Virus record (IMG/VR): IMGVR_UViG_3300036774_000066
Coordinates: 1-64,000 of that record
DNA: 64,000 nucleotides
Source: a virus
Strand: one strand, 5' to 3'
Within the stretch, counting starts at the first letter, position 1, and every line of letters starts with the position of its first letter. Positions 1 to 64,000 of this stretch are shown here, one piece after another. Both the position numbers and the translations under genes were made by a program. The notes beneath the pieces are model-generated. The model saw only the letters and a list, made by a program, of their open reading frames with translations, was not told the origin of the DNA and made no database searches.

Positions 1-121
1 ATAAGCATTAAGTCTCGCAGAAACACTCTCAGATGTTGTTGAGGTATCAAAAACACTTAACAAATAAGCATTAAGTCTCGCAGAAACACTCTCAGATGTT
101 GTTGAGGTATCAAAAACACTT
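1..121. repeat. 63-bp tandem repeat encoding a 21-aa unit (SVFDTSTTSESVSARLNAYLL)
   Basis: ataagcattaagtctcgcagaaacactctcagatgttgttgaggtatcaaaaacactta at 1 and again at 64. Confidence 0.9.
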
Positions 122-1200
122 ACTGCACCGAGGTCTTCTCTTACTGTCAAACTCTCAGAGATTGTTGAGGAATCAAAGATGGAAGCAGAGAGATCAGTTA
201 CAATAGTTCCAGTAAAATCTATCAATTCCCACGAGCAAGTAGATGTAGATGTGCCCGTGTTACGCGCAATAGTTATGGTAGTAGTATTGGTAACGTCACA
301 AGTACAGGCATTCCTCTGAAACCCATTCGTTGCGTAGCTCGTAGCCGCACATGTCCCATACGCACCAAGGATATGCACCATCGTATTAGCTACAGTTATC
401 GAGGTTACAGTCGATGTAGCCGATGCGTTAGTGCCTAATGAGAGGGATGCCCTTTGTACAGCTATTGAATCTGTAAATGATACAACGTACAGCTTATGAT
501 AATGATTTCCATTACCTGAGTCTGACGGATTAACGTATGTGACTACAGTGGCACTTGTTAAGGCCCATCTACCTAAATTTTCTGGTGCATGTGGGTCATC
601 ATTCGCGTAGAAGGAATCAAACAGTAAAGTATGATCTTGAGTGACACTCGTTATTGTTTGTGTACCGCCAAGAGAATTATTACCTATTGTGGGAGAATAC
701 AAAGCAGCAGTACAATTATCATATTGTACCACCTGCCACTCCACCACGTTGCTTGATGCAGCACTACTTACCAAGGCCAAATTCGTCGTAGTTGTGATTG
801 AGGCTTGTATTCCTACATAAGCAGCAAGCCATGAAGCATCCGCTGTAGAGAACGTAACTATAGGCCAGGAATTAGCCGTTGTGACTGCCGTGATAGTCAC
901 ATTGGTAGTAGCCGTGCTGTGAGTAACCGAACCCCTCTGTACAGTTACTCCAGAAGAGAACTCTACAACCTCCCACTCTACCGTGATTGCTGTAGTTGTG
1001 GTATTGCGAGTAAAAGTCAGTGTCGTGGTATTAGTGATAGTACCACGTACTGCACCGACCGCATCTGTAGCAGAGGCAGTATTCCAACTGAAACGCAGAA
1101 AGGCATTCGCAGTAGTAATAGCTGTAATAGTGGCAGTGTTGGAGGCATTGCCAACAGCTATCGTTAAGGTTCCTGATTGTAAGGCTTTAAGTGCAGCCAT
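1..1200 (-). CDS. Thr/Ser-rich virion/tail structural protein, N-terminal part (runs off the window edge; absent from the ORF track)
   Basis: ATG at 1198-1200, open through position 1: MAALKALQSGTLTIAVGNASNTATITAITTANAFLRFSW... Beta-rich repeats (VEWEVVEF / VEWQVVQY / CSWELIDF), then SVFDTSTTSESVSARLNAYLL repeats. Confidence 0.75.
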   Translation of the reverse strand, partial: MAALKALQSGTLTIAVGNASNTATITAITTANAFLRFSWNTASATDAVGAVRGTITNTTTLTFTRNTTTTAITVEWEVVEFSSGVTVQRGSVTHSTATTNVTITAVTTANSWPIVTFSTADASWLAAYVGIQASITTTTNLALVSSAASSNVVEWQVVQYDNCTAALYSPTIGNNSLGGTQTITSVTQDHTLLFDSFYANDDPHAPENLGRWALTSATVVTYVNPSDSGNGNHYHKLYVVSFTDSIAVQRASLSLGTNASATSTVTSITVANTMVHILGAYGTCAATSYATNGFQRNACTCDVTNTTTITIARNTGTSTSTCSWELIDFTGTIVTDLSASIFDSSTISESLTVREDLGAVSVFDTSTTSESVSARLNAYLLSVFDTSTTSESVSARLNAY

Positions 1201-1203
1201 AAA

Positions 1204-1593
1204 TTAAGGCATATCTACCCATGACAGAAGAGTATACCGTACCTCATATTTGGAGTTCATATCCTTAATCCAAGAGTAGACATTGCCCTTAACTATCACG
1301 GTTTGTAAAGAAAACTCCGTTATGCTTTCAGACTGAGTAACGAAAGTAACCAAGGAACGATTAGAAAAACTTTCATTCACATCAAATACACCCAAGAGCG
1401 CATACCGAACTCCTGAGTTAGAACCTTGACGTGAGAGAATCCACACAGAGGGGAGAACATCAATAGTCTCGTTGGAGAAAACTACATCGGAAAGTCCTCT
1501 TTGTGTAGAATATGCTATGAAATACTTCTTTCTTCGTGCCATTGTGACCTCCGTTTTAGTAAGGGAGAAATCCATTGAACACTTGCTGCTCAA
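1204..1593 (-). CDS. hypothetical protein with two internal repeats (likely start MARRKK)
   Basis: ORF in operon; RYALLG / RYTLLS half-repeats. Confidence 0.55.
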   Translation of the reverse strand: MSSKCSMDFSLTKTEVTMARRKKYFIAYSTQRGLSDVVFSNETIDVLPSVWILSRQGSNSGVRYALLGVFDVNESFSNRSLVTFVTQSESITEFSLQTVIVKGNVYSWIKDMNSKYEVRYTLLSWVDMP

Positions 1594-2278
1594 TCACTTT
1601 GTATTGCATTCCATTGAGAACTACCCTGCTGTCTGCCGGGATAGTCCATTCCCCGCAATTATCCAGGCTATTGAATACCATAGGAATCGAACATACTCCG
1701 TTTACAATCGTGATAGTCAGCTTTGCACTTCTTCCAGGGAGACGAACATCAAGAGAGTCAGTAAAATTAGCTGTAATATCTATCGTTTTCTTGTCTGGAA
1801 GAAGGATATTGAAAGCAACAAGAATAGCAGGGGCAACAACAGACCAATTCACACTTGACTTGGAAGGAGTTGAATCAGAGGCTACTTGACATTGAACTAC
1901 GGAATTGTCCTTAAAAACAAGATCACCTTGAACGAAAGATTCTTTCGGATCACCTGTAGGAATCTTTACCTTGGCAATGTCCACTGAATTGAGTGTTACC
2001 TTAATGGCTTGTGTGGTTAATGTAACACTCAGCCAACCTTTTGCATCCTCAATACTAAAATCCAGAGCAACAATCTTATCCCCGTCCCACTTCAAAATAA
2101 ACTCATCTCCGTTATCTACTCGCACTTCTTCCTCTGCTGTCAACTGATAGATAATGTAATCCTCCGGCGCACCGCCATAATTGATGGCTACCGCCTTCAG
2201 AAATTCACTGTCCATCGTCTGATCGGTTGGAGGAATTACCACTACCTGATCTTTGATTCGGGCCACTAAGTTAAGCAT
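1556..2278 (-). CDS. putative tail-associated protein, paralog of 2294-3115
   Basis: Shares YGGAPEDYIIY...DEFILKWDGDKIVALDFSIED with its neighbour. Confidence 0.6.
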   Translation of the reverse strand: MLNLVARIKDQVVVIPPTDQTMDSEFLKAVAINYGGAPEDYIIYQLTAEEEVRVDNGDEFILKWDGDKIVALDFSIEDAKGWLSVTLTTQAIKVTLNSVDIAKVKIPTGDPKESFVQGDLVFKDNSVVQCQVASDSTPSKSSVNWSVVAPAILVAFNILLPDKKTIDITANFTDSLDVRLPGRSAKLTITIVNGVCSIPMVFNSLDNCGEWTIPADSRVVLNGMQYKVIEQQVFNGFLPY

Positions 2279-2293
2279 ACCCTGTCCTTTCGG

Positions 2294-3115
2294 TTAAAGG
2301 TCCATTAGTGCATTTATGTCAAGAACTTCCTCATCCGTTATCTTGATATGCTGGTCTTTGAATTTGTACTTGTTAGGAATATTCCAAACCCCATACTCCA
2401 AAGTTTTGAATCTCTTAGTAGCTATGCCATTTACAAAGGCGGTCTTGATGTACGCCTGCTTTTTGTCAGGATTTATGATAGGTATTTGCAGACTCTCGTT
2501 GAAAGTAGTATCAATGGCAGACAGTCCTGCTACCCATATAGATGCTGTTATGTCAACATAATCCACACCGTTAGCTGTCAAAGTATCGTTCACATTACCA
2601 TTCTCGTCCCGAGGCTCAAAGCGCATAATCCGGTAAGAATCTTCCGGTGTAAAGTCAAGTCCGGTTATCACCCCATTATTCCACACAGGGACAAACTCAT
2701 CCTCTGCCATTACTCTCTTTGCTTCGATACTATCATCAGAATTTACATACACAAAATAATCATTGGGAACTCCACCAAATCTGTTTGGGTTGGCTAAATC
2801 ATTTCTAAGATCGTCCGTTATCTTTGCATTGGCAGAAGTGCTATACGAGTTTACAAGATTAGATTCAAGTACAAGGGTACTCCCTTTCACTTCCTTTACA
2901 ATCCCATACTCCTTGTTATTATCATCAGATATTTCTATCTGTCTCCCCAGATTCCAATTACTCATGTCTTGAGTAAAAACTAATCTGTTCTGATTCGCTC
3001 CAGCATTGGAGTAAAGAAGTACAGAAAAAGGCTCATTTCGGAGTCCCTTCTCAAGCACAACCTGATCCGCAATTCTTCCGACTACATAAAACATAAATTC
3101 TCCTTTGTAAAACAA
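2294..3115 (-). CDS. putative tail-associated protein, paralog of 1556-2278
   Basis: FGGVPNDYFVY...DEFVPVWNNGVITGLDFTPED; second Met (MFYVVG) follows an AGGAG RBS. Confidence 0.6.
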   Translation of the reverse strand: MFYKGEFMFYVVGRIADQVVLEKGLRNEPFSVLLYSNAGANQNRLVFTQDMSNWNLGRQIEISDDNNKEYGIVKEVKGSTLVLESNLVNSYSTSANAKITDDLRNDLANPNRFGGVPNDYFVYVNSDDSIEAKRVMAEDEFVPVWNNGVITGLDFTPEDSYRIMRFEPRDENGNVNDTLTANGVDYVDITASIWVAGLSAIDTTFNESLQIPIINPDKKQAYIKTAFVNGIATKRFKTLEYGVWNIPNKYKFKDQHIKITDEEVLDINALMDL

Positions 3116-3149
3116 AAAGGGGAAAGGGAAGTCAATTCCCTCTCCCCTT
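3114..3149 (-). terminator. intrinsic terminator
   Basis: Minus strand GGGGAGAGGGAA-TTGAC-TTCCCTTTCCCC followed by a T run. Confidence 0.75.
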
Positions 3150-3185
3150 CTCAGGTATTTCTACTGAGAAGACAGAACCTCTACG

Positions 3186-3947
3186 TCAAGGATACTGTCT
3201 TCCAGTTTGTCGGCAAATATGCTTGCAAAATATAGATGTATCACATAAAACAGGCCACTCCTTTTTACCGATCTTTTTCCATCCGGTTTTCTCAAATACC
3301 TTATTCTCTAATAGTCTATCAAAAAAGTACAAATCCTGTGTCCCGTTCATTCTCGAATATCCACCACTCTCAGGGTCATAAAAGGTATGCTGCGGGGAAA
3401 CAAACACCCTTCGCAAAGAAGTTCCATCTGGTGCCTTGTAATCCTCCGTATGGTCCCACATATACTTCAAAATAGACGTATGTATCAACAAACATCCCAT
3501 TCCCGTACCATCACACCAAACTTTGTCACCGGGCTTGAAATCTGTAAAGGCCCCATTTCCCCTGCCCCTAAAAATCAAGGGAAGAGTAGGACTTGCTTTC
3601 AAGTAATAAAGACCTGAAACTATAGGAATCGTTTTCTTCTTCTGGTACTCCCAAAGTCTAACAAACAAGTCACCCGGAATCAATACATCATCCTCAATAG
3701 TAACCAACCACTCCACTCCCAATTCAAGTGCCTTCTTCACAATCAAGTTATACGCATCGTCAATCTGATACCCAACAGCGGTATACGATATGTCAAAACC
3801 CTGAGAAGACCAATTCATCGGGACAATCTGAGAAAATCTCGCGTGCGCCCACTCGTAGCGTATCCAACCTTCTGTTGGGGTTGATACCAGGGTATGCTGC
3901 TTAAATTGCCTTCTGCAAATTCCAATCAACTGACGCTCTTTAGGCAT
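3186..3947 (-). CDS. GT-A fold (GT2-like) glycosyltransferase
   Basis: WLVTIEDDVL DxD-like motif, IVSGLYY, CDGTGMGCLLIH, QDLYFF. Confidence 0.75.
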   Translation of the reverse strand: MPKERQLIGICRRQFKQHTLVSTPTEGWIRYEWAHARFSQIVPMNWSSQGFDISYTAVGYQIDDAYNLIVKKALELGVEWLVTIEDDVLIPGDLFVRLWEYQKKKTIPIVSGLYYLKASPTLPLIFRGRGNGAFTDFKPGDKVWCDGTGMGCLLIHTSILKYMWDHTEDYKAPDGTSLRRVFVSPQHTFYDPESGGYSRMNGTQDLYFFDRLLENKVFEKTGWKKIGKKEWPVLCDTSIFCKHICRQTGRQYP

Positions 3948-4089
3948 GACTCTAACCTTTCCATAGCAGGGATAGCCTTGATAATCTTCTCAATGTCCTT
4001 TTCCGTTACACAATCACTGCAAACAAATTTCCCTAAAGCAAGAGGACTGTTCTTGCTTATCGGCGAAGTCTTGCCACACCTAACACAAC

Positions 4090-4662
4090 TCACTCTGCCA
4101 ACTTTCTAAAACAAACTTCCATGTTTGCTTGATACTGCCAAGACACTTCTCTATCAAGTTTCCACGGCTTCGGAGTATAAATTTCGTAGAGATTATGTCC
4201 CTTCACAAAGTAAAAGGGAGTAGCCTCATTCCAGGGGGAGCAATGGGTAGGGTCTTGGTAGTAACCAAACGATGTAGCGTAGGGGGTCGCTATCATCAGC
4301 AAGCCGTCAACTTCCATCACCCGCCATAACTCATTCATCATATCCAGTTGGAGCCACGGCTTAATATGCTCCACTACATGACTCATCATAATAACAGAAC
4401 AACAACCGTCAGGAATAGGCCACGGAAAGACCTCAATATCATGTACTACGTCAACACCTTCAACGTCCCTCTTATCAACACCAATAAACCCAACTTGCTT
4501 ATTACGACCACACCCAATATCTAACCGAATACCTTGCTTTTTTCTTAGATCATCCACCGACAACTTCTGCTGTTTTGATTTTGTCACAGACATGAATTGA
4601 TAGTCCTTGAGACGTGGAAAACGATTGTGGCATATCAGACCCGTCATCATCCTCACTATCAA
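4090..4662 (-). CDS. class I SAM-dependent methyltransferase (type 11-like); probable start 4593
   Basis: LDIGCG motif I, SHVVEH, ELWRVM, DPTH. Confidence 0.85.
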   Translation of the reverse strand: MIVRMMTGLICHNRFPRLKDYQFMSVTKSKQQKLSVDDLRKKQGIRLDIGCGRNKQVGFIGVDKRDVEGVDVVHDIEVFPWPIPDGCCSVIMMSHVVEHIKPWLQLDMMNELWRVMEVDGLLMIATPYATSFGYYQDPTHCSPWNEATPFYFVKGHNLYEIYTPKPWKLDREVSWQYQANMEVCFRKLAE

Positions 4663-4802
4663 TACGTAAACCCTTGCCCAAACGGTAAGCCTTATTCATC
4701 ATATCAAGGAAAACTATAGTATCCTTCTCCTGCAAACAAAATTTCTTTCCAAAAGGTTTCCCTTGAAAAGTAAATTGCTTTATAGGAGAAAACGGACTTT
4801 GC

Positions 4803-4841
4803 AAAAAAGAAAACGGAGAAACTAAGTCTCCGTTTTCTTTT
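4803..4841. terminator. bidirectional intrinsic terminator
   Basis: AAAAGAAAACGGAGA-aactaag-TCTCCGTTTTCTTTT, 15-bp inverted repeat with A/T tracts. Confidence 0.8.
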
Positions 4842-4872
4842 ACAATCTTTTCGGAAGAAGAGCCAGTAGACA

Positions 4873-5370
4873 TTAAGAGAACCTTAACTGATACGTGGCA
4901 CTGACGGCTTGGTTACTGTTCCATGTACTCGTTGCAAACGTATTGCCCGCACACAGGGTCGCATTGCTCGTTGTCGCATTGAACAGGCCAAGGTTCTGCA
5001 CTGCGGGAGTACCACCGGGATGATCGCTGGAAGCCCACGAAGCGGTCATCTGAAGGGTCTTGGACGAGACAGTGGTATTGGTTGTTGCCTTGCGTGTACC
5101 TGTCTCACCGCTAAGCGTAGTGTCTGTAACAGCGGGAGCAGCACCCGTACCGATACCCATGTACCCAATTTGCTTACTTCCTGCCACCGCTCCAATGGAA
5201 GCACAGATGTAATCTTGGAATCCCAAGTTGACAATCGTATTCTGCTGCCAACCCGAATCCCCGACCACAACAGTCTTTCCATTCCTCACCTCTCCGAGTT
5301 TAACGCGGAAGAATCCGCGAACTTGAGTCTCGGAGACAACCGCGCTTTCTTTTGACTTTCTCATACGCAC
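4873..5370 (-). CDS. virion protein, tail fiber/baseplate-attachment-like
   Basis: YMGIGTG..PAVTDTTLSGE and NLGLFN motifs typical of phage tail fiber N-terminal modules. Confidence 0.6.
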   Translation of the reverse strand: MRMRKSKESAVVSETQVRGFFRVKLGEVRNGKTVVVGDSGWQQNTIVNLGFQDYICASIGAVAGSKQIGYMGIGTGAAPAVTDTTLSGETGTRKATTNTTVSSKTLQMTASWASSDHPGGTPAVQNLGLFNATTSNATLCAGNTFATSTWNSNQAVSATYQLRFS

Positions 5371-5422
5371 TCCCCAATTGTTTCAGGTTGTCCCTTGTTT
5401 ATGCTAATCTATACCAGACAGA

Positions 5423-6400
5423 TTATGCGTTTGCCGATACCACATTCAGTTCAAGTTCCGCACTGGCAGAAGCCGCCATCGCTGAAATTCTCACAGTATT
5501 AAAAAGTCTTCCGTTAATAGCAACATTTACTTCACCGCCGTTTGCCACAACAACAGAGGCAGCAGCAGGAATACCCGCATCATCACCGCCAACGTAATTG
5601 TCAAGACCTGAGATTGCAGTTGTAGTCAAAGTACCCGCAGAAACATCTGTCAACGCAGCGGAAGCAGCTTTTCCAATAACTCCCCATGCAACTCCAGTAA
5701 CTCCACCTGCCGCAGCAATTACCTGTGCAACAGTCGAAGTAGCTGCCTTGGAAATAGTAACATCATTCTTTGTCCAAACAATCGTCTCAGAACCCGCTGA
5801 AACGGTATTCTGCATAATAACCTTATACTCATTGTAAACCTTACCACCATACAAAGCAGTAACCGAAACCTTGTTTTTCTCCCCGTATGCCATAGAAGGA
5901 ACAAAGCCATTCTTGCTTTGCGCAATAGCAACAGTCACATTTCCCCCTGTAAAATGTCGGAACATAAACACAGGGTTAATAGGAAATCCACTTCCCCCCT
6001 CTTTTACCAAACTGAGATCAAGAGAAGAAGGAGCCGAACCAAGAATCGCACCGGGCATAAAACGGATTGCAGTCAATGGCATCGCTGCAACCGTTGTACT
6101 CCCCGCAGCAATCGCAGCCAAAGTTCCCCATGCAGTTCCCGTCACTCCACCAGCAGCCGCAAGCACCTGAGTAATCGTGGACACACCGCCCTGCACATTG
6201 ATTGTCAAACGATTAGGTGTCCATACAAGAGTCTCCGCACCCGCAGTAACGGTATTCAAAATCTCCACTCCAAAGTCATTCTGCATTTCCCCAACATCAA
6301 TCGCGGTAATGCTCATCTGATTTGCAGTAGGAATCTGACCATACACCTTAACACCAGTGAAAACGGGAGCCTGAAGAATCTTGCGAATAGCGGAAACCAT
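5423..6400 (-). CDS. Ala/Gly-rich virion structural protein with an internal duplication
   Basis: NTVTAGAETLVWT..STITQVLAAAGGVTGTAWG repeated as NTVSAGSETIVWT..STVAQVIAAAGGVTGVAWG. Confidence 0.6.
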   Translation of the reverse strand: MVSAIRKILQAPVFTGVKVYGQIPTANQMSITAIDVGEMQNDFGVEILNTVTAGAETLVWTPNRLTINVQGGVSTITQVLAAAGGVTGTAWGTLAAIAAGSTTVAAMPLTAIRFMPGAILGSAPSSLDLSLVKEGGSGFPINPVFMFRHFTGGNVTVAIAQSKNGFVPSMAYGEKNKVSVTALYGGKVYNEYKVIMQNTVSAGSETIVWTKNDVTISKAATSTVAQVIAAAGGVTGVAWGVIGKAASAALTDVSAGTLTTTAISGLDNYVGGDDAGIPAAASVVVANGGEVNVAINGRLFNTVRISAMAASASAELELNVVSANA

Positions 6401-6421
6401 AAGTTCCTCCTGTGAGTAATG

Positions 6422-6907
6422 TTATTTCAATTCTTTTGCGATATTAGAAACTATGAAAGGCAAAGTATACAAAGCATTGTCAAGATGCTTACAGACTGTT
6501 CCATCCAAATTCGGGTTTCTAATCTTCGGTAATCTCTTTTCTTTTCTGCCAACCACCGAATCAAGCTGTGTCATGATATATCGGTAGCCCCAATACAAAA
6601 ATGCAGGACAATTACATTCGACCTTCAAGTCACCATACACAGCCAACCGTACTCTATCAATCAACTTTAACTTACTATCAGGTATATCTAAAGCAACAGG
6701 TAAATCAATCAGCTTAATTCTTTGTTTCCACTTTAACCCTGTTCCGGGGTGCGTCTGGGACTCTGTGGAAAAAACCAAAACTCCATTTCTTTTATCGAAC
6801 TTTGTAAACTTAGTTCCCGAAGGAAGTCTCTTAGACTTTGCTCTTACCTTAGACTGAACTGCTCCACGTAAATCACTGTATGTAAACTCCAACAACGACC
6901 TGTGCAT
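6422..6907 (-). CDS. SWIM-type zinc finger protein
   Basis: VECNCPAFLYWG...GTVCKHL. Confidence 0.7.
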   Translation of the reverse strand: MHRSLLEFTYSDLRGAVQSKVRAKSKRLPSGTKFTKFDKRNGVLVFSTESQTHPGTGLKWKQRIKLIDLPVALDIPDSKLKLIDRVRLAVYGDLKVECNCPAFLYWGYRYIMTQLDSVVGRKEKRLPKIRNPNLDGTVCKHLDNALYTLPFIVSNIAKELK

Positions 6908-7409
6908 CCATCACCCTCCATTCAGTCTATCCTTTCAAACCTACTGCCTCCCCTATACCAAAACCAACACTGCCTTTGTAGGCTTTACATGCAACTCATC
7001 AATCAAATCACCCAATCTTTCTACCCCCAAAACATCAGGTATTGTCGGAATTACCACACCGTCAGGACACACATCAAACACCCACGCGGACGGACGGGAA
7101 CCACAGCCAAAATCCTCACAAACAATTGCCTTATGACTATTAACATATACTGTCTGTTTCACTATTCCCTATCCTCCACAAGCCTAAAGTGCTTCTGTGT
7201 TGGGTGAAATCCTTCTTTATGAATCAACTTCAACATCCACTCAGAATTTCTAAACTCAATTTTATTGACAGGGTGACAAATACCATTAACTACAGTAAAC
7301 CAAATAGCCTTGTAATCATCCTCCAACCCGTGTATAAAAATATGAATAACCGCTGTCTCCGACTCCCATATTCTGAAGTAGTCGAGATGCTCCTTGGTAT
7401 ACACAGGAT

Positions 7410-7739
7410 TCATTTTCCATACTTTCCTGCTAATCTTTGCACATTAACATTCAAGGTCTTTATACTATTGTTAAGTGAATCAATCCCAACCTTATCTTTT
7501 TCGTACTGTATCCTTACAAAAGACACATCCTTACCAACACCCTCTAACTTATACTCTATAGCAGTTGTTCTACCTTGCACATTCCACGTAATAGTTACTG
7601 CCACTGTAAGAAGAACGGCCACAAATCCAATAAAGATTGCCATTCCCTTCTCATACGTTATGAACTGAGTCTTACAAATCTCCAACACGTCAGACTTACG
7701 ACGACAGGGATGATCTATGACAGAAATCTCTCCGTCCAT
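7410..7739 (-). CDS. single-TM coiled-coil protein (holin/spanin-like, unconfirmed)
   Basis: Hydrophobic stretch MAIFIGFVAVLLTVAVTITW then a heptad-rich C-terminus. Confidence 0.4.
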   Translation of the reverse strand: MDGEISVIDHPCRRKSDVLEICKTQFITYEKGMAIFIGFVAVLLTVAVTITWNVQGRTTAIEYKLEGVGKDVSFVRIQYEKDKVGIDSLNNSIKTLNVNVQRLAGKYGK

Positions 7740-7749
7740 ACTACAAACC

Positions 7750-8520
7750 TCACACTCTAATACTTCTTGCTCTTGAAATACCAGACTCTACTTCAGTCAA
7801 ATCAGACAAGTATAGCCCACCTATTCTATCCAATTCCTTCAAAACTGCAACACCTATCTTATTTTGTAACGGAGTGTTTAGAAACTTCATGGCTTTTCTT
7901 GTCAACTCTACTTCTAACTGCTTAATTCCTGCCTTGTCAAGAAAAGTATTGTTATCAATAACCAGAAAATTAGTATCCCCAAACAAAGACTGAAATTTCC
8001 CAATATTACCTTGAGCGTCGTGCCACGCCTGAGTAACCACTTCTTCTGGAACTTTTCTCTCCCTCTCTCTGTTCCTCTGTAAAGAAACTTCCAAAGAAGT
8101 GTTTACAAAAACCATAGAAGTATCATAACCTACATAACCCAACAATTCCGACTGAGACTGAATCTTATCATAATTTTTCCCTGTTCCATCAATAACCAAA
8201 GGCAACATCCCGTTTATCCAATGCAAAAATCTACTCTTTGTCATTCTCTTTGCAGCTTCTCTCTTAGACATCTGTTTTACATAAATTTCTTTATTAGAAC
8301 TATCAATAGTAAAAGGAAGATCGGATTTCTTCATCAACCTCTGAAACAAAAGATCAGAGTTTACAAACTGAATAGGCAACCCCGCAAACATCAATTCAGA
8401 AAGAAAGGTCTTTCCAGAACCTCCCCCACCTGCCATAAAGCAAGACTTGAAAAGGTACTTGTCGTGAATACTCTCATCAAGTACCCTTTCGTAAATGTCT
8501 GCCAAAATCCCGTTGCTCAT
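7750..8520 (-). CDS. zeta-toxin-like / AAA_33 P-loop kinase
   Basis: MAGGGGSGKT Walker A, VNSD, LVIDGTG, RNRERER lid. Confidence 0.8.
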   Translation of the reverse strand: MSNGILADIYERVLDESIHDKYLFKSCFMAGGGGSGKTFLSELMFAGLPIQFVNSDLLFQRLMKKSDLPFTIDSSNKEIYVKQMSKREAAKRMTKSRFLHWINGMLPLVIDGTGKNYDKIQSQSELLGYVGYDTSMVFVNTSLEVSLQRNRERERKVPEEVVTQAWHDAQGNIGKFQSLFGDTNFLVIDNNTFLDKAGIKQLEVELTRKAMKFLNTPLQNKIGVAVLKELDRIGGLYLSDLTEVESGISRARSIRV

Positions 8521-10709
8521 GGTGTCGCATCTCGTCCAATAAGTACCGTAACCATTGAATCTGTAGAAGGATGAGCATTGCTGAAAAATAGCTTATCAGG
8601 CGTTGCTCCCATCAAAGCAATCATTCCCTGACCCGCGAACATCTGCATAGAGTCAAGAGCAATTGACGGATTGGTATTCAGGTGTGCTTTGTAAGACAAT
8701 CCTGAAGGATACACATTCGCCTTAACAGACACGACCTTTATTGCAGCAACATTCCCCTGAAACAAATCAACCTCCAAGTCAACAGAACCATGCGGGACTG
8801 AGATAACTACTTTGTCAACAGCCTCACAAACAATACTTCCCTGTTCTGACAAAGACGAATCTCCAAGAACCTGTGCCTGCTGTGAAACCGTAATCGTGTT
8901 AAACATAAGAAGCATTCTCCTTCTTTTTTCGGTACATGATGATCCTCTATATACTATGCCATTGATCGTACATTCTGCACCAGGGTAAAGGTCACAATCT
9001 CCATTCGCCGGAGGAATGCCATTTACTCCTACAAACTCCCCAACCAAAGAACCATTCTTGGCAAAATGTACGTCTTTCTTTACCTCTGCAACAGTAGTAG
9101 TTCTGTAATTCCCCGCATAATCAACACCAAGCACGGTACACGTCTCCCCTTCAAGAAGACTATCATCGCCATGAGAAGGAGGAGTATTAACATCCTCTCC
9201 CATGTACTCCCCTTCAAGTAACGCAGACGGACCATGCATAACACCGTGCTTAACTTCTTCTTTTGGTACAGTTCTGTAAAGTGGAGTAATTAGACTTTGC
9301 GCTGCACCATAGGGAGGAAGAGTATCATCTACAAAATTAGGATCAGGATAAGACACATTGGCAGTCACAACTCTTGGCATTGTGACTCCATTAGTAGTTA
9401 ATATCGCACCGTTATTCGCAAGAATAAGGACTGTATTTGCATCAAAAGTCAATTCAGTGGCGGGGTCAAAGATAGTATGTACTCCATTGACAACAACAAC
9501 TGCACCATTCCAAATTCTTATTCCTCCAAAATTAGCATTTCCATTGATAAATACTGTAAGACCCGTCCAATCAATAGGAAATTGGGTCTGGTCTTTATAC
9601 GTCCCATCAACAAGTAACGGAGGCGTTATTGTCACACCACCTGTAGGAGATGCTATTGTCAAATCCCAAAAATGTAATCCGTTGGAATTAACATTACCAG
9701 GGGCAACAACAGTAAATAAACTTGTACCATGATCCCACGTCCAAAGTGGTTTGAAAAATATGTCTCCTGCAACAAAAACTTGCGCAGAATCCATGTATAC
9801 CTGACCTAAAGTATACGGGGTTGAGTAAGGATACCCAGAAAATAATGTGCAATGTATTATAGAAGACCTAAAATGAAAAGAACTGTCCGCAGAACTAGCC
9901 CAAAAACGAAACCTTCCATTGCACGTTATATTATATCCCGCAGTATCAAATACGCAAGCATTTTCTAATTCAAAAGGAATATCAAAATTCCCACACTGAA
10001 TAGCTCCCCCAAGGTAAACGGCATAATTGCTTGCCCCAACAACATGAATGTATATATCGTTTGTTGTATTTATTGCAGGTATTGTAGTAGATGCCCCACC
10101 AGAAGCAGGATAAAAAACAATCTGCTGATACCCTGCAATAACAGCCCCAACACCCAAGACAAGATGTGGGCCTAACCCTAACATCCTAACTACTAAAGAA
10201 GAAGAAAGAAGAAGAACGCTTGCAGTGTTCTCAAAGATAACTTTATTTCCCCCTGAATATTCAGTACCAACGAAGGTAACACTACATCCGCTCTTGAAAA
10301 TAAGCTGCTTCCAATAAATATTGTCATTCTTATCTTCGTCAAGTATTACTCCTGTTCCCGCTATCTCAAAATTACAATTCGATCTTGTCATTGTTCCAAC
10401 ACTATTACCCACATGACACACGGCCCCATTATTGGTCACTATCAATCTTGTTCCTTGAATCCAATTTCCCGAATGGTCAATACTAAATCCATTCCTATGA
10501 GTTATTTCATATCCAGTATAGTCTATATATCCCAAAAACCCAGATGTTGTAGTTAAGGATAACACATCAAGATTAGCAGATGCAATTGCATTAACGCTTC
10601 CACTATCGAAAAGAATATCATCCGTGGAAAGAAGAGGGCCACTGCCACCATAATTTAATGGGTTATTAAGGTCTGTATCAACAGAGCCGGACCATATTCG
10701 TGTAGGCAT
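8517..10709 (-). CDS. large beta-rich virion protein (tail spike/fiber-like)
   Basis: 730 aa, Gly/Thr/Asn-rich beta repeats, located among structural genes. Confidence 0.55.
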   Translation of the reverse strand: MPTRIWSGSVDTDLNNPLNYGGSGPLLSTDDILFDSGSVNAIASANLDVLSLTTTSGFLGYIDYTGYEITHRNGFSIDHSGNWIQGTRLIVTNNGAVCHVGNSVGTMTRSNCNFEIAGTGVILDEDKNDNIYWKQLIFKSGCSVTFVGTEYSGGNKVIFENTASVLLLSSSLVVRMLGLGPHLVLGVGAVIAGYQQIVFYPASGGASTTIPAINTTNDIYIHVVGASNYAVYLGGAIQCGNFDIPFELENACVFDTAGYNITCNGRFRFWASSADSSFHFRSSIIHCTLFSGYPYSTPYTLGQVYMDSAQVFVAGDIFFKPLWTWDHGTSLFTVVAPGNVNSNGLHFWDLTIASPTGGVTITPPLLVDGTYKDQTQFPIDWTGLTVFINGNANFGGIRIWNGAVVVVNGVHTIFDPATELTFDANTVLILANNGAILTTNGVTMPRVVTANVSYPDPNFVDDTLPPYGAAQSLITPLYRTVPKEEVKHGVMHGPSALLEGEYMGEDVNTPPSHGDDSLLEGETCTVLGVDYAGNYRTTTVAEVKKDVHFAKNGSLVGEFVGVNGIPPANGDCDLYPGAECTINGIVYRGSSCTEKRRRMLLMFNTITVSQQAQVLGDSSLSEQGSIVCEAVDKVVISVPHGSVDLEVDLFQGNVAAIKVVSVKANVYPSGLSYKAHLNTNPSIALDSMQMFAGQGMIALMGATPDKLFFSNAHPSTDSMVTVLIGRDATP

Positions 10710-10958
10710 TATCTTACTCCGCTGGCTTCAAACCTTTATCAACAAGTGCCTTATTCACCGCGTCTTCTGCTACTTTCTTCATATCCTCTGCACGCTTCGC
10801 TTCAAGAAGATTTGGTGCCTGCTCCAACGCATTGACTTCCGCATCAGCACGAGATAAGTTACCCTCAACATTGACAGGTACAACATCTTCTGCGTCTTTC
10901 ACATGAAAATGAGATATTCCCGAAACCGGATTATGATGATAATGCGTTATTTCCATCG

Positions 10959-12356
10959 TCAATTTTCCTCTGTCTGCAAAGACAAAAACTTGCCAATCTT
11001 CTTTATTCGATTAGGAATTGACCCACGATAATCTGTAGATAAAAAATCAAAACTTGGCCGATAATACAATTTCTCAAAATCAACTTGGTCAACCTTATCA
11101 TACACTCGATCAACTGCCTCTTTTAGTGTATCCCCTGCTGCTGTCATTGCTCCAAAAAAGTCCATTCCGGCAACACTAACAATACCATCTTTACCCTTCT
11201 TTACACGGTACAAGAACAGATTATTCTCAACGGATTTATCCCACACCAAGGGCAAGTCACCCTTGGATTCTCTTGTCTCTTCGGCCTTTCCCTCTATGTT
11301 AAACAAGCGAACTGCCACACCAAACTTATTTCTTACAGGGCTTTTGCCTTTCATTATGTCCTCAAAATAAGCCCCAACAAAAGGCTTTCCTTCATCTCTC
11401 AAAACTACCTCAGAAAATATTCCATCGAAGCCGTAGCGCATTCCGCAAAATTCTGTAAAGTAAAAGTCCTTTCCATCAAACATCAAACCAGCATCATACA
11501 CAGACAATCCTGGCTGCTTACTTGCCAACTTGTAAACTATCTCTGGAAAAGCTATCTTATTTAGCTCACAGTCAAGAGGAGTAACCACGCTCGCTACTAA
11601 ATTCCCACCCTTCTGAATACCAATATTCCCGGCACCAAACTCCTTGCACTCAAACTCAGCAATGGAATAAATAGGCTCCCCATTCCAAAAAACCAGCACC
11701 GGACAAACCTCATAAGCATCCGGTATCTTTACCTCAAGGGTATACCCGCCTGATTCATAATCACTCTTGTACTTTGTCAAAGTATCAATAATCTGTTTTT
11801 TCGCAATCTCTACATCGTCTGTCTTAGGAACAACAGTCTTTCCAAGAGTTCCGTTGCTTTTCAAAACCCAAACTGTATCTTTTGAATCTTGTATGTGCTT
11901 AATTCCTTCTGGTACTTTCTCAAAAGTAAAGTATTCCGCGACTTTCACCTTTTTAGGATCGTAAAACTTCTGCACTACCTTCTTTCCAAGTTCCCGCTCC
12001 TTTTCAAGACGGTAATACAGGCTCGTGGGAAACATGCCATTACGGTATCCGAGTTTCAAAACCTCCTCAACAATGTTATGCGCGTCATTATGCTCAAAGA
12101 AAAGAAAATGATCGTCTTTGTCCTCTGCCTTACTCAGATAATCCATAACCTCTTTTTGAGTTTTCTTTTCCAACATCCCATCGCAGCATTCTAACCTGTT
12201 CTTTCTGTCCTCGGGAGACTCGGATATTTTCAATCCGTCAACTTTCAAGTCCTTGACTTTCTCCACCATTCCTATAATAACTTCATTTCCCTCAGACTTT
12301 AGCTGTAAAGCAAGGGGAAACGCATAATGGTCATAGAGAAAAAATACGTATTTCAT
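10959..12356 (-). CDS. ATP-grasp ligase, PurD (GAR synthetase)-like
   Basis: RLEKERELGK, WVLKSNG..GKTVV, EFECKEFGAGNIG..GG, FTEFCGMRYG, C-terminal GDTLKEAVDRVY..LYYR. Confidence 0.7.
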   Translation of the reverse strand: MKYVFFLYDHYAFPLALQLKSEGNEVIIGMVEKVKDLKVDGLKISESPEDRKNRLECCDGMLEKKTQKEVMDYLSKAEDKDDHFLFFEHNDAHNIVEEVLKLGYRNGMFPTSLYYRLEKERELGKKVVQKFYDPKKVKVAEYFTFEKVPEGIKHIQDSKDTVWVLKSNGTLGKTVVPKTDDVEIAKKQIIDTLTKYKSDYESGGYTLEVKIPDAYEVCPVLVFWNGEPIYSIAEFECKEFGAGNIGIQKGGNLVASVVTPLDCELNKIAFPEIVYKLASKQPGLSVYDAGLMFDGKDFYFTEFCGMRYGFDGIFSEVVLRDEGKPFVGAYFEDIMKGKSPVRNKFGVAVRLFNIEGKAEETRESKGDLPLVWDKSVENNLFLYRVKKGKDGIVSVAGMDFFGAMTAAGDTLKEAVDRVYDKVDQVDFEKLYYRPSFDFLSTDYRGSIPNRIKKIGKFLSLQTEEN

Positions 12357-12360
12357 ATTA

Positions 12361-13005
12361 TTACACCCAATCTTTCAAAACTTCTTGAATAGCAACTAAG
12401 CCAGCGTCAACTATCCAAGGCTCTTTTCTCCTCAAAACTAACGGTATTTCTGTACATCCGAGAATAACCTTCTTCACAGGGTTATCTCGCAATCTCAAAG
12501 AAACCGCAACCGCATACATTCTTTCCTCGTCTAATTCTGAAATCTCCCCTGAAATCGCATGTTCAATTGCCTCATTCACATACCCCTGTTCACGATCTGT
12601 TACAAACAACCCACCCGAATACACACTCCTTGCTGTCCGAGAACACAGCACACCAAAAGAATCTCCTCCACAAGAATCAATTGCACACTTTGGCATGTTT
12701 ACTAAAATACCACCAGACTTTTCATAGAAATAATCAAAGTAAACATGCGCTGTATTACATGCAAGCAAGATAGAACTTACACTATTCCGGGTAAGTAAAC
12801 AAATTCCATTCAAGACATCATTCTTCAACACACTCTCATCTATTTCACCCGTCTCACTTATGCCATAAGAAGACATATTGTAAATAATAATCTCAGGGAA
12901 ATCCCCGTCCCTCCTGCATCCCATCTTCTGACATTCCTTAACAATAGTGTCATAAAAGTAAACACCAGCGGCAGCACCCATTCCTGCCAAAATACCAATT
13001 CTCAC
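12361..13005 (-). CDS. aspartate/glutamate racemase family protein
   Basis: IGILAGMG, ACNTAH and LGCTEIP (both catalytic Cys present). Confidence 0.9.
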   Translation of the reverse strand: MRIGILAGMGAAAGVYFYDTIVKECQKMGCRRDGDFPEIIIYNMSSYGISETGEIDESVLKNDVLNGICLLTRNSVSSILLACNTAHVYFDYFYEKSGGILVNMPKCAIDSCGGDSFGVLCSRTARSVYSGGLFVTDREQGYVNEAIEHAISGEISELDEERMYAVAVSLRLRDNPVKKVILGCTEIPLVLRRKEPWIVDAGLVAIQEVLKDWV

Positions 13006-13175
13006 AGTGCGGCAATCCTTTCAATCACCTTATCAATTGACATATCAGAAGGAACACACGACCAAAGAGCATCCTTTACAGGAGGTATCCTTTTGCCGCT
13101 GCCCTTCCCCCCGTCATCAACATCGTCCTCATTTTCATGGGACTTTACTTCATATATTCTTGACAGAAGATTCAT
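13002..13175 (-). CDS. small LLxxhYE-leader protein (putative internal head protein)
   Basis: Restarted at MNLLSRIYE. Confidence 0.55.
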   Translation of the reverse strand: MNLLSRIYEVKSHENEDDVDDGGKGSGKRIPPVKDALWSCVPSDMSIDKVIERIAAL

Positions 13176-13176
13176 G

Positions 13177-13953
13177 TCACGCCTCTTTGACGTAGTATTC
13201 TGTCGCTCCAAAAACCTTCGACTCTTTCTTAGACATTCCAAGAGACTTCACAGCACCCATAGCAATCTGCTCATTCTCCGTTGTCCAAACCACACCATCC
13301 TTATCCGCACCACGCTTCCAATTCGCCTCGATTCCCCCAAGGGTAACTTTCGTCATCACGTCAGTCATTCCCCGAAGGTGCCACGTATCGTCCTTCTTGT
13401 AAATCTCAACCAAACCACCGCCCTGCTCATTGACTGTCTGCTCTTTCATGTCAGACATCTTGGTTACGTTCTTTACCTGAGTAAGGTCCAATTCCTTTTT
13501 TCCTCGAATCATAAACCAATCTGTATCCTTTGCAGTACCCGTAGAAAACTTCTGCTGATAAGCATAAGTATCCTCTGGAACTTTGCCCACAAACTGCATC
13601 AATTCCTTCTTTGATCCAACAGAAACAGTTGCACTATCAAGGCTCTTGATAGCATTCTTTATCTCACTGTCAGACATTCCTTTTGCTTCGTCAATCCTTG
13701 TGTCCTCATACATCCGAGTCATCAAAGGCCCACGGAAAGACTCGCTCTTCACATTCGCCGCTCCCAAGGCACGCTTCAAAGCAGTAACCGTTTTGGTATC
13801 CTCTTTCTCAGGTGCCTCCAACTTTGTCAACACACTCATAAGCATCTCAAAAGGAAGTCCCTCTGTCTTCTTATCTGTCATCCTGCTTGTCACAACGGAC
13901 AGCAAAGCATGGAGAGCCGCATTCTCTTTCGGGGTAATGGTAACATTCATCAA
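13177..13953 (-). CDS. putative internal head protein
   Basis: Internal GPLMTRMYE motif; IDEA and VNEQ Glu sites. Confidence 0.55.
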   Translation of the reverse strand: MMNVTITPKENAALHALLSVVTSRMTDKKTEGLPFEMLMSVLTKLEAPEKEDTKTVTALKRALGAANVKSESFRGPLMTRMYEDTRIDEAKGMSDSEIKNAIKSLDSATVSVGSKKELMQFVGKVPEDTYAYQQKFSTGTAKDTDWFMIRGKKELDLTQVKNVTKMSDMKEQTVNEQGGGLVEIYKKDDTWHLRGMTDVMTKVTLGGIEANWKRGADKDGVVWTTENEQIAMGAVKSLGMSKKESKVFGATEYYVKEA

Positions 13954-14255
13954 AAGCCTCCAGGGTTATGTGATGCAGCATACGCCGCTGATGATCTCTT
14001 TGGAAATTGATCCATTGCCGTATAGTCAAACTCGGTATTTATCTTCTTTGTCTTGTACATCTTCTGAAGCAAAGACTCCCCAATCTGACTCGTCTTATAG
14101 TCCAAATTTGCTACTCTAATTTTCAAGATATTCTTACCGTTAATAGTAGGCTGACCATGCTTGTCCTTGCCAACCTCCTTGACTGTTATACGTTTATTCT
14201 TAAACTTCCCAACGTATACGGTATCTCCCACCTCAATTGGCAGTATTATTGGCAT
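13950..14255 (-). CDS. hypothetical protein (SH3/KOW-like N-terminus)
   Basis: IEVGDTVYVGKFKNK; internal ESLLQKMY. Confidence 0.55.
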   Translation of the reverse strand: MPIILPIEVGDTVYVGKFKNKRITVKEVGKDKHGQPTINGKNILKIRVANLDYKTSQIGESLLQKMYKTKKINTEFDYTAMDQFPKRSSAAYAASHNPGGF

Positions 14256-14258
14256 AAA

Positions 14259-14885
14259 TCACTTCTTGAGAAGATCAGTAATATCAGAATATCCTTTAGA
14301 TGATTTCACACGATACTTCGCAAGTGCCTTCTGCTCAACATCCCCGTAGTCATTACCCTCTGCTATCTGAACTACCTTGGGACCGTACCCAATTCTCCCG
14401 TAGGCATTCGCAGCAACAAACCCGTTTCCCTTTGCAAATATCGCAAAGTAATGATACTTGTTAGAACTTCCTTCTTGAAAGACAAGAAATCTAAACCATT
14501 TTGGGATTCCTGTAACGTCTAACTGCTTTCTCATTGTCTCAACAATTCCCGCAAAGTGCTTTCGAGAAGGCTCTAAGTATGCCATCTCCTCATTAACAGA
14601 GCTAACAGGCTTAACAGGCTTAACAGGCTCAACAGAATTTATACTCTCCTCAATACCGGATATAGCCTTCAAACCTTCCTTCAACTTTGTCACGTCTTTA
14701 TCTGAAATTGCCAGACTTGTCAAGATAGAAGTCATCCTGCTATCTGCCTGTGGATGCTCCGCAGCAAGAGAAGCAACAGCAAGTAGATACTGCGCTTGCT
14801 TTTTAGTCATGTTAAGAGACGCTTCCTGCAAACTTCCCTCTTGCACAGGTTGACTCTTTCCGTACATATCCTGAAAGAGACTCAT
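14259..14885 (-). CDS. WGR-domain protein with internal-protein leader
   Basis: MSLFQDMY leader; SNKYHY..AYGRIG..KSSKGY matches the WGR pattern. Confidence 0.7.
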   Translation of the reverse strand: MSLFQDMYGKSQPVQEGSLQEASLNMTKKQAQYLLAVASLAAEHPQADSRMTSILTSLAISDKDVTKLKEGLKAISGIEESINSVEPVKPVKPVSSVNEEMAYLEPSRKHFAGIVETMRKQLDVTGIPKWFRFLVFQEGSSNKYHYFAIFAKGNGFVAANAYGRIGYGPKVVQIAEGNDYGDVEQKALAKYRVKSSKGYSDITDLLKK

Positions 14886-14887
14886 GG

Positions 14888-15445
14888 CTACTCCTTATCC
14901 GACTTACTATCTGTCAATTCTTTGAGAACTTTCGTCAGGATTTCCTGGTACGCTTTCATTAAAGCCTTCGCCTGTGGTCCACCCTTCTTCATTATCTTGT
15001 AAACTTCCATTGTAAATTTCAATTCTATTCGTGTACCCTTACGTACACAATCAACTCTCGCATCATCCATCTTACTAAACAACTTATCATACTTCGGCTC
15101 TTGCGTCTCATAGTTTACATAGTACGCAATATCCTCTGGATTCACTTCTTCCGGCACGTCACGAATAACAGCACCAGCAAATCCCCAATCGGATTTCTTT
15201 ACTTCTACACTCTCTGTAACCTTCCCTGTTGACGGACTAATATGATCGAATACAAACTGTGAAGCCCACTCCTTTGCCCTCTCATAATTCCCGCCAAAAG
15301 AAGACTTGAACTTTGACGCTACCAAGTCACGCATGGTATTAACATTCGCATCAGGCTTACGGTCAACCATGCCCTTCAAATAGTCAATTGCGTCTATCTC
15401 AAGGTCAGCAACTCTTGACTCATACATTTCCTGTAGTAAACTCAT
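14888..15445 (-). CDS. LLxxhYE-leader protein
   Basis: MSLLQEMYE. Confidence 0.65.
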   Translation of the reverse strand: MSLLQEMYESRVADLEIDAIDYLKGMVDRKPDANVNTMRDLVASKFKSSFGGNYERAKEWASQFVFDHISPSTGKVTESVEVKKSDWGFAGAVIRDVPEEVNPEDIAYYVNYETQEPKYDKLFSKMDDARVDCVRKGTRIELKFTMEVYKIMKKGGPQAKALMKAYQEILTKVLKELTDSKSDKE

Positions 15446-15447
15446 GG

Positions 15448-15852
15448 TTACTCTCTTTCTCCAACTAATCCTTGCTTCTCTGCCATCTTTAGCAACTTAA
15501 CTACCCAAGACTTGATATTCTCCTTATCAGAAGAATCCAATTTCTCCCCCGTGACAATCTTCTTCCATTCACCAAGAGTAAATGACAAATCTCTTACCGA
15601 AGCCTGAATAATCCCTGATTTTGTCATCGCCGGATCATACATCAAATAAGTATCTGGTGCATCGGCCTCAAAATACACCTTCACAATCTTCGCCCAATAC
15701 TTCTTACCAACAGAAGGATCAATCTTCTTGTACTCACCATCCTGCAAACGCTCTACTGCATTGTAAACATCGTCTTTAACATCTTTCAAAAACATTGCAG
15801 TGTCAGCGTCATACTCTTGTGTCTTTTCATACATTTCCTGTAGTAAACTCAT
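15448..15852 (-). CDS. LLxxhYE-leader protein
   Basis: MSLLQEMYE. Confidence 0.65.
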   Translation of the reverse strand: MSLLQEMYEKTQEYDADTAMFLKDVKDDVYNAVERLQDGEYKKIDPSVGKKYWAKIVKVYFEADAPDTYLMYDPAMTKSGIIQASVRDLSFTLGEWKKIVTGEKLDSSDKENIKSWVVKLLKMAEKQGLVGERE

Positions 15853-15854
15853 GG

Positions 15855-16025
15855 CTATCCCCTTTTCAAAGTCTTCTTACTCAAAGCACTCTGGCAATGC
15901 TTCATCTTTGCAACATCCCCACGCATCCTTGCCTTATTCAACTGCTCACGCGCACGAGCTAACTTATCCGTTCGCTTCATAGCGGACAGTGGTGAAGCCT
16001 CATACATTCTTTGTAGTAAAGTCAT
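15855..16025 (-). CDS. 56-aa basic LLxxhYE-leader protein (absent from the ORF track)
   Basis: MTLLQRMYEASPLSAMKRTDKLARAREQ...KRG*. Confidence 0.6.
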   Translation of the reverse strand: MTLLQRMYEASPLSAMKRTDKLARAREQLNKARMRGDVAKMKHCQSALSKKTLKRG

Positions 16026-16028
16026 TGC

Positions 16029-16328
16029 CTACCTCAAAGACACAAACACAGGAACACCCTTAACTAACTTGTATATAGCATCTATTCCATCCTTACCATC
16101 AGAATAATCTTCAAAGTAAAGTAAAAACCTAAATTCATTCCCTGAACTTTTTGTCACATTAAGAACCTGTGCCCACCACCCCTCCTTATCTTTCTTATCT
16201 ATAGGATGCTGCGCATTTATTGATATTTCGTTGTCATAGGCTTTACGAATCTTCTCCTCTGTATATGGACCCTTCATTGTCTTTATATTGCCCTTACTCT
16301 TTTCATAAATCTTACTAAGTAAACCCAT
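16029..16328 (-). CDS. LLxxhYE-leader protein
   Basis: MGLLSKIYE. Confidence 0.65.
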   Translation of the reverse strand: MGLLSKIYEKSKGNIKTMKGPYTEEKIRKAYDNEISINAQHPIDKKDKEGWWAQVLNVTKSSGNEFRFLLYFEDYSDGKDGIDAIYKLVKGVPVFVSLR

Positions 16329-16339
16329 ATCTAACCTCC

Positions 16340-17542
16340 TTATGATAGATAAACCGTTATCTCATACCGTCCGGTATCATGCTTGTACCACGTAAGCACA
16401 AGCACACAATTGTCAATCTCACCTTGGGCATTTTTCAGGCTAATTGTGGTTCTTCCTTCTCGTCCAGTAATAAACCCTTCCCACTCATTACCATCCTCAT
16501 CAATAGGAATCACCCCTTCTTTCTTACAAGCATCAAAAATCTGCTTCAAAGGAAAGTCACTATGCAACTTTGTACTAAGATCACGAAGAGTATCATTTAT
16601 CCTTGACCTTATAGCAGGTCCAATGGTGTTCTTTTTTGCTGCTTCGTCAAGACCTTCTGTGATTTTGCTCTTTGCCAAAGCCTTCTTGAACAAGGTAGTA
16701 AAAGGCTCCCCTTCATAGTGATTGTCAATAGCCTTCTCTGGGCTAATACCTTTGTCAATATCCTTAATCACAAGGTCAATATTGACTGTTGTAAGCCTTA
16801 CCATGTTAGGATTATGATAGTATCTCGAACTCTTTAATGACTTTGCATAAAGTTTCTTGTCATAGTCATCCAAAGCAGCAACCAACACTTCTCGTACTTT
16901 CTTAGAATCAACACTCTCATGTATGGAACTCAAAAGATTTCTGAGATATGCAACCGCCTGAGTCAAAGGACCGTCAAAAATCTTCCTGCTTCCCTTAAAC
17001 AAAGCAACTGTACCGTCCGCTGCTGCCCTTGATCTCTCAATCGGAGTTACCTTATCAGAATATTTACTTACTAAATCGTCAAGCTCTTTGGAAGTATCCC
17101 AATTCTTAGCCTCAATTACTCTATTCCCCTTGCCCATCTTCACATCTCTTTTCTTTCTTTTTTCCTCTGGGTCAATGGAGTCGGTCGAAGGATAGTAAAA
17201 CATCTTCCCGGCTGGACCCACGGAAGCACTCGTTGTAAGCTCATAGAATCTTGCCAACAACGGACCCACGTACCTTTCATCTTTCTCTCCCCGCGCCTTC
17301 TCGAACGCAATTGGAGAGTAGTCATGCGCCTTCAGCCACGCTTTAGCCTCTGAGGGGCTAAATTTGTCCGCTGAGAAGCGAATAGAGGCCACGGCGGTCC
17401 TTCCCCCTCTCTCACCCTTCTTTGCCCTCAGACCGTACAAAACACTGATCCCCGGCTTAAACTCATCAGTTGCCCAACGATAGCCTTTGAACTTGGAATT
17501 GTCTATCTTAGCAGAATGATAATTCACGAATCCACGGGGCAT
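16340..17542 (-). CDS. multi-module putative internal head polyprotein
   Basis: Internal GPLLARFYE; modules separated by VIEA, IHES, LDEA. Confidence 0.55.
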   Translation of the reverse strand: MPRGFVNYHSAKIDNSKFKGYRWATDEFKPGISVLYGLRAKKGERGGRTAVASIRFSADKFSPSEAKAWLKAHDYSPIAFEKARGEKDERYVGPLLARFYELTTSASVGPAGKMFYYPSTDSIDPEEKRKKRDVKMGKGNRVIEAKNWDTSKELDDLVSKYSDKVTPIERSRAAADGTVALFKGSRKIFDGPLTQAVAYLRNLLSSIHESVDSKKVREVLVAALDDYDKKLYAKSLKSSRYYHNPNMVRLTTVNIDLVIKDIDKGISPEKAIDNHYEGEPFTTLFKKALAKSKITEGLDEAAKKNTIGPAIRSRINDTLRDLSTKLHSDFPLKQIFDACKKEGVIPIDEDGNEWEGFITGREGRTTISLKNAQGEIDNCVLVLTWYKHDTGRYEITVYLS

Positions 17543-17553
17543 ACTTACCTCTT

Positions 17554-17823
17554 CTAATCCTTGTAGTAATATGCCTTAACAGGGCCAATACCGTTCCACT
17601 TTTTCTTCTCAACTTTCAAAACCCCAGAAGCAACCAACTTCTTCAGAACTGCAACTTGCTCCTTGTTCCACTGCCCAATATCGGGAATACCACGAAACTT
17701 ATCCCCAAGAAAAGTATAAACCTCACTAAAACCTTCCTCCCACTTATCCAAACCAACACCCCTCATCAAATTTACAACTTCAGAATTGTCACCTTCGTAC
17801 AGGTCAATCAGTAGATTTTTCAT
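17554..17823 (-). CDS. LLxxhYE-leader protein
   Basis: MKNLLIDLYE. Confidence 0.6.
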   Translation of the reverse strand: MKNLLIDLYEGDNSEVVNLMRGVGLDKWEEGFSEVYTFLGDKFRGIPDIGQWNKEQVAVLKKLVASGVLKVEKKKWNGIGPVKAYYYKD

Positions 17824-17839
17824 TACACAACTCCTCAAG

Positions 17840-18058
17840 TTACTTACTGTTTATCTCATACTTCCCAGATTGCTTTTCTTGGTCAAGTTTCTCTTTTGTG
17901 ATGATCTTCTTGATTGACTTGCCGGAAATCGGAAACACATAAGTCACAGCGTATTTACCATCACTACGAGGATGATTGTTTATATAAAGAATAGAATTTC
18001 CTGTGGGAGCATCACCAAAACCCTCATACATTCTACAAAATAAACTCGCATGGAACAT
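17840..18058 (-). CDS. LLxxhYE-leader protein
   Basis: ASLFCRMYE. Confidence 0.55.
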   Translation of the reverse strand: MFHASLFCRMYEGFGDAPTGNSILYINNHPRSDGKYAVTYVFPISGKSIKKIITKEKLDQEKQSGKYEINSK

Positions 18059-18059
18059 A

Positions 18060-18470
18060 CTAACCCCTCTGGTCTTTCCTTTTCATCATAATCTTCGCTG
18101 GCTGACATCTCTTACACATAGGAGTATTCATCTTACCCCAACCCACTACTTCTGTTCCTCCACACCGAGGACACGGCTCAAATTCCCCTTCAACCTTTTT
18201 CTCGTATATTCTACAAAGTAAACTCATATCCGACTGCTCTACTTTCTCAACCTTCGAGTTTACAAGTCTTAATTCTGTCATCGGAACATCAGGGGCCTCT
18301 TTGAAAACATAGTACCAATCTGACCCTATTGCATCCGTTGTCACCTTATCAACAGTAAGGACACCCTTCTTTACAGTATAGGGAAATAAGAGTCTGTCTC
18401 CTTTGTTATACAACGGCTTCTTTTTAGGGGCATCAACCATATCCCCCCAAAGATTCTTAATCTTTATCAA
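18060..18470 (-). CDS. two-module protein with internal leader and C-terminal Zn ribbon
   Basis: Internal MSLLCRIYE, CPRCGG...CKRC. Confidence 0.55.
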   Translation of the reverse strand: MIKIKNLWGDMVDAPKKKPLYNKGDRLLFPYTVKKGVLTVDKVTTDAIGSDWYYVFKEAPDVPMTELRLVNSKVEKVEQSDMSLLCRIYEKKVEGEFEPCPRCGGTEVVGWGKMNTPMCKRCQPAKIMMKRKDQRG

Positions 18471-18781
18471 AAAGCCCCGTTCACCTTGTCATAATCTTCC
18501 GGGGAAAGTATCTTCTTTGCCTTCTCCATAGCCACAAGAGCAAACTCTTCTCTGGCTCTCTTTGCACCCTCAGACAAGTGACCCCAATAATCAGAAATTG
18601 TCTCTATTGCGTCAAGAGCCTTGACCATTTTTGCATCCTTCAAAATCTCCTTTGCCAAAATCTTCAGACTTTCCGTGTGAAAATTTTGGTCCGTAGCCTT
18701 TGCAATCTTCTTAACAACCGCGTCAACACTCAGACTCTTAGAAACTGCTTCGTTCAAAAACAAATCTGATTGATAGCTCAT
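18467..18781 (-). CDS. putative internal head protein
   Basis: MSYQSDLFLNEAVSK leader shared with the next gene. Confidence 0.6.
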   Translation of the reverse strand: MSYQSDLFLNEAVSKSLSVDAVVKKIAKATDQNFHTESLKILAKEILKDAKMVKALDAIETISDYWGHLSEGAKRAREEFALVAMEKAKKILSPEDYDKVNGAF

Positions 18782-18822
18782 AAGAAATCTCCTACTTGTC
18801 CAATTTGAGAGTAGAAACCCAC

Positions 18823-19500
18823 TTAATCTTCATCATAGTCACTACGAAACTTTTTCTTCCTCTCATCCCAATAATCATTTATGTAGTCCTCAATATCATG
18901 CATAGCATCTGAAAAGTCAGGATCATCCACAGATTTCTGACTGCTCAACGCTTTCCTAATAAAAGCCTTCACTTTCTTCATATCTCCAAAATCTTTTACA
19001 AGCCTCTTCGCCACAGATTCATAATTCTGTAACCCATAAGAAGATTTTTTCATGTACTTATCTTCAATGGGCGTGTAAGACTCTTCTGACTTCTTTTTCT
19101 CTGCCTTCTCAACATAGCTATCTATAAAAGAAACAATTTTCTTTACAGCAGATAACAAGTCCTCTTGGGTAAAAGAGATGTTATCTATTTCCTTCAGGGC
19201 ACCTTTCCCTGAATCTTCTATGATACAGTTAATCCTAAAAGTATCTTCCTTCGGTTTATGTTCAGTTGTGCTATGAACTACCAAATCCCAATCAAACCTA
19301 ATTCTCCACTTACCCTTTGTAGCGTCAGGTCTACCTCCCCAACTACTTGAATTAACTTTCCAACCAAGACCCTTCAAATAATCAAAGGACGGCTTTAAGT
19401 AAGGAAGAATAGTACGTTTATCATCCTTTACCTCATACAAATCAACCAAAAGACCCTTAGAAACTGCTTCGTCTAAAAACAAATCTGATTGACGGCTCAT
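18823..19500 (-). CDS. putative internal head protein with double leader
   Basis: MSRQSDLFLDEAVSK-GLLVDLYE. Confidence 0.6.
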   Translation of the reverse strand: MSRQSDLFLDEAVSKGLLVDLYEVKDDKRTILPYLKPSFDYLKGLGWKVNSSSWGGRPDATKGKWRIRFDWDLVVHSTTEHKPKEDTFRINCIIEDSGKGALKEIDNISFTQEDLLSAVKKIVSFIDSYVEKAEKKKSEESYTPIEDKYMKKSSYGLQNYESVAKRLVKDFGDMKKVKAFIRKALSSQKSVDDPDFSDAMHDIEDYINDYWDERKKKFRSDYDED

Positions 19501-19516
19501 ACAGAACTCCTCATGC

Positions 19517-19723
19517 TTATTTTGAAAGCATTGCTTGTATCTCTTTTGCTGACATCAGGGTTACTTTACCCTTCCCGATAACATTGTAATGCGTCTCTCC
19601 ATCAATAACCTGAGAAGAACTAAAGTCAATCTTCATTCCACGCTTCTGCAACAAATCTTGAGCCTTATCAAGAGTCAGCCGTGAGCGAGGACCAACCTCA
19701 TAAATTTTCCTAAGTAAACTCAC
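19517..19723 (-). CDS. LLxxhYE-leader protein (GTG start)
   Basis: (M)SLLRKIYE. Confidence 0.6.
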   Translation of the reverse strand: MSLLRKIYEVGPRSRLTLDKAQDLLQKRGMKIDFSSSQVIDGETHYNVIGKGKVTLMSAKEIQAMLSK

Positions 19724-19724
19724 C

Positions 19725-20003
19725 CTATTTATCCAGTTTGAGAGTGGAAACCCACTGCGCCAACTGGTCACTACTCATAAGGGGAGAACTCTTTATCATC
19801 TTCTTCTTTCCCTTTGGAATTATCTTATATCCAGGGGCACCAGCAGCATCTACAGGCTTAATCATGAATGCATTTCCAGCATCCGTCTTTACATTCACAC
19901 TCTTATATGACATAAGAGCATCAAATATCTCTGCGGCATCACCAGACAAATCATAGTCTTTTGCAGTAGGTCTTGACTCGTACATTTTCCTAAGTAAACT
20001 CAT
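19725..20003 (-). CDS. LLxxhYE-leader protein
   Basis: MSLLRKMYE. Confidence 0.6.
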   Translation of the reverse strand: MSLLRKMYESRPTAKDYDLSGDAAEIFDALMSYKSVNVKTDAGNAFMIKPVDAAGAPGYKIIPKGKKKMIKSSPLMSSDQLAQWVSTLKLDK

Positions 20004-20013
20004 TACGCACCTC

Positions 20014-20301
20014 CTACGCCATAGCCACAGCCGCGCCTCTTCTTGCCCTTGCATCTGCAAATTCCTGACGCATATCAGCTAACCGTGTCTTAGCCTCATC
20101 ATAACTTCTTGCCAAAAAGGTAGACTTTGTTATTCTATCTGTAAACGTAAATTGCTTTAGGTCTTCCCACCAGCCATTGAAAATAACACCCAACTTATCA
20201 GCAATACTCTTTCCTTGCTTCCTAAGATCATCAGGAAGAAGGGACTCCTCAATAAACCCAAAGTCAGTACCCGTCTCGTACATATCCCTAAGTAAAGTCA
20301 T
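20014..20301 (-). CDS. LLxxhYE-leader protein
   Basis: MTLLRDMYE. Confidence 0.6.
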   Translation of the reverse strand: MTLLRDMYETGTDFGFIEESLLPDDLRKQGKSIADKLGVIFNGWWEDLKQFTFTDRITKSTFLARSYDEAKTRLADMRQEFADARARRGAAVAMA

Positions 20302-20956
20302 ACACTTTCCATTCAGGATTTTTGCCTTCAAAATCAGTAACCAACCTTATTTTTCTCCAATCCCCACGCCTTGAAATATTGTTCGCTTCAATCACAATTC
20401 CTTTAGGGTCACGAGGAGTTAGCTTCTTAGGCTCCACAGTCACGTAGTAACTAACAGTCTCAGAATCTTTATTGTGCGGAATAGTCTGTGATTTTCCAAT
20501 AGATAGTATCTTATCCCATTTACTCTTTATTATTGGTAAAGCATATTTTAGTAGATCAACCATCACTTTCTTTACTTGTGAAACTGACAACGGCTCATAC
20601 TGTTCCACCGTTGTCTTCCCATACGGCGCATACGCCGATCCACCAAGCCCCACTGACGTTGTACCTGTTCCCACAAACCCACTCTTTTGTTTGTCTGCTT
20701 GACTATAATCAAATCCGGCAACTTTCTTAGAAAAATCTGTTCTTTTTCCATCACTATAAGCCGAAACTATCTTCCCATCCTTACCTCTTGCCGAAGAAAC
20801 AGCATACGTCCCATCCTGAAACTCATAGACATAAACATCCTTAACAAAACCAACACTTGACTCCCTTGCCTTAGAATCAGCATCGTTCTTATTCTTGAAT
20901 CCTGTCAAGAACAATTCAGAACCAGCAGCCTCGTATATGTCAACAAGAACACCCAA
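20288..20956 (-). CDS. leader-bearing protein (TTG start inferred after an AGGAG RBS)
   Basis: (M)GVLVDIYE; the longer track ORF overlaps a terminator. Confidence 0.55.
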   Translation of the reverse strand: MGVLVDIYEAAGSELFLTGFKNKNDADSKARESSVGFVKDVYVYEFQDGTYAVSSARGKDGKIVSAYSDGKRTDFSKKVAGFDYSQADKQKSGFVGTGTTSVGLGGSAYAPYGKTTVEQYEPLSVSQVKKVMVDLLKYALPIIKSKWDKILSIGKSQTIPHNKDSETVSYYVTVEPKKLTPRDPKGIVIEANNISRRGDWRKIRLVTDFEGKNPEWKVYDFT

Positions 20957-20975
20957 ACTATCTTTCTCCTGTTTG

Positions 20976-21005
20976 AAAAGCAGGGCACGTCTCCGCACCC
21001 TGCTT
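20976..21005 (-). terminator. intrinsic terminator
   Basis: AAGCAGGG...CCCTGCTT stem, T run on the minus strand. Confidence 0.6.
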
Positions 21006-21278
21006 CAATATCCCCCTTGCCCGGAACCTTATTGCCCCAGACAGTTACGGATTGATCTTGATTGCACCTGACGCAGCTATCGCAGCCTGCAAGGTATTCA
21101 TAGCATCCGTTACGTCAGAAGCCAATCCCTGCACCGCGCCAAGAGTCAACGTGCTGATCGAAACAGTCACCATGTCAACCCCAACAGCACTGTCAATCAA
21201 CTGTGTCTTGGTGTAATCATTCGCTTCCTTGACACTCGGGTATAGTCCTCCAGCCATAGAAGCCTCCTCAGTTAAAGT

Positions 21279-21671
21279 TTACTTTGGCTCAATCTCTTCC
21301 CATTCCCCAGACTTCTTCAAGGCATCCATAACTGATCTTGCTTTCGCAGACAGTTTTGGGTTTTGCTTTACATTCCAACGCTCTATGTTCATTATGGCTT
21401 TCGCCATTGCAGACTTCCCCTTACTCTTAGCAATCTTGATGAAATGGGAAACCAAATCCTTCACACCCCACTCATCCCATGCACCATCCGGCAACTCAGT
21501 AATACCCGGATGTTTTGACTTAACCATTACCTTCTCAGAAAGAGTAGGCTCTTCTGAAAGATCAAACTTTCCCCAAACATCAACAAGAGAATCAAGACAC
21601 TCAAGAAGTTTCTTGATGTAACCAGAGCCACACTCTCGAATTACTTTTGCTCTTGTAGAAAATCGGGACAT
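21279..21671 (-). CDS. hypothetical head-region protein
   Basis: 130-aa ORF in the head operon. Confidence 0.55.
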   Translation of the reverse strand: MSRFSTRAKVIRECGSGYIKKLLECLDSLVDVWGKFDLSEEPTLSEKVMVKSKHPGITELPDGAWDEWGVKDLVSHFIKIAKSKGKSAMAKAIMNIERWNVKQNPKLSAKARSVMDALKKSGEWEEIEPK

Positions 21672-21755
21672 AACACTTTCCTGTCCTGCAAATATAAAAA
21701 TAGGCTACCAAGGAATTGCACAAAGTCAACTCCTTAATAGCCCAAAACCACCTCC

Positions 21756-22232
21756 CTAATCCTTGTCGTCTTCCCCGCCCTCATCGTCTTCCCCGCCCTC
21801 ATCGTCTTCCCCGCCCTCATCGTCAGAACCTTCCCCTGCTGTCCAATCCACATACTTCCCCATCATCTCAACTGCGGCAGCTTCGACCTCTTCAATCGTT
21901 TCAACGCTTACGCCCTCGTCAACATCATCTCCAGAGTTTGCATCAACAGCGTAAACGTCAACTGCCCCTTCATACGCTTCAATGATGATGGAAATATCCT
22001 CAGACGAATCTGAGAACAGCACCAAGAAAGGCTCTTCCCCGTCATCGCGATCCCCAACAGACCAACCATTTTCAGTAGCCAAACCTTCCGCTTTGTCAAA
22101 CCACTCTACCAAAGCATCGGCCTCAAGCTGCTCACATACGCCCTCTTTGGGTTTCTTCTTTTTCGCTTCGTCAAGAATGTCAGAAGGTTGCCCTCCTGCA
22201 TCCTCGTATATATCAGAAAACAAGGATGACAT
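21756..22232 (-). CDS. very acidic head-region protein with leader
   Basis: MSSLFSDIYE; C-terminal (DDEGGE)x3 from an 18-bp tandem repeat at ~21766-21824. Confidence 0.6.
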   Translation of the reverse strand: MSSLFSDIYEDAGGQPSDILDEAKKKKPKEGVCEQLEADALVEWFDKAEGLATENGWSVGDRDDGEEPFLVLFSDSSEDISIIIEAYEGAVDVYAVDANSGDDVDEGVSVETIEEVEAAAVEMMGKYVDWTAGEGSDDEGGEDDEGGEDDEGGEDDKD

Positions 22233-22640
22233 AACTTCCTCCGTTGGCAGATTTTGAGTCAGGTGAGAGTAGAATTTTCCTTCAACCACACTAACGCTTT
22301 ACCGGGGGAGACAGTCATCATTTCCTGAAACTTGCGTGCAAACTCTTCTATCCCAATATCTTTAGGGGCAACATGAAAAGAACGGCCACTTACCTTCCAA
22401 AGTAAATGACCGTCCTGAATCTCCATGCCCGCAAGGGAAAGTCCCTCTGCTTCAGCAATCTCTTTTGTTAATCCTCTGATAGCTTCGTACCATTCGTTAG
22501 AAATTTGTCCTGTTTCTCTCTCAAGAAATAGACAAATTTCGCGAACGATCCATGAGTCATCATTGGCTTTTGGATTGCCTTTACGGGATGCAATGATCGT
22601 TGCACGCTTGGACAGGTTCACAACTCTCTCCCAAACGAGG

Positions 22641-22676
22641 TGAAGGGAACTTGAACCGTCGCTCAAGTTCCCTTCA
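22641..22676. promoter_or_regulatory. perfect 14-bp hairpin without a U tract
   Basis: TGAAGGGAACTTGA-accgtcgc-TCAAGTTCCCTTCA. Confidence 0.6.
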
Positions 22677-22685
22677 TGTTCCTAA

Positions 22686-23387
22686 TCAGTCTTCGCTACC
22701 TTCACCGCTCTCACTGCCAACTTCTTCAGCAACTTCGTCAAGATACTCACAGTACGAGTCAAGATACTCCTCGTCCCGTTCGTCAATCTTTCCCTTCTTG
22801 TCACCTTCACGCGCCATTACAGACTCAACAACCTGCATAACAGGGGCAATATCGTTCAGGACAATTGCGTACAACTCGTCACTCTCCAAACCATCAGCGA
22901 CACACTCATTGAGGTGAACCATCAGGTTATCCTTGATGTCCTGATAGCCCTCATCCGTGAGTACCATGCTCTCAGCAGACATAACATCTTCCAAAACCGA
23001 TCTTACCTTGTCAATTGCACTCTCGCCATAACGACGTTTGCGGGTCTTCAGGGCACGCTTCGCCCGGAGACGCAGCTTGGACTTCGGAGTACGCCGCATT
23101 GCCTTCTTCACTGCACGCGCAAGAGCACGGCTCTTGTAAATGCCACGCCCACGACGACGAGCAGCAAGACGACGCTTCCGACGCTCAGAGGCAGTCGGCT
23201 TACGCCCCAACGCCTCATCCAGACCGTCCGACCCTTCATCCATCCGGCCCGCGCCTGCATCCGCTCCTGCACCCGCTCCTACACCCACACCCGCGCCTGC
23301 ATCCACACCCGCGCCCGCGCGTGCATTGGCAAGGGACTCAAGAATCGCGGCTTCCGTAGACTTTCCACTCATACAAGTATCCTCCAT
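22686..23387 (-). CDS. prohead core protein-like (T4 gp67/gp68-like)
   Basis: Arg/Lys-rich helix between LDEA and YGES, acidic C-terminus, position downstream of the portal. Confidence 0.5.
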   Translation of the reverse strand: MEDTCMSGKSTEAAILESLANARAGAGVDAGAGVGVGAGAGADAGAGRMDEGSDGLDEALGRKPTASERRKRRLAARRRGRGIYKSRALARAVKKAMRRTPKSKLRLRAKRALKTRKRRYGESAIDKVRSVLEDVMSAESMVLTDEGYQDIKDNLMVHLNECVADGLESDELYAIVLNDIAPVMQVVESVMAREGDKKGKIDERDEEYLDSYCEYLDEVAEEVGSESGEGSED

Positions 23388-23405
23388 GAAAAGGGTTTTT
23401 GAAAA

Positions 23406-25883
23406 CTACTTTCGATCTTCGGCACTCAGAAAGACACCCTTCAAGAAATTCACGGCACCAACTTTCCGTCCTTCAAAAAGATTGCCCATCTTCTCATAAG
23501 TTAATGACCTAAAAACATTGAGAGATGGAACCCTTCTGAGGTCATTTTCTTTGACCACCCTACTGAGGCAGGAACTAAAAGCAAGAACCGCTTTGTTGAA
23601 GTCAAGATTCTCAGGCAAAAGTTTCCGAATATTCTTATGCAAATCTGTCCGCTTGACTACTTCCATTCGCAAATTATCAAGTATATCAGCAGACAAAACC
23701 TTCTTAGCTACGTCCTCGTAATACTCAGGGGTTGCCTGTTCACAAACATCAACAGGGGTCAAACTTCTATCATACATTTCAGTGATAAACGCAGAAATCT
23801 CTTCATGGTCCTTCTGAGACAAAGAAAGATTCCTTGCTCGCATGGTATTCAAAGCGGCGTAAAAATCTGGATACAACTCGACTAATCGAGTATATAGAGA
23901 CTTACACAAATTACTCTCAGACAGTTTGTCAATTTCAACCAATAAAGGACTAATAGCACAAAGAGTAGCATCATCAAGTTTTGAAAACTCTTCAGCAACA
24001 TCCTTCAAATTCAAGACATATTTCTTTACATTTGCTACAAGAGTAGTCTTATCAGCACTTCCAAACTTATGTATCAAAGCATTCTCAATAATAGCTGGAA
24101 TATTTGGATTCCTTGTCAACAAGGCTTCCGCAATCTCCATCCCACGGAACTCTACTCCAAATCGTTTACAAGACTCAGTTAGTTTCTCACTAACCTTATC
24201 GTGATTATCTTCATTGATAGGAGTACCATTCAAAAGATTCAATACTTCAACAACAGCAGAGTCATAAGGAACACATTCTTCCGCTTGTAAAGAAGAAAAT
24301 CCACACCGACCACACTTCCCACCACCAAACCCTTCCCCACCGCAGCGAGGACACATCATACCTCTCACACCGTTTCCAGAGGAAAGAACCTGCTCAAGGT
24401 CATACCCACACTCAATACAATGCTTCGGGTAACGTCCGCGATACTTCGGAATAAGCATCCCACAAACAGGACACTGACTCTTGTACTTTATCTTGTCAAA
24501 AGCAGATTGCATCCCCGGAGTCATACCATTGCCCTGCTCATCAACAGAATCAAAAGCCGCTTCATCAGCATCCTCAAAGACCTGCTCATTCTTTTCTTTT
24601 TTAAGAGCATTCAAAATCTCAGAATTTTCAATGTACGCAGTAAAACGATTAGTCTTAATACTTGTCACAACACAGTAACTCTTGTCTCCCATCACTTTCT
24701 CAATTACCCAATCCTGACCAATATACTTAAACTTCTGCCCAACCTTTACTCCGCTGCTCTCGTCAAGTGCCTGCTCATCCGTCTCAGGGACATCCTCACC
24801 GTGGCTCGCAAGTGCTCTCTGAAAACGATCTGCTTTCTTTGCACACTCTTTACACAGTACACCAACATTCTTGTCAACAGCAAATCCAGGCTTACCACAC
24901 TTCACACATTTCTTATCAGAGGCTTCTTCGATCTGTTCCCAATTCATATTATTTGCAATGTACTGAGTGTAAAGACTATTCACTGCCTTCATATCTGAAA
25001 TATCAAACTGCTGAGAAAACTGAATCAGCGTCTTACTCAAGGTCAAGTCTTGATGGTCCTTAAACCAATCAAACATTTTTCGAGTAATATTCACACCAGA
25101 TTCATTTACTTGCTCCACTTTCTTATCCATTGGAATAACAGCATCAATTCTTATTCCCGTAGGAGGTCTTTCCCTTTTAGCAATGAAACAAAACCCCTTA
25201 TTATGTGGGTCTTTCCACGAAATAATACCCTTTGGCAACCTGCCTATCAACCCTTCCATTGTCTTACACGACACTGAATATGTGTCACCATCCTCAAGAT
25301 TCTTAATCATCTGATCCAAGTCAGCAACAGCCTCAAGCACAATAACCTTACCCATATTTTCTTCCTTTACTGGCGGCATATTTGCCCCTAACGTATCACC
25401 ACACTCCGGGCAAAACTTGGGATACCTACCAGGGTATGCCGGAATAACAAAACCACATCCCTCACACTTCCTCCAAACCTTACCCTTAGAGATATGCCCA
25501 TTTACAGCCTTGCCCATCCCCGGAGTCATCTGCTCATTCAACTTATCAAGAACAATCTCAGCTACTTGACAAATAGTAGCAGCCTCATTGGTTGAAACAC
25601 CAGAGGTCATGTACTTTCGGAAAAGGGAATCAAGAAAAATTCCCAAATCGGAAATACCGGAAACGGTATCCTTATTTGTTCCCTTGACTTTCTTCAGCAA
25701 GTCAAGGATACCCTTAGAAACTTCTTTGGCTTGGGCTTTTACTTCGGAGGGAAAATCGACAACAAAATCTCCAAGTGCCTTTAGAAATTCGGCACCCTTT
25801 TCAAGATCGGAGATTGACTGAACATACTTGGAAGGAATCGTCTGGGAAACAGCATCCTCAAACACGGTGCGCGTTGCGGACAT
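23406..25883 (-). CDS. 825-aa head-region protein with multiple Zn ribbons
   Basis: CEGCG..YPGRYPKFCPECG and CPVCG..YRGRYPKHCIECG, plus CVKC/CKEC and CPRC/CGRC. Confidence 0.6.
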   Translation of the reverse strand: MSATRTVFEDAVSQTIPSKYVQSISDLEKGAEFLKALGDFVVDFPSEVKAQAKEVSKGILDLLKKVKGTNKDTVSGISDLGIFLDSLFRKYMTSGVSTNEAATICQVAEIVLDKLNEQMTPGMGKAVNGHISKGKVWRKCEGCGFVIPAYPGRYPKFCPECGDTLGANMPPVKEENMGKVIVLEAVADLDQMIKNLEDGDTYSVSCKTMEGLIGRLPKGIISWKDPHNKGFCFIAKRERPPTGIRIDAVIPMDKKVEQVNESGVNITRKMFDWFKDHQDLTLSKTLIQFSQQFDISDMKAVNSLYTQYIANNMNWEQIEEASDKKCVKCGKPGFAVDKNVGVLCKECAKKADRFQRALASHGEDVPETDEQALDESSGVKVGQKFKYIGQDWVIEKVMGDKSYCVVTSIKTNRFTAYIENSEILNALKKEKNEQVFEDADEAAFDSVDEQGNGMTPGMQSAFDKIKYKSQCPVCGMLIPKYRGRYPKHCIECGYDLEQVLSSGNGVRGMMCPRCGGEGFGGGKCGRCGFSSLQAEECVPYDSAVVEVLNLLNGTPINEDNHDKVSEKLTESCKRFGVEFRGMEIAEALLTRNPNIPAIIENALIHKFGSADKTTLVANVKKYVLNLKDVAEEFSKLDDATLCAISPLLVEIDKLSESNLCKSLYTRLVELYPDFYAALNTMRARNLSLSQKDHEEISAFITEMYDRSLTPVDVCEQATPEYYEDVAKKVLSADILDNLRMEVVKRTDLHKNIRKLLPENLDFNKAVLAFSSCLSRVVKENDLRRVPSLNVFRSLTYEKMGNLFEGRKVGAVNFLKGVFLSAEDRK

Positions 25884-27822
25884 AAATTCTCTTTGCCCTT
25901 TCCTGTAATGCAGGAATCTTCAAGTCCCTATGGGAAGGACGGACCTGATCTGTAATCCAAAATCCTTGGCCCACAAGGTTTCGGATTTTATTGGCTCTGT
26001 CTTTGGCAATACCGTTGCCATTACCGTTGGAGCCATTACCTTCCTCTTGTAGTGTATCAAAATCTAAATCCTCTGTCCCTTCACCTTCCTTGGCACCAAA
26101 AGCAGAACTCGAAGTACCCGTGACCGCTCCCGGCAACACTGCCTTTTTCTTGACTACCCTCTTAAACAACTTATCAAGGTCCAAATCAGGAAATGCAAAT
26201 AGCTGTTTGAAAATGTACTCAAGATAAACTGCCTTATCAACGATCCCTTCCATCTCACCAGACAATCCAAGCATGGAGGTAGCAATACCAATCTTTCTCT
26301 CCATGTATTCCAGACGCGAATCCTCTTCCGCAGACGAAATAGGAACCATCCCAATTGTCAAATCTTCAACACTGATATTCTGACCGTACTTATACGACAA
26401 GTGAATTTGGAACAGACGATACATGCCTTCAATCAAAGCCCTCTGTACTTTCTTGACCATACGGGCATATCGTATGTCAAGACGGGTAAGTGTTTGTGAA
26501 CCTGCAAACCCCGGTATTGACTCGGACATTCCTAAAAATGCCCCAGGTATTCTTATGGCTGCAAGCAACTTGTCTCGAATATACTCAATGTCAACAATGT
26601 CCTTGATATTCACATCACCGCCAACAGTCTCAACCCGCATGTCTCCTTTTGTGCCAGTGTAAGGAATGAAAACTTCATCGTTGTACTGCAAAGGATTGTA
26701 CTTCATCCGATAGAAATTCACCGGAATATCAATTGCCTTCTTCTGCATGAATTTCTGCTCAAGGTCACGGATAAGTTCTTTTCTTTCGTCCTTTGTCATC
26801 CCTTCCGTATTGACATAAAAAACTCGAATCAAAGGGGAACGAGCCAAACGCGCAAGGGCAAGGGATACTTCCAACAAGTTCAAGATACGGTAGATCAATC
26901 TTGCATTCTGTAAAACTGAAGTACCGTACATGGAAGTAAGAATCCGCTCAACCATCTTTCTCTGACCCGGCGCAATTCCTCCCCCCGGCTGTCTATTCAT
27001 GTCAATCATGTGACGAGAGGGAGACTTCTGAGGATCACCTGCATCTACGTCATAAGTAGCCTTGTCATACGGGGCAGTGTCTCTTGTTTTATCTCCATAC
27101 TCCGCAGGCTGTCCATCTTCATCTGGCTTCTTCCCATTTTCCGACTTCTTGACAGAATCTTCCCAAAGTTTCACCTTTACAGATTCAAAATTGGGTTTGA
27201 AATTGTTGATAAAATGGACATACCCAGACGAATCCATTATCTCTTCTTTACGTGTGGAAGTATCCTTCTTAATAAAGCAAGCAAGTTTTCCATCAATGTC
27301 AACACGGTATACACTCTTCGGATGCTCAGACTCACGAATATTGGATATTCCAACTCCCTGCTCAGGGAATACCCTCAAAAAGAAATCCCCGTACTTAGCA
27401 ATGTTGTATGTCCATCCCCAGACTTTATTCTCAAAATCAATCATTGACAAAAACTCATGCAACTCCTCTTGATACTTGTGCTTCCCACCAACTCCACCAA
27501 CCCACAAAGTCGCATTCATCTCATGCGAATACTGTGTCGCATCGTCCACAATCAACTCAAGGGCAGAGGAAATAATCGGGTCTTCTTCCATCTGGTCATA
27601 ATCTGAATACCGAGATTCACGGTCTTTCTCCAATCGCGTAGCCGCTGAAAATAGCTCCCACAATCTCCCCTCATTCATCAATACCTTAACAGTATCCGTT
27701 GCCTTATCGTCAACAACATAAACATCATTAGACCTTCCACCTTGGGCATCAGCCTGAAGTGCCTCAAGAATCATATTATCATTGACCCTTGAGTCACCCT
27801 TTTGAAATAAGCGAACTGACAT
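25858..27822 (-). CDS. portal protein, T4 gp20-like
   Basis: YSDYDQMEEDPIISSALELIVDDA, KYGDFF, RLARSPLIRVFYV, DIEYIRDKLLAAIRIP, DIRYARMV. Confidence 0.9.
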   Translation of the reverse strand: MSVRLFQKGDSRVNDNMILEALQADAQGGRSNDVYVVDDKATDTVKVLMNEGRLWELFSAATRLEKDRESRYSDYDQMEEDPIISSALELIVDDATQYSHEMNATLWVGGVGGKHKYQEELHEFLSMIDFENKVWGWTYNIAKYGDFFLRVFPEQGVGISNIRESEHPKSVYRVDIDGKLACFIKKDTSTRKEEIMDSSGYVHFINNFKPNFESVKVKLWEDSVKKSENGKKPDEDGQPAEYGDKTRDTAPYDKATYDVDAGDPQKSPSRHMIDMNRQPGGGIAPGQRKMVERILTSMYGTSVLQNARLIYRILNLLEVSLALARLARSPLIRVFYVNTEGMTKDERKELIRDLEQKFMQKKAIDIPVNFYRMKYNPLQYNDEVFIPYTGTKGDMRVETVGGDVNIKDIVDIEYIRDKLLAAIRIPGAFLGMSESIPGFAGSQTLTRLDIRYARMVKKVQRALIEGMYRLFQIHLSYKYGQNISVEDLTIGMVPISSAEEDSRLEYMERKIGIATSMLGLSGEMEGIVDKAVYLEYIFKQLFAFPDLDLDKLFKRVVKKKAVLPGAVTGTSSSAFGAKEGEGTEDLDFDTLQEEGNGSNGNGNGIAKDRANKIRNLVGQGFWITDQVRPSHRDLKIPALQERAKRIYVRNAHRV

Positions 27823-27855
27823 AGAAAGTCCTCTTTTTTGTTAGCTCAAATTAAC

Positions 27856-28089
27856 TTAACTAATAGGATTCAAATTCACACTCAACGTAGTGTCCAAGTA
27901 ATTCAAAACCCGAAGCATCGCACTCTGCTCAGAAAAGGTCAACAACATCGCACCACCAGCAATATTTATCAGCTTGATATTCAAATTTTCCACTTTGTAA
28001 GCAATCACATTATTCAAATCAACTCGCAAGCCGGACAAAATACTATTCTCTGCCTCGGAGTCAACAACTATCCTAACAAACTGTGCCAT
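27856..28089 (-). CDS. hypothetical protein
   Basis: GGAGG RBS; between terminase and portal. Confidence 0.55.
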   Translation of the reverse strand: MAQFVRIVVDSEAENSILSGLRVDLNNVIAYKVENLNIKLINIAGGAMLLTFSEQSAMLRVLNYLDTTLSVNLNPIS

Positions 28090-28098
28090 AACTGCCTC

Positions 28099-30222
28099 CT
28101 ATATTGACGAAAAAAGACCGTAATCTATTCCATTTCTTTCAGTGTCATCAAGAACCCGCACAAGTTTCAATTTCCTTCCATCTTTGCTGTAATTAGCAGG
28201 AACAAGCCAACTCTCATCCTTCTTTTCCTCGGGCCTCATCCCAATAGTAAACACAATATCATTGACAACCTCACTATTTGTTCTCGCTGTTACATAAGAC
28301 GGTTCTGCCTCAACAGCGTTAGCAATAGACCCAACGAGAGCATCACTTACTCCTTTATCACCTTTTGAACCGTCTTCATTTACATCAGGGTGATCTACCT
28401 TTTTTGCATCTGTAAAGTGATTAAGGTTAAACCACTCCCTCTCCAAAATCGAGTATGTGTACATTACAAGTCTATCTTCATAAATCAAATCTACTGCCAA
28501 AAGATAGGCCGAATCGTCTTTATCGACGGACCTCCTTGCTGCATTAAATTGATTGGCAGTAAATATTTGAATTGTGTCTTCACTTTGAAATTGGTCCAGG
28601 GTGATCTTCCCAAACCTCATTCCCATCAGGCGCAACATAAAGAAAAACTCTCGTATCTTTGCAAAAGAGATTCTATCTGGATTCTTAGGAGCAATTATCG
28701 AAAGCACAATATCCGTCTCTATCTTCGGTATCCTTAACAAAGTATTAGGGTCTTCTATCATTTCTGAAATATGCACAATGGCAAGCCCTAACGTATCTCC
28801 TGTTGTTGCATAATCAAGGTGTGCATATCTCAAGGCTTCCGGGTGCCTCTTCAAACCACGATATACTTTTCTTCCCTCTTCTATCGTCTCATTAAACAAA
28901 ATATCGGGCTTAAAATAATCCGATAGATGTTGTTGGGTCTTCAAAGAAATAGTGAATGTCTCTTTAGTAAACGGATGCTGTATATCAGAGGAAATACACT
29001 TCTGCCACGCAAACTTAGAGGAAAACAACTTACCAGAAGGAGAAATCGACACACCACCAATGTTTCTTAATGCTCCGTAAATATCATCACGGAAGTTCTG
29101 CTTAAAATCCTTGGGAACAGAGATAAAATTGTCAACAAACTTCAATGGTAACTCAGACATTACTCTGCTAATAGCAACATCCGTATTTATGTCTACACCA
29201 GCGGCGACCAACTTATCCCTTGTCTCAAGTACCTTTATCCTAACACTATCCGAACCCATTGTTATCAGGTCATTGACAGATTCAATAAGAAAGGCATCCT
29301 CTTTCTCCGTTCCTTTGAACACATAAAATCTTTCCTCAGAATAATTCCCCGGCTTTACATCCCACAAAGTTGTGATGTAGATAGTCGCCGTATTATACTG
29401 AGTTGCTTGACGTATACGTGAAGATACAAAGGAAGACTGAATTGACGCAGATGAAATAATAGCAGAAAATCCGGGGTCATATCCTTTCATCATAAAACGA
29501 GACATACGACGGTCAGTTACTTCTCTGTAAATCTTAGATGCTTTGTTAGCATCCCCAACCGTTGCAGCACCAGACCCACCTCTGCGGTAAAAGTCTGCCT
29601 CGTCCATGATGCAGCCGAACAAGTTAGTTGATATAACGGAGAGGTTATCAGAACCGGGGAGAATAGCAATGCGCTGTGGAAATTTCAAAACAGACTTGAA
29701 TGTTCTGTCTCGTGGAAACTCTTTTCGGAAGTACGGTATCGAATCCACCATTGACCGGAACTGCCCAAACCCCACCCTTTCCGCATGTGTCATGTTAATA
29801 GACAAATAAGCAAACACTATGTCCGTCATATCGGACAAACCAAATAACCTCTGCGGAAAATCATAACATGACAACTCATACAGCTTTCTCAGCCAACATA
29901 CAAAAGCGAATGTAGTCTTGCCTGCCCCGATGCTTCCTGACAAAATTAGTTCTGGTTTCTTAGAATTTATATACCTCGGCAATGCCTCTTTCCAATAGGG
30001 GTACAAGTCCTTTGCAAGAGAACCCAAGAAGTATGTATAGTTTACCCAATTGTCAATCGGGACCATCTCTTTAACTTGGGTCGCTGTTAAAACACCAGAC
30101 TCTTGAGAAATAGCACTGCCAAGCAAGTTCTCAATTGCTGAAAACTGATCGTCTGGAACACCCTCAAAAAACTTGAGAGTGTCCGCAGAAATCTTCTCCG
30201 ACAAGTCTTCTTTTTTATTCAT
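28099..30222 (-). CDS. terL: terminase large subunit
   Basis: Walker A GSIGAGKT, Walker B CIMDE, RNase H-like HLDYATTGD, DQFQS, KVDHP..VSDAL. Confidence 0.92.
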   Translation of the reverse strand: MNKKEDLSEKISADTLKFFEGVPDDQFSAIENLLGSAISQESGVLTATQVKEMVPIDNWVNYTYFLGSLAKDLYPYWKEALPRYINSKKPELILSGSIGAGKTTFAFVCWLRKLYELSCYDFPQRLFGLSDMTDIVFAYLSINMTHAERVGFGQFRSMVDSIPYFRKEFPRDRTFKSVLKFPQRIAILPGSDNLSVISTNLFGCIMDEADFYRRGGSGAATVGDANKASKIYREVTDRRMSRFMMKGYDPGFSAIISSASIQSSFVSSRIRQATQYNTATIYITTLWDVKPGNYSEERFYVFKGTEKEDAFLIESVNDLITMGSDSVRIKVLETRDKLVAAGVDINTDVAISRVMSELPLKFVDNFISVPKDFKQNFRDDIYGALRNIGGVSISPSGKLFSSKFAWQKCISSDIQHPFTKETFTISLKTQQHLSDYFKPDILFNETIEEGRKVYRGLKRHPEALRYAHLDYATTGDTLGLAIVHISEMIEDPNTLLRIPKIETDIVLSIIAPKNPDRISFAKIREFFFMLRLMGMRFGKITLDQFQSEDTIQIFTANQFNAARRSVDKDDSAYLLAVDLIYEDRLVMYTYSILEREWFNLNHFTDAKKVDHPDVNEDGSKGDKGVSDALVGSIANAVEAEPSYVTARTNSEVVNDIVFTIGMRPEEKKDESWLVPANYSKDGRKLKLVRVLDDTERNGIDYGLFSSI

Positions 30223-31784
30223 GACAATGCAACGCTTGTCGTATCGTCAAGATCACTATAATCAGCAGGAGGTTCTGGCTCCTTAATGTGATCCTCTATA
30301 TTGACAACATCCTCGGCAGAAGCAGACAAATTCTCTTGATCTTCCATGTGTTACTCCTTTGTTAATGTTCTCTTCAGCAGTTTATCTTGTAAAGTTTTCA
30401 AGTGTTCGTCTGGCTCTACCATCTTCCCCGGCTTTACCTCTTCCACTGGAGGAGTCTTCCATGCCCCGTCACAACAAGGCTTACTTACACCCATGCCATG
30501 TGTACGCATCGGATTGTCCCTATTCATACTGCTCACCTTTCCAGTAAATCGTCTTCGTTAAGGCCACACTGCGGACACTTGTTTACAGGCACTAACCCGC
30601 AAACAGAACAAAGCCACTTCAAGTCTGAAGTAATCTTTGCTTTTTCAATACTATCACCAGATTCTTCTACAAGGCCAGAAATAAATCCTTCGTCATGATC
30701 GACATGATGGATATTGTAAACTTCAATTTCCAGCAGGGTGAAATTGAGTACAATGAGGGTAAAGGAGAACCGTGGGTTATGATCCCCCTTGTAAACATCC
30801 AACTTTACGGAAAAGTCACAAAAATCTATGCCGTCTCTAAAGTCCCGCACCAAATAAAAAGCCGCAATCTCAAAGGCATAGTTTTTACTGACCTTTTTGC
30901 TTAGACACAACAATTTTCTTCCCTTGATCTTTACACTTGCCATACTTCTCTGAGCAAACCCAACGATGCTTATGAAAAGTCTCACAATCGCAAGGCTTTC
31001 CAAGATTTTTCATTGTTGATTTTCGGTTGCACTCACGCATTAAAGCAACTGCCTCCTTGGAGCACCACACTGAACTTCACAAATTCTACTCTCCTTAACA
31101 CACCAACATTCCAATGGTACTGCGTGCCTACAAACTATAACCGCAGACTTCTCTCCCAAATCTTCAAAATTTCGTTCTTGAAAAGTCTGTCCTTGTGGAT
31201 ACAAACCATACCCTTTTCCAAATCCTCTTCTCTTAGGCAAAGCACTACACTCTAAAAATTCCTTCATAGTTTGTTGAGAATGTAAAGATTCTCCGCTTTG
31301 CGCATCTACACACCTATCCCCGTTTCTCAATCTCTTATCCCCAGGAACCCACCTTAACTTTGTACGACTCAAATCCTCAATGTCAAGGCTTCCCTCTTCA
31401 ATACACCTACCACGACTGTCATACAATCTGAACCGCAATCTTTTCTTTGCTTCCTCTGAACTCTGCTGAAATATCTTCATTCCCGCGCATTCTTTACACT
31501 TTTTCTTGTCATCATTGTGATACACTGTAACCCAATGACCATCATGATCCAAAACGTCAAGCGTCCAAGACTTGTTTCTGCTGTCCCATACAAACCCATG
31601 CATCCCCCTCATACTTCTTCTCCCTCACCTTCACAAGCAGACAATCTTACTAATCTTGGATAAAACGTCCTGTGATACACAGACTGAATATACCTCGTGC
31701 AATGATGAGGCATCTTACTCTCTGGAAAGTTTTCTGTCCCACTCTCTTTCGGAGTAAGATTCTCACAATTCTCTTTACAAAACT

Positions 31785-32027
31785 TCACTTCACATGCTTT
31801 TCCAAATAGTCAATTGCGTCTTTTACAGACTTGATACTTTCCCAAGCCTCATCAGGTATTTCTATGTCAAAGGTATCCTCAAAATCCATCACAACTTCTA
31901 CTATGTCAAGGGAGTCTGCACCAAGATCACCTTCAAAAAGCATCTCCTCTTGAATCTTCGACCGAGTTACTCCGAGTTTCTTCTCCAACGTCTCAAACAC
32001 CTTCTCTTTAATTACTGCCCTTTCCAT
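31785..32027 (-). CDS. acpP: acyl carrier protein
   Basis: DLGADSLDIVE phosphopantetheine motif; FDIEIPDE. Confidence 0.95.
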   Translation of the reverse strand: MERAVIKEKVFETLEKKLGVTRSKIQEEMLFEGDLGADSLDIVEVVMDFEDTFDIEIPDEAWESIKSVKDAIDYLEKHVK

Positions 32028-32044
32028 GCGATTCTTCCTTTCTT

Positions 32045-32449
32045 CTATATGTCAACCTCAAACACTCCTAACCTTCCAATAACAGGGATAGGTTTTTCAA
32101 GTTTTTCTATATTATTCAAAAATAAACCAAACCTTCTTGTCTTCTCACAGTCAATCATAGCCGCCTTTGAATGCTCACCCTCCAACCAACCTACCTTATA
32201 CACCCATGCAGTACAGAGGATAACTCCGCGAAGATCAAGGTACTCTAACGAGTTAATTACCCCTGCTATTGTAGTATATGGCAAAGCAAGACTTCCTGCA
32301 CGAGTATCAATCTTCTTTGTGGAACAAATAGCAATCCTCTGATCCACAAGACCTCTGAATCTGCTATGTGTCCGTGTCTCAATTGTCTTAAACCCTTCCG
32401 CAATCCACGAGGCCCAAGGTTGATAAATAGAAATAGCTTTGTACTTCAT
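32045..32449 (-). CDS. ASCH domain protein
   Basis: AISIYQPWASWIAEGFKTIETR...GRLGVF. Confidence 0.9.
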   Translation of the reverse strand: MKYKAISIYQPWASWIAEGFKTIETRTHSRFRGLVDQRIAICSTKKIDTRAGSLALPYTTIAGVINSLEYLDLRGVILCTAWVYKVGWLEGEHSKAAMIDCEKTRRFGLFLNNIEKLEKPIPVIGRLGVFEVDI

Positions 32450-35074
32450 TGCCTAATCTTCCCCTCTAACGTCTCACATGCATCCTCACACTCTTTCCTT
32501 GACCCGTAGTAAAACGGAACAAAGTCAGAACATCTTTCTGGTGTCTTTGCATTCCCCAACAACATCTCGGTATTCGTATTCACTGCCTCACCCAATGTCT
32601 CTATGTGAAATGCCTTCTGTGAAGCAGAATATTCAGCAAGGCAAATAGGAAAGGCCAACAACTTCTCTTTCAAAGCGTTCCAGATTCTACACACATCGTC
32701 ATGCACCTGTCCAGGCAACTCCAATGCAAGACATCGAACACACTTCTCCATCTCATCAAGTTCTGGCATAGTGCCCATACTCACTCCTCTGTCAACTCAG
32801 AGTGCATCTTCTTGATATGTCGCCGGAGTAACCGTAAAGCCTCACCAGCAGTAAATCCATGCTCTCGGTCTTTTCCAATCATCACCTTAAACTCCCGACA
32901 CACAGCACAATGAAGCAAGTACCCGATACGGTCATCCCCAAAAACTTCCCCTATCTTCTTTGCCATCGGACTTCTCCCTCAATTTCCTTTCCTCGCGTGC
33001 GTGCGCGTGCGCCTACATGCGAACGTCTGCGCGGGTAAGGTCTTCACACCCCTGCTTCATCCGCTTCCCTACAAGCCTTTCCCGTGGTCCATCCGGTTTC
33101 TTATCGGGAGAGGAAGAAGACCCCTGTGCCTTCACAGAATCACTGGTTGTTCCTTCCTCAAAAGGAAACCCCTCTCTTCTTATCCACGTCAAAGGGTCAA
33201 CAACATCTTTATCTTTTTTGTAAGCTGGATTATTTGCCCCACAGCGAATACAAAATTTCTTATTCTCATAGGTATAATACTGAGCATCCTCATAACCTCG
33301 AAACGCATTCAAAACTCTTTTCGTCTCTCCAGTATAAGCCTTGACAACAAACCTATGACCAAACAACAGACAAATCAGCTTTGTCAACATAAAATCACCT
33401 TTCTGATATGCTACTCCAAATCAAGCGTTGTCTGCTTTTTCATGTACTCTTCAATACGCTTTTTTCTCTCTATCCTCTCTGCTTTCCGATCTTCTTTGTC
33501 CTTCTTCGCCAGTGCCTTCAAATCCTCCACATTGACAGGACGGTCATTCTTGTAATCCCAAATATACTCAGTTACCTTTCCATCTGCACCCCTGAAACGT
33601 ATTCCTCCATACGCTTTGCATATCATCCTAAGTCCTGCACCCATCATTCCTCCTCATAAAAATCTCTGCGCGGACTCCCAAGGGCAGGGACAAGATACCG
33701 AGTACAGCTATCACAAAAGATATTCAAAAACTTGCATTTTGTAACCCGTGTGTCACACACAACAGGCGAAGCAATCCTCTCTGTCAACTTGTCAACTAAC
33801 TCCACCCAATTGTACGCTGGTGAACCTGAACCATCACTAACCCAAATACCAGGAGGAACTTCTTGTCCCACAGGAATACCCTTAATGTCCAGACGTTCCG
33901 CGATTTTTGCCAAGTATGCGCCAAAAACTGTCAAAACGCTCTCCGGGTATTCTGGTCCGGCAACTGTAATGACACTGTGATTTGTCATCCCTGCTGTCCC
34001 TTCTTTTTCTCTTCCCATGCCGCCTTAACAATACGTAATGCATCATCACGAATAATAGTCCTATATGCCCGAACCCCCTTGGCAACCTCTTTGTCAATTT
34101 CCCGTGCGTGCTCCCCACAATACTTCTGAAAGCAGACGCATCCGCAGATTACGCACTTCTTGGACATCTTAGCCATAGAAACACCTTCTTACTACTCACT
34201 ATGTCTATCCGCAGTTGGACCTTCTGTATGAGGATTATACATCTCCCACTGGTCAGTCCTTCGGTTATACCTTGACAAACCGACAACATTTTGCGGTTGC
34301 CGTCTCTCAAGATTCTGCTTGCTGTAGGTATAATCACCAATGCGGACAGAATCACCGATTACATGAAACTGCAATTCAGACATATCAATAGCTTCCTGTC
34401 AATCTACGAAAAAGATCAACGTCCTTTGGTCTTGACTTGACCTTCAAAGTAAAAGACTCCCCTCCTAAACTCACTTGGTCAAACGTAACCATTTCCCCGT
34501 TATGCATCTTGAATGTATCTCGATAATTACTCACACTTCCAGCAGAGACAAGTATCTTTCTTCCTGAAGGGTCAAGTGTTCTTCTCATTGCAGAATGTTC
34601 CGTAACATCAGGAAATATGAAAAGGTCTTCCGGCGCATTCTCCGAGTCCTTAAAAACAATGTATTTCATGTCAACCTCCAATCAAAATACCCTTGCCTCT
34701 GCACTATTTGGAGACACAGCCGTTTGCTTCTTTCTTCGCATCTTTACAACTTTTAGACCATACTCTTCGGCTATGTTATTCATCAGGGTTTTCAGGTCTT
34801 CCACTTTATTCGGGTCTTTCGACCAATGCCCCGCATGTCCCAACACATACGCTGTATTCCCACCAACCAAAAGCATTCGGTATCCGTCTGCATGATGAGA
34901 TTCTATTGCTGTTGCTGCATTGCAATGATTCCCCGAAGATATATCTACTGGTCTTCCTCGTGTCGTCTGTAAATGCAAGACTGCCTCGTATACCTTCTTT
35001 CCAAACTCCGGGTCATCTCGGATCAGGTGCAAGGCATCATTCAAAACCAGCAACGTAGAGTTGAATCCCATAAA

Positions 35075-35440
35075 TCAATCCTTCCGTCTTAAAAAATTTG
35101 AGTGAGTATCATCAGAACAATCACGGCACTTGTTTGAGATAGCCCGGCGAACCTCCTCCGGTGCAGAACCAAGATAATGACACTCCACACACTCACCCTT
35201 ACGTGTAGGCTTTTTCCTTCTGTTCCACACTTCCCTAAATGTCAATCCCTCTCGGGAAAACCTTGTAGAGTCTGAAAACCATATCCCACACTGACGACAC
35301 GAGATTCCATAACCTCTGTCATCAAGGTCCGTACTTCCACACAAAGGGCAAGGCTCTAAAGCCTCCCGTACAGAACTACCCGATTCCTTCTTCCTGTCTA
35401 TCAGTTTCTTTGTCACAATCCTCTCCTTCTGAAAACGCAT
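35075..35440 (-). CDS. Lar-like (restriction alleviation) Zn-ribbon protein
   Basis: LEPCPLCGS...CRQCG...WNRR. Confidence 0.6.
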   Translation of the reverse strand: MRFQKERIVTKKLIDRKKESGSSVREALEPCPLCGSTDLDDRGYGISCRQCGIWFSDSTRFSREGLTFREVWNRRKKPTRKGECVECHYLGSAPEEVRRAISNKCRDCSDDTHSNFLRRKD

Positions 35441-35870
35441 CCTCGTAGTCTATTGACATACAAAAAGCCGCAAACTGTTCCCACCACTCCCCATAAGGCA
35501 TCTTCTCGGGAAAACGCTCTGGAGTCTTTTTCTGCTCGGCCTTCCAGTAATGCACAAACCGCATCAAGTCATCCTGCTCACCCTCTATGAATTTCCCCAA
35601 ATCAATCTCATTCTCCTCCGGTGGACTCTCCGATTGTGTCCACTCATTCCACGCCAATATCGCTGCTACCTCAGACGTTGTTCCAGTTTCAGGACCAGAC
35701 CAGCAATGCCTTTTGTCACATCCGCACACGTAAACACCCTCACTGTACTCCTGCACACTGGCAGAACCACCACAGCGTTTACACCTCAGAATCTCGGGCG
35801 GCAGTGTATTCTTTGCTCTCATACTAATCTCGCTCGGTGAAACCATTCGGTTAATTGACCTGTCGGGCAT
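35376..35870 (-). CDS. Lar-like Zn-ribbon fusion protein
   Basis: CKRCGG...CGC...AAILAWN. Confidence 0.5.
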   Translation of the reverse strand: MPDRSINRMVSPSEISMRAKNTLPPEILRCKRCGGSASVQEYSEGVYVCGCDKRHCWSGPETGTTSEVAAILAWNEWTQSESPPEENEIDLGKFIEGEQDDLMRFVHYWKAEQKKTPERFPEKMPYGEWWEQFAAFCMSIDYEDAFSEGEDCDKETDRQEEGIG

Positions 35871-37240
35871 AGTTATGCTCCTTCGGAGTACAGCAATTTA
35901 CACCTCTTCACATCCGCTTCCATTTCCTCTCGAATTATCTTCCTCGCTGCAACCAACCCATCAAATACTTTTTCTTCTTTACTTAAATTCTCAATCGCAA
36001 TGTTGATCCTGTTAATGATCCTTCCAAGACAAGACCAAGGAACAAACTCTTCCTTCTTGTCAGGAATTTCTTGGGCTTGTGTGTTCTTGTCCAACGCCTC
36101 TGTCAAAGTCTGAATTGAACTCACCAAACAGTCAAGATGACGTGACGCATTTTCACCAAAATGTATCTCTGTTGAATCAGCCATTGTGGTTCTCCTTAGA
36201 CAACAAGTTGGACTTCTCCTCTGTAAACTCCACCTCTTCGGCATTACCCTTCCATCTCTTCACGGGTGCTTGATGTTTAAGAAAACTTGCAGGAATACCA
36301 ACGGCAAGGGCAACCCTGTCTGCCATCTGGTTAATAATCCTGTCAAAGTCGATATTCCCGTATGTCATCCACACATTCAGCATAGTTACCCTCCCACATC
36401 CTCTATTTTCTCAGACTCAAGAAGTTCGTGGACCCCAACACCAATCTGCACCCCGCATTCAACCGCGTCCTCAATACACCCCTGAATCTCGTAGTAGTAT
36501 GACGTAAACTTCTTCACAAACCCCGTAGTATCATTCCACCTGTCAAACAAGTTCAAGGCGCGTCTCTTTGCAAAGTCTACTTCGCCTTTGGTGCAACCCA
36601 TAAACTATTCCTCCACCTTATCCCATTCATCCGCGTCCATCAACGCCTTCATGACTGCCCTCTTGGTTTCTCTCCGGGCTTCATTGTATCCCTTTTCAAA
36701 GCAAAACTGCTGCTCTGAATGTAAACCACCAGTTCCAACTCTGGGTAACGTCCGTGGCTTCTTGACCTTCGCGTTCTTAATAATCCTGTAGATTTTCCTC
36801 ATGTCCTTGATTGTCACCATAAGTCACTCCTCTTTACAAACTTCGCATTCATCTCCTCCCACACAGCTTTGCAGCAATCACATCCGTTCTTATCCGGTGC
36901 AAACTGGCACACAAACTTCGCCGGACAGTCTTGACACTTAACAGTATTTTCTTGTTTCTTCGGCTCTGATTTTTTCTTGCTCATACTATCTACTTCCTTT
37001 GGTTTTTCACACTCTCCACAGTTAATACAATGTAATATTCTCGGTGCCTTGACACACCAGATTCTATTTGCCATATTGAACAACCTCCTCACTTCCAAGC
37101 AATAACAAGATGTCCACACAAAACAAGTTTACAAACAATAAAACAGACTACCCACACCGGAATAAACGTCAGACAAAACACCTTAAATTGTCTTCTTCGC
37201 TCGTATTTCTCCCATGCTGCCCAACGGACTCTTAGCATAG

Positions 37241-37648
37241 TTAATCCTCACACAAAGGAAACATGCCTAAGTGCAGATTCAGCTTTTCAAGATGTTCTTT
37301 CAACTCCACCATACTTTTCTTCCCAAACCCAAAATTAAAACGACGTAAATCCCATTCTGTGTGTCTTACCAAATCAAAATACGTGACAATTCCAAGGTTG
37401 TGAAAAAGAACATAGTGTCTTACGCGCAATTCGTTAGTGTCTATCTTCTTTTTAAGCAACTCACACATATCAGACTTAATATCACACTCTGCAACCGTAG
37501 CATCATCTCTCGCCCTCTTTTCCTCCTCTACCAACCTATCAAACTCCTTCAAAGCAACTTGATACATAAAGCCCAAGACATCATCTGGAATAGTAGAATC
37601 TACTTTTCGTATCCGCACATAAGCATTAGCAATGTCGGACCTCTTCAT
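37241..37648 (-). CDS. protein with an RNA polymerase alpha-subunit C-terminal domain (alpha-CTD)-like module
   Basis: IDTNELRVRHYVLFHNLGIVTYFDLV..TEWDL...FGKKSMVELKEHL..LNLHLGM parallels the RpoA CTD pattern LSVR..NCL...GI....DLV..TE.DL...FG.KSL.EIK..L...GL.LGM. Confidence 0.75.
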   Translation of the reverse strand: MKRSDIANAYVRIRKVDSTIPDDVLGFMYQVALKEFDRLVEEEKRARDDATVAECDIKSDMCELLKKKIDTNELRVRHYVLFHNLGIVTYFDLVRHTEWDLRRFNFGFGKKSMVELKEHLEKLNLHLGMFPLCED

Positions 37649-39021
37649 AACATGCTCCCTTACTCAGAAACACCAAAGGTTACATCAAACTGACCAAGGG
37701 AATCAGGGTGTTCTCCCCACCACTCAACATTGCACTCCTCTAATTTACAATCGGCCTTTCCGTCCGGGTAAACGCGCACGCACTTGTTACACCAGACACA
37801 AGCCTTCTTTAGATGATTTTCTCTGGCTTTACTCACTTCACATTTCCTCCAACAAACCTTCCTGCACAGTATTGGTTTTCACAAACAGCTTTCTCTCCAA
37901 GGCAATTACTCTCACCCCGACACCTTTCTTAATTGACAATGCTGCGGCTTCCCTTACAGCGTCATCATAGTTTGACATCCCGCCCAATGATTTTTCAATT
38001 GCCTCTTTGTAATTTGATGGCACCGGGTAGCTTGGCGCGGGAATAGCCTTTATCTCAATAGACTTTTCATCTTCTGTTACCAAAAAATACTCTTTCATAG
38101 TTGGGCTCCTTTACTTTACAACAATGCATCCACGGCAAATCACCTCAGACCACGGGGCTTTTATTCCACACGCAACAGGTACTTTCTCTATTAACCTGTA
38201 AACATGAGTAATACCCAAGTATTTCATCTCATTCACCGCGTTTTTCAAAACTTCTGCGTGTATTTCCGGGTCGTTTGACATTGGAGATTTACACCGGAAA
38301 CTAAGTTTCCACGTTATGCACTGCCTCGGTACAGTCTTTCCTTCTGCCGCAACTGCAAATAGCGACGTATGTACTTTCACAAAATCAGCAGGCACAATCA
38401 AGTCCCTTTCAATTTTCTCTTCATCCGTCTCCGTCCAACCGTTTTTCTTAGCTTCTTCTATTATCAATGCAAGTCCAAAGGACATATCTTCAATTCCTTC
38501 CTGTAAATCTGAATCCGGTCGTCTTGGCGCATCATAGCAAAACTCACTCATCTTTTCCTCCGGTTTTCTCTTGTTGTATCTTCTCTGTTAGTTCTTTCTT
38601 TGAATACATCCCATCACAGACTTGACAAACCATCCATTTCTTTCCAACATTTACCATTGACCTTTCATATACCCACTTTCCACAACAATCACATGGCTCC
38701 ATAGCTTCTCTCCTTATTCTCCCTGTTCATCGACCCACTTTACAAAGTCATGTAATACCCAATTAGGCGTATCCTTATTCGCGTCGATATACCTTCTTAC
38801 AAGGGCAGGCAATACTTCTTTTAGTGGCTTTTCCAGTTTTGCAAAGCATCTCTCAGCTTCTTCTACTCTTGCTTTAATAAGCCTCAAGTGTGACTCTAAG
38901 GCCGACCGTTCATCTAACTGCTCTTCTTTTTTCTCTGTAGATATTAAAGGTATTCTCACTTCTCCAAACTCATGCGTAACTGATAGACCGGCCTTTCCCG
39001 CCTTGATAATATCATCCATTG

Positions 39022-39429
39022 TCAACATAGTTCCCTCAATCTACGGACAACAAACGACATCTCAACAGGCTCACCAACCCCTTGACCAACAACAATACTA
39101 TCAACAAGGGCGGCAATCTCAGCCTTTAGCTTGTTGGTTGACGTGGAGGGAGAGGCTACCGCCTTCTCAGCGGTAGCAACCGCCTTTGACAAATAAACGG
39201 CTGATCGTTTGCCCGATCCTCCGCATAAGTCACACCGTCCGTTATTACGACGATAGGTACTATTCAATATAATCCCATCACCGTTGCACTTAGGGCAAAT
39301 GTCTGCCTTGCGTTGTTCGCGATAACCAGCAGCAGGTTCCACATCCTCCAGCGCGGCATCCTCCAGCGCGGCATCCTCTGCGTGCAACCACTCCCCCTCG
39401 GTAATCATCTCTCCGTTGTATTCAGACAC
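39022..39429 (-). CDS. CxxCxGxG (DnaJ-type) Zn finger protein
   Basis: CPKCNGDG...CDLCGGSG; 15-bp tandem repeat (EDAAL)x2. Confidence 0.6.
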   Translation of the reverse strand: MSEYNGEMITEGEWLHAEDAALEDAALEDVEPAAGYREQRKADICPKCNGDGIILNSTYRRNNGRCDLCGGSGKRSAVYLSKAVATAEKAVASPSTSTNKLKAEIAALVDSIVVGQGVGEPVEMSFVVRRLRELC

Positions 39430-39494
39430 AAAAGCTCCTTTGTTAAGCCGCGCCTATATGTAAAAATTCAACGCAGCATTTACCACAACGTCCG

Positions 39495-39959
39495 CTAAAC
39501 GGCTGACAGTTGCCGCAAATCAGCAATAATATCAACATATAAATACGGCTCTTTGTTCGTGTCGCACGCACTTACCATCCTATCGGCTATTGCGGCAATT
39601 TTATCTTTTAACTGCTGTACGTCTATGGAAGGAATCTCAGGCATTTCTCCAATCCTGTGACTTTCCAGACACTTCTTTACACACTGCCATCTTTCAATTA
39701 TCTCTCCCCAACCGCGCTGCTTCACAAAAATATCCAGATAATCCACCGCACTTGCAAGTTCTTTCTTTTCTTGGTCAACTACCTTTGGTCTATCCGCAAT
39801 CGGCTCAATTGGTGTAAACACCGCTTCTCCACCAAAACCCTTTACTGCCTCATGTAAACGTGGCAAGTCCCGAACTGGTATCCCGTCCTTAAACATCACT
39901 ACCATTTTCACAGGCATAACTTCTCCTTTATCCCCAAACCCGTCGCGCTTCAAATCCAA
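39495..39959 (-). CDS. hypothetical protein whose 3' end is an attC-like palindrome
   Basis: C-terminus QQLKDKIAA..LRQLSAV is encoded by inverted arms. Confidence 0.5.
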   Translation of the reverse strand: MDLKRDGFGDKGEVMPVKMVVMFKDGIPVRDLPRLHEAVKGFGGEAVFTPIEPIADRPKVVDQEKKELASAVDYLDIFVKQRGWGEIIERWQCVKKCLESHRIGEMPEIPSIDVQQLKDKIAAIADRMVSACDTNKEPYLYVDIIADLRQLSAV

Positions 39960-41362
39960 TTCTCTCAGGTCTTACAAACCCCTCCAAAAAATTCCCTCTT
40001 CCACCTCTCCCTAACTGGTTCTTTACTTCTTTTTCCCCAACTTTTTTCTTCCCCCCGCCTTCACCTTCTGACTTCTCCGAATCCCCAACGCAACGGCTTC
40101 ATCCACTCTACTCTATACGCCCAAACCCCTCTTTTTCAATAGATGCATCATACAAACCCTCATTTCACATTCACACTCCTCGTAACCCTGCACCGCGTTG
40201 TACACGTACTCCCCGTTATGGCGCACATCCTCCCCTTCAAGTCCTCATGTGCCGCGCACGGCTCCATGTTCCTAATCCCCTCTTCCAACTCCTCTAATCG
40301 CACTCCCATAACTTCTCGCACCTGCCCCATTAACTCACGTCCAATCTTCACACACCTCTCCGAATCAAAATTCCCCGCACTATCAAGGCTATCCCAACAC
40401 ATAGACACAGCACCCAAAGCCATAAAAATCTCCGACTCCAAAACCCTCATCTCATTATCCATATCCATCATATCAAACCTCCTCAATCTGAAAGATGAAA
40501 GATAAAAGATTAGCCTCCAAACCACCCCACTCACTATACGCTCAATACCTCAAAATTCAACATCAATTCTCCACCCGGCAAATTTTGCCTACTACCTTTC
40601 AAAATTTATCACAAATTTTTTCTCCCCCAAACCCAAAAACCAATCAGGGTACTCACCCTCCCAAATTTTTATAGCCTCCTTCTTCCGCTTCCTTTCCCTC
40701 CAATCCCCACGACACCCCTTGAACAACGAAGACCTCGGCGATACCCTCTCCTCTAACTCATCCAGCAATTCCCCCAATAACCCCTCCTGTAAAAGCTCCT
40801 CCACCCTCTTCCTCTCAAACCCACTCGGCTCATTTAACACCTTAAAATCACTTAGATTCACGCAAGCCCGAATTTGGACCATATTCGCCAGCCCTTTTCC
40901 AGTCGCCCCTCCGAATGGCCCCCAAGGGGTAGTCGTCTCTGTAAATTTCTCCTCTAAGTCAACCGTGTAGGATATTCTATGGTATGTCAATCAATAGACA
41001 GGCGAGGGGATCATCTCAATAGATATAACACACTTTACACCGGGGAGTAATTCAATCCATCCCTCCCGTACCAAGTTCTGAATAGAGGAACTTTCCTGTT
41101 CTGCAACTCTCCAACAGTCATTAAAGTCTATATAGATTATCCTATACCTTCGCATCTGTCACCTCCTATGGGGAATAATATCAATATGACCTCTCTCGCA
41201 TTCGGGGATTTTATGCTCCTTAATATCTAACAGGAAAATCTCACTTGCTGATTTCCCTTTGCCAATGAACCAATTCTCCGCTGCCTCTTTCAGACAATCA
41301 GGGCACCATACATCATCAACGCCTACCCCTTGCCACTTGTGTTTACGACAGTAGACCATCCT

Positions 41363-41977
41363 TTACTTCTTCCCCTTTCCCTTGACATATCCAAACATAT
41401 ACCCCGACATAAGATCAGCACTATGCACCAGGGTTGACAACTTGCTCATTCCCCCTCCATCAGAGGAGTACGAATATACACTTGACAAATTAGTAGAAAA
41501 ACCACCATGATGATGACTTACCGCCTCTATTTGCTGGTCTGTCAAGATCAATCCGTGCTTCGCGCAAAGCTGCGTGACCTTCGCACTTTCATCAGGATAA
41601 AAAATATCGTCTGCCACTTCCCATATCTGTCCACCATACTTCTCCTGTCTGCGATAATCACCAGCAGGCATATCTTTGTATCTGTAAAGTTTGTCCAAGT
41701 CATGCACATAGCAGACTATAATAACATCGTCTTGTGTAAAGTCAATGGCAGTAGGAGTTACAGGAACTATCATCTTGTATAGACCTATTCCTAACATCAC
41801 CACTTCCTTGACGTGATCGGCATATCCCCCTACCCACGCATGATGTCGCCTTCGGGATGCAGGCCAATATTCTATCCTACTCTGTAAAGACAAGTGCATC
41901 GCCGCCAACTTCTCCCGGTCTGCCTCGCCCTGGATCATCATAAGCATCTGGGAAATCTGCTCATAACTGGTAGTCAT
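41363..41977 (-). CDS. HD-domain phosphohydrolase (YhaM-like)
   Basis: HHAWVGGYADH, VHDLDK, HHGG, VHSAD. Confidence 0.85.
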   Translation of the reverse strand: MTTSYEQISQMLMMIQGEADREKLAAMHLSLQSRIEYWPASRRRHHAWVGGYADHVKEVVMLGIGLYKMIVPVTPTAIDFTQDDVIIVCYVHDLDKLYRYKDMPAGDYRRQEKYGGQIWEVADDIFYPDESAKVTQLCAKHGLILTDQQIEAVSHHHGGFSTNLSSVYSYSSDGGGMSKLSTLVHSADLMSGYMFGYVKGKGKK

Positions 41978-42561
41978 TTAACGCCTCCCGTTTCAGCCCA
42001 AGTTTAAGCCCCTGACCTCTGTTCCCCCGATCCCCTGACTGTACGCCACGCAACCCTCAATTCCTCAGTCCTACTCAATCCTACCCGTCCCACTTGCCCC
42101 TGAATCCCCGCTCCACCCCGGCTCCGACTTCTGAGTCCTCCCATTAAAGCACCCTTTCTAACAGGCTTTCCCCGTCTTCTCCTGGGCTTCCCCTGGGGAA
42201 GAATCCCTGGAGCACCTGGGTTCCAAACCGATTCCTCACAGTGCATTATTAGACTTTCCGGCCCGTGGAAGAAGTAGCCTGCCATCACGTCTTATCCTTG
42301 AGAGTCTGACTCTTGCAACAGCGTCTCACTCCTACCTACAAGACCTTCTTCTTGCGCTCACTCGAAACTGTGGCCCACCCGTACTGTCTGCCGTCCTCAA
42401 AACCCTCACTTCCCGCACGCACTCGTACTGAATACCCTTATTTCCTAAAGTCTCTGGGTCAAGACGGTTTACAACAACGATAGTAGAACAACCTACAATA
42501 AACGTACCTGTAAACAACGCAAGAAACACACCCCTTAGACGTATCATCATGGCTCACCCTC

Positions 42562-42672
42562 CATGACTTTTACCCATACAGGGACGGAAACCTTCACCCC
42601 AAAACCAATGCACCTATCAGCCTATCCAGCAGTGGTACACATTCATCACTTTTGCCCCGGAGGGACGGAAAC
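42562..42672 (+). CRISPR. two degenerate type III-like CRISPR repeats (mini-array or solitary repeat units)
   Basis: catgacttttacccatacagggacggaaac (42562-42591) and catcacttttgccccggagggacggaaac (42644-42672); CCC..GGG stem plus ACGGAAAC end; 81-nt period. Confidence 0.45.
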
Positions 42673-42779
42673 TTTTCCTTTGCATCAGAGATTAACTAAT
42701 CGGAATTTAATGGGTGCCCACTCAACCGACTGAAAAATCTCATATTTACAACAAGATAATCCCGTTTGTAGACCACCCA

Positions 42780-43427
42780 TTATAGCCTTCCTTGCCCTTC
42801 CTCGAAGTCATCAATCGAAACGCCTCTATTACCCTTAGAATCACTTTCACTTGTGCCTGTTCTTGCTTTCTTGACTTGTCCCAACAACTCTTTCACCGCC
42901 TTTAATCCTTCGGCATCCAAACTTCGCACCAGGTTTACCAACTCATCTCGCTCTGGGTCAATGATTATGTCCTTTGACTCAATAGAAAATCTCCGTGCAA
43001 ACTCCAAGAAATCCTGTACCGTGTTTTTTAATCTATTATGTGTGGTCATCAATTGCGCATCAGACAATCCAGCGAAACTTTTATTGACAAATAATCTTTC
43101 CTCTATGTCCTGTAACTGAGTCATCATCGAATTGAGACTTCCAAATCGCTGTATTATCATGTACGCAATATAGTAGCCCATCTTATTGCTTATGTCAGCC
43201 ATCATCTTTGCCAGCCTCGCGGGTGGAACCGTCATGTCACCCTTCATCCACGCAAAAATATCCGCTGGTATAGCATTTCCATCAGGCTTTTTCTCATCTT
43301 TTGGCGGCTCCTCCCTCGGCAAAGGCATCTTCCCCTTCGTCGCATCCCCTACCAAGTTAGTAATCCCCTTAGACGCTTCTAAAAATCGTGGCCCCGGTAT
43401 CTTCTTCTTGATAGGCGGCAATGGCAT
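42780..43427 (-). CDS. hypothetical helical protein
   Basis: 215-aa ORF with GAGG RBS. Confidence 0.6.
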   Translation of the reverse strand: MPLPPIKKKIPGPRFLEASKGITNLVGDATKGKMPLPREEPPKDEKKPDGNAIPADIFAWMKGDMTVPPARLAKMMADISNKMGYYIAYMIIQRFGSLNSMMTQLQDIEERLFVNKSFAGLSDAQLMTTHNRLKNTVQDFLEFARRFSIESKDIIIDPERDELVNLVRSLDAEGLKAVKELLGQVKKARTGTSESDSKGNRGVSIDDFEEGQGRL

Positions 43428-43504
43428 ATTCTACCTCAGATAAGTTTACATGAAAGAATTTCGGGCAGGGTATTCAACACACTGAAATAACTTACTTTAC
43501 AAAG

Positions 43505-44137
43505 CTATACTACTCCTACCAGACCATCCGATTCAGGTTGCTCCTCTTTTACATCAGGGAAATCTTCGGTTTCCTTGTTGTTTGCCTGAAATAACTCCCT
43601 AAATTGCTTCATGCAAGTGTCAACCTTGTCGCTTATCTTCTTCAAATCCTCCACCGACTTATGAAATTTCTTAGACGCACCTAAATACGTCCGCTCTGTA
43701 AAGTCTCCCTCCTTCAAATACAAGTACACCATAGAAAATTTCTTCAGCTTCAGCAAGTATCTTATGTCCGGCACCTTCACCGCTGCCCCATTAAACATTG
43801 ACAGGAATAGAATTGTCTCCCTGCCAAACAAGCTGTACAGCCTAACATAAAAATCATTCTTAGAAAATCCTGCCAGCACCGAAACCAGTACAACTAATCC
43901 ATTGTTTGTCAAGTCAGTAGAAAAATTAAACAGCAGCTTGTTCTTTACAGATACAGAATCCTCCCTCACTATGTCCTCATTCGGGTCTTCCTCCATCCCT
44001 ACATCAGAATCCTTCACCTCTGCAAGCAACTGTTCTAATAAGTGCTGACTTGATGGAGAACCAATCGAATCCCGTCTTTCTCTGGTGTCGCTCATGTTGA
44101 TTATTCCCCTTAGATTCTTTTGGAAAAAACGCCTCAA
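43505..44137 (-). CDS. Mor-family transcription activator-like protein
   Basis: LFGRETILFLSMFNGAAVKVP followed by an HTH-like ASKKFHKSVEDLKKI. Confidence 0.5.
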   Translation of the reverse strand: MRRFFQKNLRGIINMSDTRERRDSIGSPSSQHLLEQLLAEVKDSDVGMEEDPNEDIVREDSVSVKNKLLFNFSTDLTNNGLVVLVSVLAGFSKNDFYVRLYSLFGRETILFLSMFNGAAVKVPDIRYLLKLKKFSMVYLYLKEGDFTERTYLGASKKFHKSVEDLKKISDKVDTCMKQFRELFQANNKETEDFPDVKEEQPESDGLVGVV

Positions 44138-44618
44138 CTTTACAAGTGCATATCCCTAACTCACCCAACCTCTCCGATACTTCTCCATAACAAATAGACA
44201 AATCTTCCATGATGTCAATGTCCTCTCCCTCATCATTCTCCCGCCTCACAAAATCAAAATCCTCCGGGTCCGTCAACCTCTCTCGCCTCAACTTCCTCAG
44301 ATAATTCCCTATCTCATTTCTCGCCGTAGAGTAAACTATCACAACCAAATCACACTTGGGGTTTATCCACCTCTCCTTCAACTTTGCGAAGGCTTTACAA
44401 TAGCCAAGTGAAAATAACTCCGATACATCAAGGTTAGGATGTCTCGGAAGAAAATGTCTCTTGATAACCACATTCACCACGTCCGAAATCGTCGCCTCAA
44501 GTAAATGCTTATCGAATTTCTCTCCCCTGACAAAGGAAGACAGATTAGTAGCAGAGATTCTTTTGGTCCAATGGGATTTTTTGCATTGACAAAATGAACC
44601 GACCATACCTATATCCAT
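44004..44618 (-). CDS. sigma70 region-2-like factor
   Basis: DVSELFSLGYCKAF...YSTARNEIGNYLRK. Confidence 0.55.
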   Translation of the reverse strand: MDIGMVGSFCQCKKSHWTKRISATNLSSFVRGEKFDKHLLEATISDVVNVVIKRHFLPRHPNLDVSELFSLGYCKAFAKLKERWINPKCDLVVIVYSTARNEIGNYLRKLRRERLTDPEDFDFVRRENDEGEDIDIMEDLSICYGEVSERLGELGICTCKVEAFFPKESKGNNQHERHQRKTGFDWFSIKSALIRTVACRGEGF

Positions 44619-45791
44619 AGATATTTACTCCTAACTCAGATGTGTCAACAAAAATTAAACCAGCAAAGTGTAGGGAATCGAGCAGATGCCTCCGCTCAGT
44701 TCCCGCTTAAAGCATCCTGTAAAGACAGGACTCGGTGAGGCAAAGCAACAGCAGGATTAACAAATCGTAGCCACTGATTTTTACATCAGACTTAATCGTT
44801 TTCTAATCACGTCAACCGTCATAGTTACACCAGAGAATGATCCACTTTTCAATTATTCGCAAAAGTTAAGCTGGAAGTAGGGTTTCAAGTGTAGGAAATG
44901 CTGCAACTCCCTTTTTTCTTTCTTTCCTGTAGAAATCTGTCTAAAAGTAAACTAAAAGCTAATAGAACCATCCATTACATCCGTCGTGTATGTAAAATAA
45001 GTAAATCAAACCAAACAGGCTATTCGATCCTCTCCAAACCGTATTAGAGCAAGCTATTGTTTCCTGATTCTTTGCTAATTTCATATTTATTCTGGCTATC
45101 ACTCCTGCCATGCTTAACAGGGTATAAATACAATTCTTAATACTTAAAGATACATTAAGAATAGACTATACTAAGGCTCTTTTTTATTTCCGAAGAGGTG
45201 TCTATTTATTATGTCTGTCAATTTTTCTTTTTTCATTTTTCTTCCAGTTTGCCTCATTCGAGCAGTGCGTTTGGGGTCGGACTGTTTCGGAATTGTTGTG
45301 ATAATTCTATGTGTAAACGAATTTGCAACAGGAGAATCTATTGTTGTGGGAATGCTATCGGGGGATTTTGCGACGGGAAGTGTAGAAAATTCATAAGACG
45401 CCCTGTATACCCTTATGCGACGCTGCTCCCAATCCGCAACCAGACGTGTTAGCGCATCTATACCCTTTGTCCATTCCTTCTTCAAATCCAATAATGGAGG
45501 TTTAATTGCCGTTTGCATAGAATTTACATGAGGATAGTAACGAGGATAATGATACACAATCAAATTCCCGTCTTGCAGGGTATGAACTATTACCTCTTTA
45601 AGAACCCTCCCCGCCTTCACCCCGCCATCCCACACACTCAATTCCACAGAATTTTCTTCCCATTCTGTGAATTTACGATAAGACAATCCAGTAGAATTTG
45701 AGTCAGAGTCATCTATCACTTGTAAAATATACATTGTTTTTTGTCCTAAATGTCAATAGATTACTTCCACCGCAACCATCAGGCTACTTTT

Positions 45792-47120
45792 TCAAATCCT
45801 GAGTTTCTGCGTGCAAAGATCTTTTTGAGCATTCTTACGCATTGACGATAGGGCTTTCATGAGCGCAGTATTAAAGTCACGCAACACCTTGGCCTTTCCA
45901 TCACTGCCGTCCTCAAACGCCTCCACCGCCTCATCCCTCAACAGGCTTATCACCGCATCAATCCCCCGGTAATACCCCTCTCGCCACTCTTCCATACTAT
46001 CTTTTTCGGGGATTTTTGTTTGCGCGTTTTTTGTAGGCTGTGCTTTGTTGCGCGTCTTAACCCAATACCTCTCCAGCGAAAGAAGCATATCTTGTAAATC
46101 AATTCGCGTATGTATAGTATTTATAGCAGGCATTACTTCGTGACTCTTAATCAACTTGACAATCTCCTTGCCCAACAGCTTAATAATAACCTCCCGCAAA
46201 TCCATCGTCACCACACTCCCATCACCAGATAAAAAGTCATCCAAGAACTTGAAACAAGTATCATACTCCCCCTCATAATCAGCTATCATCTTAGGAGTAG
46301 GAAAATCAACTACACCAGTATAAGGCACCCCAAACATCTTCCGCTCATTCTCGGACCTCTTGAACTTCTTCTCAGCTTCCACACTCTCCCTTACTTCCTT
46401 CGCCACACGCTTAGAAAAAGGAACACTGCATATCGCACACCTTGTCAAAGTACAACCCTCACACGGATTCTCCTTATCGTCAACAGCCTTCTCAGCAACC
46501 TTCCCCTCCACCTCCTCCTTCTTAATCCCCGCCATCCCACCCTCCCCTAACTTCGAGGATAACTTAGAAACATCAAGAGGCTTCTCATACTTCCCCTCTT
46601 GTATCTTCTCTTCTTGCTCCCCCGTCTCCTGTATCTGTGGCTGCTCCTTCTGCCCCTGTCCTTGCGGCTGCTCTGGCATATCCGTCTCCTGAATCTTCAT
46701 CCTCTTTTCAGAGGGATGCCAATAATCATACCCCTTACTGCACCCCTCTGGATGCTCACAATCACAAGACATACAAGCCTTAATCTGCTTATCAAGTGTT
46801 GCCTGTGGTAAACAATGAAACTTCCGGACTACCACACCATTACGCAAAATTTCCGAAGCAGGTATAGGCTTTAATGTCTTCGCGTCAAGCATTAGGTTAT
46901 TCTCCATTAAAAACTTTCCAATAGAACAATACAACTCAATCAACTGCTCCTTCGACATCCTATTAGGTCCGTCCGAAAGATACACCACCACGTCCCGACT
47001 CTTCTCTCCCTCATGTAAACCACACCAAGTAATATTCATAGATTTACCTTTCTGCAATTTACCGTTCGGACCATTGCCCCACCCATAATCGTGATACCCG
47101 TCCGGGCCATCAGTTATCAT
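45792..47120 (-). CDS. hypothetical multidomain protein
   Basis: 442-aa ORF with Cys clusters. Confidence 0.55.
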   Translation of the reverse strand: MITDGPDGYHDYGWGNGPNGKLQKGKSMNITWCGLHEGEKSRDVVVYLSDGPNRMSKEQLIELYCSIGKFLMENNLMLDAKTLKPIPASEILRNGVVVRKFHCLPQATLDKQIKACMSCDCEHPEGCSKGYDYWHPSEKRMKIQETDMPEQPQGQGQKEQPQIQETGEQEEKIQEGKYEKPLDVSKLSSKLGEGGMAGIKKEEVEGKVAEKAVDDKENPCEGCTLTRCAICSVPFSKRVAKEVRESVEAEKKFKRSENERKMFGVPYTGVVDFPTPKMIADYEGEYDTCFKFLDDFLSGDGSVVTMDLREVIIKLLGKEIVKLIKSHEVMPAINTIHTRIDLQDMLLSLERYWVKTRNKAQPTKNAQTKIPEKDSMEEWREGYYRGIDAVISLLRDEAVEAFEDGSDGKAKVLRDFNTALMKALSSMRKNAQKDLCTQKLRI

Positions 47121-47826
47121 CGCCTACTCCATTAAAACATCATACATATCTACCCAATACCTCCTACCAGTCAAACTCAATACACAAACCTTCTCATAAA
47201 ATTCGTCCTGTTCATCCACCGTACCCTTCATAACATGCCCGTTTTTCTTATATGTAATCTCAGAACCAACAGGATAAACTTCATTAAACGTCTTTACAAT
47301 GTCCCTCTGAGTCTGAGCCTTTAACGCCATCAATTCACCAATACGAGCAATCGCATACGCCCTATTGTCAATAGAAGAAGTTTCCATTTTACCACTCCTC
47401 CACAACTATGTCAAGCCCTGCTTTTCCATCAACTTCTCAACTTGACTTCCACAAATCTGACAGATATTCTTCTCCCTTGCACACTTCTGACAAGATTGCT
47501 TTAGTTGCGTTCTGTAAAAAGAATATCGACCATGCTTCTCACACATGCCATCACCCATGCAGTCATGAAATAGACGCTTCTTTATCTTTTCACACTCTTT
47601 ACAAAGGTACATAGTACATCTCACTCAATAGGGAAATCCCGGCACACTCGTATCCAACTCACTCTCCAAAATCAACTCCTTTATCACTGCACGTCGCAAT
47701 TCCGGTATCCGCTCATTTACCTTCTTGATAATCTTCTGAGAACACTCCACACAAAACCTAACCGCACAGGCTTTCTTGCATATCTCACACTTGTTTTTCA
47801 TGCTGCATTACCTGTAAAAACTTTAC

Positions 47827-47869
47827 AAAAAGAAAAAGGCACGTACCTATCTCTAAATACGTGCCCTTT
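47827..47869 (-). terminator. intrinsic terminator closing the RAMP-array-SPFH operon
   Basis: GGCACGTA...TACGTGCC stem, then TTTTTCTTTTT on the minus strand. Confidence 0.75.
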
Positions 47870-47885
47870 CCCCAAAACCACAAGA

Positions 47886-48701
47886 CTACTTTCCTATTAC
47901 CACTCCACCGGGCTGTCCATCAATAATGGTAAAGGAAACACCAGTATTCTTTGCAGCAATGTCCTTGTACGTATCATACTTCTTGAAAAGCATGTACTCA
48001 GGGTTACGCCGCAATGCCTTTCCAAGTGAGTCAATCGTGGCTACTTGCGCCAATGATGCCTGCTTCGCATTCTCCGCTGCCCAAACAGTTTCATCCTGCT
48101 TGATATTGGAGAACTTCGCATTCTGCATAAGCAACGGCACCCCGGACGCTTTGAACGATTCAATTGCCATTGCAGACCCTTTTGTGCTCGCCCCGTCCAT
48201 GTCTACAACAACAGAATTGTAATCAGGATACTTACTAAGAACAGACCGAACACCTGACCGAATATCCATCTTGGCAAACTGAGTGTAGATAGCGTCAATC
48301 GTTATCACCGACACACGATCCATACTGGTAGACTTTGGAGTCATCTGTGCAAAAACCGCATTGCGTGTGTCAAGGTCAGCAGCTACCGCGCACCTAACAT
48401 AAAAATCAACAGTACACGGTGTCTTATTGATTATCACCCGGTCATCCTCCCCGTTCCCTCCATCCTTCCCAAAATGTTCCTTGATAGCAACTGACGTAGC
48501 CTCAAGTATAACAAGTACGTTCTTTGTTCCGTTAGGATTACCTGTCCCAATGTCAACCATGCCCGCCTCACGAACTCCCTTTTCCCACCCTGTCGGAGTA
48601 AGAATCTTTCCGACATATCCAGCAGGAATTTGCCGATACTCTTCACATCCGAGAAACACAAACGCCATCAGGCAAACCAAACCAACCAATCCGTACCTCA
48701 T
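47886..48701 (-). CDS. SPFH/band-7 family lipoprotein
   Basis: Lipobox FLGC, IPAGYVG, C-terminal ALRRNPEY..K. Confidence 0.75.
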   Translation of the reverse strand: MRYGLVGLVCLMAFVFLGCEEYRQIPAGYVGKILTPTGWEKGVREAGMVDIGTGNPNGTKNVLVILEATSVAIKEHFGKDGGNGEDDRVIINKTPCTVDFYVRCAVAADLDTRNAVFAQMTPKSTSMDRVSVITIDAIYTQFAKMDIRSGVRSVLSKYPDYNSVVVDMDGASTKGSAMAIESFKASGVPLLMQNAKFSNIKQDETVWAAENAKQASLAQVATIDSLGKALRRNPEYMLFKKYDTYKDIAAKNTGVSFTIIDGQPGGVVIGK

Positions 48702-49051
48702 TTCGCCTCCCCTTTGTTAGAGTTAGTAGAATTAAGAATACGTTGCTCATACGCCTTTTGCTGATCCAATACCTGACTCCGATCAATCACACCACGCGGA
48801 GTAGCATTGACGGACAGGGAAGACAGCAGGAACAAGGCGTAACCCACCCATGCAAGCCCGGCAATTGTCCACGCTACCCTCTTGACAAGTGCCTTGACCT
48901 TCATTTCATGCAATTCGTCATTGTCACCTTCGCCAAACAAGAACAACCGCCAGGAAAACCTACACACAACGGTCACAGCAACAAACAAGACAATCAACGC
49001 TATGACTAATCGCAATAGTGATGGACCATAGATTCTTAGCAGGTCAACCAT
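48698..49051 (-). CDS. two-TM membrane protein
   Basis: Two hydrophobic helices; AAGGAGG RBS upstream. Confidence 0.65.
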   Translation of the reverse strand: MVDLLRIYGPSLLRLVIALIVLFVAVTVVCRFSWRLFLFGEGDNDELHEMKVKALVKRVAWTIAGLAWVGYALFLLSSLSVNATPRGVIDRSQVLDQQKAYEQRILNSTNSNKGEAK

Positions 49052-49071
49052 TAAGAAACCTCCTTTGAAAA

Positions 49072-49867
49072 ATGCGAAACAAAGCTACACTATACTTCAC
49101 CAAAACACCACGGCACAGGCTCCAACACCACCGCAACACCACCCAACGGTACGTTACTCTACCGTCACTCGACATAACGATTCCCAACTCAACCTCACCG
49201 CCGCAAGACAGAACCAAACTTCACCGAAACACTGCGGCACGGAACCAAACCCTACCACAACCGCGCCCTACTGAACATGACGCTACCGTCAAGGAACTTG
49301 ACCGCACAATACGTCACCACAACCAGACGTTAGCATACCGGACAAAACCCAACCCTACCATCACATCATGGCACGACACGATACCTCCACAGAACATAAC
49401 TTCACCACTACGCCACGAGACAATACTCTACCGTCACCCATCGGCACGATACTATACCAAAACGTGACTGCACCTTACCAAGACAAGACGTAACGGCACT
49501 ACACCTTACCACGACAGGACGTGATAGAACGTCACGTCACCTCACCAAGACACTATCTCACCTGACCGAACCAAGACGTTAGGATACCTCACTGCGCAAT
49601 ACTTAACCGTCCCCCAACATAACGATTCCAAACCCGACCTCACCGGAACACTACGCGACTGCACCCAACTCCACCACGACAATACCTCACCCTACCCCAC
49701 GTAACGATACCGTGACCAAACATCTCCCGACATTACAACACCAGAACATCACACTACGTCAAGGCACTCCACTTTACCACCACCAGAAAACACATAATGA
49801 AACGTAACCTCACCGAAACCGAAACCGGACCGCACTGTACCTAACCAATACAAACATTACCATTACG
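49072..49867 (-). ncRNA. pentamer-periodic array (NGT-NN)n in YGGT-delimited blocks; putative guide-RNA array of the adjacent RAMP protein (VIPR-like)
   Basis: Hand parse of 49072-49847: 150 pentamers NNACN on + (129 with AC at positions 3-4) in 26 blocks, each ending ACC plus one extra base. Confidence 0.8.
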
Positions 49868-49871
49868 TTAT

Positions 49872-50546
49872 CTACTCAACCTTTGTCAAGGTATAGTCAA
49901 ACTTCCCATAGATACCAGAATTATGCCACTGACCAAAACCCTTGACATCGCGTGAATAGTCAAAAAGAAGACGCAGAATTTCCTCCGTTGCACAAAACTT
50001 CGGAATCTCATAGCAAGTAACCTGACACTCAAAAAAAGCACCCGCTTCAATCATCTCACTCCGAGCCAAGGAAACTCGTGGACCTTGCTTAGTCATAGCA
50101 CGAAGAGGACGCTCCAAAAATCCGATAGGTTTATCTGTAATCAAACGGATTCTGTGAGGATTGACAGCAACAGACTTGTCAATATTGGAGCGAAAGTTAG
50201 AAAGAGTCTCGTCAACCTCTTCTTCCTTCTTCATTTTCTTCTTGCCCGTAACAAAACCATTTAATGCCTCCGCTGACGCTTTCAAAACCCCCTTGACAAC
50301 ATAGCTGTAAAGAATGGGCATACCGTCAGTATCTCGATGAAAAACCGTTGTACCTTTCTCAACCTCTTCAGGGAGAGTACCCGTTTCTTCGATAATCGCA
50401 CTCGCCAAGGCAGGATTTTTCTCGATTGCCTTCTTCGTCAAGAACTCACTCGCCGGAGTATCCTTACCAGGAAGACTCCCCAAGATCGGCTCTACAAACA
50501 TCACTTTCAAATTGTACACACTACGGGCAAGAACAAGACCAGACAT
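49872..50546 (-). CDS. solitary Cas7/Csm3-like RAMP protein (Vipr-like)
   Basis: RAMP hallmarks: LKVMFVEPILGS strand, DGMPILYSYVVKGVLK (cf. PxIPGSSLKGxLR), SEMIEAGAFFECQV, C-terminal Gly loop GFGQWHNSGIYGKF. Confidence 0.8.
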   Translation of the reverse strand: MSGLVLARSVYNLKVMFVEPILGSLPGKDTPASEFLTKKAIEKNPALASAIIEETGTLPEEVEKGTTVFHRDTDGMPILYSYVVKGVLKASAEALNGFVTGKKKMKKEEEVDETLSNFRSNIDKSVAVNPHRIRLITDKPIGFLERPLRAMTKQGPRVSLARSEMIEAGAFFECQVTCYEIPKFCATEEILRLLFDYSRDVKGFGQWHNSGIYGKFDYTLTKVE

Positions 50547-52146
50547 AACACACCCCTTTTGTTAGTAGTTAAAGCATCCTGTCAATCATCATCACAGTTC
50601 TTATCAGGATCAAGAATAGGTTCTACATCCCCCTCAAGGAAAATCTTTGTCTTCCCATTCTCAGCGTAAGGAGAGAAATTCATTAACTCGTCAAGGTCTT
50701 CCCTCGTTATATGTCTCTTTACGTAGAGCAACGAAACCAGCTTGGCACAAACCTTTCTTAATTCATTCAATTCCGATCTTAAAGACTCTATCTCTCCACT
50801 ACCAAAATCCATCCCCCTCATCACTCTATCAATATGCTCTTCAATAGGAGCAATATCAGTGACGTTAGTAAAGTACCCACGGGAAGTCTTAACAAGAACT
50901 TTGCGCCCGTTACATTCCATAAGCTACCTCTTTTTGAGGATTCAGTAAACCACGCTTCTTGACTTCATCACATACCGCCCGAAAATACTTCTTCTCCTCC
51001 CCTTTCAATCCCTCTTCATTCCGTCCAATCCGTATCCAAATAATCATCTCATTAAGCAATACGTCATTACTCATCTCTTCTACAGGAATTGGAAGAATAT
51101 TCACCCCAACACCTTCACTCATTCAGGCACCTCAGCCGTATCTGTCAACTGAGCACATACTATCTTAAAGCATTCATCACAAACTATGTCACACTGCGAC
51201 ACAGGAACACCAGGAAATAAGGCTTCCTTCTCCTCCAATGCCACTTCTTCGGAAACCTCTTTTTCAAAGATACCTCCACACATCGCACACTGAAATTCAT
51301 TGTCCTTCAAGTCCGGCATACTCTTTCCCTCTTTACATTTTAGGACGCAAGAAATAAATCATGCCAACATCAGCAGCAAAGACATTTACTTGTCGTTTAA
51401 TAGCAGAATCACCAAAGAAATCAATCAAGTCACAACGCAAAGGAAACCCGTTGAACGATACCATAACCGACTTAGTATCCTTTACAAACTGCTCACACTC
51501 CTGCAAGTCACCGTCTATCCTATCCTCTGAAATACCTCTACCAAACAATGACCGAAAAGAAGGTATGTCACCCTCTTTCTTATTAACTGCAAGAGCATCT
51601 ATCCAATATTTTGTGCCTAATCTTTTATCTACTAATTGCTGAATATCTGGCATACTCTTTACTCCATGTAAACAAACATCTTCTCCCGATTCATTGACTT
51701 CCACGTATATGTAAGAACTTTCAATTCCGGGCAATCCCTCACAATCTTTTCCAATTCATCAGGCTTCACCGCTGGCACCACGTTCTCCGATACCATCAAC
51801 GCTATCTGAAATACCAAATCCGTAAACTTCAAACCACCAGAAAAATCCTCCACGATCCTCATGATCGCAGTTTTTATCTGGGCTATCCTATCCTGATCCC
51901 TGTCATCATGTAATACGTCGGACATACCAAAACTCCTTAGACTGTTGCTATGTGATCGCTGGTAAGCACTGTAACACCGTCCTTTAGCACCTGAGTACGC
52001 TTTGCCACCTCTGCCTCTTCTAACCACCTCTCAACCTCATCTAACTCCCTACGGGCCTCCTCTGCATCAAGCCCACCCGCGTTAGTCATGTACAAAACCC
52101 TCTCCACAACCAACTTTGCTTTTTCAAACATAGCAGTAAATCCCTT

Positions 52147-55100
52147 CTACACGATCCAGAGTCTCCCGAAATGCTCCTCTTTGCCTTCCTTGTCATCATA
52201 TTTAATCCCGTCGAACCACCGCAAACCGTAGTAATCCGTGCCTTCCCCGTCATCTTTACTTAGCATAATACTAAATGGCAATTGTGTAAACTTATCAGGT
52301 GGACCGTCAAGATTGATTAAGTCCCAAGGAATCTCTACGGAATAGGTAGTAACATAACTGTCCTTTTCACGGGTTATCAACCCTGTAAACTTGGACCCCT
52401 TTGAACTATACTCCCCAACAGGGTAATCCTTCTCGTTTGCCGTCTTGCAAAGACCCATAATCATCTGTCCATCATCAGAACGTAAGGCCATACCAATCAC
52501 CGCCGCCTTCCCACCAGGACTCATTACACCAATCTTCAATCCATCCTCACAATGTATCCGGTCCATTGTCCTCTGAAAAGCCCGGTGTATAGGGTGAACT
52601 GCAATCACCTTTACAATTAAGAATTTGTCATTGTACCACGCCCTCCATGCTGCTCTCAAAGTATGCTGAATATCCTCTGCCTTCTTCTTCAAAGTCTCAG
52701 GAAATACAGCGTAAGGAAATTCACCCATACTATACAAAGGAGAAGGCTCCCTCGAAGCACAAGCAAAACTCGCCATGAGGCTTCTCTTGATCGAAATATT
52801 ATCATCCGGTGAAGAAACATCAACAGAAATTTCACCTACTGTAAAATTGACAACACCAAAAGGTATGCTGACAATGTGAGTCTCGTGTCCACCAAAAAAT
52901 TCTTGTCTGTTAATAAGAAACCCATTCCCAGACAACGCTATGTTAATAGTCCTTGTATGATTCGCGTTACTGGCAATAGTAACAACTACCTCTTTCCCAT
53001 TTTGTATAGAAAGTTCTATCTTTCTTACCTCTAACAATTCTCCTACGTGAACAGGTACACACATCCATCCTATTCCGTTATGTAAAACAACAGAGTAATC
53101 TCCAGCAACCGTTCCTTCACGGGTAACAACTTCTATCCAACTATCCTTCAAAGTAACTTCGAGTTCTCTTCTTAATACCGACCAACCCTTCCCTATAACG
53201 GTAGAAAATTTTTGTCCTGCTGCCTGTGGTGGAATAGCTATCGAAGGCTGTACCTCTCCATCACAAAATCTCTTGTCTACCTCTTCCTCCCAAGTCAACT
53301 TACTGTTCCATCCAAAAATCCTTGTTGCAATACCGTGTGAATCTTTCCAAATCTGAATACCAGAAAAAGGACTCAGCCATACAGTACGAGATAAACTCCA
53401 ACCTTTCAAAGGGAAATTCACCAATCCAATCAATTCCTGCACGTCAACCAACTCAAAGGGTGTATGCCACTGGTAAAAATCCACATCTTCCAAAGCAATT
53501 CTCTCGCTCAATTCCCTCGGAGTACCTAAGTCAAAAATGGCAGAAACTACCATGCAAGAATTTAAGTCATTCCCACTCTTTGACCAATCAAGCAACTCTA
53601 CATCTCTGTCTCCACTGCCAGACAATCCTAACTTCCTTCCCGTAATAGAGTTTTCCCAAAGTAAACCAACATCAGACGAGTTCTCTAAATAAATCAACAC
53701 TGCCTTTCCATGATTCCAAAAAACATTATTATCACTCCAATTATCCTCACAGCGGGGCATTTCTGGCATTCGAGAAATCCCACCCTTACTGTTATTCACG
53801 AAGAAATTGTTGTAGATTTTATTGCCAGAAGTAGTAGTGTGGACACCAAGATACTTATACCTATGAAGTAAAGCACGTATCTTTACCCCGTACTGTGTTC
53901 CCTTTACAAAATTGCGAAAGAAGTGAGCATTGTTTCCATCATGTGTGTAAAATCCACACTCAGCAGCATCGCTTCCCTCTCTGGTATCAATGATTGTATT
54001 ACTGTCAATCATGACAGGACCATCAGACATTTCATGGAAAATGCCGTATGGCTTGCTGTCAACTATTAAGTTCTGTGTGATCCTGTCTCTTGCACAATCC
54101 CCATCCAGCCATATACCATAACAACACCGCTCAATCTTGTTTTTCTTTATCAAGCTATCATCAACAGCATGAAACTTAATACCACACTCCTCACACGTAC
54201 CTACCACCCCAGGCTTTATACAATTGTCAACAATTTCATTATACTCAATACCTAAGTCATGCGAATAAAATGCCACAATGCCCGAGATTCCATTATCATG
54301 AATCTTGTTTCCTCTCACCGTATGAAATCCCCCCACGGAATGTTCTTTTATCCACTTCACAAAGGCATATATGTAAGGCTCCCCGTACTCTCCCAAATCA
54401 AGCATAGATATATCTTTATTTACAATGGGAATATTCATCGCACTCTTCGCAAATCCACCCATTCCCAAATTAAGTCCTTGTGCATTACCGTAAGATATTT
54501 CACAGTTTTCAATGGTAAAGTTAGCTCCTGCGTTCACATCAACTACGGACAACTGATTGACAGAATGCCACGTCGGTCCTGCCCAAATCGGGGCACAGCC
54601 GCCAACAAACCTAATTCCAGAAACCTTGATATTTTCCAAGCCCCTGACAATAGGCACAAAACACTGCTGCCTTACTGACCTTTCAACTTTACACCTACCC
54701 GGATGATCTGGTAAACAAACATAAATGCGAGAATTATCTTCATCCACCCACATTGAGTACAGACACAACTTCTCCTTCTCTTTTACTTCTGTCAACAAAA
54801 CACTGTTGACAAAAATCTGCTCACATCCCACATTCGGAGTAATACGTACATAGTAGATATTACTTTCATCACGAAACCACTCAGAACTCCATTCGTCCAT
54901 TGCGCACACTACCGGGGGAACTTCATCTTGTGCTGCCTCAATAGAAATTTCAGAACAATATGGCTTTATACACTCTCTGTAAACCCCTTCATGAATTATT
55001 ATCCTATCGCCAGGAAGAGCACTCTCCACAGCACACCGAACAGTCTTTACAGGTGACTGAAAAGAGCCGATGTTCTTATCGCTCCCTCGCATACTTGACA

Positions 55101-55266
55101 CATGAAAAGCAATAGAAGTATGCTTTTGTTTTGTTGCAGAGGCCCAAGCAGCATAGCCTCTAATCAATTCATCGTCAGAAGATTCAATCACAGAAGATAA
55201 ACTAAAGGAAGGATGGGCCTTCCCCTGTCCTATCAATGTCAACATTCTAAGATCGGGTGTTATCAT
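52147..55266 (-). CDS. right-handed beta-helix glycan hydrolase/lyase with a C-terminal CBM9-like domain
   Basis: GSDKNIGS..SPVKT..A...ALPGDRIIIHEGVYRE (DUF1565/GH120-like), PbH1 repeats (GIWLD, GIFHE), C-terminal WYNDKFL..YSVEIPW..FSIMLSKDD. Confidence 0.7.
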   Translation of the reverse strand: MITPDLRMLTLIGQGKAHPSFSLSSVIESSDDELIRGYAAWASATKQKHTSIAFHVSSMRGSDKNIGSFQSPVKTVRCAVESALPGDRIIIHEGVYRECIKPYCSEISIEAAQDEVPPVVCAMDEWSSEWFRDESNIYYVRITPNVGCEQIFVNSVLLTEVKEKEKLCLYSMWVDEDNSRIYVCLPDHPGRCKVERSVRQQCFVPIVRGLENIKVSGIRFVGGCAPIWAGPTWHSVNQLSVVDVNAGANFTIENCEISYGNAQGLNLGMGGFAKSAMNIPIVNKDISMLDLGEYGEPYIYAFVKWIKEHSVGGFHTVRGNKIHDNGISGIVAFYSHDLGIEYNEIVDNCIKPGVVGTCEECGIKFHAVDDSLIKKNKIERCCYGIWLDGDCARDRITQNLIVDSKPYGIFHEMSDGPVMIDSNTIIDTREGSDAAECGFYTHDGNNAHFFRNFVKGTQYGVKIRALLHRYKYLGVHTTTSGNKIYNNFFVNNSKGGISRMPEMPRCEDNWSDNNVFWNHGKAVLIYLENSSDVGLLWENSITGRKLGLSGSGDRDVELLDWSKSGNDLNSCMVVSAIFDLGTPRELSERIALEDVDFYQWHTPFELVDVQELIGLVNFPLKGWSLSRTVWLSPFSGIQIWKDSHGIATRIFGWNSKLTWEEEVDKRFCDGEVQPSIAIPPQAAGQKFSTVIGKGWSVLRRELEVTLKDSWIEVVTREGTVAGDYSVVLHNGIGWMCVPVHVGELLEVRKIELSIQNGKEVVVTIASNANHTRTINIALSGNGFLINRQEFFGGHETHIVSIPFGVVNFTVGEISVDVSSPDDNISIKRSLMASFACASREPSPLYSMGEFPYAVFPETLKKKAEDIQHTLRAAWRAWYNDKFLIVKVIAVHPIHRAFQRTMDRIHCEDGLKIGVMSPGGKAAVIGMALRSDDGQMIMGLCKTANEKDYPVGEYSSKGSKFTGLITREKDSYVTTYSVEIPWDLINLDGPPDKFTQLPFSIMLSKDDGEGTDYYGLRWFDGIKYDDKEGKEEHFGRLWIV

Positions 55267-55838
55267 ACTGCCAATGGGTCATCCTCTCCTATTTCGGTAG
55301 ACATTTCAGGAACTATGTGAACATAGTCTGAAAATATTTCATCAATAATATTCTTTGTACTCTTCATGTCTTTCCAAACCTGCAACTCAGTCACTCGATT
55401 ATTACACTCTTTCGCGTCGTCGGGGTACTTATTATCCTTTGGCAATACTCCACACCCCAAAGAATCTAAGACTTTCCTCATAATACTCGCCGCATTATCC
55501 TCTGGTCCTATATTGACAACATGCTCATCTGGATTCAAAACAAACTCAGGAAACACTCTCTTTGCAAAGACAGGAGTTCCGTTACACAACTTTCTAAGAT
55601 AATAGTAATCCTTCATCATCCTGAAAAAATCAGCTTCCCGAACAGCAACGGGCTTCATGGAAAAGTCAAGTTCACTCACCATGTTCTGTATCAATGCCAA
55701 GTAAAGAAGATCACCAATTTCCGGCTTACCATAAAGTGTCTTTACAAGAAGCATCTTTTCATCAGCAACAACAGACACGTACTTCATGTCATACGAGAAA
55801 AATCTCTTCTTAAACAAAGCAACATCATTCATAGTCAC
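55263..55838 (-). CDS. hypothetical protein in the clamp-loader operon
   Basis: Overlaps the dnaX stop codon. Confidence 0.5.
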   Translation of the reverse strand: MTMNDVALFKKRFFSYDMKYVSVVADEKMLLVKTLYGKPEIGDLLYLALIQNMVSELDFSMKPVAVREADFFRMMKDYYYLRKLCNGTPVFAKRVFPEFVLNPDEHVVNIGPEDNAASIMRKVLDSLGCGVLPKDNKYPDDAKECNNRVTELQVWKDMKSTKNIIDEIFSDYVHIVPEMSTEIGEDDPLAV

Positions 55839-56941
55839 CTTGCCATTCTATTTCTATCAACCAAAGAAGCAGTGTTTTGTGATGATCCACTCAAAACCGC
55901 TGCCCCACTTCGGAACTGATTGTAAATCAACCACAGCAAGGCTTGAACTGTCGTATCGTTCTTGAAAGAATTTACCGCCCAATCCTGCATCAGCATCATA
56001 AACAGCTTGAAAGAATCCTGACCCCACAACTCAATTGTTTTCTTGTAAAGATCCACAAAGTAACTTGAACTTGTCTTATTGGAAGAAATACTATAAATCA
56101 GATTATTCACAACAAGGTACATATCATTGCGAATTGACTCTATGACACACGAAGCCAAAGCAAATACTCTCTCTGTAACAGTCTTTTCATCCGCTGACTT
56201 CACCGCAATCAAATATTCAAGAACTTTACTTTCAGCAGACCTAATTGAGGCTACAAACTTCGACTTATCCTCCATCATCGCATAAAGGTCAAGCATCATC
56301 ACGGAATCCCGTACATGACCCTTTGACGTAATCGCTATGTAATACAAAATCTCCTCTGGTATCTCTAAATTCTCTGACTTTGCAATTCTCCTTAGATTCT
56401 CTATTATCTCCTCAATTGACAAAGTACGAAACACCAACTCAATTGACCGAGAACGAATTGTACTCTCTATACTCTCCACACTGGTAGAACAAAAAACAAT
56501 AAACATATTCTCAGGTATTGCTTCCAATGTTGTCAATAACTGCCCTTGGGCTTGCTTGGAAATCAAGTGACACTCATCAAAAACAACTACACGCCAATCA
56601 CAGACTGTAGAGGCTGTAAAGAAAATACCCTTCATTTCCTTGATAGCATCCACATTGCCAACATCACCCGAATCAAACTCCTGATAAAAAGGCACAAAGG
56701 ATAAGTCTGACTTGCATACGTCACAAACACCACAAGGCTTTTTCTCAATATGAGACTTACAATTCAACCCTCGCGCCAACAAACGAGCACTGGTAGTCTT
56801 ACCTGTGCCCCAATCACCACACATAATTATTGACCGGGGAGAATTAGTAGGATTCTTAATAATCGACTTCAATACTTCGGCGGGAGCCTCTTGACCGTAA
56901 AGCTGTTCAAACGTGCGAGAACGATACTCTTGTGTAAACAC
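55835..56941 (-). CDS. dnaX: DNA polymerase III gamma/tau-like clamp loader subunit
   Basis: YRSRTFEQLYGQ, GDWGTGKTT, PCGVCDVC, FDECH, TIRSRS, GHVRD. Confidence 0.9.
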   Translation of the reverse strand: MFTQEYRSRTFEQLYGQEAPAEVLKSIIKNPTNSPRSIIMCGDWGTGKTTSARLLARGLNCKSHIEKKPCGVCDVCKSDLSFVPFYQEFDSGDVGNVDAIKEMKGIFFTASTVCDWRVVVFDECHLISKQAQGQLLTTLEAIPENMFIVFCSTSVESIESTIRSRSIELVFRTLSIEEIIENLRRIAKSENLEIPEEILYYIAITSKGHVRDSVMMLDLYAMMEDKSKFVASIRSAESKVLEYLIAVKSADEKTVTERVFALASCVIESIRNDMYLVVNNLIYSISSNKTSSSYFVDLYKKTIELWGQDSFKLFMMLMQDWAVNSFKNDTTVQALLWLIYNQFRSGAAVLSGSSQNTASLVDRNRMAR

Positions 56942-57267
56942 TATTGAAGTCTCCCTGTCAAGAAATTACTCTTTCTCCATCCTGCCTCTGATTTCCAACG
57001 AGTAAAGAAAACCACAAGATTAGCCTCCGACTTATACTTTACATAGTAGATTTTAATGTCACTCTGTCCTTTGTACTTTACAAAATGCCATACAGCGTCC
57101 TTACCTTGGACTTCTCTTTTCATTTCTGAAACGTACACAACCAAATCAGCCCCGGTAATATCGTCTGTAACATATACCAAGGCCACAGCTTCCGACTTGT
57201 ATTTACAGCAGTAAACATTCCCCGCAAAGGAAACACTGCACAAAAGAAGAACAAGAAGCGGCTTCAT
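56941..57267 (-). CDS. secreted small repeat protein (DUF6150-like)
   Basis: Signal peptide; YKSEA/ADLVVYV repeats. Confidence 0.55.
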   Translation of the reverse strand: MKPLLVLLLCSVSFAGNVYCCKYKSEAVALVYVTDDITGADLVVYVSEMKREVQGKDAVWHFVKYKGQSDIKIYYVKYKSEANLVVFFTRWKSEAGWRKSNFLTGRLQ

Positions 57268-57587
57268 AAACCACCCCTATAGTTTCCTTCCACACTCCGG
57301 GCAATACTTAAAATTCCATCTCTTTGACACAGAAACCCAACCACAATTGCTATCACACAACTCGCATTTAGGAATTACTTCATCTTTCGGTATCTTCTGC
57401 CCTTGAATATCCCTATCATTGACCCGTGCAATAGTAGCTATTCCATTCTCCTCACTCACAATGAAGGTCAACTTCACTTCATCCGCGCAATGAGAAAACA
57501 TATCCAAAGCAGAACCAGAAAGTCCGATTTTCTCTCCTACTTCGTAAACCGACTCGTCGCTCCCATGTACGTAGACATCTGCAAGTA

Positions 57588-58007
57588 TCATACAACACCC
57601 TTCGGTGGAATTATTACAAAAGAGACAATCTCAATTTCTTGGAACTTCCCGCCCTCCCTCTTACCTCCAATAGCGCGAAAAGCACAACTCAACTTCTGAT
57701 CCTTAGAAAGTAAAGAAGAAACCAACCTTCCCATTGTAGTATCCAGAATTTCCATCCTCAAAGAGAAATCATCTCTAATCTCCTCAATCAACCCGGCTGC
57801 ATTTTTCAGGTCCATATCTCCCACAAAGCATACCGAGGAAAGCATCTCCTCTTTTATACGCTCCATAAACCGTTTTACAGCAGACCTAAGAACCTCCCCC
57901 GAAATAGGATACGGATTATCAATCTTTAGCTCTACATACCTCTTCGTTCCTTTGGAACTAATAGAATCTCGAATACCCTGCAAATCACTGAGAACATGAG
58001 CCATCAA
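57588..58007 (-). CDS. degenerate T4 gp21 prohead-protease-like fold
   Basis: EILDTTMGRLVSSLL...LSCAFRAIG resembles gp21 ILDTPMG.IV..L...LGVSSRG.G. Confidence 0.45.
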   Translation of the reverse strand: MMAHVLSDLQGIRDSISSKGTKRYVELKIDNPYPISGEVLRSAVKRFMERIKEEMLSSVCFVGDMDLKNAAGLIEEIRDDFSLRMEILDTTMGRLVSSLLSKDQKLSCAFRAIGGKREGGKFQEIEIVSFVIIPPKGVV

Positions 58008-58828
58008 TCTACCTCCACGTCCCTTTCAGAGGCAAGCTCCACTTCTTCATCTCTCTCCTCTACTTCTTCACTTGCCTTTATTACCTTACCCCACTGCGCT
58101 ACCTCTGCATCATCCTTCTCCTTTACACCACAATCCCTTTTTATGGAAAGTAGTTTTCTCTTAGCAGGCATCAAGGCATCGGCACATTTTTTCAAAAGAA
58201 CTCCCTCATTATCACTTACCCCATTCAAAGTCATCTCGAACTCTGCCACTTTCTTATTTCGACAAGGTATACAATTCCCGCACTCCCGCATAACACCGTC
58301 AGGGGTTTCACAGGTCCAACAAAATCTCTCCAAACCTAACCTACGAATCTCTTGTATGACTACATACTTTTTCATCCCCTGTAAAGGGAACTCGAAAGAA
58401 ACTTCTTTATGCATAGATTCTGCAATGTATCTTCGCACATAGTCAAACGTATGCCACGTCTGCCAATAATCATCACCCTTATGAAATCCAAAAAGGATTG
58501 TAGAGTCTTCAGGGGCAAGGTAAGCACAAAGAGGAACAAATAAAGCGGCCTGCATCGACCCATCACCGCCAGGATTTATCTCGTGCTTAAAATCAATAGA
58601 CTTATTTACAATTGTTACTTTCAACTCAGACTTAACAAACTCTGTAAACGCTTCTCGGCAAAGCCTCTCACTTTCCATTTTCTTTTCATCCAACCTATCC
58701 CACCTCAATGACCACGTTGAAACTACCTCTGTACGGTCATCCTTTGCTCTCTGCGCTTCCTTCCAGACCAAAAGAGTGCTATCATATCCCCCGGACCAAA
58801 ACACAATCCTACCCTTATGCATAATCAT
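58004..58828 (-). CDS. queC: QueC-like PP-loop ATPase
   Basis: WSGGYDS PP-loop; WTC..P...CGNCIPC Zn site. Confidence 0.75.
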   Translation of the reverse strand: MIMHKGRIVFWSGGYDSTLLVWKEAQRAKDDRTEVVSTWSLRWDRLDEKKMESERLCREAFTEFVKSELKVTIVNKSIDFKHEINPGGDGSMQAALFVPLCAYLAPEDSTILFGFHKGDDYWQTWHTFDYVRRYIAESMHKEVSFEFPLQGMKKYVVIQEIRRLGLERFCWTCETPDGVMRECGNCIPCRNKKVAEFEMTLNGVSDNEGVLLKKCADALMPAKRKLLSIKRDCGVKEKDDAEVAQWGKVIKASEEVEERDEEVELASERDVEVD

Positions 58829-59105
58829 CCTTTCTTAACAGGATTCATGTGGACATTTACGTGTCCACCCTTACAGTCAATCTCACATCTTTGCGTAACT
58901 ATACCAGAATCATCCACTGCCTCTATTACAACCTTCTCTGCCTTTCCTGCATAGCAAATTGAATCATCTTTCTCTGATTCGTAAAGAATAATCTGCATTG
59001 ACACACTCTCTAAATTGCCAATACAAGGGGCTGGTATCGGTAACACCTCACGCGCAAAGTGTTACGGGTTGTTTCAACCAAAAGCCCCCTGCATGGCATC
59101 ATTAC

Positions 59106-60065
59106 CTATGATAACCTGTTGCGACCCCAGGCATACGCTCCCTTTTCACAATTCTCCCGAACTGCAAAAAGAGTAGACGCTTGACACAAGAAGGTAAACA
59201 GATTGATCCAATTCCAAACCGTTTCCAACTGAGGTATGCCAACGTGTGCAAGGCTTTTCTCATTGGACTTCACCGCAACAGCCTCCACCCGCGCATCCCG
59301 AATAACACGGCGAGGGATAAACTTCTGCTCCTCTGCCTTATCACAAACAGCTTCCACCGTCTCGTCAACATGGTGAGAATCAGCATCCTCGACAAACTGC
59401 TTCATTCCAGCACCGTAAACATCACAATCCTTTGCACGAGCCTGTAAAACATCAGCAATAAACGTAGGAGTTGCATTCTTTGTGTCAATCTTGTAAGTCT
59501 GGCAATGTGTCGCGTTAATCAAGCCATTCTTACAAATAATACGGTATGTCATGAAATCAGAGCTAATCTTACCATAGTTGATATTCGATACTCGAATACG
59601 CTGACCCACAAACATATCTTCCCCATTCGGGTTAATCTCCATCGTCTTTGTCACAATACGAAGCGAATCATCCGTAATCGGACTGCCATAGACTTCCCAA
59701 ATCTTATCCTGAAAAGGCTTCACCAAATCATTGTATCTCAAGTACGGTTCCTGAATCGGCTGCATGAAAATAATCTGGTTCTGATCGTTAGGATTTCTGC
59801 CTACCCGAAACTTCGCATACGACCGACGTACAAACTGCTCCTGTACAAGCTGATTGAAAACAGGAAGCGTCAACTCCTTCATCAGGCTTTTGGGAATCCC
59901 CGACCAACGACCAAGATTCTTTGCCGCCCTGTCAGAAAGAACCCCAACCCCTTCGACAGCCATCAACCCTTCCGACTTGGTAAAGGACTTATTTGCAAAA
60001 TCCACTTCTGTCACACTGTCATCAATCTTCTCAATCGTGTCTGCAAACTCCTGACTGTAACCCAT
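59106..60065 (-). CDS. DUF932-like protein
   Basis: YRIICKNGL motif, TVWNWINLFT. Confidence 0.55.
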   Translation of the reverse strand: MGYSQEFADTIEKIDDSVTEVDFANKSFTKSEGLMAVEGVGVLSDRAAKNLGRWSGIPKSLMKELTLPVFNQLVQEQFVRRSYAKFRVGRNPNDQNQIIFMQPIQEPYLRYNDLVKPFQDKIWEVYGSPITDDSLRIVTKTMEINPNGEDMFVGQRIRVSNINYGKISSDFMTYRIICKNGLINATHCQTYKIDTKNATPTFIADVLQARAKDCDVYGAGMKQFVEDADSHHVDETVEAVCDKAEEQKFIPRRVIRDARVEAVAVKSNEKSLAHVGIPQLETVWNWINLFTFLCQASTLFAVRENCEKGAYAWGRNRLS

Positions 60066-60081
60066 AAGTCACTCCCTTATG

Positions 60082-60699
60082 TTAAGGTGTAATACCAGAA
60101 ATTCCAAGCCTTTCCTTCTCTTTGCATGTTCTACACTTCCCACACTCCTTAAAAAATCCAAACTCTGTTTTTATAGGTGTACGACAAGACCACGCCATAT
60201 CAATCAGACTTTTTGGCAAGATACTGACATAATCCCTTTTTGTCAAGGAAACTACCGGATAAATTCTCTGTACATCTGTATACAATTCCCAAAGTTTATC
60301 TGTCCTTTCTTTACATCTGACATAATACTCCGCTGTATTCCCATCATCATCCTTATTCTTTCCCGTAGCAACCATCTTTATCTGAGGGTAAAACAGGCAG
60401 ATATTCGCAGCTATAAACAGATACACGTCCTTGTCCCAAAACAAACTCTTTCCTATGTCAAAGGTACTTTCCGATGTGTAAAATTCACGAGGAACGTACC
60501 TTCGGAAATATTCATAGATATTTGCTGTTGCTATCCTCTCTGCTTCATTTCTATTCTCTCTGTTGATGAAGTTAATCCTATGAGAATGAATCACAAAATC
60601 ACTATACTGTGCATCGGTCAACAAATAGTAAAGAGCAGCAACAGAGTCTAACCCTCCCGAAAACATCAACAAAATCGTGGGCTTATCAACAAACTTCAT
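60082..60699 (-). CDS. queC: QueC-like PP-loop ATPase (second copy)
   Basis: FSGGLDS; WSCRTP...CGKCRTC. Confidence 0.75.
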   Translation of the reverse strand: MKFVDKPTILLMFSGGLDSVAALYYLLTDAQYSDFVIHSHRINFINRENRNEAERIATANIYEYFRRYVPREFYTSESTFDIGKSLFWDKDVYLFIAANICLFYPQIKMVATGKNKDDDGNTAEYYVRCKERTDKLWELYTDVQRIYPVVSLTKRDYVSILPKSLIDMAWSCRTPIKTEFGFFKECGKCRTCKEKERLGISGITP

Positions 60700-61067
60700 T
60701 ACTTTTCTTCTTTTTGAGTATAGTCACATAGCGGGTAAGTAGTACATCCCCAAAAAGTCTCCTTTGACAACCTGTTTGTCCTCTGTGTCAAAAATCCCTT
60801 TTTGCATTTCGGACATGGAAAGGCAGTAGAACCTTTTAACCTCAACGCCTCTAAGTTAGTATACTCTACTCTGTTCCGTGCTCCAATTTCACGATACTTC
60901 TCATACTTTCCAGCGGCAATAACCTTCCTTGCCTGAAGAACAGAGGTACACACACCAAGGGCAACCAACTCCTTCTCTCTTTCCCGATCTTCCGTTCTCT
61001 CCCTCTCCCTTTGCTCCTCCTCCATCTCATTTTCCTTCTCTTCCCTTGACATCTGTTTCATTATCAC
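60699..61067 (-). CDS. topoisomerase-type C4 Zn-ribbon protein
   Basis: CPKCKKG....FWGCTTYPLCDYT. Confidence 0.8.
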   Translation of the reverse strand: MIMKQMSREEKENEMEEEQRERERTEDREREKELVALGVCTSVLQARKVIAAGKYEKYREIGARNRVEYTNLEALRLKGSTAFPCPKCKKGFLTQRTNRLSKETFWGCTTYPLCDYTQKEEK

Positions 61068-61269
61068 GCTCTCCGGCAGGAAAAAATAGCGTATTCATTT
61101 CAGCTATAACACCCGCAGACGTAGTAATCTCACCAGACTCAATCTTGGCAACTACCCTCTCGGTATACTCTTTTGCTGTTTCCCTTGACAAACTATCTTC
61201 CGGCATCTCATCAAAAGCATACTTCACAGCATCAATCAAGGTCTTCTTATCCATCCCATTCTCCTTACA

Positions 61270-62115
61270 TTAAAAATCCAAAACCTCATCCGTAGTTTCA
61301 TCAACTACCCTATCAATACGCCTGTCTTCACTCACAACAATAGGCTTTTCTTTCACCTTCCCTCCCCACTTTATCTTACCTCTAATAACGGAAAATGACT
61401 TAGGTAATACTACTGGAAATTTACTTGTGCCAAAATCAAGTATGTCTGCTTTAACAAATACTCTTCGGTATTCCTCATGAGTAACACCCAATAACTTCAT
61501 TGCAGCACAAAAGGATACCACATCGGCACGCTGAAAAAGAGGAGCAATAACCCCATTCAAACGAATGTACTTTTTTCTTCGGTCACTCTCTCCGCACCAC
61601 ACCCCATAATCATAATTTGTAACCCTCTCTGCTATCTTTACCACAGTTTCTACATCCAACACCACTGCACCCTGAATAGACCTACAAATACCCTTCACCA
61701 TTTTCGGGATATTATCAAAACTGTTAGACAATCCCTTTACGTCATACGAGTATAAAATGTAAAATACCCTTGGTGACGTAAAAGGAAACTCATTCTTAAC
61801 CAGCCTTGAGTAAAACTGTATCTGAGTCAAATCTAACAAAGGAGCAGACTTATTTGATCCTTTACTTTCCCAAAGAACATCACTCTTGTTTTTTCTCTTT
61901 CTGCCCCAATCAATAACGTCAGGGTAACTCTCCCAATGCTCCGGCGCATTCTTTACTAATTCTCCCCCTGTAATAAGCGAAGTCACATACTCAAAAGTCT
62001 GCCCCACTATCGTCATTACCGCACCACGGCTGATAAAACGATGAATATGTACTTCATCCTCGTCAAACAACTTAGTCTGTAGAAAATCAGACATCCAAGA
62101 AGGATAGCCCATCAC
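61270..62115 (-). CDS. hypothetical protein
   Basis: 281-aa ORF. Confidence 0.55.
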   Translation of the reverse strand: MMGYPSWMSDFLQTKLFDEDEVHIHRFISRGAVMTIVGQTFEYVTSLITGGELVKNAPEHWESYPDVIDWGRKRKNKSDVLWESKGSNKSAPLLDLTQIQFYSRLVKNEFPFTSPRVFYILYSYDVKGLSNSFDNIPKMVKGICRSIQGAVVLDVETVVKIAERVTNYDYGVWCGESDRRKKYIRLNGVIAPLFQRADVVSFCAAMKLLGVTHEEYRRVFVKADILDFGTSKFPVVLPKSFSVIRGKIKWGGKVKEKPIVVSEDRRIDRVVDETTDEVLDF

Positions 62116-62274
62116 TTTTCCCTACTATACAAACCAAACTCTACCTCAGATATTAACCGATAAGAAATTCCTGCTTTTGTCATAACAGGAACAAGAACAG
62201 GATTAACTGGAAAACGACATACTTTACACCTACCGTTTAATTCAATCTGAGAAGACTTACACAAAGGACAGGTA

Positions 62275-62982
62275 TCATCGTGCATACAACTTGATCTCCT
62301 CTATCAGTTGATCTCTCACCATACAGGTATCAGAATCGACCCCGTTTCTTGACACATGCTCAATCCAATCACCAGGGTCTTTATACGGCTGGCCCATACT
62401 GGTAACATGACAAGTAACATCATACCTTTTCAAGTTTTTAGTAGAAACTTCTGCTCCCTTACTTCCTGCCTCATCGTTATCCTTGAAGTAAACCACCTTA
62501 TTTGTAAACAAGGAAATCAGTTGCGCCTGATAGTCATTTATATGATTCGTCAAACAGGCGTAAGAAAAAGGCCAAACACATGACAAAGACTCTGCATCCA
62601 AAACTCCCTCAGAAAAAACCATAATCGTCCCATAAACAAACATCTCCCCCTTCATGGGACTCAGCATTGATCTAAGGGAACTGTATAGGTAAACCGAAGA
62701 ATAGGACAGCAGCATGAAATTCTTATCTGCCAACGACCGAAAAGCATACCCAAAAACCACCTGTCCAAAAGTCAACGGATACATCACGCAAGGACCAACA
62801 GACCGTATGAAATTTGCAATGTAAGAATCATCGTATTTAACATCAAAAGGAGTGACTACCTTCAGGTGATTCAAGTTAAAGGCTCGCGCCACAACTGCCC
62901 ACTTTGCATCAGCATTAAACTGAGACAGTAGCGGCAACCTGTCATAAGCCTCCTCAAAACGCTTTACAATCTCAAAACTCAT
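62275..62982 (-). CDS. DnaG-like primase TOPRIM domain
   Basis: SEGVLDA, KDNDEAG, YKDPGD. Confidence 0.8.
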   Translation of the reverse strand: MSFEIVKRFEEAYDRLPLLSQFNADAKWAVVARAFNLNHLKVVTPFDVKYDDSYIANFIRSVGPCVMYPLTFGQVVFGYAFRSLADKNFMLLSYSSVYLYSSLRSMLSPMKGEMFVYGTIMVFSEGVLDAESLSCVWPFSYACLTNHINDYQAQLISLFTNKVVYFKDNDEAGSKGAEVSTKNLKRYDVTCHVTSMGQPYKDPGDWIEHVSRNGVDSDTCMVRDQLIEEIKLYAR

Positions 62983-62985
62983 AGG

Positions 62986-63375
62986 CTATTTTGCCATAAT
63001 TGAATCAATAGAGCGAATGAACTTGTCAAGATAGCTTCCAAACTCCCCATACAATTCCATCTCTCGCAAATCAGAAAGAAAAACCCAAGAAAATCCTTTC
63101 GTTTCCATGTTAGGAATAACATTCATCAACTGCTTATCTGGAAAATAGGGAAATATCTTTACACTATGAAACACCCTCGGAGTACCAATCCGTATCCCTA
63201 CCAAGGGTATACCCGTTTCTTCAAAAAATTCTCTCTTTGCACAAGACAAATCATCTTCATTTCCCTGTTTCCCTCCACCAAACAACCCAAAAGACCCGTC
63301 CTTCCTCTCTTGCACCATTATCTTCCCATTGTAAATAGGCACAACAAAGCAACCCTTAATCTTTTCCATTGTCAA
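62986..63375 (-). CDS. NUDIX hydrolase
   Basis: GG.K.GNEDDLSCAKREFFEETG Nudix box. Confidence 0.9.
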   Translation of the reverse strand: MTMEKIKGCFVVPIYNGKIMVQERKDGSFGLFGGGKQGNEDDLSCAKREFFEETGIPLVGIRIGTPRVFHSVKIFPYFPDKQLMNVIPNMETKGFSWVFLSDLREMELYGEFGSYLDKFIRSIDSIMAK

Positions 63376-64000
63376 CCTCTTTCTTTTGAGACTTTTTTCT
63401 CAGACTTTGACCCTCAAGGCAGATACAAAAGTTCTTCTTGCCCCAAGGTTTATCGGAGGTATCTAATATTCCACTTCCCCCACAAAGAGTACAACTATCA
63501 ATACCACCATGAGAATAGTACAAATCCCAATACACCCATACAGTAAAGGCATCCCCTCCACTCTTCCTAAACTGCTCTCGTACATCAGAAATAATCATAT
63601 CTTTAAGACTTACTTAACTTGTCAACTTCCACCCATTTTCTATCACCACCAAAAAGTTCTACAATAACGACACTCCCTCTCTCATTGTCAGAAATACCTG
63701 AATTTTCTATCCCTGCAACATGCCCTGTGTAAAGTGTTCCCATTCCATCCCGAAACTCAACAAGAAGACCTACCTTTACTTCTTCTTTTTTCATAATCTC
63801 CCCAATTTCTTGACAATTGCTTTACGGGTGCATAACTCACAAAACCGTGAATCATTCTGCTCATAAACATCAAAGTAGGTATGATTATTACACCCGGCTA
63901 CAGCACAAACTCCCAAACCTTCCCTGAAATACTTAATACGCTGACAAGAAAACTTCGTATAGACATCGAGAAACTTAATCCCGGTCATCGAAGATAGAAA

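What the first reader, a model, noticed from the sequence alone, without database searches (positions are those of the whole stretch)
49072..50546. Solitary Cas7-like RAMP gene coupled to a 5-nt-periodic RNA array: candidate non-CRISPR RNA-guided system (VIPR-like)
Seen: the 224-aa ORF has the Cas7/Csm3 RAMP signatures (P-x-L-x-S-x-x-x-K-G helix, E-x-I-x-x-G-x-x-F strand, C-terminal Gly loop). No cas1, cas5, cas6 or cas10 and no classical CRISPR array lie next to it. Starting 5 nt after its stop codon, on the same strand, is ~800 nt of invariant-plus-variable pentamers (transcribed NGT-NN; 129 of 150 keep GT). Established: Cas7 proteins polymerise along guide RNA with a fixed nucleotide step per subunit. 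Inference: each subunit binds one pentamer's constant bases and the variable bases spell a gapped target, for example in competing phages or host genes. From memory this matches the recently reported phage VIPR systems (RAMP protein plus GGY/NN repeat RNA). I cannot verify that here, and this array differs because its constant core is only GT.
Basis: partly seen in the sequence, partly recalled or inferred. Interest (0 to 1): 0.97.

Follow-up and report, generated by a model that had tools for sequence, protein, structure and literature searches.

The report
Phage VIPR locus, staggered guide array
A large uncultivated phage carries a small Cas7-like protein followed by an 800-base array of 5-base repeats; this is a clear member of the VIPR RNA-guided systems first reported in 2026, in their little-studied "staggered array" form, so it is real and interesting but not a new kind of system.

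Summary
ORF 49872-50546 (-) folds confidently as a minimal Cas7-type RAMP. Bases 49866-49070 on the same strand form a 5-nt-periodic array: 130 of 153 pentamers keep GT.

The array has a second level of order. It consists of 26-27 consecutive units of the form (GT-NNN)n+G, each 5n+1 nt long. All 26 junctions slip the phase by +1 at a YG|GTR motif.

The protein family is large, with 1188 cluster representatives. It aligns profile-to-profile over nearly its full length with the Vipr family of phage SUSP1. In 73 of 83 homologous loci an array of the same kind lies directly beside the gene, with the same 5n+1 units.

VIPR systems were published as 2026 preprints. Those papers already mention staggered 1-nt-overlapping arrays and degenerate YNNNG or WGT/NN repeats. 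I therefore class this as a new member of a known kind.

Not shown here: expression, processing, the targets, or the reading rule. My target searches found nothing above chance. A side lead remains open: the base before GT may carry target information.

Earlier scan notes describe this same stretch (its own and an overlapping window), not other DNA.

The parts
49872..50546 (-). vipr gene: a 224-aa minimal Cas7-like RAMP (P0001). Domain order in the model: RRM strand 1 (8-17), helical bundle (31-65), helix-1 (81-94), thumb beta-hairpin (141-166), G-loop (203-214, GFGQWHNSGIYG).
   Evidence: AF2 model pLDDT 86, pTM 0.80. Foldseek against PDB gives Cas7, Csm3 and Cas7-11 at probability 1.0. BFVD and ESM Atlas neighbours are viral 'RAMP superfamily' clusters. 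hhalign to the SUSP1 Vipr family gives probability 85.7%, E 5.5e-6. There is a weak Cmr4 hit in PADLOC.
49070..49866 (-). Staggered vrRNA array: 27 head-to-tail units of the form (GU-NNN)n+G, with n = 1-8. Unit starts on the minus strand: 49866, 49860, 49819, 49813, 49777, 49741, 49710, 49674, 49643, 49607, 49571, 49545, 49509, 49478, 49457, 49431, 49405, 49384, 49358, 49317, 49286, 49255, 49229, 49198, 49162, 49131, 49100.
   Evidence: Autocorrelation, Viterbi phase tracking and the exact parse. Homologous loci show the same unit lengths of 21, 26, 31, 36 and 41 nt, and +1 slips at 1154 of 1377 junctions.
49318..49358 (-). Example of one unit, the longest clean guide: 8 pentamers plus the closing G, 41 nt. 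The junction motif YG|GTR lies at both ends.
   Evidence: This unit was used for the target scans.
49920..49948 (-). Weak sigma-70-like site with an extended -10, inside the 3' end of vipr and about 55 nt before the array. It is a possible internal promoter, but the count of such sites in the region is at chance level.
   Evidence: 4 sites found against 5.7 expected from shuffles. This is not evidence of function.

Best explanation
This is a VIPR (Viral Interference Programmable Repeat) system carried by a ~157-kb tailed phage. It consists of a Vipr protein (a minimal Cas7-like RAMP) and, just after its stop codon on the same strand, a 'staggered' vrRNA array.

Proposed mechanism, by analogy with SUSP1 VIPR:
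1. The array is transcribed with, or just after, vipr.
2. One Vipr protomer binds each 5-nt repeat and flips out and sequesters the constant G-U core.
3. The variable bases are presented for gapped pairing with double-stranded DNA of a competing phage, satellite or prophage. That element is then silenced.

Two features are specific to this clade:
- Only G2 and Y3 of the canonical GGY are kept (NGY/NN).
- A single extra G after every 4-8 repeats breaks the 5-nt register. The ~800-nt transcript is thereby divided into about 26 short guides, each roughly one turn of the Vipr helix.

Shown here: the fold, homology to Vipr, the array grammar, and conservation of both the gene-array pairing and the grammar across the family.

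Inferred: transcription, filament formation, cutting or termination at the punctuation, DNA (rather than RNA) targeting, the 1-nt-skip rule, and the anti-competitor role.
For: Fold: confident RAMP model with Cas7-family structural matches only.

Homology: profile-profile alignment with the SUSP1 Vipr family over 193 columns. I located the SUSP1 locus and its GGTNN vrRNAs myself.

G-loop residues: the tryptophan that stacks on G2 in SUSP1 (W178) is kept here as W207. Both G1 contacts are replaced: D177 becomes Q206 and H17 becomes S24. The same replacements occur in every clade member examined. This matches the loss of G1 conservation in the repeat, where G makes up only 12-47% of that column.

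Gene-array pairing: 73 of 83 homologous loci have a periodic tract of at least 160 nt directly adjacent to the gene, against 0.5% background. All GT-rich arrays are co-oriented with the gene.

Grammar: the 5n+1 unit grammar is family-wide.

Context: no cas genes and no Cas1. The genome is a phage, with portal and clamp-loader genes and 93% estimated completeness. No self-targets were found, as reported for other VIPRs.

Published precedent: staggered 1-nt-overlapping arrays and YNNNG or WGT/NN repeats are described.
Against: - There are no expression data.
- No target was found under any rule.
- No conserved accessory (vap) gene lies beside vipr in this locus or across the clade.
- There is no conserved 3' tail or pseudoknot like that of SUSP1 vrRNAs.
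- Guides of 4-8 repeats specify only 8-16 bases under the published NN rule, which is little specificity.
- The G-loop arginine that contacts Y3 in SUSP1 (R179, an arginine in at least 90% of this family) is histidine (H208) in this protein.
- The homology to SUSP1 Vipr is remote (85.7% probability), and the residue mapping depends on it.
- The preprint states that the staggered architecture was not among the array types confirmed by sRNA-seq.
Confidence: 0.82

Rival explanations
1. It is the same Vipr-plus-array system, but it uses a different reading rule. In this clade the base before the G-Y core (the former G1) is also read, so each G-U-delimited triplet pairs with three contiguous target bases (a codon). 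That would give short guides of 12-24 fully specified bases.
For: - That column is as variable as the two NN columns.
- Across 36 non-redundant arrays it depends on the preceding dinucleotide (chi-square 95 against 47 +/- 10 in within-locus shuffles, P < 1/2000).
- TAA, TAG and ATA are low and TAT is high.
- After marginals are removed, the conditional frequencies correlate with codon third-position usage (r = 0.42).
- The first two variable columns have compositions like codon positions 1 and 2.
- The residues that hold G1 in SUSP1 are replaced.
Against: - Part of the dependence is explained by avoidance of an out-of-phase G-T or G-C.
- TGA is not depleted, and total stop codons are not depleted once first and last triplets are removed.
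- Two contiguous-triplet patterns of 20 nt found nothing in IMG/VR.
- Among 240 distinct NNx hits, the skipped base equals this column in 23-29% of cases, which is chance level.
- In the SUSP1 structure the skipped DNA base sits in a protein pocket and is not paired.
Confidence: 0.1
2. The single-G slips do not delimit separate guides. The array works as one or a few long RNAs, for example a long Vipr-coated scaffold or decoy, and the slips only kink the filament.
For: - No processing signal, ribozyme or Rfam family lies in or beside the array.
- No cas6-like gene is nearby.
- No terminator or promoter signals exceed chance.
Against: - Unit lengths are sharply quantised at 5n+1 across the family.
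- Junctions carry a conserved motif, G-Y-R after the extra G.
- The first variable base of each unit is purine or A-rich, as a handle would be.
- The preprint's figure legend describes individual processed vrRNAs whose ends abut in staggered arrays.
Confidence: 0.06
3. The tract is not a guide RNA. It is either translated (for example the 131-aa ORF at 49072-49467 on the + strand) or acts only as a DNA-level repeat.
For: - ORFs of 46-131 aa overlap the array.
- Gene callers annotate a 71-aa 'gene' inside the array of L001.
Against: - The period is 5 nt with +1 slips, not 3 nt. No reading frame can keep a consistent meaning across it.
- The A/C-rich complement is poor in stop codons by composition alone.
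- The tract is tied to a RAMP gene in 73 of 83 loci and is co-oriented with it.
- The constant G-Y dinucleotide with variable flanks matches the RNA bound by Vipr in solved complexes.
Confidence: 0.02

Closest known systems
VIPR systems (Vipr protein plus vrRNA), type II of Escherichia phage SUSP1 and the Pseudomonas fulva prophage (bioRxiv 10.64898/2026.04.26.720920 and 10.64898/2026.04.26.720927)
   Same: - It is phage-encoded.
- It has a single minimal RAMP with RRM, helical bundle, helix-1, thumb and G-loop in the same order.
- The 5-nt repeat RNA is encoded next to the gene on the same strand.
- A constant G and pyrimidine alternate with variable bases.
- There are no cas genes.
- There is no self-targeting.
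   Different: - The repeat is NGU/NN rather than GGY/NN.
- The G1-contact residues are replaced (D177 to Q, H17 to S).
- There are 26-27 short guides of 1-8 repeats in one uninterrupted 800-nt tract. SUSP1 has four ~100-nt vrRNAs of 9-16 repeats, each with a 3' pseudoknot tail.
- No recognisable vap gene is present.
- Sequence similarity is detectable only profile-to-profile.
'Staggered vrRNA arrays' and alternative YNNNG repeats noted in the VIPR discovery preprint (fig. S18 legend and methods), and WGT/NN non-canonical clusters in bioRxiv 10.64898/2026.10.21.760802
   Same: - vrRNAs abut with a 1-nt offset or overlap, so the end of one marks the start of the next.
- The first position of the constant trinucleotide is degenerate.
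- A Vipr-like fold is encoded next to the array.
   Different: I could not see the figures or tables, so I cannot say whether this clade, this phage or this VIPR type number is among the published examples. The preprint says only the other two architectures were confirmed by sRNA-seq. The 5n+1 quantisation, the YG|GYR junction logo and the family-wide statistics given here are my own measurements.
Class 1 CRISPR-Cas backbone subunits (Cas7 family: type III Csm3/Cmr4, type VII Cas7, Cas7-11)
   Same: This is the best structural match (Foldseek probability 1.0, TM about 0.5). It has the RRM core, thumb hairpin and glycine-rich loop. In Class 1 complexes one subunit binds per fixed step of guide RNA.
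   Different: - The step is 5 nt, not 6 nt.
- There are no CRISPR repeats or spacers.
- There is no Cas5, Cas6, Cas10, Cas11 or Cas1.
- The guide is read discontinuously.
- Sequence identity is 9-14%.

Membership tests
VIPR | The protein is a minimal RAMP (RRM core, G-loop, thumb) without a second RRM | tested here: met
   AF2 model pLDDT 86. Cas7-family matches only. The protein is 224 aa with a single domain plus a helical bundle.
VIPR | The protein is homologous to reported Vipr proteins | tested here: met
   hhalign of a 54-sequence family alignment against a 34-sequence SUSP1 Vipr family alignment gives probability 85.7%, E 5.5e-6, over 193 of about 200 columns. The G-loop motif G-x-G-[DQ]-W-R...G-x-F is shared. 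The relationship is remote, so support is moderate. phmmer and tblastn do not connect the two families.
VIPR | A tandem 5-nt repeat RNA gene with constant and variable positions lies next to vipr | tested here: met
   The same holds in 73 of 83 homologous loci.
VIPR | Canonical GGY/NN repeat consensus | tested here: not met
   G2 is 93% and U3 is 92%, but the G1 column is G in only 27-29% of repeats. The discovery paper accepts 'a related consensus', naming NNNGG, YNNNG and NNNNG. This therefore excludes only the canonical subtype, not the family.
VIPR | No CRISPR array and no other cas genes; minimal locus; mostly viral | tested here: met
   The genome is a phage. The structural neighbour clusters are 88-98% viral.
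VIPR | An accessory vap gene lies beside vipr (typical, not universal) | tested here: not met
   Neighbouring ORFs have no family hits and no homologs in the other 83 loci. The only neighbours conserved across loci belong to one group of closely related phages. An HNH gene follows the homolog in L001 and L002.
VIPR | The vrRNA is expressed and co-purifies with Vipr | not testable with these tools
   Needs sRNA-seq and a pull-down.
VIPR | Targets double-stranded DNA by the 1-nt-skip (NNx) code | tested here: inconclusive
   No significant target was found in the own genome, in 0.8 Mb of related loci, or in IMG/VR pattern scans. Guides of 8-16 specified bases cannot reach significance singly.
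VIPR | Conserved 3' tail or pseudoknot capping each vrRNA (type II feature) | tested here: not met
   Units abut directly with only one extra G between them. There is no Rfam match. The whole-array fold has a z-score of only -2.7 on 20 shuffles.
Class 1 CRISPR-Cas | CRISPR repeat-spacer array plus Cas5/Cas6/large subunit and an adaptation module | tested here: not met

The most novel reading that the evidence does not exclude
In this NGY clade the former G1 position has been freed from protein recognition and now carries target information. Each G-U-delimited triplet would then read a whole codon of the target. In addition, the single-G punctuation would be a protein-only (Cas6-free) way to cut one transcript into about 26 guides of one helical turn each. 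This would be a second, denser VIPR code and a new guide-processing principle.
Probability: 0.1. Interest if true: 0.65.

Novelty: new member of a known kind. Interest (0 to 1): 0.4.

Why it matters
VIPR was described only in 2026. It is proposed to be the viral ancestor of CRISPR RAMPs and a new programmable way of recognising DNA.

This locus is a clean, large example of the least-characterised architecture. It has 26-27 guides, a staggered array, a two-base constant core and no accessory gene, and it sits in a near-complete 157-kb phage genome.

It offers a compact test bed for three questions:
- How are staggered arrays divided into guides without a tail or a ribozyme?
- How short can a functional VIPR guide be?
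- Does relaxing G1 recognition change the code?

It does not reveal a new class of system.

Tried and rejected
Searches and tests that found nothing or were set aside:
- Megablast of 6 kb against GenBank phages: no match.
- phmmer against PDB sequences: nothing relevant.
- Pfam and PHROGs for P0001: no hit.
- Rfam at a permissive threshold: no hit.
- Tandem Repeats Finder does not report the array, because its copies are too divergent.
- Public sequencing runs: none was listed and no RNA holder was listed.
- Guides from 47 arrays under seven rules (NN with 0-3 skipped bases, NNN with 0-2) against 0.78 Mb of related loci plus the own genome, with reversed patterns as control. There was only a 14% excess of exact NNx hits and no individually significant hit.
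- Own-genome search with the 26 window guides: best E-values were no better than the reversed controls.
- IMG/VR scan with the 41-nt guide under NNx: 14 hits (8 distinct sequences), with no consistent reading frame and skipped bases at chance.
- Two contiguous-triplet patterns of 20 nt in IMG/VR: 0 hits.
Co-occurrence of other guides in the 364 fetched loci was at the expected rate. This includes a recurring pair, guides 49710 and 49384, about 751 nt apart in eight related contigs, which counts as one event.
- Stop-codon depletion in the window's variable triplets: 3 observed against 6.9 expected, P = 0.05, which is not decisive.
- Correlation of G-loop residues 207 and 208 with U versus C in the core: no clear pattern beyond phylogeny.
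- Conserved neighbour (vap) search: none found.
- I could not assign a VIPR type number because the preprint's figures and tables are not held.
- Complex prediction was not used. A filament without its RNA is a poor test.

Full report
**The observation**

The 224-aa ORF at 49872-50546 on the minus strand is present. Five bases after its stop codon, on the same strand, a G/T-rich tract runs to 49070. It ends 19 nt before the start codon of the next gene.

Base identity at lag 5 is 0.46, against 0.21-0.29 at lags 1-4. Equally strong peaks at lags 26, 31 and 36 show that one extra base is inserted at regular intervals. Phase tracking and an exact parse give 26 units between 49860 and 49070, plus a 6-nt mini-unit at 49866-49861.

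Every unit has the form (GT-NNN)n followed by a single G, so it is 5n+1 nt long. Unit lengths are 6, 21, 26, 31, 36 or 41 nt. 130 of 153 cores are GT, and all 26 junctions shift the phase by +1. The junction reads YG|GTR, and the first variable base of a unit is nearly always a purine. Nothing comparable occurs elsewhere in the 156.6-kb genome.

**The protein**

Pfam, PHROGs and PDB sequence searches give nothing. PADLOC gives a marginal Cmr4 hit. The protein nevertheless belongs to a large family: 220 hits in the 90%-clustered collection and 1188 representatives at 50% identity.

With a 54-sequence alignment, AlphaFold2 gives a confident model (pLDDT 86, pTM 0.80). Its best PDB matches are all Cas7-family subunits: type VII Cas7, Csm3 and Cas7-11, at probability 1.0 and E about 1e-7. 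The nearest predicted viral structures are clusters labelled 'RAMP superfamily' that are 88-98% viral. The RAMP assignment stands.

**Comparison with published work**

The literature tool holds three 2026 preprints on VIPR systems and a fourth that recovers them with a language model. According to these papers:

- Vipr is a minimal RAMP found mostly in phages.
- Its vrRNAs consist of GGY/NN pentamers, with one protomer bound per pentamer.
- The GGY bases are flipped into protein pockets, and the NN bases pair with double-stranded DNA while every third target base is skipped.
- Natural targets are competing satellites and prophages.
- The discovery paper names seven types and alternative repeats (NNNGG, YNNNG, NNNNG).
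[quoted passage not shown] Only the other two architectures (ribozyme-interspersed and single-vrRNA) are stated to have been confirmed by sRNA-seq.
- The language-model paper adds WGT/NN and similar motifs next to Vipr-like folds.

**Membership test**

I located the SUSP1 locus in KT454805.2. It has two minus-strand genes at 28031-29061, flanked by intergenic GGTNN repeats with a structured tail. I collected the SUSP1 Vipr family and compared the two family profiles.

hhalign aligns them over 193 columns, with probability 85.7% and E 5.5e-6. The G-loops match: SUSP1 C-G-V-G-D177-W178-R179 aligns with K-G-F-G-Q206-W207-H208 here.

The structural paper assigns these contacts in SUSP1:

- G1 to H17 and D177.
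- G2 to R138 and W178.
- Y3 to a pocket that includes R179.

In this clade the tryptophan, or a phenylalanine, is kept. The two G1 contacts are S/T and Q in every member examined. That fits a repeat in which G2 and Y3 are conserved but G1 is free. This mapping rests on a remote alignment and is an inference.

**Conservation of the gene-array pairing**

I examined 83 loci encoding homologs: 80 from IMG/VR and 3 from other assemblies.

- 73 have a 5-nt-periodic tract of at least 160 nt directly next to the gene (47 downstream, 31 upstream, some both).
- 76 have one within 1.5 kb.
- Four of the seven exceptions have less than 400 nt of downstream flank, because the contig ends there.
- Only 0.5% of bases more than 2 kb away are periodic by the same criterion.

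The grammar is also conserved. 1154 of 1377 phase changes are +1, and unit lengths peak sharply at 21, 26, 31, 36 and 41 nt. The core is G-Y, with U or C dominant depending on the phage. All GT-rich arrays lie on the gene's coding strand. GC cores are strand-ambiguous because GC is its own complement.

This locus is therefore a typical member of a large Vipr clade with staggered NGY/NN arrays.

**Genomic context**

The genome is an IMG/VR virus record estimated to be 93% complete, with portal and clamp-loader genes. No Cas1 is present anywhere in it, and none of the ORFs flanking the locus matches a Cas family.

The flanking ORFs have no family assignment and no homologs in the other loci. No conserved accessory gene exists across the clade, so no vap gene can be named. 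Promoter-like and terminator-like sites are at chance frequency. The locus sits in a long co-directional gene string, so co-transcription is plausible but not shown.

**Targets and reading rule**

I could not identify targets. Under the published NNx rule these guides specify only 8-16 bases, too few for a single database hit to be significant.

- Local tests used 468 distinct guides from the family under seven rules, with reversed patterns as controls. They showed only a small excess for NNx and no significant individual hit.
- The window's guides have no better-than-control match in their own genome.
- Six IMG/VR pattern scans gave either chance-like hits or none.

One observation remains unexplained. 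The variable base that replaces G1 is not independent of the preceding dinucleotide (P < 1/2000 in within-locus shuffles). TAA, TAG and ATA are low and TAT is high, and there is a modest correlation with codon third-position usage. Part of this comes from avoidance of an out-of-phase G-Y. TGA is not depleted. The database tests gave no support for a contiguous-triplet code. I keep this as the low-probability novel reading.

**Verdict**

The thing is a VIPR system of the staggered, degenerate-core kind that the 2026 preprints already mention.

It is a new member of a known kind. It is valuable as a clean natural example of an architecture that has not been tested experimentally, and it is not a new class of system. 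An earlier scan note on this stretch (e1-5739050) read the gene-array pair the same way. Other notes on the same stretch (e1-5739041, e1-5739051, e1-5739052) had seen the punctuation and the codon-like triplets. I confirmed the punctuation and only partly supported the codon-like triplets.

Noticed in passing
L027:2440-6240 (IMGVR_UViG_3300005541_000008): A vipr homolog is flanked on both sides by staggered arrays: about 30 units upstream and about 63 units (1.6 kb) downstream, nearly all 21-31 nt long. This is the largest array seen here.
   Followed up: partly
L001:4656-5800 and L002:1543-2680: An HNH-domain gene (223 aa) lies between the vipr homolog and its array, and could be a nuclease-type accessory gene. 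Gene callers also annotate a 71-aa 'gene' inside the array itself.
   Followed up: no
window 49608-49643 and 49163-49198 (-): Two 36-nt units are paralogous. They share GGGAATCGTTATGT, including the same degenerate GA core, and differ at three variable dinucleotides. This looks like guide duplication and divergence, or two variants of one target.
   Followed up: no
window 49814-49819, 49861-49866 (-): Two 6-nt mini-units, each one pentamer plus G (GTTTCG, GTAATG), lie at the 5' end of the array. They are too short to guide anything and may be remnants or spacers.
   Followed up: no
window 49923-49925 (-), residue H208 of P0001: The G-loop residue aligned to SUSP1 R179 (which contacts Y3) is arginine in at least 90% of the family but histidine here and in two homologs (L007, L009). 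This array is unusually pure in U at Y3 (92%), but no clear residue-to-base correlation was found.
   Followed up: partly
window 48698-49051 (-) and 50582-50920 (-): The ORFs immediately flanking the locus are a 117-aa protein with hydrophobic stretches that read as membrane-spanning (by eye) and an acidic 112-aa protein. Neither has a family hit or a homolog beside other vipr genes. Whether either is an accessory protein is unknown.
   Followed up: partly
window 52147-55266 (-): A 1039-aa protein with a right-handed beta-helix / NosD domain, probably a tail fibre or depolymerase, lies 1.6 kb upstream of vipr.
   Followed up: no
L111, L112, L144, L155, L167, L206, L211, L212: Eight related IMG/VR contigs match guide 49710 (14 of 14 specified bases) and guide 49384 (10 of 10) on the same strand, about 751 nt apart. 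Statistically this is one event and is compatible with chance. The gene was not examined.
   Followed up: partly

What the first reader, a model, noticed from the sequence alone, without database searches (positions are those of the whole stretch)
49072..49847. Second-level grammar of the array: 26 blocks, each delimited by one extra base next to ACC (YGGT on the RNA)
Seen: the pentamer phase shifts by exactly +1 nt at 26 points. Every shift follows a pentamer ending ACC, and 25 of the 26 extra bases are purines on + (U/C on the RNA). Block lengths are 5n+1: 21, 26, 31, 36 or 41 nt, plus one 6-nt block. Example on +: 49227 aaaca ctgcg gcacg gaacc aaacc ctacc a | caacc gcgcc ctact gaaca tgacg ctacc g. 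Inference: YGGT marks processing or filament-nucleation sites, so each block is a separate guide of 4-8 subunits. A slipped microsatellite would not keep three variable positions per unit together with strict punctuation.
Basis: partly seen in the sequence, partly recalled or inferred. Interest (0 to 1): 0.85.

Follow-up and report, generated by a model that had tools for sequence, protein, structure and literature searches.

The report
Staggered VIPR guide-RNA array, phage
The five-base repeat with one extra base every 21-41 bases is real: it is the guide-RNA array of a phage VIPR system (a CRISPR-related, RNA-guided DNA silencer first described in 2026), and the extra bases divide it into 26 short guide modules, a layout the VIPR authors already call a "staggered array".

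Summary
Window 49072-49847 (RNA on the minus strand) is exactly 150 pentamers N-G-U-N-N plus 26 single extra bases. A parser that charged shifts of +1, +2, +3 and +4 equally chose only +1 inside the array.

Every block starts with GGU (one GGG). The base before it is U or C in 24-25 of 26 cases. Blocks hold 4-8 units, plus one of 1 unit.

The gene just upstream (49872-50546, minus strand) is a Cas7-like RAMP. It is a remote homolog of the SUSP1 Vipr protein, so this is a stand-alone VIPR locus with YNNNG-type repeats.

In 71 arrays next to homologs, 1034 of 1192 phase shifts are +1. Blocks peak at 5-6 units. Related arrays differ by indels of 31, 26 and 5 nt.

Across the family the conserved punctuation is the GG doublet. 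The pyrimidine before it is specific to each array.

The 2026 VIPR preprint describes "staggered vrRNA arrays" (fig. S18) but did not confirm them experimentally. This scan has already found the same grammar on other DNA. This is therefore a new member of a known kind.

Two points remain untested: whether the blocks are cut apart, and which target code they use. RNA data were unavailable and all target searches stayed at chance level.

The parts
49872..50546 (-). vipr gene: 224-aa stand-alone Cas7-like RAMP (Vipr homolog)
   Evidence: There is no Pfam or PHROG hit. It has 220+ homologs of about 200 aa. The AF2 model has pLDDT 85.6 with a long beta-hairpin at residues 141-166. The top Foldseek PDB hits are Cas7 of type VII and Csm3 of type III-A, with prob 1.0, E 1e-8 and TM about 0.5. 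hhalign of this family against the SUSP1 Vipr family gives prob 89.7%, E 1.9e-6 over 188 columns. The family G-loop consensus G-Q-W-R (G-Q-W-H in the window's own protein) aligns to SUSP1 G-D177-W178-R179.
49848..49871 (-). short leader between the vipr stop codon and the first regular module; irregular pentamers
   Evidence: The parse shows gaps of 4 and 1 nt among isolated units here.
49072..49847 (-). vrRNA array: 26 head-to-tail modules, each one extra base plus n pentamers N-G-U-N-N (n = 4-8, once 1); equivalently G-(U-NNN-G)n
   Evidence: Supported. GU is 93% fixed and positions 1, 4 and 5 are variable. The minus strand has no ORF of 60 aa or more. There is no Rfam family hit. The RNA fold is not significant (z -1.6).
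49320..49360 (-). example of an 8-unit module (41 nt including the extra U at 49360), used for target searches
   Evidence: Parsed; searched.
49920..49948 (-). promoter-like site inside the 3' end of vipr, upstream of the array (consensus match only)
   Evidence: 9 of 12 matches with an extended -10 TG. The number of such sites in the region is no higher than in shuffles.
48698..49051 (-). next gene downstream: 117-aa predicted two-pass membrane protein whose RBS (49060-49066) directly follows the array; probably not part of the system
   Evidence: Translation. No family hits. No homolog beside other vipr genes.

Best explanation
The tract is the guide-RNA (vrRNA) array of a stand-alone phage VIPR system. 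It is transcribed on the minus strand downstream of its Cas7-like vipr gene.

The array is a head-to-tail chain of 26 self-contained modules. In the protein-centred framing of the VIPR papers (one protomer per YNNNG unit) each module is G-(Y-NNN-G)n. Every junction is then a GG doublet, and the extra nucleotide is one of those two G's.

I propose that each module is coated by its own short Vipr filament of 4-8 protomers, about one helical turn. The G and Y would be buried and the variable bases displayed for gapped pairing with target DNA. The one-base stagger breaks the 5-nt register, so a filament cannot run on into the next module. One 776-nt transcript would thus carry about 25 independent guides without repeats, tails or ribozymes.

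Why 5n+1 (inference): in the solved SUSP1 filament each GGY motif is held jointly by two neighbouring protomers. A closed filament of n units would therefore need one more G than it has units.

What is shown: the grammar, its conservation, the modular evolution of blocks, and the homology of the protein.

What is inferred: filament formation on each block, the independence of blocks as guides, and DNA silencing. Whether blocks are cleaved apart or stay as beads on one RNA is open.

My odds: VIPR array about 0.9; blocks are separate guides about 0.65; the closing-G rationale about 0.4.
For: Grammar in the window:
- Only +1 shifts occur, 26 of them, and every block starts GG. Lags 26, 31 and 36 have z 8-10.

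Protein:
- It has a Cas7/Csm3-like fold and full-length profile homology to the SUSP1 Vipr family, with the G-loop tryptophan conserved and the following arginine conserved in the family consensus (His in the window's own protein).

Association with the gene:
- About 75 of 80 viral loci with a homolog carry a 5-nt-periodic tract beside the gene.

Family-wide grammar:
- There are 1034 shifts of +1, against 42 of +2, 39 of +3 and 77 of +4.
- Block size peaks at 5-6 units.
- G at the first position of a block is 89%, against 28% in interior units.
- R follows at position 4.

Modularity:
- Related arrays differ by indels of 31, 26 and 5 nt, with flanking blocks unchanged.
- Exact block duplicates occur within arrays.

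Variable positions:
- Among 112 near-identical block pairs, substitutions fall on positions 1/4/5 (94/94/96), rarely on G (8), and position 1 of the first unit is protected (3).

Control:
- SUSP1 type II vrRNAs parse as 11-16 uninterrupted units with no +1 shift.

Literature:
- The filament has 6 subunits per turn, or 5 when target-bound, and each GGY is shared by two protomers.
Against: - No RNA data are available, so transcript ends, processing and Vipr binding are untested.
- Blocks of 4-8 units are shorter than the characterised vrRNAs (9-16 repeats) and lack the 3' tail or pseudoknot near which filament subunits were resolved in every SUSP1 assembly intermediate.
- Under the published two-base code a 5-unit block would specify only 10 nt.
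- No target was found under any rule, so neither guide function nor block independence is demonstrated.
- A closing G was not enriched at array 3' ends, so the closing-G rationale has no independent support.
- The staggered layout was not experimentally confirmed by the VIPR authors either.
Confidence: 0.6

Rival explanations
1. The extra base is the pyrimidine, and Y-GGU is a sequence signal read by a nuclease or by a nucleating protomer. RNAs are cut there into 21-41-nt guides.
For: In this array the base before GG is U or C in 24-25 of 26 cases, against about 55% pyrimidine at the equivalent interior position. L024, another GU-type array, has 78% Y. The last unit of a block is biased to U-G-U-Y-N.
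Against: Across the family the base before GG is not conserved (A .32, C .26, G .15, T .26). It differs by array: A 16/18 in L038 and C 15/22 in L008. A common Y-specific signal is therefore unlikely. It could still be a lineage-specific preference. No cleavage data exist.
Confidence: 0.2
2. The blocks are not independent. One long filament, or a few, covers several blocks, and the extra base is a bulge or hinge about once per helical turn that relieves strain. Adjacent blocks would then read adjacent target segments.
For: Block size (mode 5-6 units) equals the published 5-6 subunits per helical turn. Single blocks are short for specific recognition.
Against: Block sizes vary from 4 to 8 within one array, so the bulge is not at a fixed helical phase. 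Indels the size of whole blocks occur between relatives without disturbing neighbouring blocks. The protected G and the R at each block start look like a start signal rather than a hinge. Multi-block targets were not searched for.
Confidence: 0.12
3. The tract is not a guide array. It is a degenerate microsatellite, a compositional artefact, or the coding sequence of the plus-strand ORF 49072-49467.
For: A 131-aa ORF is open on the plus strand. The tract is G-poor on that strand.
Against: A 5-nt period with +1 shifts is incompatible with a reading frame. The ORF has no Pfam match. Three of five positions are hypervariable while G and Y are fixed. The same grammar accompanies homologs of the neighbouring gene in dozens of unrelated phage contigs.
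Confidence: 0.02

Closest known systems
VIPR systems with 'staggered vrRNA arrays' and alternative YNNNG repeats (bioRxiv 10.64898/2026.04.26.720920, text and legend of fig. S18; methods on type classification)
   Same: A lone small RAMP (Vipr) encoded in a phage sits beside a long non-coding tract of pentanucleotide units with fixed G/Y and hypervariable positions. Consecutive guides abut with a 1-nt stagger and have no tail or ribozyme between them (compared).
   Different: I could read only the legend, not the figure or tables. I therefore cannot tell whether this clade, the 5n+1 rule, the GG-doublet junction, the 4-8-unit size or block-wise indels are reported there. The authors state that staggered arrays were not among the architectures confirmed by sRNA-seq. 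No accessory vap gene is conserved beside this clade's vipr.
Type II VIPR of Escherichia phage SUSP1 (vipr YP_009199429.1, vap1, four vrRNAs; structures in bioRxiv 10.64898/2026.04.26.720927)
   Same: The protein is homologous over its full length at profile level, with the G-loop W-R conserved in the family consensus (W-H in the window's own protein). Both use 5-nt units with buried G and Y, and one protomer per unit is expected.
   Different: SUSP1 vrRNAs are about 100 nt: 9-16 uninterrupted GGY-NN units followed by a conserved 3' pseudoknot tail, and each has its own flanks. Here there is no tail. Blocks have 4-8 units. The first G is free except at block starts, and SUSP1 D177, which reads G1, is Q here. 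Three positions per unit vary rather than two, so the published NNx code may not apply unchanged.
Class 1 CRISPR crRNA with a Cas7 backbone (type III Csm3, type VII Cas7)
   Same: The protein fold is the same: RRM core, G-loop and thumb hairpin. Both show periodic interruption of the guide by the thumb.
   Different: The period is 5 nt rather than 6. There are no repeat-spacer units and no adjacent cas genes. The fixed bases lie inside every unit. Guides are delimited by register, not by a repeat hairpin and Cas6.

Membership tests
VIPR system | Vipr protein: a minimal single-RRM RAMP with a glycine-rich loop and a thumb | tested here: met
   The AF2 model has pLDDT 85.6 with a beta-hairpin at 141-166. 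Foldseek top hits are Cas7/Csm3, prob 1.0. hhalign against the SUSP1 Vipr family gives prob 89.7%, E 1.9e-6 over 188 columns, with G-loop GxGQWR (family consensus; GQWH in the window's own protein) aligned to GxGDWR.
VIPR system | Adjacent non-coding tract of tandem pentanucleotides with fixed GGY (or related YNNNG) and hypervariable remaining positions | tested here: met
   There are 150 units N-G-U-N-N with GU 93% fixed. The same holds beside about 75 of 80 homologs. Positions 1, 4 and 5 are hypervariable.
VIPR system | Non-CRISPR context: no repeat-spacer array or cas operon at the locus | tested here: met
   There are no Rfam hits in the 64-kb window. Neighbouring genes have no Pfam or PHROG cas families. 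The putative repeats at 42562-42720 noted by another reader were not examined.
VIPR system | Accessory vap gene next to vipr (typical, not universal) | tested here: not met
   No neighbour of the window's vipr has a homolog beside other vipr genes. No accessory gene is conserved across the family. The preprint allows stand-alone genes.
VIPR system | vrRNAs are expressed and co-purify with Vipr | not testable with these tools
VIPR system | Variable bases match natural DNA targets under a gapped code (1-nt skip) | tested here: inconclusive
   Real guides scored the same as shuffled guides on local DNA. Exact scans gave 0 hits or chance-level hits.
Staggered vrRNA array (fig. S18 of the VIPR preprint) | Consecutive vrRNAs abut with a 1-nt stagger; the end of one marks the start of the next; no tails or ribozymes between them | tested here: met
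   There are 26 shifts of +1 and none of any other size inside the array. Family-wide, 1034 of 1192 shifts are +1. No hammerhead or other Rfam family was found. There is no significant fold.
Type II VIPR (SUSP1-like) | vrRNA of 9-16 uninterrupted GGYNN units capped by a conserved 3' pseudoknot tail | tested here: not met
   Blocks have 4-8 units with no tail. The SUSP1 control parses as 11-16 uninterrupted units plus tails.

The most novel reading that the evidence does not exclude
In this VIPR clade, guide boundaries would be encoded purely by register. A GG doublet ends one single-turn Vipr filament and starts the next, so one unprocessed 776-nt RNA carries about 25 independent mini-guides as beads on a string. 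Each protomer would read three bases (YNNNG) rather than the published two. That would be a distinct recognition code and a tail-free, nuclease-free way of multiplexing guides.
Probability: 0.2. Interest if true: 0.7.

Novelty: new member of a known kind. Interest (0 to 1): 0.4.

Why it matters
VIPR is a newly described RNA-guided DNA-silencing system, proposed by its discoverers as an ancestor of CRISPR effectors. Its staggered arrays are mentioned only in a supplementary figure and were not verified experimentally.

This locus and the 71 related arrays give a quantitative rule for that layout:
- modules of 5n+1 nt;
- a GG doublet at each junction;
- 4-8 units per module, about one filament turn;
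- evolution by whole-block indels.

They also show that three positions per unit are hypervariable.

That makes two open questions directly testable. How does a tail-less Vipr filament know where to start and stop? Does this clade use the published two-base code or a three-base code? If blocks work as independent guides, 26 guides in 776 nt would be a very compact natural multiplexing format.

Tried and rejected

Target searches (all negative or at chance):
- Local search of 841 guides from 72 arrays against 80 vipr loci plus the whole phage, under rules NN+0..3 and NNN+0..2. Real guides scored the same as shuffled guides.
- Window guides against the phage's own genome. There was no excess over shuffles.
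- IMG/VR exact scans of decoded blocks 49359-49320, 49613-49574, 49778-49744 and 49711-49677, as contiguous triplets, triplets plus one skip, and with R/Y-degenerate third bases. All gave 0 hits.
- NNx pattern of block 49359-49320. It gave 14 hits, which is about the chance number, and other guides did not converge on those contigs.
- Metagenome scan. It found two homologous contigs matching 21 of 23 bases, the number expected by chance, with no gene start at the site.
- These scans required exact matches, so they are weak evidence against any particular code.

Codon-likeness of the variable triplets:
- UAA, UAG and CUA are depleted but UGA is not.
- The triplets are contiguous in the DNA, so ordinary trinucleotide bias explains the pattern. 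I rejected this as evidence.

Other tests:
- Covariation of the G-loop residue with C versus U at the Y position: none was seen.
- Closing G at array 3' ends: not enriched.
- blastn of the locus against named phages: no match.
- tblastn of Vipr: only four uncultured gut phages.
- DNA for the closest relative P0002 (65% identity) was not available.
- Conserved accessory gene: none found.

Full report
THE OBSERVATION

The intergenic tract between two minus-strand genes is C/A-rich on the plus strand, so G/U-rich on the gene strand. Base identity at lag 5 is 0.47, against 0.30 in Markov simulations (z 9.4). It fades by lag 20-25 and reappears at lags 26, 31 and 36 (0.45-0.49, z 8-10). That is what a 5-nt repeat with a +1 shift every 5-7 units produces.

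I parsed the minus strand with a Viterbi/EM chain of 5-nt units. Gaps of 1, 2, 3 or 4 nt between units cost the same. The learned unit is N-G-U-N-N, with G and U each 93% fixed. Between 49847 and 49072 every gap chosen is +1, and there are 26 of them.

Block sizes are 5,1,7,7,6,7,6,6,8,5,7,6,4,5,5,4,5,8,6,6,6,5,7,6,6,6 units.

Each block starts GG (26/26) and GGU in 25/26, followed by a purine in 23/26. The base before the block is U or C in 24 of 26 cases. It is 25 of 26 with an equally good alternative parse at 49609/49614.

WHAT IT IS

A literature search found three 2026 preprints on Viral Interference Programmable Repeat systems. In these systems a small, stand-alone, Cas7-like RAMP (Vipr) polymerises on vrRNAs made of GGY-NN pentamers. 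It buries GGY and displays NN for gapped pairing with DNA, and it silences competing phages.

The same paper lists alternative repeats (NNNGG, YNNNG, NNNNG). [quoted passage not shown] The legend says that vrRNAs derive from 1-nt overlapping positions and that the end of one marks the start of the next. These arrays were not among the architectures confirmed by sRNA-seq.

The gene directly upstream of the array (49872-50546, minus strand, 224 aa) has no Pfam or PHROG match. The other evidence identifies it:
- It has more than 220 homologs of about 200 aa.
- Its AlphaFold model (pLDDT 85.6) has an RRM-like core and a long beta-hairpin.
- Its best PDB matches are Cas7 of type VII and Csm3 of type III-A (prob 1.0, E 1e-8).
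- A profile of its family aligns with a profile of the SUSP1 Vipr family over 188 columns (prob 89.7%, E 1.9e-6).
- The family G-loop consensus G-Q-W-R (G-Q-W-H in the window's own protein) sits on SUSP1 G-D177-W178-R179.

In the published structure D177 reads the first G of GGY, while W178 and R179 hold the second G and the pyrimidine. The D-to-Q change fits the free first position of the unit here, but this is an inference.

The window is the first 64 kb of a 156.6-kb IMG/VR virus record estimated 93% complete. This is the record's only such array.

IS THE GRAMMAR MORE THAN A LOCAL ACCIDENT?

I fetched 80 viral loci encoding homologs. About 75 of them have a 5-nt-periodic tract directly beside the gene. 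Parsing 71 distinct arrays on the gene strand with the same unbiased gap penalties gave the following:
- 1034 shifts of +1, against 42 (+2), 39 (+3) and 77 (+4).
- A block-size distribution peaking at 5 (325 blocks) and 6 (256 blocks) units.
- An interior unit N-G(95%)-Y(84%)-N-N.

At block starts the first position is G in 89% of cases, against 28% in interior units, and position 4 is a purine. The base before the block is not conserved overall (A .32, C .26, G .15, T .26). It is array-specific: A 16/18 in L038, C 15/22 in L008, Y 50/64 in L024.

As a control, the three downstream SUSP1 vrRNAs parse as 11-16 uninterrupted units followed by tails, with no +1 shift.

ARE BLOCKS FUNCTIONAL MODULES?

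Related arrays share many identical blocks in the same order but differ by presence or absence of whole blocks. A DNA alignment of four of them shows indels of 31, 26 and 5 nt, that is 5x6+1, 5x5+1 and one unit. Exact block duplicates occur within arrays.

Among 112 pairs of near-identical blocks, differences fall on unit positions 1, 4 and 5 (94, 94, 96). They are rarer at Y (55) and almost absent at G (8). In the first unit of a block, position 1 changed only 3 times.

This corresponds to the preprint's YNNNG class. The leading G of each block is under constraint.

HOW IT LIKELY WORKS

The VIPR papers frame one protomer per Y-NN-GG unit, because one GGY is held jointly by two neighbouring protomers. 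Re-framing this array the same way gives modules G-(Y-NNN-G)n. The junction is then a GG doublet.

It also suggests why the increment is always +1. A self-contained run of n units needs one more G than it has units. That step is inference, and a test for a closing G at array 3' ends was not positive.

The published filament has six subunits per turn, or five when target-bound, so a block of 4-8 units is roughly one turn. I therefore favour about 25 separate short Vipr filaments, each on its own module. I cannot say whether the RNA is cut at the junctions.

There is no significant secondary structure (z -1.6), no ribozyme or other Rfam family and no tail. A promoter-like site lies in the 3' end of vipr. 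The next gene's RBS follows the array immediately.

WHAT COULD NOT BE SHOWN

RNA-seq evidence was unavailable. I tried to find targets under the published NNx rule and under three-base rules. The three-base rules were suggested by the hypervariability of position 1 and by earlier notes of this scan.
- Local searches showed no excess over shuffled guides.
- Exact scans of IMG/VR and JGI metagenomes with the decoded 7- and 8-unit blocks gave nothing, or chance-level hits with no supporting context.
- Apparent codon-like depletion of UAA/UAG in the variable triplets is not matched by UGA. Ordinary trinucleotide bias explains it.

The target code and the biological targets of this phage's guides therefore remain unknown.

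COMPARISON AND VERDICT

This is a VIPR locus of the staggered-array, YNNNG-repeat kind. It is not type II, because it has no tail and its blocks are short. No accessory gene is conserved in its clade.

The kind is already in the literature, at the level of a supplementary figure and without experimental confirmation. Follow-up agents of this scan have reported the same 5n+1 grammar on other genomes.

The finding is therefore real and correctly parsed. Its interpretation is largely in line with what the discoverers proposed, apart from the role given to the pyrimidine. I file it as a new member of a known kind. The quantitative rules derived here are useful handles for experiments on an uncharacterised VIPR architecture: +1 only, the GG junction, 4-8 units per block, whole-block indels, and three variable positions.

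Noticed in passing
window 49615-49644 and 49165-49199: Two modules share the 13-nt stretch GGAAUCGUUAUGU, including the same non-canonical GA unit. This looks like block duplication followed by divergence, or two guides against variants of one site.
   Followed up: partly
window 49320-49359 and 49744-49778: With the fixed GU removed, two of the longest modules read like a Shine-Dalgarno box, a 6-nt spacer and a start codon (AGGUGG-N6-AUG and AAAGGAG-N6-GUG). The block-start motif (R-N-G) biases decoded guides towards SD-like beginnings, so this may be chance.
   Followed up: partly
71 related arrays (L001-L080): After UA at variable positions 4-5, the next variable base is a pyrimidine in 63% of units against 44% overall (p 1e-4). 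UGA is not depleted. This is probably general trinucleotide bias rather than codon reading.
   Followed up: partly
L024:3020-3960 and L024:4560-6300: One relative carries two GU-type staggered arrays flanking its vipr gene, with about 485 units and 98 +1 junctions (about 100 modules). It is the largest array set seen here.
   Followed up: no
L001-L080 and window 44000-56000: No accessory (vap-like) gene is conserved next to vipr in this clade. The window's downstream neighbour is a small two-pass membrane protein found in no other locus.
   Followed up: yes
window 52147-55266 (-): A 1039-aa protein with right-handed beta-helix / NosD-like repeats lies a few genes upstream of vipr on the same strand. 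It is probably a tail spike or depolymerase.
   Followed up: no
window 42562-42720: Another first-reader note reports two type III-like CRISPR repeat units here. They were not examined, and Rfam gave no hit anywhere in the window at gathering thresholds.
   Followed up: no
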